Positions 1 through 64,000 of a stretch of 64,000 nt of DNA are shown here, piece by piece (the stretch's first letter is position 1; every line of letters begins with the position of its first letter). A program made the translations under genes and the position numbers. The notes beneath the pieces are model-generated. The model saw only the letters and a program-made list of their open reading frames with translations. It searched no databases and was not told the origin of the DNA. Source of the stretch: a virus (taxonomy: Duplodnaviria > Caudoviricetes); IMG/VR virus record IMGVR_UViG_3300037484_000250, positions 1-64,000 of that record. One strand, given 5' to 3'.

Positions 1-126
1 AGAAGATGGCAGGAGATATTACTAGACTCAATGAAGGTCAAGAGAAGATGGCAGGAGATATTACTAGACTCAATGAAGGTCAAGAGAAGATGGCAGGAGA
101 TATTACTAGACTCAATGAAGGTCAAG
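1..126 (+). repeat. Three perfect 42-bp tandem repeats inside a coiled-coil ORF
   Basis: AGAAGATGGCAGGAGATATTACTAGACTCAATGAAGGTCAAG at 1-42, 43-84 and 85-126; encodes (E)KMAGDITRLNEGQ, 14 aa = 2 heptads. Confidence 0.95.
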
Positions 127-266
127 AAAGGTTTGAAAAGGTACAGAAAACTATGGCAAAAGATATAAAAGCAATTAGGGATTATCAACACAAAGGGCTA
201 GATGTTGATGTGGAAAAATTAAAATGCAGAGTAAATTTGCTTGAAGAGAATCAAAAAATAAGTTGA
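6..266 (+). CDS. Coiled-coil repeat protein, probably 5'-truncated by the window edge
   Basis: ORF track; heptad repeats; followed by a terminator. Confidence 0.7.
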   Translation: MAGDITRLNEGQEKMAGDITRLNEGQEKMAGDITRLNEGQERFEKVQKTMAKDIKAIRDYQHKGLDVDVEKLKCRVNLLEENQKIS

Positions 267-275
267 ATTTTAAAT

Positions 276-315
276 AAAAAAAGAATCCCGATAATTTAGT
301 CGGGATTCTTTTTAT
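276..315. terminator. Intrinsic terminator, probably bidirectional
   Basis: AAGAATCCCGA-loop-TCGGGATTCTT flanked by A- and T-runs. Confidence 0.85.
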
Positions 316-490
316 TTCTAGCACCCAGAAAAATTTTATTGCAACTAAATGTTTGGTATTGTCCATTAGTTACAGGTCATTCGACATTATTGGGACAATT
401 ACAATCCTTCCAAAATAAGACATATAAGATTATAATGGAAGTACACCATTTTTTTGCCTTTTAAATATCTATTTTAGGAGGTATGTTTTT

Positions 491-622
491 GTGGGAAGTG
501 AAATGACTGTGTCGGAACTTCGGGCAATGTTGGAAGATCAAGGACTTATGAAGGAATTACCTTTATCGAAAGTTATGATAGATTTCATAGTTGAATTAGT
601 AAAGAAAAAAGAAAATGATTAA
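491..622 (+). CDS. Small 43-aa hypothetical protein (not in ORF track)
   Basis: AGGAGG RBS 9 nt before GTG; MGSEMTVSELRAMLEDQGLMKELPLSKVMIDFIVELVKKKEND. Confidence 0.6.
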   Translation: MGSEMTVSELRAMLEDQGLMKELPLSKVMIDFIVELVKKKEND

Positions 623-1002
623 TTTGTTTTTATTTTTTGAAGAACAGCGATATAACTTATCAAGGTATCGACTGTTTTTTTATCTATGGTATCGTTTGGT
701 TTTACGAGGCCGGACTCTCTTAATTTAATTAGTAGGTAATCGATAGCATCGTTTTCTTGCCTGAAACTTGAAACGCCCATGAGGTAGTCAACGGAAACTT
801 TGAAGTATTTAGCGATGTTACTAATCATTTCCATATTTGGTTCTCTTGACCCAACTTCCCAATGAGCCACAGCACCCTTCGAAACTCCTAGCTCTTTGGC
901 TAATTCTGGTTGTATTATATCAGATTCGTGCCGAAGGGCTCTTAAACGTTTCATGAATAATGAATTCCGATTTTCCACTGTACCAGTTCCCCCACTTTCC
1001 AT
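619..1002 (-). CDS. XRE-family HTH repressor (CI-like)
   Basis: RLRALR..QPELAKELGVSKGAVAHWEVGSREPN..IAKYFKVSVDYLMG; divergent from the early operon. Confidence 0.9.
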   Translation of the reverse strand: MESGGTGTVENRNSLFMKRLRALRHESDIIQPELAKELGVSKGAVAHWEVGSREPNMEMISNIAKYFKVSVDYLMGVSSFRQENDAIDYLLIKLRESGLVKPNDTIDKKTVDTLISYIAVLQKIKTN

Positions 1003-1116
1003 AGATTTGTAATGTATATGAGAATTCTTACATAATAGAAGAATACCTATTCGTTATTATATGACATTTAGTATCTATAGGACAAGGCTTTTATTGTAAA
1101 ATCGTATGGTAATTTA

Positions 1117-1129
1117 TTCATATTATGAC
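1117..1129. promoter_or_regulatory. Palindromic operator candidate (TCATAWTATGA), copy 1
   Basis: TTCATATTATGAC between the repressor and the Cro-like gene; same palindrome at 6342 and 63142. Confidence 0.6.
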
Positions 1130-1175
1130 TAATGATCTTACAATATGTATATTATATGGTTGAAATAGTCCATAT

Positions 1176-1508
1176 ATGGTTGATAAGTATACAGTTTGGT
1201 GGTATAATTCTATTATAGGAGGTGAACAAAAGGTGATTGATGAGCGAGAATTCAAGGCAAGAATTGAGTATGCACGTATTCTTGCTAATTACAATAAGAC
1301 GGAATTAGCTGAGAAGTTGAATATGCCAGCAAGTACATTTAGGAGAAAGATGGAAAAACCTACAAGATTAACAATAGAAGAGTTCTTTGTTTTAACTGAG
1401 GTTTTACCAAATGGTGTTTTAATATCATATTTGAAGGAAGCCATGGGTATTAGGACATTGAAAAGAATTCCTCTTGGAAAAGGTATATTAAAAAGGAAAA
1501 TAAATTAG
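1176..1508 (+). CDS. Cro-like HTH DNA-binding protein
   Basis: KTELAEKLNMPASTFRRKMEKP..LTIEE HTH; first gene of the rightward early operon. Confidence 0.7.
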   Translation: MVDKYTVWWYNSIIGGEQKVIDEREFKARIEYARILANYNKTELAEKLNMPASTFRRKMEKPTRLTIEEFFVLTEVLPNGVLISYLKEAMGIRTLKRIPLGKGILKRKIN

Positions 1509-1518
1509 GAGATGAATT

Positions 1519-2469
1519 ATGAGTGCATTAACATTAACATCTACTACTAAGATAACGATCGAACAGTGGCATGAGTTTAGAAAACTTGGAATTGGGGGAT
1601 CTGACGTATCGGCGATCGCGGGAATGAATAGATGGAAAAGCCCAATTGAAGTATGGATGGAAAAGACAGGACAGATTGATTCGCGGGAAGCTGGGGAAGC
1701 AGCGTATTGGGGAACAACACTAGAGGATGTCGTGGCCCGAGAATATGCCAAGAGATCTGGCCTTAAAGTTCAGAAGAGAAATGCAATATTGCAGCACCCA
1801 AAGCACAAATTCATGCTTGCAAATATTGATCGGATGATTCATGACAAAGATCGTGGCAAAGGAATCCTTGAGTGCAAGACGGCGGGGGAATATAAAAAAG
1901 GGGAATGGGATGATGGTCAGATACCAGAGGAATATGCGATTCAAGTTCACCATTATCTAGCTGTGACAGGGTTGAAGTTTGCTAGAATTGCAGTATTGAT
2001 TGGAGGGAACAAATTTGAAATTCGCGACATTGAGCGAGACGATGAAATCATTGATTATCTATATAAGATTGAGAGTGATTTTTGGCAGTTAGTAACTCAA
2101 GGTACTCCCCCGCCAATGGATGGATCGGCATCGGCTACGGAACTTCTTAAAGTCATGTATCCAAATTCAAATAATTCATCGATAGATTTGCCTATTGATA
2201 CCGAAGAAATGGTGACAAAGTTTAGACAGCTTCAAGAGATGGAGAAGGAAATAGGTATTAAGAAAGATGAGATGGCTAATAAAATAAAGGAATTAATGGG
2301 TGAAAATGAAACGGGATATACCAAAAATTTCAAAGTAGGATGGAAATCTGTGACTAGCAAAAGATTTGATCCGACTAGATTTAAAGGTAGTTATCCGGCA
2401 TTATATAGTGAATTTTCTAATGAGAGTAAATCTAGAAGATTTACGGTTACTGAAAACAAAGCAAAATAA
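1519..2469 (+). CDS. yqaJ: YqaJ-like viral recombinase (lambda-exonuclease family)
   Basis: WHEFRKLGIGGSD, YWGTTLE, ANIDR, LECKT, QVHHYLAVTG motifs; adjacent to recT. Confidence 0.92.
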   Translation: MSALTLTSTTKITIEQWHEFRKLGIGGSDVSAIAGMNRWKSPIEVWMEKTGQIDSREAGEAAYWGTTLEDVVAREYAKRSGLKVQKRNAILQHPKHKFMLANIDRMIHDKDRGKGILECKTAGEYKKGEWDDGQIPEEYAIQVHHYLAVTGLKFARIAVLIGGNKFEIRDIERDDEIIDYLYKIESDFWQLVTQGTPPPMDGSASATELLKVMYPNSNNSSIDLPIDTEEMVTKFRQLQEMEKEIGIKKDEMANKIKELMGENETGYTKNFKVGWKSVTSKRFDPTRFKGSYPALYSEFSNESKSRRFTVTENKAK

Positions 2470-2489
2470 AATATTTGGGGGATATGATA

Positions 2490-3422
2490 ATGGCAAATTT
2501 AAAAGACAAATTGGCATGTAAGGCTAATGGGGTAGATTTACCTAAGAAAGAACCGAAAGCTACGTTCAGTAATTTTTTAGCTCAAGACGGAGTAAAGGCA
2601 AAAATTAACCAGATCGTCGGCGGAAAAGATGGTCAAAGATTCATGACAGCGATCTTATCAGCAGTATCCACTAACCCGGCACTCGTTGATTGTGACCATG
2701 GGACGATTCTGAGTTGTGCTTTACTTGGAGAGAGTCTTAAACTTTCGCCAAGCCCGCAACTAGGACAATATTATATGGTTCCATTTGATGATAACAAATT
2801 GGGGCGCAAAGTTTGTACCTTTATAATTGGCTACCGTGGTCTGATCCAGTTAGCAATTAGAAGTGGATATTACAGGAAAATCAATGTTATTTCAATCAAA
2901 GAAGGAGAACTGCAGAATTTTGATCCATTGAATGAAGTAATAGATTGCATCCTTATAGATGACGAGGAAAAAAGAGAAAGAGCAAAAACAGTTGGTTACT
3001 ATGCCATGTTTGAATACATGAATGGATTCAGGAAAGCAATATATTGGAACAAAAATAAAATGGAGTCTCATGCATTGCAGTATTCAGCAGGATACCGAGC
3101 CGATGTAAAGAAGGGAAATTCTTACACCTTTTGGAGTAAAGATTTTGATGGGATGGCACATAAGACCATGCTGAGACAGATTATTTCTAAGTGGGGAATT
3201 ATGTCCATCGAATTACAAACTGCCTATGAGAAGGACATGGGAACAATAAGGGAAGATGGCACTATAGATTTTGTGGATAATGATGATAGTGTCATGGACA
3301 TCAATATTTACGCTGATAATGCAAATGAGCAACACGAGATAGAGAACGCAGAGACAGAGAACCCCGAGACAGAGAATACCACAATTGAGAATATCGGAAC
3401 TGATGAGCAGCCATCAACTTAA
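2490..3422 (+). CDS. recT: RecT-family single-strand annealing protein
   Basis: LSPSPQLGQYYMVPF, IIGYRGLIQLAIRSG, W..DFDGMAHKTMLRQ motifs; ORF track start 2475. Confidence 0.92.
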   Translation: MANLKDKLACKANGVDLPKKEPKATFSNFLAQDGVKAKINQIVGGKDGQRFMTAILSAVSTNPALVDCDHGTILSCALLGESLKLSPSPQLGQYYMVPFDDNKLGRKVCTFIIGYRGLIQLAIRSGYYRKINVISIKEGELQNFDPLNEVIDCILIDDEEKRERAKTVGYYAMFEYMNGFRKAIYWNKNKMESHALQYSAGYRADVKKGNSYTFWSKDFDGMAHKTMLRQIISKWGIMSIELQTAYEKDMGTIREDGTIDFVDNDDSVMDINIYADNANEQHEIENAETENPETENTTIENIGTDEQPST

Positions 3423-3478
3423 GAAGACATAACAAAGGGTCGGTTTAATAACTGATCCTTTGCCCGGAGGTAGCATAA

Positions 3479-4183
3479 ATGATAGGCATCTACAGAATTA
3501 CTAATAAATTGAATGGGAAATGTTATATTGGACAAAGCGTTAATATAAAGAGAAGATGGATAGAGCATAGATTAATCCATAGAAATCATGATGCTCCTAC
3601 ATTAAAACGAGCTTTTAAAAAATATGGAATTGAAAATTTTGATTTTAAAATCTTAGAATTATGTGAAGTTGATAAATTGTATGATAGGGAAATTTACTGG
3701 ATTGAGAAATTAAGCCCAAAATATAATAGAAATCTAGGAGGTAAGGGAAGTTTTGGTCATATGGTGTCTTTTGAATCCAGAGAAATAATAAGGGAAAAAG
3801 CCAAAGAACAATGGCGTAATCGATCTGCAGAAGACAAACAAAATGTATTAAAAAATAACCTTACTGGCCCACGGATCGGTCATGAAGTAAGTGCGGAAAC
3901 AAGAGAAAAGCTTCGTTTGTCTAATATCGGCAAGAAACAAAGCGAAGAGACAATTGAAAAAAGAAGAAATTCATTCAAGGAAAAAGTAGCCTCAGGTTGG
4001 CAGAAAAAAGGAGTTCTAAATGCTGGTAGACCTAGAAAGAAGGTCTATTGCATTGAATTAGATATGGAATTTGATAGTTTAAGGGATGCCGATAAACATA
4101 TTGGCGCTTATAGGGGATGTGTTCAGGCACATATAGTCGGTAGAAGAAAACATGCTATGGGTTATCATTTCAAGACCTGTTGA
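3479..4183 (+). CDS. GIY-YIG homing endonuclease with NUMOD3-like DNA-binding repeats
   Basis: N-terminal GIYRITNKLNGKCYIGQS..RRW..H; SAETREKLR and SEETIEKRR repeats. Confidence 0.9.
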   Translation: MIGIYRITNKLNGKCYIGQSVNIKRRWIEHRLIHRNHDAPTLKRAFKKYGIENFDFKILELCEVDKLYDREIYWIEKLSPKYNRNLGGKGSFGHMVSFESREIIREKAKEQWRNRSAEDKQNVLKNNLTGPRIGHEVSAETREKLRLSNIGKKQSEETIEKRRNSFKEKVASGWQKKGVLNAGRPRKKVYCIELDMEFDSLRDADKHIGAYRGCVQAHIVGRRKHAMGYHFKTC

Positions 4184-4254
4184 GAAAATATCCCAACAGG
4201 TCTTTATAAAAATGATATAATGGTACAAGCATAATTAAAGGAGAGATTTACAAA

Positions 4255-4635
4255 ATGAAAGATATGAAGATCGAAATGAAAGGCTCAAATTCGAAGGTAT
4301 GGAAAGATACAACGCTGCAGAATTTCTACGATGTGTTAAAAATAACGAGATCAATTATTAAGGATAGGGAAATGATGGGACGAGGGGAAACGGAATATAT
4401 TGCTAGTGATTTATTCCAAGAATATACTGATATTAAAGCATCGTGGAGCATTGCTACTGGAAAAATTATATCGACACCAGTGTTAGAATTCAGGTTGGCA
4501 GAAGGAGTTATATGTCCTAAATGTGGCGTAAAATTCGTTAAGAAATATGGTTCATTAAGTAGGAGGGATAACAAGGTTTATATATGTTCGGTGTGTGGGA
4601 CTTTAGAAGCATATGAGGATATGACTAATAGATAA
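4255..4635 (+). CDS. Hypothetical protein with C-terminal zinc ribbon
   Basis: CPKC...LSRRDNKVYICSVCG; GGAGA RBS. Confidence 0.7.
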   Translation: MKDMKIEMKGSNSKVWKDTTLQNFYDVLKITRSIIKDREMMGRGETEYIASDLFQEYTDIKASWSIATGKIISTPVLEFRLAEGVICPKCGVKFVKKYGSLSRRDNKVYICSVCGTLEAYEDMTNR

Positions 4636-4661
4636 ATAGAGAGAAGGTTAGCGTCAGGGAA

Positions 4662-4925
4662 ATGGCTAATCCCCAGACGCTAACCTTTGAGAATTGGAGG
4701 ATTTTGCAAATGGAAGTATCAATAAATATTATACTTCAAGAAATCCAAATTAGAATTGATAAACTAAGACAATTTGAAATGGAAACGGAAAGAAAAAGAG
4801 CAGTAAAATTACATAGGACAACTAAAATTCGTCGTAAAGAATATGAATCGTTTAAAAATTGGATCGAAGCTCAAATGACAAATGATCCTAATATTGAACA
4901 GATAGGGAGTAAGTTTGTCTTATGA
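4662..4925 (+). CDS. Hypothetical protein
   Basis: ORF track; tightly packed in the operon. Confidence 0.6.
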   Translation: MANPQTLTFENWRILQMEVSINIILQEIQIRIDKLRQFEMETERKRAVKLHRTTKIRRKEYESFKNWIEAQMTNDPNIEQIGSKFVL

Positions 4926-5428
4926 ATGATATTGACAGGCCAAAACAGTGGATCATCTTAGGAAAGAAACAATTGAGGAAATCATTATTTAACCAGATTG
5001 AAAATATACCGCACTTTTTAAAACCAAAGGGAGGTCTTTGGATCTCGCCATATACACCGCAACGTAGATATAAAAGTGATTGGGAAAGATGGTGTACAGA
5101 GGAAAGTTTTGGTGATTATAATTGCGGGGTATTATTGACCCTCCCTAATAATATGAGGGTGTACATAATAGATTCGCAGAAGGATCTAATGGAATTCATA
5201 CTTGAAGTTGGCGTAAATAAAGACATAGAAGAATGGTTTACGATATGGAAAATACCGGATTACGAAAAGGCAGCAGAGAAATATGACCTTATTTATTTAA
5301 CGGAAAAAGGTGAAAGGGAAACTAGATTACCTTGGAAGAATAGAAAATATTCATTGTACGGCTGGGATTGTGGCAGCGGCATTTTGCTAAATTATAGAAT
5401 AAAATCCCAAAGACCAATAAAGTTTTAG
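4922..5428 (+). CDS. Hypothetical phage protein
   Basis: ATGA overlap with the previous stop; KPKGGLWISP...YGWDC motifs; function unknown. Confidence 0.7.
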   Translation: MNDIDRPKQWIILGKKQLRKSLFNQIENIPHFLKPKGGLWISPYTPQRRYKSDWERWCTEESFGDYNCGVLLTLPNNMRVYIIDSQKDLMEFILEVGVNKDIEEWFTIWKIPDYEKAAEKYDLIYLTEKGERETRLPWKNRKYSLYGWDCGSGILLNYRIKSQRPIKF

Positions 5429-5432
5429 ACCA

Positions 5433-6248
5433 TCAAATTGCCTTTTCTTGAAGGATAAAGTTAATTTCAAATTGATTTTCTTGCCCTTCGACGAACAATG
5501 ATATCCTAGTTAATAGGGCTATTACTTGTTCGGAAGAATATGTATTTCTGACCGCCATCCTGAGAAGTTCAATCTCAGGATTTTTAACTTCTACGAGTGT
5601 GATTTGGTTAGGTGGTATTTCTTCTTGGTACATTTCAGAGATAGCTATTTCATTTTTTGATTCTTGAGATTCGCCATTTGTCTTTACTTCCCTAGACTTA
5701 TATTTCCTCTTTGGTTTATCGGAGTCTTTTTTGGATGATTTAGGAGAATCGTTCTTTATTCTTTTTTGTTCTGCTTGATTTTGCCTGTGCTCAGTGAAAC
5801 CACGTAGGATCTCTAGTGCTGGTTCTCCGACTACTATTGTCTTGCCTGATCTTGCAACTTGAAAATGCCAAGATAGTTCTGAAATTTGGGCAGAAGAACA
5901 CCCGAAACCTTTGTACATTTCTGCGGTTGTGTGAAGAGTCCTTATCCGAGCATAAATTTTTTGACCATCGTCAAAAGGTAAATCTTTGAGTTGTTCAATT
6001 GAGATCCATTCGCCGTTCTCGATTTTGTCCATCCATTCCATTAAGATCATTCCCTTCAATGATGTTACGAAGCATGGGCCAGCACCCAATATGAGTCGTC
6101 TTTGAAATTTATCTGGTTCTTGCTCAGAGGGCATTTTGACGGACTCATGTTTCCTTAGTCTAGCAGCTCTACCGTGAATTCCATTTCCGGTTCTTTTCTT
6201 TTCCCTGACATCTTGGTTAAAAATCCATTCGACGTTCTCCTCATACAT
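5433..6248 (-). CDS. Hypothetical protein (271 aa)
   Basis: Long ORF; operator-like palindrome upstream at 6342. Confidence 0.7.
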   Translation of the reverse strand: MYEENVEWIFNQDVREKKRTGNGIHGRAARLRKHESVKMPSEQEPDKFQRRLILGAGPCFVTSLKGMILMEWMDKIENGEWISIEQLKDLPFDDGQKIYARIRTLHTTAEMYKGFGCSSAQISELSWHFQVARSGKTIVVGEPALEILRGFTEHRQNQAEQKRIKNDSPKSSKKDSDKPKRKYKSREVKTNGESQESKNEIAISEMYQEEIPPNQITLVEVKNPEIELLRMAVRNTYSSEQVIALLTRISLFVEGQENQFEINFILQEKAI

Positions 6249-6341
6249 TGTGTAATCACGTCCAGTCTAACGAATTTGTCATATTAGGTTCTCAATTCTC
6301 AATATAACTCAAAATATCTAGCTTGTCTACAAAGTGTGTCC

Positions 6342-6354
6342 GTCATAATATGAC
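6342..6354. promoter_or_regulatory. Palindromic operator candidate, copy 2
   Basis: Perfect palindrome GTCATAATATGAC upstream of 5433..6248. Confidence 0.6.
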
Positions 6355-6386
6355 AAATTTTTCAGAGTTAATTCTAAGCCCAAGAA

Positions 6387-6788
6387 TCAACTCTGAATTT
6401 TATTTGAATGCTCATTAATAATTGATACTATTTTTTCGAAAGTGTATTCGTGATTGACCATATTTACAGTGAAATCTTTGACTAGTTTATTATCCATTTT
6501 GAATAAATAACCATTGTATCTAAGAAACATAACCATGGATATAAATGCAGTTCTTTTGTTAGCATTTTGAAAAGCATGATTTTGGCCTAATGATTCAAAT
6601 ATAGCAGCAGATTTTTCCATAATCGTGGGATAGGCATCTTCCCCAAAAGCAGATTGTTGTGGACGGTAAACTGCAGATTCTAGAAGCGAATGGTTAAGGA
6701 TGCCTATTTGTTCCCCGGGACTTCTTTCTTTTATTTCATTGATGTTAATCATAATAATTTCGTTCACAGTTAAATAATGAATAGTCAT
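6387..6788 (-). CDS. doc: Fic/Doc (death-on-curing) family toxin
   Basis: LLESAVYRPQQS..GEDAYPT..EK.AA; Fic motif NHAFQNANKRT. Confidence 0.9.
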   Translation of the reverse strand: MTIHYLTVNEIIMININEIKERSPGEQIGILNHSLLESAVYRPQQSAFGEDAYPTIMEKSAAIFESLGQNHAFQNANKRTAFISMVMFLRYNGYLFKMDNKLVKDFTVNMVNHEYTFEKIVSIINEHSNKIQS

Positions 6789-7043
6789 TTAATTATCTTT
6801 CAATTCATTTAATGCTTGGTCATATTCTTCCGATATTTCTTTAAGGATAGTAAAAAATTCAGGACAGATCCCTTGTGGTAATGTCACGTATGGTATTTTC
6901 TTGATAATAATCTCATCCCCTCTGACATTAATTTTTACTGAATCACCAAGATTAATATTGAGTGATTTTAATGATTCTGTCATAGTCACACCCAAACTAT
7001 TGCCCATCTTTGATACTTTTCTTTCCAGTTCCTTAACGCTCAT
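6789..7043 (-). CDS. AbrB/MazE-type antitoxin of the Doc pair
   Basis: RKVSKMGNSLGVTM swapped-hairpin motif; YDQALNELKD C-terminus; directly upstream of doc. Confidence 0.88.
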   Translation of the reverse strand: MSVKELERKVSKMGNSLGVTMTESLKSLNINLGDSVKINVRGDEIIIKKIPYVTLPQGICPEFFTILKEISEEYDQALNELKDN

Positions 7044-7199
7044 AGTGTTAATCCTCCTTTTTAAAATTATATTAATATACTAATGTCATAACATAATTAT
7101 AGCAGTATTTCTGAAAAATGTAAATGGAAAATATAATCATGATTTAATCCATATGCTATAATTGGGACAAGTTCAATAAAAATGAGAGGAAGGATTTTT

Positions 7200-7403
7200 A
7201 TGGCTTTGACGTTGTGGGCTGGAAAAGGAATATGGGAAGGTTGGCAAATAAGAAAGCACTATGAATCTTGTAAATTTGGGGAATCAGTTTTGGTTGATCC
7301 AGATGGAGTTCCCTATGGCCCGAATGATATCCTTGAATTACGCAAGTTTAAAATATTCAGAGAAGAAGTTCTTGAGCAAAGAAATAAAAAGAATATTTAT
7401 TAG
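7200..7403 (+). CDS. Small phage hypothetical protein
   Basis: GAAGGA RBS; WEGWQI..LVDPDGVPYGPNDI; ORF track start 7182. Confidence 0.6.
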   Translation: MALTLWAGKGIWEGWQIRKHYESCKFGESVLVDPDGVPYGPNDILELRKFKIFREEVLEQRNKKNIY

Positions 7404-7407
7404 TTAG

Positions 7408-7668
7408 CTGAATATTCTTACTGCATCTTAAGATCTTAAGATGATATATATAAAGGATCTTAAGATGATATATATAAAAGATGATATATATAAAAGATGA
7501 CGAAGCATACAAAGTGTAAAAATATTACATAAGTCATGGATGTTCCTTGCAGAAAAATCTTCCAAATTGTATACTAATTCTTTTACTTATTTATATAAAG
7601 GATCTTAAGATGATATATATATAAGATCTTATATATAAAGGATGATATATTGCAGTAAGAATATTCAG
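7408..7668. repeat. AT-rich element with 18-bp perfect terminal inverted repeats and internal direct repeats
   Basis: CTGAATATTCTTACTGCA (7408-7425) / TGCAGTAAGAATATTCAG (7651-7668); repeated AGATGATATATATAAA and AAGGATCTTAAGATG inside. Confidence 0.8.
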
Positions 7669-7776
7669 TTAATTTTAAGATTAAATATTCCTAATAATAT
7701 TTATTATTGTAATTAGGACAAGCATAGGATATAATTTCCTCTAGTAGTGTAGCATTTTAATTAGGGGGAATTTGTA

Positions 7777-7971
7777 GTGGGTGAGTTTAAGAAAACAAGT
7801 TTTATGATCGATATGGATAGTAAGGAAGGAATAAAATTTCTCTCATTAGTTACAAAGAAGGATTTAGGGGAGCTAATGAATGAAGCTATTTATGAGTATC
7901 TGGATAAAACAGAAAATAAAGACATAATCAATAAAAAATTGATCCAGAAACTTGCATCCCAAAACAAATAA
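7777..7971 (+). CDS. Ribbon-helix-helix (CopG/ParG-like) DNA-binding protein
   Basis: KKTSFMID..SKEGIKFLSLVTKKDLGELMNEAIYEYL beta-alpha-alpha pattern; GGGGGA RBS with GTG start. Confidence 0.65.
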   Translation: MGEFKKTSFMIDMDSKEGIKFLSLVTKKDLGELMNEAIYEYLDKTENKDIINKKLIQKLASQNK

Positions 7972-8057
7972 CCATATAGGTTATATCGCGTGAATATAAC
8001 TCATATGGTTATATTTTACTTTTTCTGGATAAATATGGTAGTAATAGATTAAAAAAA

Positions 8058-8234
8058 TTATGGGTAATAGTTTGAACAGCGCAAACAAACTTCCTCATCG
8101 TATTCCTCAAGATAGCATTTCTTATCGTCGGTATATTTGCAGGGGAGATATTCAGTTTCAGAATTTTTTCCAGTGAGGCAGTCGGGAGATCCACAACCGA
8201 ATGGGTATTCTTCGCATCCTGTGCATTCTATCAT
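8058..8234 (-). CDS. 58-aa Cys-rich protein (not in ORF track), divergent from array 1
   Basis: RBS AAGGGAG then MIECTGCEEYPFGCGSPDCLTGKNSETEYLPCKYTDDKKCYLEEYDEEVCLRCSNYYP. Confidence 0.7.
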   Translation of the reverse strand: MIECTGCEEYPFGCGSPDCLTGKNSETEYLPCKYTDDKKCYLEEYDEEVCLRCSNYYP

Positions 8235-8256
8235 TAATTTATTATCAACTCCCTTA

Positions 8257-8265
8257 TGATATAAT
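8257..8265 (+). promoter_or_regulatory. Extended -10 promoter candidate for array 1
   Basis: TGATATAAT (TGnTATAAT) about 50 nt upstream of the first edge repeat. Confidence 0.55.
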
Positions 8266-8313
8266 GAATATAGGACAAGTATAGGCCGAAGAAATTGAAT
8301 TAAGCAATACCTT

Positions 8314-8419
8314 GAAGCGAATCAATGACAAAAGAATAGCACCATGTAGCCAGAGTGAGCCAATCTTCATGAATTAAAACAATATACAAGAGCGAACCAA
8401 TCACGGGAAGATGCCCATA
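8314..8419 (+). repeat. TIGR-like dual-repeat array 1, leader-proximal segment (about 3 units)
   Basis: AGCGAATCA / AGTGAGCCA / AGCGAACCA edge repeats at 36-38 nt spacing with an intervening loop repeat ending in CCA/ACA. Confidence 0.85.
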
Positions 8420-36101: not shown

Positions 36102-36806
36102 ATGGCGGATATTCTTATAATTTCAGCTCATCCGGACGATGAAGTGCTAGGTTGTGGCGGAGTAATAGCGAGATCGGTAAGAGTTGATAATCAAGATGTA
36201 TACATCGCATATTTGAGTTATGGAGCAATGGCAAGAAGACCGGGCGAAGATATGGATGATCTTGAAAAAGAAAAGATCAAAGATAGATCTAGGGCTGCGA
36301 TATCGGTGTTAATGGGTGTATCGAAATCAGATATTAAAAAACATTTAAGGTTTGTAGATTTTCCAGACAATCAATTTGATACAGTACCATTCATAAATAT
36401 TGTTCGTTTGATAGAAGAACTTATCGATGAGTTACAACCGGATTGCATATTCACGCATTCCCAGAAAGATTTGAATATTGATCATGTTATAACACACAGG
36501 GCAGTATTGACGGCGACAAGACCGATGAAGGATAAGCATAGAGTATCAGCTATATATACATTTCCTATTCCGTCCAGTACGGAATGGGCATTTTCATCTT
36601 TTGGAAGTTTCTCGCCGAATGTATTCTTTGATATTGCGACATTTACTGAACTGAAAATTAGAGCATTAAAATGTTATGATACAGAGGTGAGAGCATTTCC
36701 TCATCCGAGATCGGTTGAACTTATTCAAGTGATGGCATGTTTTATGGGATCTAGTGTGGGAATGGGGTCGGCAGAGGGGTTTGAAGTTGTTAGGTGTTTG
36801 ATATGA
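36102..36806 (+). CDS. PIG-L/LmbE family N-acetyl-sugar deacetylase
   Basis: AHPDDEVLGCGG, FPDNQFD, DLNIDH, HPRS; ORF track start 36087. Confidence 0.9.
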   Translation: MADILIISAHPDDEVLGCGGVIARSVRVDNQDVYIAYLSYGAMARRPGEDMDDLEKEKIKDRSRAAISVLMGVSKSDIKKHLRFVDFPDNQFDTVPFINIVRLIEELIDELQPDCIFTHSQKDLNIDHVITHRAVLTATRPMKDKHRVSAIYTFPIPSSTEWAFSSFGSFSPNVFFDIATFTELKIRALKCYDTEVRAFPHPRSVELIQVMACFMGSSVGMGSAEGFEVVRCLI

Positions 36807-36940
36807 TTTAGGTGTATTAATGGGGGCGGTTCTAAAGGAATCCCGATGCTGTTCCGCACGGATTTCTTGAGCGATGCTAGGGGGACTGCAGCGTGATAAG
36901 TTGGGCAAAGGTGCGCACACTATATGTAGGTGGTAAATGA

Positions 36941-38286
36941 ATGTTAAGAGCTAAATTATCAAAAAAAAATCTTCTTGGATTGGGTAAAGAAGGATTATGC
37001 AAATTCATAAATGAGCTTGAGGTAGATGAAATAAATTATTTAATTTATAGTTGGGAGGTGTGGGGAAGAAAAAATCAGCTCGAACCGTTGGGAAATTGGT
37101 TTTATTGGTTAATCCTTGCGGGTCGTGGCTGGGGTTAGGTAAGACTAGGACAGGTAGCGAATGGATAAGGAAAAGAGTAGATAATGGTGAGGCGAGGCAG
37201 ATTGCTTTGGTTGCACCAAGAGCAGCAGATGTAAGGGATATAATGGTCGAAGGTACAAGTGGGATATTAAACGTGTTTCCTCCCCATCAAAGACCTTTAT
37301 ATGAGCCATCGAAAAGAAGGATTACTTTTCATACCGGAGCGATGGCGATAACGTATTCGGGAGATGAACCGGATCAATTACGTGGCCCTAACATAGATAC
37401 GGCGTGGGTTGACGAATTAGCGAGTGCTAGGAAACAAAAGGAAATTATGGATATGGTTTCCTTTTGTTTGAGAGTAGGGAAAAATCCACGGTGTATGATA
37501 ACGACAACGCCAAGACCGACAAAGACTATTAAGGAATTGGTGATAGCAAATAATGTTCATATAACAAGAGGATCTACTTTTGAAAACAGGGAGAATTTAT
37601 CCCCTGTTTTTTTTGATGCCATAATCGATAGGCTAGAAAATACCAGATTGGGAAGACAGGAAATTTATGCGGAAGTACTTGATGATAACCCGAAAGCATT
37701 ATGGAAAAGCAAAAATATCGAAGAGACTCGGGTGAATAAACATCCGACTTTGGTTAGGGTTGTGGTCGGGGTTGACCCGGCGATCACGGCTAATAAGAAT
37801 TCGGATGAGACTGGGATTATTGCGGTCGGTAAGGGAAATGATGGTCACTTTTATATTCTTGATGATAAGTCATGTATTGAGAGTCCGAATGGATGGGGCA
37901 ATGCGGTAGTATCACTTTACAATAAATTAAAGGCAGATAGGATCGTCGCAGAAGTTAACCAAGGTGGGGACATGGTTCAGCACGTTATAAAGACGATTGA
38001 TCCAAATGTGAGCTTCAAGGGAATTCATGCAAGTAGGGGAAAGAAGATAAGGGCAGAGCCTATTGCAGCCTTATATGAGCAAAATCGTGTCCATCATCTT
38101 GGCACTTACCCAGATTTGGAAACTCAAATGATTGAATGGGATGCAGAAAATGATCCTGATTCACCGGATCGGATCGATGCCCTTGTCATTTGCATAACCG
38201 AACTTATGGGTGGACTTAAAAAGATTGCGAGTTATAATCCTGCGGGGATCGAAGATTTTACCCGCGAAAGTCCTCATAAATTTTAA
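36941..38286 (+). pseudogene. Terminase large subunit split by a 5-nt insertion inside Walker A (pseudogene, sequence error or recoding)
   Basis: Frame 1 ends LILAGRGWG*; frame 2 continues GKTRTGSEW; Walker B AWVDE, GVDPA and SPDRIDAL nuclease motifs are intact downstream. Confidence 0.85.
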
Positions 38287-38335
38287 AAAAAGGCTAATGA
38301 AGTTATTTTATTTTATTGGAGAGGGGTGATAGTAA

Positions 38336-38554
38336 ATGGGTAGGCTTGCAGAACACTATAAAGCAATGGCATTAATAGTATGGGAAGAACAAAATATAGA
38401 GTTAGAGTGTCGGCAAAACGATCTAAAATTTTGGGTCGTTAAGCGAATAGCTGAATCTACACCTTGGACTCTAAGAGAATCATTTAATTTCTGCCTTCGG
38501 AAGAAGGAGGCGAATAGTGGATGGCAGGAATGTCCGAAGATCCAAATGAAGTAA
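38336..38554 (+). CDS. Hypothetical protein
   Basis: GAGGGG RBS; between terL and portal. Confidence 0.5.
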   Translation: MGRLAEHYKAMALIVWEEQNIELECRQNDLKFWVVKRIAESTPWTLRESFNFCLRKKEANSGWQECPKIQMK

Positions 38555-39846
38555 ATCAGAAAAAAATAATTACTCCTCAAATTGCGACAAGAGAACTTGG
38601 AAGAACGGGATTGATCGAATATTCGGGGTATGTTTATGAGGAACAATTAAAACAACTTTCTAGTTTCGATACGAGAGTAAGAGTTTATAAAGAGATGTCC
38701 GAAAATGATAGCGTTATTGGCGCTATTTTGTTCGTTATCGACATGCTTATCAGACAAGTATCGTGGAGAGTTCAGGCCGGAGGTTCGGATCTAAAAGATG
38801 AAGAAGCAAAGGTTTTCCTTGAATCTTGTTTACTTGATATGTCGAGCACTTGGGAGGATACAATTTCGGAGATTATGTCTTTTTTAATTTATGGATTTTC
38901 TTATCATGAGATTGTATATAAAAGGAGATTTGGAGATAACAGAGATCCGACTAAGAAAAGTAGATTCACGGACGGGCGAATTGGTTGGAGAAAGATGCCG
39001 ATCAGAGCACAAGAAACTTTGTGGCGTTGGTTATTTGATGAAGGTGGAGGAATTCAAGGGATGATTCAACTTCCCCCGCCCGATTATCAGTACCGAACGA
39101 TACCGATCGAAAAGGCATTATTATTCAGAACTGGCATTCATAAGAATAACCCAGAAGGAAGATCCATTCTAAGGGTTGCATACAGAACGTGGTATATCAA
39201 GAAACGTATCGAAACCTATGAGGCTATCGGAGTAGAAAGGGAGTTGGCGGGTTATCCGGTGGTTTATGTTCCGGTGGAGTGGACAGATGTAAATGCTACA
39301 GCAGGGGAGAAAGATGCATATGTAGCTATGAAAAAACTCGTCACGAATATTCGGCGAGATGAACAAGAAGGTGCTGTGCTCCCTGCAATTTATGATGAGC
39401 AAAATAACCAGTTAGTGAGACTCGAATTATTAACGAGTGGCGGACGGAGAAATTTTGATACTAATCAGATTATCACTCGTCTTGATCAGAGACTTGCTAT
39501 GACGGTTATGGCAGACTTCATATTATTGGGTACAGCAACGCCTAATGGATCTTATGCACTCAGTTCTGATAAAACAAAATTATTTAGTACGGCTTTAGGT
39601 ACATGGTTAGATTCTATTGCTGCAACATTTAATCGATATGCGATTCCGAGGTTGTTTGCATTGAATAATTTCGGTGTGGAAAAATTACCCACTTTAGAGC
39701 ATGGTGACGTGGAATCGCAAGATTTGAAGGAGTTAGGGGAATATATTTCGAAATTGGCAGGAGCAGGAGCGCCGTTATTTCCAAATGATGAACTTGAAGA
39801 TTTCTTGAAAAAGACAGCAGGATTACCAGTATCGGCTAAGGACTGA
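38521..39846 (+). CDS. Portal protein (DUF935-like)
   Basis: ELGRTGL..Y.E, GFSYHEIVYK, KNNPEGRSILR, EAIGVERELAG.P; follows terL. Confidence 0.85.
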   Translation: MAGMSEDPNEVNQKKIITPQIATRELGRTGLIEYSGYVYEEQLKQLSSFDTRVRVYKEMSENDSVIGAILFVIDMLIRQVSWRVQAGGSDLKDEEAKVFLESCLLDMSSTWEDTISEIMSFLIYGFSYHEIVYKRRFGDNRDPTKKSRFTDGRIGWRKMPIRAQETLWRWLFDEGGGIQGMIQLPPPDYQYRTIPIEKALLFRTGIHKNNPEGRSILRVAYRTWYIKKRIETYEAIGVERELAGYPVVYVPVEWTDVNATAGEKDAYVAMKKLVTNIRRDEQEGAVLPAIYDEQNNQLVRLELLTSGGRRNFDTNQIITRLDQRLAMTVMADFILLGTATPNGSYALSSDKTKLFSTALGTWLDSIAATFNRYAIPRLFALNNFGVEKLPTLEHGDVESQDLKELGEYISKLAGAGAPLFPNDELEDFLKKTAGLPVSAKD

Positions 39847-39851
39847 TTGCG

Positions 39852-40772
39852 ATGTTTAGAGTCAGAGAACCAAGAATCATTGATCTTTACAAAGAGAAGT
39901 TACCTCATGAACTTGAATGGAGATCACTTCATGGTATAGCGGATCAAGCAAAGCCCGAAATGGTGGATGCATTTTTGAAAGCTGTAGCAAGAACGCAGGG
40001 GGATATAGTTCTAAAGAATGTGGAAAAAGCCATAGCTATGGGAAATATCAACGCAGCAGTCGAATTGATACCGTGGGATAATTTTTCGGTTGAACTCAAT
40101 CAATTAGCAGTTGTATTTAAACAGATTTTTGACAGAGCTGGTAAGAAGTCGATTGAATTTCTCCCGAAAAAAATAGAACATCAAGCAAGTTTTAATACTT
40201 TGAATCCTAAATCATTAGATTATATCAAAGATCATACAGGTAAATTGATCGTGGAGATCACGGAGGAGTCAAGGAAAGCAGTTAGAGCGGTTATTAACCG
40301 GGCATTCGTTGAAGGTATGCACCCATATGAATCAGCAAAATATATTAGACAGATAGTTGGGTTGACTGAACGCCAAGGTCTTGCGGTTGATAATTTAAGG
40401 AAGTTGCTTATTAAGCAAGGGGCATCAGCGAACGTAATTGAAAAGCAGTTAAAATTATATACCAAACGTTTATTGGTTTATCGGTCGAAGAATATATCTC
40501 GTACTGAGACGATAACTGCAGCTAATCAAGGGCAACAAAGTCTATGGATTCAATCGGCAGATAAGGGTTTGATTAGTAGGGTGACTGCTAAGAGAAGATG
40601 GATCACAACCCGTGATGATCGTCTCTGTCAATGGTGTAAAAGTCTTAATGGAAAGTTAGTTGGGTTAGAGGAAGAGTTTGGGACGGCATTAATAGCGGGT
40701 AGGAGTTATACGTCATTAACCCCAACTTTACATCCCATGTGTAGGTGTAGCGTGGGTCTAGTTTTCGATTAA
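39852..40772 (+). CDS. Head morphogenesis protein (SPP1 gp7/Mu F-like)
   Basis: ISRTETITAANQG, W.T..DDR.C..C..L.G, LHPMCRC. Confidence 0.88.
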   Translation: MFRVREPRIIDLYKEKLPHELEWRSLHGIADQAKPEMVDAFLKAVARTQGDIVLKNVEKAIAMGNINAAVELIPWDNFSVELNQLAVVFKQIFDRAGKKSIEFLPKKIEHQASFNTLNPKSLDYIKDHTGKLIVEITEESRKAVRAVINRAFVEGMHPYESAKYIRQIVGLTERQGLAVDNLRKLLIKQGASANVIEKQLKLYTKRLLVYRSKNISRTETITAANQGQQSLWIQSADKGLISRVTAKRRWITTRDDRLCQWCKSLNGKLVGLEEEFGTALIAGRSYTSLTPTLHPMCRCSVGLVFD

Positions 40773-40807
40773 AAATATTTAGAAATTAGGGGGGGAGCCA
40801 ATTTCTA

Positions 40808-41098
40808 ATGAGTACGATATTACATGATTTAATCCAGAGTAGGGCTGTGAACGAAGCGCGGTATATTATTGAAAATGCAGCAACGCTTAGGAAAGCAGCA
40901 GAGGAATTTGGTGTAAGTAAAAGTACGGTGCATCGTGATATCCATAAATATTTAAAGGATATCGATATGGAACTCTATGAGGAAGTTTATAAAGTAATTG
41001 ATTTGAATCGTAATGAAAGACATATGCGTGGAGGAGAGGCAAATAGATTAAGGGCCAATGAGAGAAGGATAATGGAAGAGATAAAAATGCATGAGTGA
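40808..41098 (+). CDS. spoIIID: SpoIIID-like sporulation transcription factor
   Basis: A.YIIE..TLR.AA.EFGVSKSTVHRDI..L..I..ELY.EV..V...N..ERHMRGGEA, the SpoIIID signature. Confidence 0.88.
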   Translation: MSTILHDLIQSRAVNEARYIIENAATLRKAAEEFGVSKSTVHRDIHKYLKDIDMELYEEVYKVIDLNRNERHMRGGEANRLRANERRIMEEIKMHE

Positions 41099-41312
41099 CA
41101 TGACAGAAAGCATAATATACAATTCGTCGTTTGAATTGTTAAGGAAACCAATACTTCATCCTAGTACCATTAATTTAGTGCCAGTTAGATGTCCGTTATG
41201 TAACCATCTTTTAGGGTTCATTGAGGGTAAGGCTCAGATAAAATGTAATAAGTGCAAGTATATCCATCTTGCGGAATTGAGAGTCGCGCCGACGACCAGT
41301 GCATTAATTTAA
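41091..41312 (+). CDS. Com-like zinc-ribbon protein
   Basis: VRCPLCNHLLG..AQIKCNKCK. Confidence 0.7.
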   Translation: MSDMTESIIYNSSFELLRKPILHPSTINLVPVRCPLCNHLLGFIEGKAQIKCNKCKYIHLAELRVAPTTSALI

Positions 41313-41341
41313 AAAAATGTATTGGTCGTCGGCGCTTTTTT
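41286..41341 (+). terminator. Strong intrinsic terminator
   Basis: GCGCCGACGACCA/TGGTCGTCGGCGC stem plus T-run. Confidence 0.85.
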
Positions 41342-41373
41342 ATTGTTTTTGAGAGGAAGGAGAGATTTATGAA

Positions 41374-42831
41374 ATGCAAGTTCAGGAGTATTTGGATGTA
41401 GTTTTGGATACTCTCAAAAAATTCATACCAAAAGAAACGTTTGATAAGATTCACGAAATAGCAGTTCCAGAAGAAATAATTAAGGGTGTAACACCGTTCA
41501 AGGATTTACCTCTTGCAGATAGGGAAATGGAATGGGATGGATCGGAAGCTGAAAAAAATATTAGAGTGTGGGCAGGGGGAAGCGACAAGGAAGATATAAA
41601 TTGGGGTAAATTTAGTCAAGGATTCTTATGGGTTGATGATGAAAATAAGGAAGCATTTGGTGGATATAAATTCCCGATTGCAAATGTGATTGATGGAAAA
41701 TTAATGGCAATACCGAGAGGAATATTTGCTGCAGCAGGAGTTCTCAGTGGAGCTAGGTTGACAGGTGGAGCATCACAAATAAATGTTCCAGAAGAAGATA
41801 TACAGGGAATGAAGGATCATGTTGATAGATATTATGCGAAGATGAGAGAAATGTGGGATGATGAAAAATTAATCAGTCCATTCAAAAAGGAAATTACATT
41901 ATCGCAAAAAAGGGACGAATTTGTTCCAATGGTCAAAAGTTCGGGGAAGGAAAATTCTCAAATAGCTTTCGTCGGAGCTTCACCGGGGAAAATAGAATAT
42001 TTAAGGGGAGAAGCATTTGTCGGGCCGTGTGGAGAAACATTTAATGAATTATATATTAAACCATTAGGATTGGGCCGTGAGGATATATTTTTAACCAATG
42101 CTGTACCAATGTTATTAATTGATAAATCGGGAAATGTCAGAGAACCGACAGATATTGAGGTTAGTGATTGGGGTGAGTGGTTAGAAAAGGAATTGGAAAT
42201 GGCTAATCCTAAAGTAATCGTAGCTCTAGGACATAAAGCTAAAAAAGCTCTTGGTGAAAATGTTGATTTTGTTTTGCCCCATCCTATGGCGATTCGAAGG
42301 TTTAATGATTCTGGTGAGGTTGGAAGAAAACTGAAACAGATAAAAGTTAAACTTGAGGAAATCAATAAGGGATTGCCTACCGTAGGGGATGTCCATATAG
42401 ATTCAACTAATTGGGAGAGGCCAAAGATTAAACCAAATACCCAAAATGATGAGGTAATCTATGCCGATATAATCAAAGCTGATGTCGAAAAGCAACTTGT
42501 ATATGGCATAGTTTTAGAACCGGGAAGTGTCGATGCACAAAATGACACGATAGGTGCAGAAGAGATAGAGAAAGCTGCACACAATTATTTACAGAATTCT
42601 AGAGTTATAGGAGAGTCACATAAGGCCAAGGCCAAGGCCAATGTCGTTGAAAGTTATCTTGCTCCGTTAGATTTTACGTTTGGTGGTCAAAAGGTAACTA
42701 AAGGCACATGGGTAATGGTCGTTAAAATCAATGACGAAAAAATGTGGGAGGATGTGAAAAGCAAAAAATTTAAAGGTTTCAGCATAGGGGGATTTTCAAG
42801 AAGAGTTCCAGTCACAGAACCAGTAATGTAA
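41374..42831 (+). CDS. Multidomain head protein: uracil-DNA-glycosylase-like domain fused to XkdF-like putative prohead protease
   Basis: IAFVGASPG..EAFVGPCG, LTNAVP, PKVIVALG, HP (family-4 UDG-like); C-terminal QLVYGIVLEP..DAQND..EKAAHNY..KGFSIGG. Confidence 0.75.
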   Translation: MQVQEYLDVVLDTLKKFIPKETFDKIHEIAVPEEIIKGVTPFKDLPLADREMEWDGSEAEKNIRVWAGGSDKEDINWGKFSQGFLWVDDENKEAFGGYKFPIANVIDGKLMAIPRGIFAAAGVLSGARLTGGASQINVPEEDIQGMKDHVDRYYAKMREMWDDEKLISPFKKEITLSQKRDEFVPMVKSSGKENSQIAFVGASPGKIEYLRGEAFVGPCGETFNELYIKPLGLGREDIFLTNAVPMLLIDKSGNVREPTDIEVSDWGEWLEKELEMANPKVIVALGHKAKKALGENVDFVLPHPMAIRRFNDSGEVGRKLKQIKVKLEEINKGLPTVGDVHIDSTNWERPKIKPNTQNDEVIYADIIKADVEKQLVYGIVLEPGSVDAQNDTIGAEEIEKAAHNYLQNSRVIGESHKAKAKANVVESYLAPLDFTFGGQKVTKGTWVMVVKINDEKMWEDVKSKKFKGFSIGGFSRRVPVTEPVM

Positions 42832-42891
42832 ATTTTTCTAGTATATAAATTTCTCCAATTATCGTAAAATGATAGTGGGAGGAGTTTAAGG

Positions 42892-43788
42892 ATGGCAAAA
42901 ATACAGAGGTATTGTAAATATTGTGATGGAGAATTTATGATTGAGAAATCCCAATTGAAACATGAAGGGTATGGAGTATTTTGTTCAAGGAAATGTGCTT
43001 CTAGGTTTTTTGGTAATGAACAATTAAAGTCTAGGATTGAATGTAAATGTCAATATTGTGAGGAAATATTTTATTCAAAACCATCTAGAATGAAAATAGG
43101 TGGAAAATTTTGTTCAAATGTGTGTCAAGGTAAATATATAATAAGGAACAATCAGAAAGCATCAAATTACTTTGCACACAATCAAAAAATCCAAATTAAA
43201 GTAGCGATGCCATGTTCTTGGTGTGGGGAAATATTCGAAGTTATCCAATCAAGACAAGACAAAGCAAAATTTTGTTCAAGATCATGTCAAGTGTCTTTTA
43301 AAAACACGCAGAATACCAAGGAAAAATTAAAATCAGTTTGTAAATGGTGTAAGGAAGAATTCGAACATTACCCATGTACACCAAACAAAAAGTATTGTTC
43401 TCGAAGTTGCCATATATCATGGCAAAATTCGTACAATTTACCTAAGGGTTCTACTCATGGAAAAGGTGCTTGGTTTATCAAACCAGATGGAGCAAGGAAA
43501 TATATGAGGTCATCATGGGAAATTATGTTTGCAGAATTCTTGGTTGAGTTAAATTTAGATTGGGAATATGAACCAAGAGTTTTCAGGCTTAAAAATGGAA
43601 GGGGCTATACTCCAGATTTCTATATTCCAAGCATAAATAAGTGGGTCGAAATTAAGGGATATTGGCGAGATATCGAGAGTAGGGAAAAGTTTCAGATGTT
43701 CAAGGATGAATATCCAGATTGTGAGATTGAATTACTTTTAGGTCTTCAAGCAATCGAAAATTTCAAAATATTTCTAAAGAAATCGTAA
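42892..43788 (+). CDS. Free-standing zinc-finger-repeat endonuclease (PD-(D/E)XK)
   Basis: Repeated CxxC..FCSxxC units; MRSSWE..WEYEP..YTPDFY..VEIKG. Confidence 0.8.
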   Translation: MAKIQRYCKYCDGEFMIEKSQLKHEGYGVFCSRKCASRFFGNEQLKSRIECKCQYCEEIFYSKPSRMKIGGKFCSNVCQGKYIIRNNQKASNYFAHNQKIQIKVAMPCSWCGEIFEVIQSRQDKAKFCSRSCQVSFKNTQNTKEKLKSVCKWCKEEFEHYPCTPNKKYCSRSCHISWQNSYNLPKGSTHGKGAWFIKPDGARKYMRSSWEIMFAEFLVELNLDWEYEPRVFRLKNGRGYTPDFYIPSINKWVEIKGYWRDIESREKFQMFKDEYPDCEIELLLGLQAIENFKIFLKKS

Positions 43789-43855
43789 TTTTACGATTTC
43801 TTTTTTATTCAAACAAGTAAAGTAGGTGAGGTGTATCAAGGAAGATAAATTGATT

Positions 43856-44749
43856 ATGGAACTTACGGGTTTAAATGTCGAAGAAATATCTTTAGTAGGT
43901 AAGCCAGCTAATGAACGATTATTCTTACTTTTAAAGCAAGAAGGAGGAAATACCTTGGGTGCGTTAAATGATGTTTTGAAATCACTCAATGAATTGGATA
44001 TTGACCTAGATAATTCTGAGGGTATTGAAAATATCCTGAAAAAAATGAAGTTGAGTGAGAAAGCCTGTGATGCTGCAAAAGGAGCACTCAAATTAATGAC
44101 GGCATATAAGGAAGAAATGCCGAAGGGATTCATGGAGAAATTGATTGATATGGCTGGTTATGGTGATATGGAAGAAGAGGTAATGGAGAAACCAGCTACT
44201 CCAAAAGGAGGGAAAGAGATGCCTAAACAACCATTCGTTTCGGAGAAAAAGAAGATGAAAAAGGAAGATGGATCATTAGACATTGATGCTATTCCAGAAG
44301 AATCCCGCGAACTTGTTCAGATGCTTTGGAAAGAACATGAATCTGCGATCAAGAAAGCTGATGAATTGGAAGCTATACTCAAGGCAGAGCGAGAAATCAG
44401 AATCACGAAAGAATATCAAGAACGCGGAGCAAATTTCCAGAATATTGGAACTGCCGAAGTAGTAGGTGGCATTTTGAAGAAAGCATATGAAGTTTCGGCT
44501 GAGTATGGTTTGCAATTGGAAAATTCATTAAAAGATGCCAATGCTAAGATTGAAAAGTCGGATTTGTTTAAGGAAATTGGTTCTGATGCAACAAGCACAA
44601 ATGACAGTTCTTGGGCTAAGATTGAAGAATTAGCAAAGGGTCTTGTTATGAAAGGTGATGGACAAACAATGGCCCAAGCCATTGACAGAGTCCTTGCCGA
44701 AAATCCGAAGCTCTATGAAGAGTACACTAGAGAAAGGAGCGGAAAATAA
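43856..44749 (+). CDS. Capsid scaffold/maturation protein
   Basis: VEEISLVGKPAN N-terminus; acidic/Lys-rich coiled coil; ends in L..EY; precedes capsid genes; ORF track start 43826. Confidence 0.7.
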   Translation: MELTGLNVEEISLVGKPANERLFLLLKQEGGNTLGALNDVLKSLNELDIDLDNSEGIENILKKMKLSEKACDAAKGALKLMTAYKEEMPKGFMEKLIDMAGYGDMEEEVMEKPATPKGGKEMPKQPFVSEKKKMKKEDGSLDIDAIPEESRELVQMLWKEHESAIKKADELEAILKAEREIRITKEYQERGANFQNIGTAEVVGGILKKAYEVSAEYGLQLENSLKDANAKIEKSDLFKEIGSDATSTNDSSWAKIEELAKGLVMKGDGQTMAQAIDRVLAENPKLYEEYTRERSGK

Positions 44750-45138
44750 TGGCTTACGATATCAAAAATCTCAGTTTTTCTTTAATTGCATCTTCTAGCT
44801 ATGGTTTAATGCAGTACCGTGGTGTAAGAGCATCGACGGTGGTAGATCATTTCTCAATTGGGGCAACAACTGGTACAATTCGCCCATTGGGTATCCTTCA
44901 AAATAATCCTGATGTTGGTGAATCAGGGGAAATTTGGGTTCCGGGATGTATTTCTAAGATTATGACAGGATCAGCCCTTGCCATAGGTAATAGATTCCAT
45001 ATTCTTAATAATGGTAGAGCATATAGCACTGGAGCAATTGCAGCAGGATCAGCTATGTATGGGCCAGTTCTAACGGTTGCAGCAGGGTCTAGCGAACTTG
45101 TCACAGTCAGTTTCGCTTCATTTGGAGTCACCACCTAA
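44749..45138 (+). CDS. Capsid decoration/cement-like protein
   Basis: PLGILQNNP..GE..I...G.SK motif; between scaffold and major capsid gene. Confidence 0.7.
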   Translation: MAYDIKNLSFSLIASSSYGLMQYRGVRASTVVDHFSIGATTGTIRPLGILQNNPDVGESGEIWVPGCISKIMTGSALAIGNRFHILNNGRAYSTGAIAAGSAMYGPVLTVAAGSSELVTVSFASFGVTT

Positions 45139-45160
45139 TTGAGTTTTAAAAATTTAAGAT

Positions 45161-45250
45161 TTAGCACGGTCTAGGGCGTGAGCCTTAAAATTACTGAATC
45201 CCCCCCAGTAAAGACCGTGCTTTTTGCATGCTAATTTCAGGGGGATTTTT
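45161..45250 (+). ncRNA. Candidate structured cis-RNA or terminator upstream of the major capsid gene
   Basis: P1 AGCACGGTCT/AGACCGTGCT enclosing GGC-GTGA-GCC and TTACTG/CAGTAA; loop AATCCCCC complementary to downstream GGGGGATT. Confidence 0.45.
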
Positions 45251-45337
45251 CTATTTATCCACATGAACATCAATTATTGCATTTGGTAGCAAATGTGAGT
45301 AATCGGAAGTAATTAAAATGAAATAACTAAAAAAGGA

Positions 45338-46321
45338 GTGAGCGATTTGCCGAATCCAACGCTTAGTGACGTTCACGTAGACCGTGCATTAACCAACATT
45401 TCAATTGCGTATATCCAAGACACAGAGCGAAATTTTATCGCAAATAAAGTATTCCCGATCGTGCCTGTTACCAATAAGAGTGATAGGTATTTTATTTTTT
45501 CACAGGCTGATTTCTTCCGAAACGAAGCTAAAGTCAGAGCGCCGGGGGCTGAAACTGCGGGCGGAGGATATAGATTAAGTACAGACAATTATAATTGTGA
45601 TGTACTTGGTTATCATGCAGATCTTGACGATCAGACTCGGGCTAATGCTGATCAACCTCTTCAACTTGAAAGATCTCACACAGTTTATGTAACTCAGCAA
45701 CTCCTTCTTAAACGTGAGGTTGAGTGGGTCAGTCATTTCTTCACAACTGGTTTATGGACTGGATCGACAACGGGTACAGATTTAGTCGGTGCTGTGGACT
45801 TTACCCAATGGGATAATATTGTTAGTACTCCTATTGAGGATATCACTAATCAAGCTGATAGTATTTCTAGGAAAACTGGATATAGACCTAATTGTTTAGT
45901 TCTAGGGCCAGAAGTTTATACAACATTGAAAAATCATCCAGACATCCTTGACCGCGTTAAGTATACCCAAAAAGGAGTTATCACGGAAGATATCTTGGCA
46001 GTTCTGTTTGATGTTGAGCGTGTGCTTGTACCAAGAGCTGTACAGAATACGGCTGCAGAGACAGCTACTGCAACTTATGCATTCATCTATGGGAAGAATG
46101 CTTTCCTTGGATATTCAGCACCAGCGCCCGGTCTTTATCAACCTTCGGCTGGATATCTGTTCACTTGGCAGGGTCTATTCGGAGCAGGAGCAGAGGGTGT
46201 CAGGATCAAGAATTTCCGTGTAGAAGTAAATGCAGCTAATCGTATTGAGGGTGAATCTGCATGGTCGATGAAAGTTGTTGGTGCAGATCTTGGTTGTTTC
46301 TTCTCGGCAGCTATAGTTTAG
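45338..46321 (+). CDS. Major capsid protein
   Basis: VHVDRALTNISIAY.Q, FIA.KVFP.VPV, PN.LVLG..VY..LKNHP; about 330 aa; terminator follows. Confidence 0.88.
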   Translation: MSDLPNPTLSDVHVDRALTNISIAYIQDTERNFIANKVFPIVPVTNKSDRYFIFSQADFFRNEAKVRAPGAETAGGGYRLSTDNYNCDVLGYHADLDDQTRANADQPLQLERSHTVYVTQQLLLKREVEWVSHFFTTGLWTGSTTGTDLVGAVDFTQWDNIVSTPIEDITNQADSISRKTGYRPNCLVLGPEVYTTLKNHPDILDRVKYTQKGVITEDILAVLFDVERVLVPRAVQNTAAETATATYAFIYGKNAFLGYSAPAPGLYQPSAGYLFTWQGLFGAGAEGVRIKNFRVEVNAANRIEGESAWSMKVVGADLGCFFSAAIV

Positions 46322-46341
46322 GCATATATTAAAAGAAATGG

Positions 46342-46380
46342 AAATGACCCAAACCGTAATAAGTTTAGGGTCATTTTTGT
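46342..46380 (+). terminator. Intrinsic terminator after the major capsid gene
   Basis: AAATGACCCAAAC..GTTTAGGGTCATTT plus T-run. Confidence 0.8.
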
Positions 46381-46416
46381 TTCGATATTCATTTTCATGG
46401 GAGGTGAAATCCGAAG

Positions 46417-46803
46417 ATGGGGTTTGAAAAAGAACAACGTCCAGCTATGAAAACATTCGATGAAAGATACAGAATTCAGGCGATAACCAGCACAGCGACA
46501 ACTATTCTTGGATATGGTGTTACTACTTTGTCATCTACTAAACCGGGGACATTAACATTTAATATTGAACCACCACTCTTTGCGGGGGCAGATAAGACCA
46601 TCATTGCATTAGTGCAGTCGGGTTCGTCGTCGATCTATAAAGTTATCCCGAATACTACAACAATTTTTTATGGTTCAACTTCATCTAGCACAGGAAGAGT
46701 CATAGCATTCAGTGCGCCGGGAGAGGTTGTTCAATTAATTGCTGTATCAGCGACTAAGTACCAAGTCGTTTCGAATTTATCAAGCACATTTGGTACGACT
46801 TAA
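46417..46803 (+). CDS. Ser/Thr-rich structural hypothetical protein
   Basis: GGAGG RBS; TSTATT, GSTSSSTG, SSTFGTT. Confidence 0.7.
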   Translation: MGFEKEQRPAMKTFDERYRIQAITSTATTILGYGVTTLSSTKPGTLTFNIEPPLFAGADKTIIALVQSGSSSIYKVIPNTTTIFYGSTSSSTGRVIAFSAPGEVVQLIAVSATKYQVVSNLSSTFGTT

Positions 46804-46847
46804 AGAAATGAAATTATTAATATTGAGGAAAGGAGGAGAAATATAAA

Positions 46848-48149
46848 GTGGGCAATGAGTATATTAAAAGGCCAATCTATTCAAATATGCTTAGGAATCT
46901 TCCATCAACTGACAGCTATTTATTTTCAGATGGAGATATTAATTTGCAACTGCGTTCCACGGCTGGGGTTACAAAAGTAAGCATATTAAATGCTTCAACA
47001 GTCGAAGTTGCTAGTATTAATTCTCTAGGAGTTGCAAGTTTTACTGGTCTTGCTGCCACAAGTGATTTTGATGTAACTGGAAGTTTTACTGTTAACACGG
47101 ATGATTTTGTAGTTTCTGCAACATCTGATATATCGATGAAACCTACTGGTGGAGATGTAAAGATCACATTAGGGGATGCAGCAGGAGCAAGGAAATTCTT
47201 CATCAAAGATTCAGCGAATAGTACTGTGGCAACGATTGATTCAGATGGTACGGCTACAGTGATTAAGTTAACGGCAAGTAGCGACATTTCGGGTCAGTCG
47301 GTGAGTGCAACAAGTAATCTTTCCAGCGTTAATTTAACAATTAACACGGATGATTTTGTAGTATCTGGAACATCAGATATATCAATGCTCCCCACTGGTG
47401 GAAATGTGAAGATCACATTAGGGGATGCTCTAGGTGCTAAAAAATTCTTCATCAAAGATTCAGCTAATAGTACAGTGGCAACTATCGATTCAGACGGTAC
47501 AGCTACAGTCGTTAAATTGACAGCAAGCAGTGACATTTCCGGTCAATCGGTCAGCGCATCGAGTAATCTTTCAGGTGTTCACCTTGCAGCAACATCCGAT
47601 GCAGCGATCACTGGTGCATTAACAGCACGGTCTGTTTCTTCATCGAGTAATCTTTCAGGTGCTCACCTTGCAGCAACATCCGATGCAGCGATCACTGGTG
47701 CATTAACAGCGAGGAGTGTTTCTTCATCGAGCAATCTTTCAGGTGCTCATGTGACAGCAAGTTCTAATTTCGTAGCTACTGGTTTTGTGCAAGGTGGAGG
47801 TTTTGTTGATTCTTATCTTGCTAAAACTACGGCAACGGTAGGAACGGCTATTCCTAATAAAGGACTCACGTCGTTGGCACAAGTAAACACGACCCAAGTA
47901 ACATGGACGTTGGAAGATCCTACGGCAGCAGGATTTCTTAAAACAATTTTCGTGCTTAGTCAAATTGGTACTACGGCAAGAACTTTCATATTACCAGCAT
48001 CGACAAAGACAGTTTTCTCTTCATCTCAAGGATCTACAGGTAGAAAAATTACATTCGATGTTGCAAGAGAAGCGGTTTCCATGGTGAGTGCATCGACAAC
48101 TACATGGCTAGTTTATAATAGCCAATTCGGTGCATTTGGATCATCATAA
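46848..48149 (+). CDS. Ser/Thr-rich repeat protein (head fibre/decoration candidate)
   Basis: Two ~80-aa repeats (VNTDDFVVS.TSDISM.PTGG..KITLGDA.GA.KFFIKDSANST) and ~28-aa repeats (SSSNLSG.HLAATSDAAITGALTARSV). Confidence 0.75.
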   Translation: MGNEYIKRPIYSNMLRNLPSTDSYLFSDGDINLQLRSTAGVTKVSILNASTVEVASINSLGVASFTGLAATSDFDVTGSFTVNTDDFVVSATSDISMKPTGGDVKITLGDAAGARKFFIKDSANSTVATIDSDGTATVIKLTASSDISGQSVSATSNLSSVNLTINTDDFVVSGTSDISMLPTGGNVKITLGDALGAKKFFIKDSANSTVATIDSDGTATVVKLTASSDISGQSVSASSNLSGVHLAATSDAAITGALTARSVSSSSNLSGAHLAATSDAAITGALTARSVSSSSNLSGAHVTASSNFVATGFVQGGGFVDSYLAKTTATVGTAIPNKGLTSLAQVNTTQVTWTLEDPTAAGFLKTIFVLSQIGTTARTFILPASTKTVFSSSQGSTGRKITFDVAREAVSMVSASTTTWLVYNSQFGAFGSS

Positions 48150-48200
48150 ATATTAGATCTATGATATAGGATCAGTCTAAAAGATATAAGGGAGGGATAA

Positions 48201-48233
48201 GGGCAATCCTTCGGGGGGAGATGCCCATTTATT
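48201..48233 (+). terminator. Hairpin/terminator
   Basis: GGGCA-ATCC-TTCG-GGG..TGCCC then ATTTATTT. Confidence 0.55.
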
Positions 48234-48234
48234 T

Positions 48235-49140
48235 ATGAGTGAAAACCAAGTTAAAGAACAAGTTGAAACGGTAGAAATTTCCAATGTAGCGGTTCAGCAA
48301 CCATGTGATGTATCAAAATATGTGGCTGTTAAAGAAGAGATATTGGAATTTAAAAGGTATTCTGATAGTGTTATGATTTTAGGATTTGCACCGGATAGTT
48401 TAAAGTATGCCCCACTTGATGCGAATAATATTGACATATGGGCTTTAAATGAGCTTTACATGGATAAGCCGAAAATTGCTATACGAGCGACAGCGTGGTT
48501 TCAACTTCATGGATATGAACCTCCAAAGATTAGAGATGCACAACAAGTTAAGAATCTATCATTTTTAAAATGTCCAATAATTATGTGGCGGAAACATCCT
48601 AATATTCCAAATTCTATTGAATATCCGTTAAGGGAAATTCTCGAAGAATTTGATATTTATGGGGATGATATGGCCCTCGATCAACCGGACGTTAGGACTA
48701 GGGTATATTTTACGAATAGTATTTCTTGGATGATAGCTCTTGCAATAAAGATGGGTTATAAAGATATCCAGATCTATGGTGTAAACATGGCGCAAGACCA
48801 AGAATTTCAACATCAAAGACCAAGTTGTGAATTCTTTTTAGGCTGGGCAAGAGGAAAGGGAATCAAGATATATAAACCACCAGTTTCGGATTTGCTCTTG
48901 ACTCCTTATTTATATGGCTATGATGATGCTACTGCATACATGCAAAAGCTAGAGGCCCGGCGGATTGAACTCATCGAAAGAGTTGAAGGGACGAGAAGAC
49001 AAAGGATCTCATTCCAAGAACAATCGAATCAGCAATTACAAGCAGAACAGAATTTACTTGGTGCGCTGCATGATGTCGAATATATTATGAGACTTGGAAA
49101 TCCAGTTAAGTTAGATGAATTTTCTAAGCCAAAGGGGTGA
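48235..49140 (+). CDS. Putative sialyltransferase-like (GT42/CstII, GT29/Maf-type fold) glycosyltransferase
   Basis: VMILGFAPDSLK..DIWALNELY and TNSISWMIALAIKMGYKDIQIYGVNM resemble CstII VIIAGNGPSLK..DVFRCNQFY and TSGVYM.AVAIALGYKEIYLSGIDF (recalled from memory). Confidence 0.55.
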   Translation: MSENQVKEQVETVEISNVAVQQPCDVSKYVAVKEEILEFKRYSDSVMILGFAPDSLKYAPLDANNIDIWALNELYMDKPKIAIRATAWFQLHGYEPPKIRDAQQVKNLSFLKCPIIMWRKHPNIPNSIEYPLREILEEFDIYGDDMALDQPDVRTRVYFTNSISWMIALAIKMGYKDIQIYGVNMAQDQEFQHQRPSCEFFLGWARGKGIKIYKPPVSDLLLTPYLYGYDDATAYMQKLEARRIELIERVEGTRRQRISFQEQSNQQLQAEQNLLGALHDVEYIMRLGNPVKLDEFSKPKG

Positions 49141-49400
49141 TCACCTTGAGTGATTTATATTATCTCGTATTAAGAAATGGATATAGATTCAATGATCTTA
49201 TTTTGAAAGCGGGAGAAATTTATACGTCGGCTGATTTCGAAGAAGTTCATGAGCAAAGAAAAGTCGCCTTAGTTCTTGGCAGAATCATTTATCGAGGATC
49301 GTCAGAGGAGGTTAAAAATAAGAGGGAAAAACTGTTTGGGATAATAGAAATTCCAGAAGAAGAATCAAAGGGTGAATCAAAGAAGAAGACGGCTAAATAG
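49137..49400 (+). CDS. Hypothetical head-associated protein
   Basis: Operonic; basic C-terminus. Confidence 0.6.
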   Translation: MITLSDLYYLVLRNGYRFNDLILKAGEIYTSADFEEVHEQRKVALVLGRIIYRGSSEEVKNKREKLFGIIEIPEEESKGESKKKTAK

Positions 49401-49409
49401 CCGTCTTCC

Positions 49410-49865
49410 TTGCTTAGGGAGGTGTTTCACATCACATGGAGTTACCAAGGCTATCCGGCTGATAATCTCAAGGACGAGGTCAGATTTCTTGTAAGGGATA
49501 CAAATTCAAGTGACCAGTTATTAAGTGATGAGGAAATCTATTATTTGCTTACTATTTTCCCAAACCCTTTGGCATCGGCTGCAATGGCGTGTGAAACTCT
49601 TGCTAGTAAATTTGCAAGGGATGCATCCGAAAAGTCGGTCGGTGATCTAAAGATAAATCTGGTTGAAAAAGGAAAAGCATTTAGTGATCAAGCATCAAGG
49701 TTATGGATTCTTTCAAAATTATATCGAGGAAGACCTCAAGTCTATGCGGGCGGAATTTCCGTAGCAGATAAACAGAGTCAGGAACAAAATAGTGACCGCG
49801 TTACACCGGATTTCTACCGTCATATGAATGACTTCCCGGGTACTCAAACAGGTTCATCTAGCTAA
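49410..49865 (+). CDS. Head-tail connector/adaptor protein
   Basis: DEVRFLVRDT..LLSDEEI..AA.ACE.LA.KFA..SVGDL; synteny. Confidence 0.75.
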   Translation: MLREVFHITWSYQGYPADNLKDEVRFLVRDTNSSDQLLSDEEIYYLLTIFPNPLASAAMACETLASKFARDASEKSVGDLKINLVEKGKAFSDQASRLWILSKLYRGRPQVYAGGISVADKQSQEQNSDRVTPDFYRHMNDFPGTQTGSSS

Positions 49866-49881
49866 AAGGGGCTGTTAACAA

Positions 49882-50226
49882 ATGAGTTTTGAACCTGAAT
49901 TTCTTGATTTCATGAAAGATACGTTGATTAAAAATGTAAGGACAGGATATACGGCGTATGGTGCACCTACTTATTCAACAGGGACAACTAGTTATAGGTG
50001 CAGGATCGTTAAGATCCATGAGACGTTCACGATGGATAATGGTGCAGAAAGTTTGCTTGAAAATCTTGTTTATTTAGCATCAACGGACACTTTTGATCCA
50101 GAAGATAGATTCACATTTCCAGATGGATCAACCCCCATTTTAGAAGTTATCGCTGCATACCCAGATGAGGATGGCCCTTATCACCATTTGCAATTGAAAT
50201 TCGGTAATAGGTCGGGGAGGGTGTAA
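49882..50226 (+). CDS. Head closure/stopper protein
   Basis: YGAPTY..YRCRI..EDRFTFPDG; synteny. Confidence 0.65.
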   Translation: MSFEPEFLDFMKDTLIKNVRTGYTAYGAPTYSTGTTSYRCRIVKIHETFTMDNGAESLLENLVYLASTDTFDPEDRFTFPDGSTPILEVIAAYPDEDGPYHHLQLKFGNRSGRV

Positions 50227-50628
50227 ATGGCTAGAGGAATAACTTTTACATTCACTGGAATCAATGAGACGATTCTTAATTTGAATAGAATGTCGGTTGA
50301 ATTGATGCCAATTATAGCGGGTGCTTTAAATCAAGAGCATGAAACAATAATGACGATGGCGAAGGAAAGGACTCCCGTTCTTACAGGAGCATTAAGGTCT
50401 TCGGGTCATATTGTTCAACCTCGTATCACGGGGAGAACAGTTAAAAGTCTTGGAGCATTCGGAGGGACAGCAGCACCTTATGCAGTAAGGGTTCATGAGA
50501 ATCTATCTGCATTTCATTCGAATGGTCGTTCCAAGTTTTATGAGAGTGCTTCATTGGAACGGAAGAGTAAAGTTAAGATTACGATTAAAGGTGCTATCTC
50601 TAGATACTTAGCATCTAGGGCTATATAA
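50227..50628 (+). CDS. HK97 gp10-like tail completion protein
   Basis: AKERTPVLTGALRSS, YAVRVHE, KFYES. Confidence 0.8.
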   Translation: MARGITFTFTGINETILNLNRMSVELMPIIAGALNQEHETIMTMAKERTPVLTGALRSSGHIVQPRITGRTVKSLGAFGGTAAPYAVRVHENLSAFHSNGRSKFYESASLERKSKVKITIKGAISRYLASRAI

Positions 50629-50644
50629 GGAAGGTGAATGGACA

Positions 50645-51061
50645 ATGTTATTGGATGAGGTTGCTAAACACCTTCAACTAAATTCTATTGGAACGGTTGG
50701 TACGAATATTTTTAAATCGTATTCTCCTAATTTACCGGATACTCTTTTATGCGTTTATGAGACTGGTGGGTTTAGACCGCAGGATAGTTTCGGATCGACA
50801 TGTGAAGCAGTGTGGGAAAATCCTAGAATTCAAATAGTGTCAAGGTCTACTGATTATGAGGTAGCTAGAAACAAGGCGGAGGATGCTTATAGAGTTTTGA
50901 TTAGGGTAACAAATGAAGTTTTAAAAGCTTCAAGTTCTGACGCTGGGACTTTTTATCTAAGAATAAATGCTATTCAATCCCCTTTCAGGATGGGAGTAGA
51001 TGAAAATTCTAGGAATTTGGTAGCTTGTAACTTCGATGTCATGAAGTCATTCTCTACTTAA
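50645..51061 (+). CDS. Tail terminator/minor capsid-family protein
   Basis: P..PD..LCVYETGG..P, P.IQIVSR, A.QSPF.MG.DEN.R. Confidence 0.75.
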   Translation: MLLDEVAKHLQLNSIGTVGTNIFKSYSPNLPDTLLCVYETGGFRPQDSFGSTCEAVWENPRIQIVSRSTDYEVARNKAEDAYRVLIRVTNEVLKASSSDAGTFYLRINAIQSPFRMGVDENSRNLVACNFDVMKSFST

Positions 51062-51082
51062 AAAGGAAGGAGGGGGTAGGAT

Positions 51083-51790
51083 TTGGCAACTCATGGTAAG
51101 CATGCAAGGACATATATTAATGGATTTGATTTGAGTGCTTATCTAAATAGTTTTGGAGTAGCACAAACGGCGGATACAGCAGAAACTAGTGTATTTAGTT
51201 CTAGCGACAAAACTTATGTAGTAGGACTTAGAGATGCGACAGTATCGGCAGAAGGATTTTTTGCGGGTAGTACATTCGAATCTGATTATGTCTTTGATCA
51301 AGTTTTAGGATCGACAAATATATGGTCATATTATCCGGCTGGGCCAGCACTTAGTAATGCTGGATATGGTATTAAGTCAATCGAAAATTCTTATGAAATA
51401 ATGAGTCCTATTGATGGTGTTGTTTCTGTTACTGTTGAAGGTCAAGCAATATTAGGAGCAGACAGAATTCTATCACACCATGACCTTATTGCAGAAAGTA
51501 CTACTGGCAGTGAAACATCTATTGATGCAACTGCTTCGAGTACGAAAGGTGCAACTGGTTATTTACAAGTAACAGGATTTACGTTGGGACAAACTGCTCA
51601 AATTGTAATCGAAGAATCTTCAGCAGGAACGTCATGGGCGACACTAATATCATTTTCATCCGGTGGAAGTATAGGTGCTCAAAGGGCTATTTCGTCAAGT
51701 GGGACAGTTAAACGTTTCACTAGGGCAGCATGGACTGTGTCATCTAGTAGCGGATCAGTGACATTTAATGTCGGCATGAAAAGAAGATAA
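51083..51790 (+). CDS. Tail tube-like protein 1 with C-terminal extra domain
   Basis: MATHGK..ETSVF.SS.K.Y..GLRDAT.S.EG; paralogue of the next gene. Confidence 0.7.
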   Translation: MATHGKHARTYINGFDLSAYLNSFGVAQTADTAETSVFSSSDKTYVVGLRDATVSAEGFFAGSTFESDYVFDQVLGSTNIWSYYPAGPALSNAGYGIKSIENSYEIMSPIDGVVSVTVEGQAILGADRILSHHDLIAESTTGSETSIDATASSTKGATGYLQVTGFTLGQTAQIVIEESSAGTSWATLISFSSGGSIGAQRAISSSGTVKRFTRAAWTVSSSSGSVTFNVGMKRR

Positions 51791-51809
51791 TTGGAAGGAG
51801 TTGTTTTAA

Positions 51810-52223
51810 TTGGCTGTTCATGGTAAAAATGCGGGATTTTCAATTACAGATACTGGCGGAACTCCTAGATTATTGAATTGTTGGATTACGAGTGTTTCGT
51901 TTCCGAGAACAAATGACACGGTTGAAACTTCTGTTTTCTGTAGTTCGGCAAAAGAATATATTGCTGGGCTTAGAGATGCGACTATATCTATTGAAGGGAT
52001 ATGGTCAACAACGCCAGACCAATATTTAAGTGGAATACTTGGAACATCTGCAGCATTTGCATATTATCCCGGGACTACAGCGCCAGTCGCTGGTAAATAT
52101 GCGAAGTATACAGGTAATTGTTTTGAGACGAGCTATGAAGTGCCGACTGCGATCGATGCTGCAGCTACATTCACGGCTGAATTTCAAGTGACAGGGTTAG
52201 TTACGAGGTCAACGGTGGCATAA
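51810..52223 (+). CDS. Major tail tube protein
   Basis: MAVHGK..ETSVF.SS.KEYIAGLRDATISIEG..F...FQVTG.VT; precedes the tail assembly chaperone. Confidence 0.75.
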   Translation: MAVHGKNAGFSITDTGGTPRLLNCWITSVSFPRTNDTVETSVFCSSAKEYIAGLRDATISIEGIWSTTPDQYLSGILGTSAAFAYYPGTTAPVAGKYAKYTGNCFETSYEVPTAIDAAATFTAEFQVTGLVTRSTVA

Positions 52224-52257
52224 GTTTTTTTAAAAAATTTGGTGGGGGGATATTTAT

Positions 52258-52608
52258 ATGGGAAAGAAAAGGTTATCGGCAGTAGAAATCTTGGCAGTTT
52301 CAAATTTGCAAGAAAAAGAAATCGAAATACCTCAGTGGGATGGGAATGTAATGATCCGGGAATTCAGCAAAGCGAAACAACAGCAAATTAGAAAAGAAGC
52401 GACGATGTCAGATGTTATTGATGTTGATAAACTTGAATTATTAATGTTCATCCATGGAGTAATAGATCCAGTGTTTTCGGAACAAGATTATTATAGTTTG
52501 CGGGAAAAATCTGCGGTAGCAATTGATGCAGTTTTAAAAGAAATTATGGCTATATCGGGATTGAATGAGACAGCCATAAAAGAAGCGGAGAAACAGTTTC
52601 GCCCTTGA
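52258..52608 (+). CDS. Tail assembly chaperone (G)
   Basis: EIEIPQWDGNV.IR..S; ends AEKQFRP; between tail tube and tape measure genes. Confidence 0.8.
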   Translation: MGKKRLSAVEILAVSNLQEKEIEIPQWDGNVMIREFSKAKQQQIRKEATMSDVIDVDKLELLMFIHGVIDPVFSEQDYYSLREKSAVAIDAVLKEIMAISGLNETAIKEAEKQFRP

Positions 52609-52777
52609 TGCAGATTTTAGATTCGAATTTATGTTAGCAAGAGATTTAGGTATGACTGTAGGCGAAATAAGAAGAACGATGAGTACGACTGAATTTTATC
52701 AATGGACAGCATTTTATTCTTATGAACAGAAGATGAGAAAAGCAGAAGAAGCAAAGGCAAAGGGTAGGAGAAGATAA
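52598..52777 (+). CDS. Tail assembly chaperone T segment in +1 frame (not in ORF track)
   Basis: FALDADFRFEFMLARDLGMTVGEIRRTMSTTEFYQWTAFYSYEQK..RRR; overlaps the G end at TTT-CGC. Confidence 0.75.
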   Translation, partial: FALDADFRFEFMLARDLGMTVGEIRRTMSTTEFYQWTAFYSYEQKMRKAEEAKAKGRRR

Positions 52778-52820
52778 ATCTTTCAATCTTTAATTAGATT
52801 TGGAGGGTTTATCTTTTTTC
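52773..52820 (+). terminator. Hairpin/terminator before the tape measure gene
   Basis: GATAAATCTTTCAATCT..AGATTTGGAGGGTTTATC plus T-run. Confidence 0.5.
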
Positions 52821-52864
52821 GGAATTAAAGTTCTTTTGAAAGTGACGAAAGTTGGTGGTGATTC

Positions 52865-55636
52865 ATGGCACTGACTGTAGATGAAATAAATGTTGTATTA
52901 GGTGCGGATATTTCTGGATTTCAAAGACAGATGGGGGCAGCTAGTTCAACCATACAGGGATTAGGTGGATTTGCAGCTAAGGCGGGAACGGCCCTAACTT
53001 TAGGGGTGACAGCTCCTATACTCGCGATGGGTAAGGCATCGGTCGATGCTGCGAGTAATTTTAATCAAAGTATGGCAGATATTAGGGCATTGACTGGTGC
53101 GACAGGAACAACGATGGAAGAATTATCTGCACTTGCTTTAAAGATGGGCCAAGATACAATGTTTTCTGCTACGGAAGCATCGGCTGGAATGCTTGAATTG
53201 TTGAAATCTGGACTCAGTGTTGAAGAAGTTATGGGTGGAGGTTTAAAAGGTGCATTAGATTTGGCTCAGGCTGGTGGAATAGGGTTAGCGGATGCTGCAA
53301 TAGTCGGTTCGACGGCATTAAATGCATTTAAAAATGACGGGCTTAGTATGTCAGACGCTGCAGATATATTAGCTGGGGCGGCTAATGCGTCGGCTGCAGA
53401 TGTTGCAAGTTTATCTTTGGGATTATCTCAAGCGTCAGCAGTGGCAGCAGGGGTTGGGTTATCATTTGAAGATACTTCGGCAGCATTGGCTTTATTTGCA
53501 AATAATGGCTTAAAAGGCAGTGATGCAGGGACATCATTAAAAACTATGTTATTGAATTTACAACCAACTACTAAAGAACAAATTGCATTATTTGATAAAT
53601 TAGGACTTACGACGGCAGAGGGAACGAGTGCATTTTTTGATCAACAGGGTAAATTAAAGAGTCTTTCTGAGATTGCTGGGTTGTTACAAGGATCATTAAG
53701 TGGAATGACAGATGCCCAAAAATTATCAACATTGGAAACTATATTTGGATCTGATGCAATTAGAGCAGCTAATATTATTTTTAAAGAAGGTTCTGATGGA
53801 GTTAAGAAGTTAAAAGATCAAATGGCAAATGTATCGGCAGAAGAAGTTGCTAAAGCTAGGATGGACAGCTTCAAGGGTTCAGTAGATGAAATGAAAGGTT
53901 CTTTAGAAACTGCAGGAATTATAATTGGTAATAAAATATTACCGGTTCTTGAAAAATTGGCTGGATTAGTAAAAGGTGTTGCAGATTGGTTTGTAAAGCT
54001 TAATCCAGATGTCCAAAATACCATTTTAATATTTCTTGGAGTAGCTGCGGCAATAGGGCCAGTATTATTGATAATTGCTGGGGTATCAGCACTTATTTCC
54101 CTCTTGATACCAGTAGCAGCATTGCTTGGTACAACAATAGGGGTATTAATGGCTGCATTTTTAATAGTTCCTCTTGCGATCGCAGCAGTTATTGCTATAG
54201 GTGTTATCTTGTACAAACATTGGGATGAAATAAAAGCATTTGCTATAAAGACTTGGGGAGCAATTACTCAGTTTATAACAGGATTCCTTGTAAGCATTGG
54301 TACTTCTATTAGTGGTTTTATTGAACGGGCAAAAAATTACTTTCATGATTTTGTTGAAAGTATAAAGAATGGTTTTGCTCAAATACCAGTTGTTATTAAT
54401 GATGCTAAAGATAAGATATGGGCGTTTATTGTGAGCATTGGGGAATTCTTTAAATCGATACCGGGGTTAGTAAGTGAAACGGTTAAGAGTATTGGAAAGT
54501 TTTTCAGTGATGGTTGGGATAATATTATTAAGGTTGTTTCTGAATTTATCCCGAAACTAGGCACTATGATATTAGATTTTTTGGTGAAACTTGCTTATAA
54601 CTTCGGTTATGCATTAGGAACAATTGTAAAATTCTTTATAGAACTTCCCGGAAGAATTATAGGGGCAGTAACAGAGTTAATATCAATGATAGTAACATTT
54701 TTTAGTGAATTGCCCGGTAAAGTATCTATTATATTACAAAATTTATGGCAAGCAATTTCAGATAAATGGGCAGCAGTTAGAGCTAATACAGTGGCTTGGC
54801 TTGCTATAGTTGTGAGTACTGTTGTTAATTTTTTTCAGGAACTGCCCGGTAATGTATCGCGAATTCTTCAAAATTTATGGCAAGCAATTTCAGATAAATG
54901 GGCAGCAGTTAAAACTAATACAGTGGCTTGGTGGGGAATTATCGTTGAGCAAATTGCTAATTTTGTCAGGAATTTGCCCGCGACAATATCTGGCATATTA
55001 CAGAATGTATGGCAGACAATATCTGATAAATGGGCTGCGGTTAAGACAAATACAGTTGCTTGGTGGGGGATAATTGTCGGTGCGATCAAAACTACAGCAG
55101 GAGGAATTTATGATGGAATTGTTAATGCGTTAAGAAGTGTTCCGGCTGCATTTTCTGATATAATCAATTCAATCTGGTCATATATAACTAGCCAATATCA
55201 CAGATTATATAGTGCTGCTTCTAATATTGCATCTGGATTTTGGCAAGGATTCAAGGATGCTCTTGGATGGCATTCTCCTTCGTATATGGAAGAAATATTT
55301 ATAGCAATGAGTGATAGGATCAAGGGAACATTGTCTGACTTAAAAAGTTCTGTACCTGCATATAGTGCAGCTGCAAAAGGAATCTCTAATGCATTCACTA
55401 AAAATACTGGATTAATGACAGGTATTCCAATGACCTCTGCTACATCAATGACAGCACCAATACAAACTCCTATACCAACTTCATATGCAGAGGAAGGTAC
55501 AGGGAACGGAAATTCAGGTGGCGTTCAAGTTAGTGTGGCTCAATTAGTAGTAAGAGAAGAAGCAGATATTTTAAAGATAGCACAACAGTTATACAGATTA
55601 CAAAAAGATAGGACTAGGGGAAGGGGGACACGATAA
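52865..55636 (+). CDS. Tape measure protein (TP901 family)
   Basis: T.FSATEAS.GM.EL.KSG, GLKGSDAGTSLKTML, FG.DAIRAA; 33-aa Trp repeats LPGNVS.ILQNLWQAISDKWAAVKTNT. Confidence 0.93.
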   Translation: MALTVDEINVVLGADISGFQRQMGAASSTIQGLGGFAAKAGTALTLGVTAPILAMGKASVDAASNFNQSMADIRALTGATGTTMEELSALALKMGQDTMFSATEASAGMLELLKSGLSVEEVMGGGLKGALDLAQAGGIGLADAAIVGSTALNAFKNDGLSMSDAADILAGAANASAADVASLSLGLSQASAVAAGVGLSFEDTSAALALFANNGLKGSDAGTSLKTMLLNLQPTTKEQIALFDKLGLTTAEGTSAFFDQQGKLKSLSEIAGLLQGSLSGMTDAQKLSTLETIFGSDAIRAANIIFKEGSDGVKKLKDQMANVSAEEVAKARMDSFKGSVDEMKGSLETAGIIIGNKILPVLEKLAGLVKGVADWFVKLNPDVQNTILIFLGVAAAIGPVLLIIAGVSALISLLIPVAALLGTTIGVLMAAFLIVPLAIAAVIAIGVILYKHWDEIKAFAIKTWGAITQFITGFLVSIGTSISGFIERAKNYFHDFVESIKNGFAQIPVVINDAKDKIWAFIVSIGEFFKSIPGLVSETVKSIGKFFSDGWDNIIKVVSEFIPKLGTMILDFLVKLAYNFGYALGTIVKFFIELPGRIIGAVTELISMIVTFFSELPGKVSIILQNLWQAISDKWAAVRANTVAWLAIVVSTVVNFFQELPGNVSRILQNLWQAISDKWAAVKTNTVAWWGIIVEQIANFVRNLPATISGILQNVWQTISDKWAAVKTNTVAWWGIIVGAIKTTAGGIYDGIVNALRSVPAAFSDIINSIWSYITSQYHRLYSAASNIASGFWQGFKDALGWHSPSYMEEIFIAMSDRIKGTLSDLKSSVPAYSAAAKGISNAFTKNTGLMTGIPMTSATSMTAPIQTPIPTSYAEEGTGNGNSGGVQVSVAQLVVREEADILKIAQQLYRLQKDRTRGRGTR

Positions 55637-57598
55637 ATGTCGATCTGTTCATTTATATATGGTGGTGTTCGATCTGAATTTAAAGGAATCGTTGTTAATG
55701 ATATTCGGCGAAGTGTTCTCCCCCCTATTAATCCTAGAACTATCGATGTACCGGATAGGGATGGGATTTATTTTTTTAAGACAGATTTTAAGCAAAGAAT
55801 TATCGAGGTTGATATTACTTTAATTGAAACATCAAAAGAAGCGTTAAGGTCAAGGGTTGAAAATATTAGCATCTATTTAGATCCTAGGAATGGTGTTCAA
55901 TCATTAGTATTTGATGATGAACTTGATAGAACTTATTATGCAGTTTTGTCAAATGACACTAATTTACCTCAACTCAAAGCATGGGGGAAAACGACTTTAG
56001 TTTTCCTTGTTCCAGATGGGTTCTCGTATTCAACATTGCCAGTAATTCAAAATATTAATGCTGCACAGGATGCAATTTTTTCAAGAAGTTCAGATGCATA
56101 TGAATCAGATGGTACTTTGGTTGGGCCAAATATTCCAAGATATGAAAATGGTGTTTTCGGTACAGCTATTCAGGTCGAAGAGGGAACGACAAATATGCTT
56201 ACTGCAAACCAAAGTAGTGTTGAAACAAATACTGTAGGATTTACGGCGACAACGGGGACGACGATCGGACAGGAATTCACATATGCCCATGTGGGCAAGG
56301 CGGGTCTTGTTATCGTTACGCAAGGACAAGTGGTAGAGGAAGGTGTAGAGCTTACGTTTGTTGCAGCAGCAGCAGCGACGACGTATACGTATAGTGTTTA
56401 TCTAATCGGAAGTGGCAAGGTCAAATTGAATATTGAAGAACAGACGGGTGTCGGAGTTTTCATTACGGATACTGATTCTGCAGAAATAACCTTGTCATTC
56501 GATGAATTTGTTCGATATTCATTAACGATTACTTCAAGTGGAACGACTGGAAGATTAGTTCCTAAGATAATAACGTCTGTTCAAAATTTTGCTCAAGTTT
56601 ATGCAGATGCTTTCCAAGTTGAGGCTAAAGCATATGCTACGAGTTGGCATCTTGGTGGGGCATCAAGAGGAGATGAACTATTAAAGATTGCAACTGACAC
56701 AAGATTGTTCGGTCAGCAAGGAACATTAGATTTCTTTTTTAAGAAGACTGGCCGGGCTGGGGATTTTGGAGGAATGTTTGATTGGGGAGCTTTTACGGCT
56801 GGATCTACTAAAGACAGGATCTGTATTTTGCATGGTGCATCGATTGGATCGGGTGAAGATGATATCCAATTTAATATCGTTAATTCATCTCAAACACAAT
56901 CGAAGACAATTACAGTTAGCTTGACAACTGATCTAGTTGTTGGCCGGGAATATTATTTAGCATGTCGATGGTATCTAGATGGGACAACTGGTGGACAGAT
57001 GATCATGACATTAGCTGATCTGGTGACGAATGAAGAATTCAAAACGATTGCTAGTGCGACTATCAACCCACCAACTATGACAGCATTTAGTACTGCATTT
57101 CTGGGAAGTTTAACAGGAGGTAATTATTGGTCTAATTGCACCTATGATAGTTTTAGAATGTCAATTGTAATAAGGAGTTCGTCGGATATCACTGATTCTT
57201 GGGAATTCAGAAGACCATTGATTAAAGATCCGAAAGCGTCTGTTAAATATTCATTTGCTGAAACGTTAGCTGGAACATTGGTAACTAATTTAGGTACAGC
57301 GCCAGCAGATCCGACAATAACACTCACCTTTATTTCAGCAACAACAGATCCTATTATTACCCAATTTAAAGCAGGATCGACAGAAGTTCAGGCATTGCAA
57401 GTAACTGGTTCATTTGTTTCAGGTGATCAAGTGCTTATAAATTCTGATACTAGAAAGGTTACGTATAATAGTGCAGTTATTAATGATCAAGTAACATTGG
57501 CAAGTGAATTCCCTGTATTGACGGGGGATCATTTCTATACGTTTGCGCCCACGACTAGCACTGATATAACGGTCGCGTATACGCCGAGGTGGTTATAA
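55637..57598 (+). CDS. Distal tail protein (Dit) with inserted carbohydrate-binding and LamG-like domains
   Basis: N-terminal VPDRDG..LVFDDE.DR.YYA and C-terminal N.GT.PA.P..I.Y.PRWL Dit belts around an IQVEEGTTN..(CBM) and ConA-like insert. Confidence 0.82.
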   Translation: MSICSFIYGGVRSEFKGIVVNDIRRSVLPPINPRTIDVPDRDGIYFFKTDFKQRIIEVDITLIETSKEALRSRVENISIYLDPRNGVQSLVFDDELDRTYYAVLSNDTNLPQLKAWGKTTLVFLVPDGFSYSTLPVIQNINAAQDAIFSRSSDAYESDGTLVGPNIPRYENGVFGTAIQVEEGTTNMLTANQSSVETNTVGFTATTGTTIGQEFTYAHVGKAGLVIVTQGQVVEEGVELTFVAAAAATTYTYSVYLIGSGKVKLNIEEQTGVGVFITDTDSAEITLSFDEFVRYSLTITSSGTTGRLVPKIITSVQNFAQVYADAFQVEAKAYATSWHLGGASRGDELLKIATDTRLFGQQGTLDFFFKKTGRAGDFGGMFDWGAFTAGSTKDRICILHGASIGSGEDDIQFNIVNSSQTQSKTITVSLTTDLVVGREYYLACRWYLDGTTGGQMIMTLADLVTNEEFKTIASATINPPTMTAFSTAFLGSLTGGNYWSNCTYDSFRMSIVIRSSSDITDSWEFRRPLIKDPKASVKYSFAETLAGTLVTNLGTAPADPTITLTFISATTDPIITQFKAGSTEVQALQVTGSFVSGDQVLINSDTRKVTYNSAVINDQVTLASEFPVLTGDHFYTFAPTTSTDITVAYTPRWL

Positions 57599-59449
57599 AT
57601 GCAAGTAAAAAAAGATTCGAATACGATCGGGATAGATTGTTCTTGTTTTAATAGTACGATTAGCTGGGGAACGGTTGCGACAGATCCGAGGAATATAAAA
57701 TTTGCTTATTTAAGATGCAGTATGGGAACAAGTAATTCGGATACGAAATTTGCTAAAAATGCTGCGGGAGCAAGAGCAAATAATATTCTGGTCGGGGCAT
57801 ATCATTTTCTTAGACCAATTAGGCCAGCTTATGCTTCGACTAGAGCAACGGATGAGGCAAATAATTTTGTAACTAAGATGCAAGTTGGATTAGGTGGAGG
57901 GGAATTTGGGGATATATATCCTGTTGTGGATGTTGAATTCCCAAGCACACCAGCAATTGCAAATGATCCTGTGGAGACAAGGGATCTATTAAATTATGTT
58001 CAAACATTTAGGAATAGAGTTGAACAAGTAACTGGAAGAACAATCATGGCTTATGTCGGTGTGGATTATATGCAGAGTCCTTGGAACAATTTTAATTACC
58101 CGACTTCGGCTGGGCCTATATCTGACATGCCGTTGTGGGCAGCATATTGGTTAAGATTGCATGTGGGATCTAGTGCTCCGCCGGATGCGGGAGGGTGGAC
58201 GCAGTGGAGGGTATGGCAGTATTCGGATACGGGTGTGGTTACTGGAATAACGACAGCGACGGATCTTAATTTTGGGCCGGATAATCTAAGATTTTTGCAG
58301 GATAATACTGCAGAATCAAAAGGACTTGCACCAGTTAAACAATTATATGTTTTGAATTCAAATAAAAGATTGCAAGTAGTATTGAGTAATGCTAGTGCTG
58401 CATGTCCTTTTTATAATCCGATCCATACAGAACAGATCAACCAAGAGAATAAATTAACATTTAGTGTTCCGGCTAACCATGCGGACGCTGCAGAAGTCAT
58501 AGAGGGAAATCTTGTATTTTTCAGGGATTTTGATGATCCGACTCAGATTCAATTATTCGAAATTCTAAGAATTGAAGAAAGCCATCTAGGTAATTTATAT
58601 AAAGATGTGGTATGCCAGCATAAGGTCTTTGAGTTGGTCGATGATTGGATCGATAGTTTGACGTTAACAGATGTGACATGTGGATCAGCTTTGAATTCCA
58701 TTCTTACAGGAACTAGATGGATTGTAGGCGCAGTCGAACCCGTGGGTACTCATACATTTAGATTTTTCAGAGTGACGGTTATGGAGGCATTAAGAAGAAT
58801 CGTAACAACGTGTGATGGCGAGTGGAAGTTTAGAGTTGAATTTGTAGGGTCAGATATTACAGCGCAATATATCGATATCGTAAATCAGCGTGGAGAAGAT
58901 CGTGGAAGACGTTTCGAGTATAGCCGGGATATAAAGAGTATTAGAAGAATGATTGATAATTCTCGGTTAGTTACTAAGGCATTTGGATATGGCGGATCAA
59001 CGTTGATTACATTTTCTACAGTCTTGTGGACGACTGCAGGGGGAGATCCGGCGGATAAACCAGTGAGCCAATTATATGTCGAAGATAAACTTGCTACGAG
59101 TCAATATGGTAGGTATCGGGGATCTACTAATATATTACCAGTCGAGAATTCATTTACCTCAACGACCTCTAATAAGATAACATTGTTAGAACAGACGTGG
59201 GATTATATTCAAGATAATAATTTTCCAAGGACGACATATGAACTAGAGGTCGCAGATTTGGAAATTATTGCTGGGAGTGCACACCAGAAGGTTAGACTTG
59301 GCGATACTGTGAAGGTAATTGATACTTTATTTCAACCAGTTTTAAGATCCTCGGCCCGCATATATGAAGTCGATCGTTATCTGAGCGAACCTGAAAAAAA
59401 TCATGTGGTTATTAGTAGCCTTCCATTGATCTTAATAGCTGATTCGTGA
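57599..59449 (+). CDS. Tail-associated lysin: GH25 muramidase fused to a phage tail endopeptidase/Tal domain
   Basis: IGIDCS.F, GAYHF, VDVE, WRVWQYSD..DLN (GH25); then LTFSVP..GEWKFR..RFEYSRDI..V.LGDTV.VID. Confidence 0.82.
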   Translation: MQVKKDSNTIGIDCSCFNSTISWGTVATDPRNIKFAYLRCSMGTSNSDTKFAKNAAGARANNILVGAYHFLRPIRPAYASTRATDEANNFVTKMQVGLGGGEFGDIYPVVDVEFPSTPAIANDPVETRDLLNYVQTFRNRVEQVTGRTIMAYVGVDYMQSPWNNFNYPTSAGPISDMPLWAAYWLRLHVGSSAPPDAGGWTQWRVWQYSDTGVVTGITTATDLNFGPDNLRFLQDNTAESKGLAPVKQLYVLNSNKRLQVVLSNASAACPFYNPIHTEQINQENKLTFSVPANHADAAEVIEGNLVFFRDFDDPTQIQLFEILRIEESHLGNLYKDVVCQHKVFELVDDWIDSLTLTDVTCGSALNSILTGTRWIVGAVEPVGTHTFRFFRVTVMEALRRIVTTCDGEWKFRVEFVGSDITAQYIDIVNQRGEDRGRRFEYSRDIKSIRRMIDNSRLVTKAFGYGGSTLITFSTVLWTTAGGDPADKPVSQLYVEDKLATSQYGRYRGSTNILPVENSFTSTTSNKITLLEQTWDYIQDNNFPRTTYELEVADLEIIAGSAHQKVRLGDTVKVIDTLFQPVLRSSARIYEVDRYLSEPEKNHVVISSLPLILIADS

Positions 59450-59542
59450 GTTAAGAGGGTGTCTAGTAAATATTGATTCATAAATTCAGAATATTGATTT
59501 GTAGATTCATGATTTAAAATTTAAGAAAGGGGATGATTAGTA

Positions 59543-60028
59543 ATGGCATTTAGGGGACACAGACAAACTCCGTATGAAAACCAATATGCCCTTTCAAGTA
59601 GAATGTTTTATTGGAGTTTAAGCCAACCTTTTGCATCAAGCATTACGGATATTCAATTGCATACCGGAGGAACTAACTATATACATTTTATTGAACGTTC
59701 TTTTCAGACGGGAAGTTCTGGATATAATGTAAAATTACTTGAAGATGTTGGATTAACAACTGGAACTTCTGAGCTTACATCGTATAATGTCAATCGTGCA
59801 TCAACATTAGGATCTACCATGAAAATTTATTCTATGCCCTCTGCTGCATCTAGTAGTGGTTCGACATTAGAAAATATTACCTTAATCAAGGATAATAGAT
59901 GGGATCAGTTACCAACTGAATTAATTCTGAAACGTAGTGAAGACTATGTGTTTAGAATAAATAATACCGGATCAACGATACTTTCTCTAGATATAAATTT
60001 TGTTTGGTATGAATTAGCGAGTTGTTAA
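59543..60028 (+). CDS. Hypothetical structural protein
   Basis: GGGGA RBS; Ser/Thr-rich; in the tail region. Confidence 0.65.
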   Translation: MAFRGHRQTPYENQYALSSRMFYWSLSQPFASSITDIQLHTGGTNYIHFIERSFQTGSSGYNVKLLEDVGLTTGTSELTSYNVNRASTLGSTMKIYSMPSAASSSGSTLENITLIKDNRWDQLPTELILKRSEDYVFRINNTGSTILSLDINFVWYELASC

Positions 60029-60060
60029 TTTTTTTTAAAATTTGAAAGGGGTTTTAAGAA

Positions 60061-60558
60061 ATGGCAAATACAGTCTTTAACACCTATAAAAAGTTTTCTG
60101 TAGGTTCGTCTAGTGGTGCATTCAAACGGATTAGTTTGCTAGGAGATACAATCAAAGTTGCTTTAGTTACGACTGGTTATTCTGTTAACCCAGATGATAA
60201 TCTTTTTTCAGATGGTACAACTTCTGATGCAGCATCTTATGAATTAAATAATACGACCGGAGGATATGCTGGCGGTATTGGTGGATCAACTGGTAGAAAA
60301 ACATTGGCTTCGAAAACTATTACTCAAGATGATACCAATAATAGGGCAGTGTTTGATGCTTCGGATATAACTTGGTCAGGAATTAATGCTGGTACTGCTG
60401 GGGCAGCTATTTTAATTAGAGAGGGTGGGGCAGGAACTACTACGAGTGATACTGGAACTACGATGATTTGTTATATTGACAGTGGATTTCCTGTTATTAC
60501 AAATTCGGGAGATGTTACTATTTCATGGAGTACGGCTGGTATCATAGATTTGACATAG
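60061..60558 (+). CDS. Hypothetical structural protein
   Basis: DTIKVALVT..YE..GY..G.KTL..DA.D.TW..AGAAIL; common phage tail-region family. Confidence 0.7.
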   Translation: MANTVFNTYKKFSVGSSSGAFKRISLLGDTIKVALVTTGYSVNPDDNLFSDGTTSDAASYELNNTTGGYAGGIGGSTGRKTLASKTITQDDTNNRAVFDASDITWSGINAGTAGAAILIREGGAGTTTSDTGTTMICYIDSGFPVITNSGDVTISWSTAGIIDLT

Positions 60559-60602
60559 GAGTTTAATAAATCTAGGTATTTTTAAAAGAAATTTAATGCA
60601 TA

Positions 60603-60642
60603 AATAAGACCCGCGAATTTTTAAGTTCGTGGGTTTATTTTG
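60603..60642 (+). terminator. Intrinsic terminator
   Basis: AATAAGACCCGCGAA..TTCGTGGGTTTATT plus T-run. Confidence 0.75.
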
Positions 60643-60666
60643 TAATAGCGAGGTGATTTTCAAGAG

Positions 60667-60999
60667 ATGCAATGGGGAATCAGAAATAAAATGATATATG
60701 AAACTAGTGGGGATCTTAATTATGCAGTTAGTGTGCTGCCATCTAGCGTATTTATTTGGGGTGTGGAAGATGGGGCTATTAATTGTAAGGGTTGCCCATT
60801 TTGTATAAAAAATTCGACGTTTGATTTCAAAATGAAAAGATGGACTCTGTATGGGACTAAGTTTTTTGAAGATGAACTTGATGCGTTAAATTATGGTAAT
60901 CTATTTTCTGGTGTAATTGAAATGGAAGTAGTTGAATTTTATTCTATTTGTGAGACTACTGGAATTCCACAATGTCCACATCGATGTCCCGGTTGTTGA
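60667..60999 (+). CDS. Small Cys-containing hypothetical protein
   Basis: CKGCPFC and CPHRCPGC motifs. Confidence 0.55.
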   Translation: MQWGIRNKMIYETSGDLNYAVSVLPSSVFIWGVEDGAINCKGCPFCIKNSTFDFKMKRWTLYGTKFFEDELDALNYGNLFSGVIEMEVVEFYSICETTGIPQCPHRCPGC

Positions 61000-61065
61000 T
61001 TTAGAAAAAATAAAAATGTCTTGTTAATTTAATTTATTCTTAAAAGAAAGGAGGGAAAAGTAAAA

Positions 61066-62484
61066 TTGACAACGGTAGGACAAGGAACTTATCAAGGATA
61101 TTCTTTCTTACCCGCTAGTAAAGGTAAGTGTTTAGTCCCAAACTCAAGTGATTATCAACCAGCAGCAATCACGATTGAGTTCAGGGTAAGGCTTGACCTT
61201 ATATATTCTTCTCAAACATCTGCTACTCCTATTTGGATCTTTAATTTTGCGACTGGATCTGGGTTTGGTGTATTTTTCTCTAGGGCAACTGGTGGTTTGA
61301 CTTTTAGGTTGGTAACTGCTGCTGGGACAACAAATTTCTTAGTAAATGGAATAGTAAATACTTGGAATACTAGTGATGTACATCATATTGCAGTAACTTA
61401 TGATGGCGCATTTATGAAAACATTTGAAGATGGTGTTGAGAAAGGTTCTCTTGCTAAAACAGGGGCAATTATTCACAATATAACTCAACCTTTATTATTT
61501 AATGGCCCAGATTCATCGACACCGAGTGCAGGATATGTCAATGGATTCTTAGATGAAATCAGAATTTGGGATTATGCAAGAACAGATGTTGAGATAACTG
61601 CTGATATGGCTTCGGAATTAGTTGGTACTGAGAGTGGATTAGTTGGGTTATGGAAATTTGATGAAGATAGCGGAACGGTGGCACTGGATTCCACTGCTTT
61701 TGCTAATAATGGAACGTTAGTAGGACATACTAGTGTTATAATTAACTTCCTCCCAGATCCTAATGCAATAAATTTTAGTGTAAATCAACCGGATATTAAT
61801 TTAATTGTTTATCCAGATCCGGCAGTAGCGACATTTACGGCTAAAAAACCGTTGATTATCTTGGTTGCTCCGACACCAATTGTAGCTAATTTTACAGCAA
61901 ATCCAGTTAAAGTAAATAGAACTATACATGCTGAACAAACTACTATTAGTTTTGTTGTGTCAACGCCGACAATTAGGTTGATATCATATGCAACACCAAG
62001 TGTAATAACTTTATCTAATCCACCGCCGACAATTGTTATGACGATTAATCCAACGCCAGCAATCGCGAATTTTTCTGTTAACGATCCTCGTGTAAATTTG
62101 GTCATATATCCAGAAGAGGCAATCGCGAATTTTTCTGTTAACGATCCTCGTGTAAATTTGGTCATATATCCAGAAGAGGCAATCGCGAATTTTTCTGTTA
62201 ATGATCCTCGTGTAAATTTGGTCATATATCCAGAAGAGGCAATCGCGAATTTTTCTGTTAACGATGTGGTTATAAATCAAACCATTTTACCAATTCCAGT
62301 GACGATAAGTTTCAGCGCAAATGGTGTGATATTTTCGTATGTGCTTTATCCAGATCCAGAGATAATTATTTTTAGCGTTCCTGATCCGACAGTAACAAAT
62401 ACACCACCAGTAAATATTACAATCCATTTTACAGTTAAAATATTTAATGTTATTAATTATCAAGTGATTATAGAAAATAGTTGA
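61066..62484 (+). CDS. LamG/ConA-domain tail fibre or receptor-binding protein with 20-aa repeats
   Basis: HHIAVTYDG, GFLDEIRIWDYART..EI, LVGLWKFDEDSG.VA.DS; C-terminal AIANFSVNDPRVNLVIYPEE repeats. Confidence 0.82.
   Translation: MTTVGQGTYQGYSFLPASKGKCLVPNSSDYQPAAITIEFRVRLDLIYSSQTSATPIWIFNFATGSGFGVFFSRATGGLTFRLVTAAGTTNFLVNGIVNTWNTSDVHHIAVTYDGAFMKTFEDGVEKGSLAKTGAIIHNITQPLLFNGPDSSTPSAGYVNGFLDEIRIWDYARTDVEITADMASELVGTESGLVGLWKFDEDSGTVALDSTAFANNGTLVGHTSVIINFLPDPNAINFSVNQPDINLIVYPDPAVATFTAKKPLIILVAPTPIVANFTANPVKVNRTIHAEQTTISFVVSTPTIRLISYATPSVITLSNPPPTIVMTINPTPAIANFSVNDPRVNLVIYPEEAIANFSVNDPRVNLVIYPEEAIANFSVNDPRVNLVIYPEEAIANFSVNDVVINQTILPIPVTISFSANGVIFSYVLYPDPEIIIFSVPDPTVTNTPPVNITIHFTVKIFNVINYQVIIENS
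62059..62266 (+). repeat. 60-bp tandem repeat x3.5
   Basis: GCAATCGCGAATTTTTCTGTTAAYGATCCTCGTGTAAATTTGGTCATATATCCAGAAGAG at 62059, 62119, 62179, partial at 62239. Confidence 0.92.
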
Positions 62485-62485
62485 G

Positions 62486-62800
62486 GTGAGGAAAGAATTG
62501 AAAGTTAATGATATTGGGACAAATTTAATTTTTACGATCATTGACCCTACTGATTCTGTAGTTGATCTAACTACAGCTACCTCATCAACACTTTGCATAC
62601 TCGATGGTGATAATACTTTAACAAGTCATGGGATGACTATTTATAATGCAACTGCTGGTCAAGTATCGTACCAAATAGTGTCTGGTGATCTACCTAGCAC
62701 TGGTGTATATAAATTTGAGGTACGTTTAAAATTTCCGGTAGGCACAGTTTATACTTCGAGTAGAACATTTGATGTTGTCGAACCTAATCTTTGCCCATAA
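62486..62800 (+). CDS. BppU-N-like baseplate domain protein
   Basis: NDIGT.L.F.I.D..VVDLT.AT..G.VSY..L...G.Y.FEV.L.F. Confidence 0.65.
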   Translation: MRKELKVNDIGTNLIFTIIDPTDSVVDLTTATSSTLCILDGDNTLTSHGMTIYNATAGQVSYQIVSGDLPSTGVYKFEVRLKFPVGTVYTSSRTFDVVEPNLCP

Positions 62801-62813
62801 AGGAGTGAGTTTA

Positions 62814-63095
62814 TTGGATTTGATTCTAAATGCAACAGATTGGCAACTGATAATATTTTTCACTCCAATTATTATGTCTATTACAGAAGTGTTCAAAGCA
62901 TTGGGATTAAATAAAAAATTCTTTCCCTTATCAAATATTTTCTTCGGGATATTTGCAGCATATTTCTTTATTCCGAGTGGTCGTGGGTGTATCCCGACAG
63001 CGATCTTGATCGGGATCATAACTGGTTTATCGGCGAGTGGTTTATATTCGTCTGGTAAAAATACGATTGAACAAGTCAAAAATGGGAAAAATTAA
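62814..63095 (+). CDS. Holin
   Basis: AAGGAG RBS plus TTG; IIM.ITEVFK.LGL.KKF.PL; GIITGLSASGLYSSGKN; ORF track start 62769. Confidence 0.88.
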   Translation: MDLILNATDWQLIIFFTPIIMSITEVFKALGLNKKFFPLSNIFFGIFAAYFFIPSGRGCIPTAILIGIITGLSASGLYSSGKNTIEQVKNGKN

Positions 63096-63096
63096 T

Positions 63097-63122
63097 GACG
63101 GCATGGGCCGTCTTTTCTTTTG
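63097..63122 (+). terminator. Intrinsic terminator after holin
   Basis: GACGGC-ATGG-GCCGTC-TTTTCTTTT. Confidence 0.8.
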
Positions 63123-63141
63123 TTTAGGTGTGGACAATGTC

Positions 63142-63154
63142 GTCATAATATGAG
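63142..63154. promoter_or_regulatory. Palindromic operator candidate, copy 3
   Basis: GTCATAATATGAG. Confidence 0.55.
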
Positions 63155-63344
63155 ATAATAAGGATGTTGAAGGGAAAGGGAATGAAAGATGTACCAACTA
63201 AAATGCAAGTAGCTCAGGAAGCGAAAGCGTGGGGTGGATGCCGAGAGGCCGATGCACACACACAACTACTCTAAAAGTTGTTAAGTTGGAGTCTTAGTTT
63301 TAAATATCCTTTCCCTTCATATCGATACATTAAAAAGGGGGAAG

Positions 63345-63548
63345 TTGAAAATGAATATACAACATGCGATAGATGAGATAAAATCTGGTAGATATAAAAG
63401 TTATACTAATCGGTTCGATATCAAGAGGATCATGAATGCAATGGAGTCTGGTGAGTGGGATGAAGTTAAGAAAAGCAGATTGTACAAATTACATGGTGGG
63501 GAATATTGTGAGTTGTTGAGCATCTTGCATCGATATGTGAAGGAATAG
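63345..63548 (+). CDS. Hypothetical protein
   Basis: GGGGGA RBS, TTG start. Confidence 0.55.
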   Translation: MKMNIQHAIDEIKSGRYKSYTNRFDIKRIMNAMESGEWDEVKKSRLYKLHGGEYCELLSILHRYVKE

Positions 63549-63622
63549 GGTCTATACCATCACCAAATTTTCTAGTATAATAGAGTATGAAAGTAAGAAT
63601 GTAGGAATTGGAGGCTAAATGA

Positions 63623-63907
63623 ATGATTACAGCATTGAGGGAGAAATCCCAGATAACATTGCCAAAGGAGGTTGTAGATGAACTAAAAATAAAGAAAGGT
63701 GATAATTTAGAAATCATAGTTCAAGATGGAAAGATAATTATTACGCCTGTTTTAGTCATTGATAAGGATCAAGCATGGTTTTGGACAAAAGAATGGCAAG
63801 ATGGGGAACGAGAGGCAGATGAAGATATAAAGATGGGAAGAGTCAGCGAACCCATGGATCTAGAAAATTTCTTAGAACATTTGGAAAGGTTAAAGCTAGA
63901 TGTTTAA
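63623..63907 (+). CDS. AbrB/MazE/SpoVT-family antitoxin
   Basis: LREKSQITLPKEVVDELKIKKGD..QAWFWTKEWQ.GEREADEDI..G. Confidence 0.88.
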   Translation: MITALREKSQITLPKEVVDELKIKKGDNLEIIVQDGKIIITPVLVIDKDQAWFWTKEWQDGEREADEDIKMGRVSEPMDLENFLEHLERLKLDV

Positions 63908-64000
63908 AAATTTGCAGAGAACCAATTATTTCACAAAGCAATATATCAAATTTGATAGGGTAACACAAAAGATAATAGATAAGGCAATAGTTCAATTATT
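63900..64000 (+). CDS. RelE/ParE-like toxin, truncated by the window end (not in ORF track)
   Basis: ATG overlaps the antitoxin end; MFKNLQRTNYFTKQYIKFDRVTQKIIDKAIVQL. Confidence 0.6.
   Translation, partial: MFKNLQRTNYFTKQYIKFDRVTQKIIDKAIVQL

Follow-up and report, generated by a model that had tools for sequence, protein, structure and literature searches.

Bacteria are known to O-glycosylate the proteins of their flagella, pili and S-layers with sialic-acid-like sugars, and a few actinophages are known to have glycosylated virions. The Campylobacter jejuni enzymes CstII and CstI (PDB 1RO7, 2P56) belong to glycosyltransferase family GT42 (PF06002). In CstII, His188 is the catalytic residue, and Tyr156 and Tyr162 bind the phosphate. 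The Maf proteins (PF01973, MptE-like/DUF115; PDB 5MU5) O-glycosylate Ser and Thr of flagellin from CMP-nonulosonates, and their activity depends on acidic residues and Ser (preprint 10.1101/2020.06.03.131540). Among phages, virion glycosylation has been described for Che8 and other mycobacteriophages (Freeman et al. 2023, cited in PMC11256854). In the literature that we searched, there was no report of phage particles decorated with nonulosonates, and viruses receive no mention in a large survey of nonulosonate synthases.

The window analyzed here is a stretch of 64,000 nucleotides (positions 1 to 64,000 of the IMG/VR record IMGVR_UViG_3300037484_000250). The virus record from which it comes is complete, is 83.5 kb long and has direct terminal repeats. 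The ORF under study, 48235-49140, is located in the head operon, which runs in the order scaffold-like gene, cement-like gene, major capsid gene, two Ser/Thr-rich ORFs, ORF 48235-49140, head-tail joining genes and tail genes (Table 1). Synteny of the cement-like gene and the capsid gene is also seen in related loci. On the 3' side, the ORF is followed by the head-tail joining genes, the tail terminator (PF12691) and the major tail proteins (phrog_9522). No convincing plus-strand terminator was found between the capsid gene and the ORF. The two Ser/Thr-rich ORFs upstream belong to one family, called here ST, and other virion proteins of this phage are also Ser/Thr-rich. The head module contains one more unusual gene: the 485-aa protein encoded at 41374-42831 is an odd fusion of a uracil-DNA-glycosylase-superfamily domain (PF03167, E 4e-19) and an XkdF-type prohead protease domain (PF14550, E 2.6e-32).

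Table 1. Features of the head operon and of the putative nonulosonate pathway (positions in the window)
Feature	Position	Strand	Remarks
PseB-like UDP-GlcNAc 4,6-dehydratase	23851-24813	+	TIGR03589, 405.6 bits, just short of the cut-off of 407.75
PseC-like aminotransferase	27384-28460	+	PF01041, E 2.6e-109; TIGR03588, E 3.6e-107, under cut-off
Nonulosonate synthase 1 (NeuB/PseI family)	29848-30927	+	PF03102, E 1.2e-56, and SAF domain; NCBIfam
Nonulosonate synthase 2 (NeuB/PseI family)	30924-31964	+	PF03102, E 1.5e-63, and SAF domain; NCBIfam
Hexapeptide-repeat acyltransferase	31906-32367	+	PF00132; weakly NeuD/PglB/VioB-like
Second DegT-family aminotransferase-like protein	32354-33310	+	PF01041, E 4e-48
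WbqC-like protein	33298-34044	+	PF08889, E 7.9e-75
Two methyltransferase genes (TylF-like, class I)	34041-35386	+	PF05711, PF08241
PseF/NeuA-like cytidylyltransferase	35387-36100	+	PF02348, E 5.2e-19; TIGR03584 (PseF), E 1.6e-42, under cut-off
PIG-L-family deacetylase	36087-36806	+	PF02585, E 1.2e-23
Scaffold-like protein	43826-44749		Head operon, same orientation as ORF 48235-49140
Cement/decoration-like protein	44749-45138	+	PF09956 weak, E 0.0039, under cut-off
Major capsid protein	45338-46321	+	phrog_1005, E 4.7e-91; Pfam Phage_cap_E
Small Ser/Thr-rich head accessory protein (ST family)	46417-46803	+	128 aa; candidate acceptor
Larger ST-family protein	46848-48149	+	433 aa; candidate fibre-like acceptor
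GT42/Maf-fold transferase-like protein	48235-49140	+	ATG start, 301 aa; single copy in genome

An earlier reading of the sequence alone had placed the ORF between Ser/Thr-rich head proteins and the head-tail connector and had assigned a CMP-nonulosonate pathway to the same phage. Both claims held. The pathway is represented by PseB-, PseC- and PseF-like genes and by two NeuB genes; the product of the cytidylyltransferase gene would provide the CMP-activated donor. By sequence similarity, the pathway is of the Pse type. In the complete genome, we found no matches to GT2, GT1/4 or MptE-like proteins. A second transferase elsewhere in the genome was set aside because neither GT2 nor GT1/4 was matched. 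Since these matches are absent and the family is present in a single copy, ORF 48235-49140 is the only recognizable candidate user of the donor. The pathway region also contains genes of another kind. Two genes of sigma-70-family factors (regions 2 and 4; 28656-29300 and 29321-29851) are located between the PseC-like and NeuB genes, and a 409-aa protein with a Dam-type N6-adenine methyltransferase domain (PF05869) in its C-terminal half is encoded between the PseB-like and PseC-like genes (25640-26869).

Conventional searches say little about the product of ORF 48235-49140. In Pfam, CST-I (PF06002) was matched below the threshold (E 0.0054, residues 162-190 only), and the score of 16.7 bits does not reach the gathering cut-off of 25 bits. 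PF01973 (MptE-like/DUF115) gave no match to the ORF at E up to 10 and none genome-wide at E up to 0.1. There was also no match for the protein in PHROGs, in NCBIfam or in a single-sequence search of PDB sequences. Using a profile of 50 family members (A1) against PDB sequences, we found that the seven best matches are CstII chains (E 2.2e-4 to 6.8e-3); CstI was matched at E 0.04. The alignment with CstII joins profile positions 21-160 to CstII 3-163 and covers both motifs, from the N-terminal Gly-rich loop through the central motif. In this alignment, GFAP-S lies over GNGPS, LNE lies over CNQ, and the central motifs lie over each other. The protein has counterparts of the GT42 nucleotide-binding motifs, namely the Gly-rich loop, the Asn after strand 2 and the central T/S-S-G...G-Y-K-E-I...G-I-D. 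The likeness of its motifs to those of CstII is beyond chance resemblance.

The AlphaFold (AF2) model of the protein, built on A1, has a pLDDT of 87 and a pTM of 0.77. It consists of a Rossmann-like core at about residues 43-222 and a 55-residue C-terminal helix at 233-287. Foldseek with this model put CstII/CstI first (E about 2e-5, probability 1.0). VIA-align, which is independent of Foldseek, matched CstI with Z 11.8 (rmsd 3.3 over 165 aa) and Maf (5MU5) with Z 9.9 (rmsd 3.0 over 155 aa). It was followed by archaeal MptE HPPK (Z 9.1), SteA (8.8), ST8SiaIII (7.2) and thiamin pyrophosphokinases (about 6). From these two rankings, the fold is therefore predicted to be sialyltransferase-like/DUF115, with GT42 as the nearest family; this rests on a model and not on a solved structure. 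In a library of viral structures, the close matches were only uncharacterized proteins of uncultured phages, followed by DUF115/MptE-like and GT29-like proteins of giant viruses.

We compared 237 family members by residue conservation. G50, W69, H92, P131, N161, G182, E190 and Y227 are conserved in 92-100% of them, and Q194, P196, S197, E199 and D219 in 86-94%. The loop around the invariant E190 has the form GV[DN]MAxDxE[YF]xxQRPS. The protein studied here deviates from the majority at two positions: residue 191, which is Tyr in 85% of members, is Phe, and the GVDM motif has Asn in place of its usual Asp. No conserved His was found between residues 186 and 230 in the 237 members, and the only near-invariant His is H92. 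The His188 region of CstII lies outside the sequence alignment, which ends earlier, and no conserved His counterpart was found in the family. We propose the E190 loop together with H92 and N161 as a putative active site. This is inferred from conservation and from the rough position relative to the CstII lid and the Maf acidic residues, without a residue-level superposition. Because Maf uses acidic residues and Ser, and no conserved counterpart of His188 was found in the family, Maf-like chemistry may be the better analogy.

Inteins were found in several members, which are 375 to 606 aa long. The two insertion sites lie next to each other, one following D188 and the other following Y191, with the invariant E190 in between. 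The inteins inserted after query residue 191 (P0141, P0180, P0215, P0218, P0078 and P0189) end in His-Asn. Insertion after query residue 188 was found in P0122, P0149, P0197, P0255 and P0210; the junction could be read only in P0255, where the intein ends in Ser-Asn. The first residue of the inteins is Cys and the last is Asn, and the next residue is Ser. LAGLIDADG_3 domains are present inside the inteins of P0210 and P0180. Inteins typically occupy conserved functional sites, and this is the reason to regard the E190 loop as important. It is in itself unusual for a glycosyltransferase-like phage protein to contain inteins.

We regard these proteins as a new phage-specific family within the CstII/Maf fold, which is formally a member of neither GT42 nor Maf. 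This is because PF06002 remains below the threshold, PF01973 is not matched, no conserved counterpart of His188 was found, and the flanking domains of Maf are missing. An exhaustive phmmer search of 1.8 billion representatives gave 3153 clusters (50% identity) at E <=0.001 and 1675 at E <=1e-10. All 140 relatives obtained by a word-indexed search are annotated as 'hypothetical', and none of them has a Pfam domain except P0037, which has PF07498. The family is present in at least 551 IMG/VR contigs. On the cellular side (one genome per species, 185,579 prokaryote species), 16 loci were matched, all on short MAG contigs. In a language-model atlas, the neighbours are only viral 'hypothetical protein' clusters. 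Thus, the family is in effect restricted to phages. Among GenBank phages there is one homologue, in Microcystis phage Mvi-Yong1342-1 (L001, PP496355.1, 11917-12720; 31% identity), which is located directly before terS. It is annotated as 'type 11 methyltransferase'; this name is unsupported and is probably wrong. The phage itself comes from a culturable host strain. Another observation concerns copy number: the NeuB-positive viral contig behind L239 (G074) has four tandem short paralogues (195-217 aa) on the minus strand at 27765-30176, which recall the multiple maf paralogues of Campylobacter.

The family is associated with the nonulosonate pathway in both directions. NeuB was found in 33 of 44 family-bearing contigs from two separate samples (19/24 and 14/20). 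In the first sample, which consisted of long records, the same 19 also have CTP_transf_3, the NeuA/PseF-type cytidylyltransferase, and both genes are present in 7/7 records that are at least 90% complete. The second sample was drawn with two other subfamilies (A4, A5) and contains mostly fragments; both of its complete contigs have NeuB. Over the two samples, NeuB is present in all 9 family-bearing IMG/VR records of at least 90% completeness. To give the scale, tblastn with the NeuB of this phage matched only 3 of 50,697 GenBank phage records. In the reverse direction, the family was found in 12 of 43 NeuB-positive viral contigs and in 6 of the 13 complete ones. This sample comprised viral contigs of at least 30 kb chosen by a back-translated IEKHFTLD pattern; only NeuBs with that motif were sampled, and all 43 contigs were NeuB-positive.

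These counts were not corrected for shared phage ancestry. The NeuB-positive family contigs span at least three capsid gene clusters. NeuB, NeuA/KdsB and KdsA were all absent from five family-bearing records, namely the complete Mvi-Yong1342-1 and four partial contigs, two of which are 73% and 84% complete. It is possible that the NeuB-less members draw on donors of the host. Among cultured phages in GenBank, the family and NeuB do not occur together in any genome. In L052, L054, L056 and L057, the transferase gene adjoins NeuB, NeuA or DegT genes. The arrangement in L057 is peculiar: at about 8000-12800 two family members flank the NeuB gene, and a NeuA-like gene lies downstream. Because the members flank NeuB there, the transferase of some phages is embedded in the sugar cluster and not in the head module.

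The two ST proteins have an S+T content of 28% (46417-46803) and 29% (46848-48149). The larger one has N-terminal repeats and a Ser/Thr-rich tail at its C-terminal end; its C-terminal domain and tail are shared with the smaller one, and both fall into the same BLAST cluster. When the ORFs of 82 loci were clustered, the ST family, which includes both upstream ORFs, turned out to be the commonest neighbour of the transferase gene. The ST gene directly precedes the transferase gene in loci where the capsid gene before the pair is lambda-E-like, and also in loci where it belongs to a cluster of about 420 aa or to one of about 300 aa. Thus, the gene pair is found behind several capsid genes. According to the HMM search, an ST gene ends no more than 300 nt upstream of the transferase in 41/85 loci, and in the second sample the upstream gene matches the ST profile in 30/60 loci. 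In about half of the loci no ST gene is detectable upstream of the transferase; it is mostly absent for distant short members. Genes upstream of the transferase, of any family, have a median S+T of 25.7% against a background of 13.8% (p 3e-18). At least four S/T among the last eight residues are found in 67% of ST proteins and in 6.7% of background ORFs. Of the 43 NeuB-positive genomes, those with the transferase family are the only ones in which the ST profile was matched (3/12 vs 0/31, Fisher p 0.018).

AF2 modelled the 128-aa ST protein as an all-beta domain (pLDDT 80). Its structural matches are the attachment domains of tailspikes, Solidus gp83 (Z 10.8) and CBA120 TSP4 (Z 10.4), as well as a baseplate protein (Z 9.5) and the capsid spike of Pa223 (Z 7.5); the next unrelated match has Z 5.4. 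From adjacency, composition and predicted fold, we infer that the ST proteins are the best acceptor candidates and are located on the virion surface. There are no proteomic data on this point.

The sequence-only reading had described the ORF product as having two motifs like those of CMP-sialic-acid enzymes (GT42 CstII/GT29/Maf). This held: both motifs are present and align to CstII. It would have been refuted by a fold unlike that of sialyltransferases or by a family found mostly in phages without a CMP-sugar pathway. Neither was observed; the predicted fold is sialyltransferase-like, as the CstI and Maf matches show, and the distribution is the opposite, with NeuB in three quarters of the family-bearing contigs. 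Of the proposed acceptors, those starting at 46417 and 46848 are supported by conserved adjacency, although their acceptor role remains an inference. For the tail tube protein at 51083, we have no evidence for or against. The general reading, a transferase serving virion glycosylation, is thus supported by computation; transfer activity, donor identity and modification of the virion are inferred.

We consider it likely that ORF 48235-49140 encodes a CMP-nonulosonate transferase. There is no biochemistry behind this, and both catalysis and the donor are inferred. That the enzyme glycosylates the adjacent ST spike/fibre proteins is a less secure proposal, which we favour by a small margin; the modification is inferred, without biochemical or proteomic evidence. 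In the mechanism that we propose, the late-expressed PseB-, PseC-, NeuB/PseI- and PseF-like enzymes of the phage and its tailoring enzymes would make a CMP-activated nonulosonate of the pseudaminic-acid type in the infected cell. The transferase would then move this sugar to Ser/Thr hydroxyls of the two ST proteins. These are predicted to be spike/fibre-type virion proteins, and their Ser/Thr-rich bodies and C-terminal tails would give the head a coat of acidic sugar. Attachment to Ser/Thr, the acceptor role of the ST proteins and their location on the capsid are all inferred.

The objection that carries most weight is that the enzyme is a CMP-nonulosonate transferase with a different acceptor. 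This could be another virion protein (major capsid, cement or tail tube) or, during infection, the LPS, capsule, S-layer or flagellin of the host. The fold and the NeuB/NeuA association are silent on the acceptor, no ST gene can be recognized upstream in about half of the loci, and the gene lies inside a sugar cluster in L054, L056 and L057 and before terS in the Microcystis phage. In addition, GT42 enzymes act on lipooligosaccharide, and other virion proteins of this phage are rich in Ser and Thr too. Against this, the pair of ST and transferase genes recurs behind at least three capsid gene families. The near-absence from cellular genomes (16 MAG contigs) fits a target supplied by the phage, and the gene runs in the same direction as the head genes, from which no convincing plus-strand terminator separates it. 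We judge a different acceptor to be unlikely.

A protein that is not a glycosyltransferase at all is a much weaker possibility. It could be a pyrophosphokinase of the same fold (MptE or thiamin type), or it could serve the upstream fibre protein as an assembly factor or chaperone, without any catalysis of its own. The fold is indeed common to MptE HPPK (Z 9.1), SteA (Z 8.8) and thiamin pyrophosphokinases (Z about 6). Chaperone genes often follow fibre genes, the long C-terminal helix may be a docking element, and no conserved counterpart of the catalytic His of CstII was found. But the best matches of both sequence and structure are GT42 and not kinases, and for this reason, together with the lack of a PF01973 match, a kinase-type function was set aside. 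Such a protein would also leave the two-way association with NeuB and the cytidylyltransferase unexplained, and the near-invariant polar residues of the 237 members and the inteins in the E190 loop argue for catalysis. This explanation seems to us very unlikely. It can be all but excluded that the donor is used on a non-protein target of the phage, for example phage DNA or a small molecule. Phages do glycosylate their own DNA with other sugars, and inteins are common in proteins of DNA metabolism. However, nonulosonates are not known to occur on DNA, and the gene is located in the head module beside surface-type proteins and not among replication genes. Thus, the preferred reading remains a CMP-nonulosonate transferase acting on the ST proteins.

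A bolder reading takes the family as a third, phage-only branch of the CstII/Maf fold, whose enzymes would coat phage heads in hundreds to thousands of tailed lineages that are still uncultured. The coat would consist of pseudaminic-acid-type sugars on dedicated trimeric Ser/Thr-rich spikes or fibres, and the donor pathway would be encoded in the phage genome. We consider this reading as a whole slightly more probable than not. If it is true, this is an undescribed class of virion modification, whose likely roles are adhesion, protection from proteases or grazers, or masking of the particle. A phage with its own nonulosonate and with a dedicated transferase and acceptor in the head module would join the fields of bacterial sialic-acid-like glycosylation and virion glycosylation. 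It would explain the costly 10-gene sugar pathways inside phage late operons and could provide new nonulosonate transferases for glycoengineering. Naming the family would improve the annotation of many uncultured phage genomes, as Pfam, NCBIfam and PHROGs have no entry for this large family.

Of the known systems, C. jejuni CstII/CstI are the best match to the protein by both sequence profile and structure. The model reproduces their single-domain sialyltransferase-like (modified GT-A) fold. The N-terminal G-x-x-P-S nucleotide loop and the Asn after strand 2 are common to CstII and the phage protein. The central motif is TSGVYM...GYKEIYLSGID in CstII and TNSISWM...GYKDIQIYGVN in the phage protein. 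A CMP-nonulosonate donor like that of GT42 is inferred from the gene association with NeuB and CTP_transf_3. In contrast to CstII, the phage protein stays under the Pfam cut-off and has a long C-terminal helix, and no conserved counterpart of the catalytic His188 was found. Where CstII has its lid, the phage protein has only a short region, with another invariant motif (E190...Q194-R-P-S). The family is also confined to phages, and its acceptor is probably, by inference, a protein and not lipooligosaccharide.

By analogy, Maf is likely to be the closest working model, since it would mean Ser/Thr O-glycosylation of a polymerizing surface protein with Pse/Leg-type CMP donors. The central domain of Maf has the same fold as the phage protein, which also has invariant acidic residues and conserved Ser/Asn, as in Maf. 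However, PF01973 is not matched, and the 301 aa are about half of the 5MU5 chain (632 residues). The model has no flanking domains and comprises one Rossmann-like domain and a single long helix. The gene adjoins phage head genes and not flagellar genes, and the family is absent from cellular genomes save the 16 MAG contigs. The layout expected of phage self-glycosylation, a transferase-like gene in the head module together with Ser/Thr-rich structural proteins, is present; the modification itself is inferred. As in the virion glycosylation of Che8, a phage-encoded transferase would modify the phage's own structural proteins and give the particle a glycan shield. Unlike in Che8, the fold family and the CMP-nonulosonate donor are inferred to be different, and neither GT2 nor GT1/4 is matched in this genome. 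This phage carries the whole donor pathway, and its probable acceptors would be accessory spikes or fibres and not the capsid subunit.
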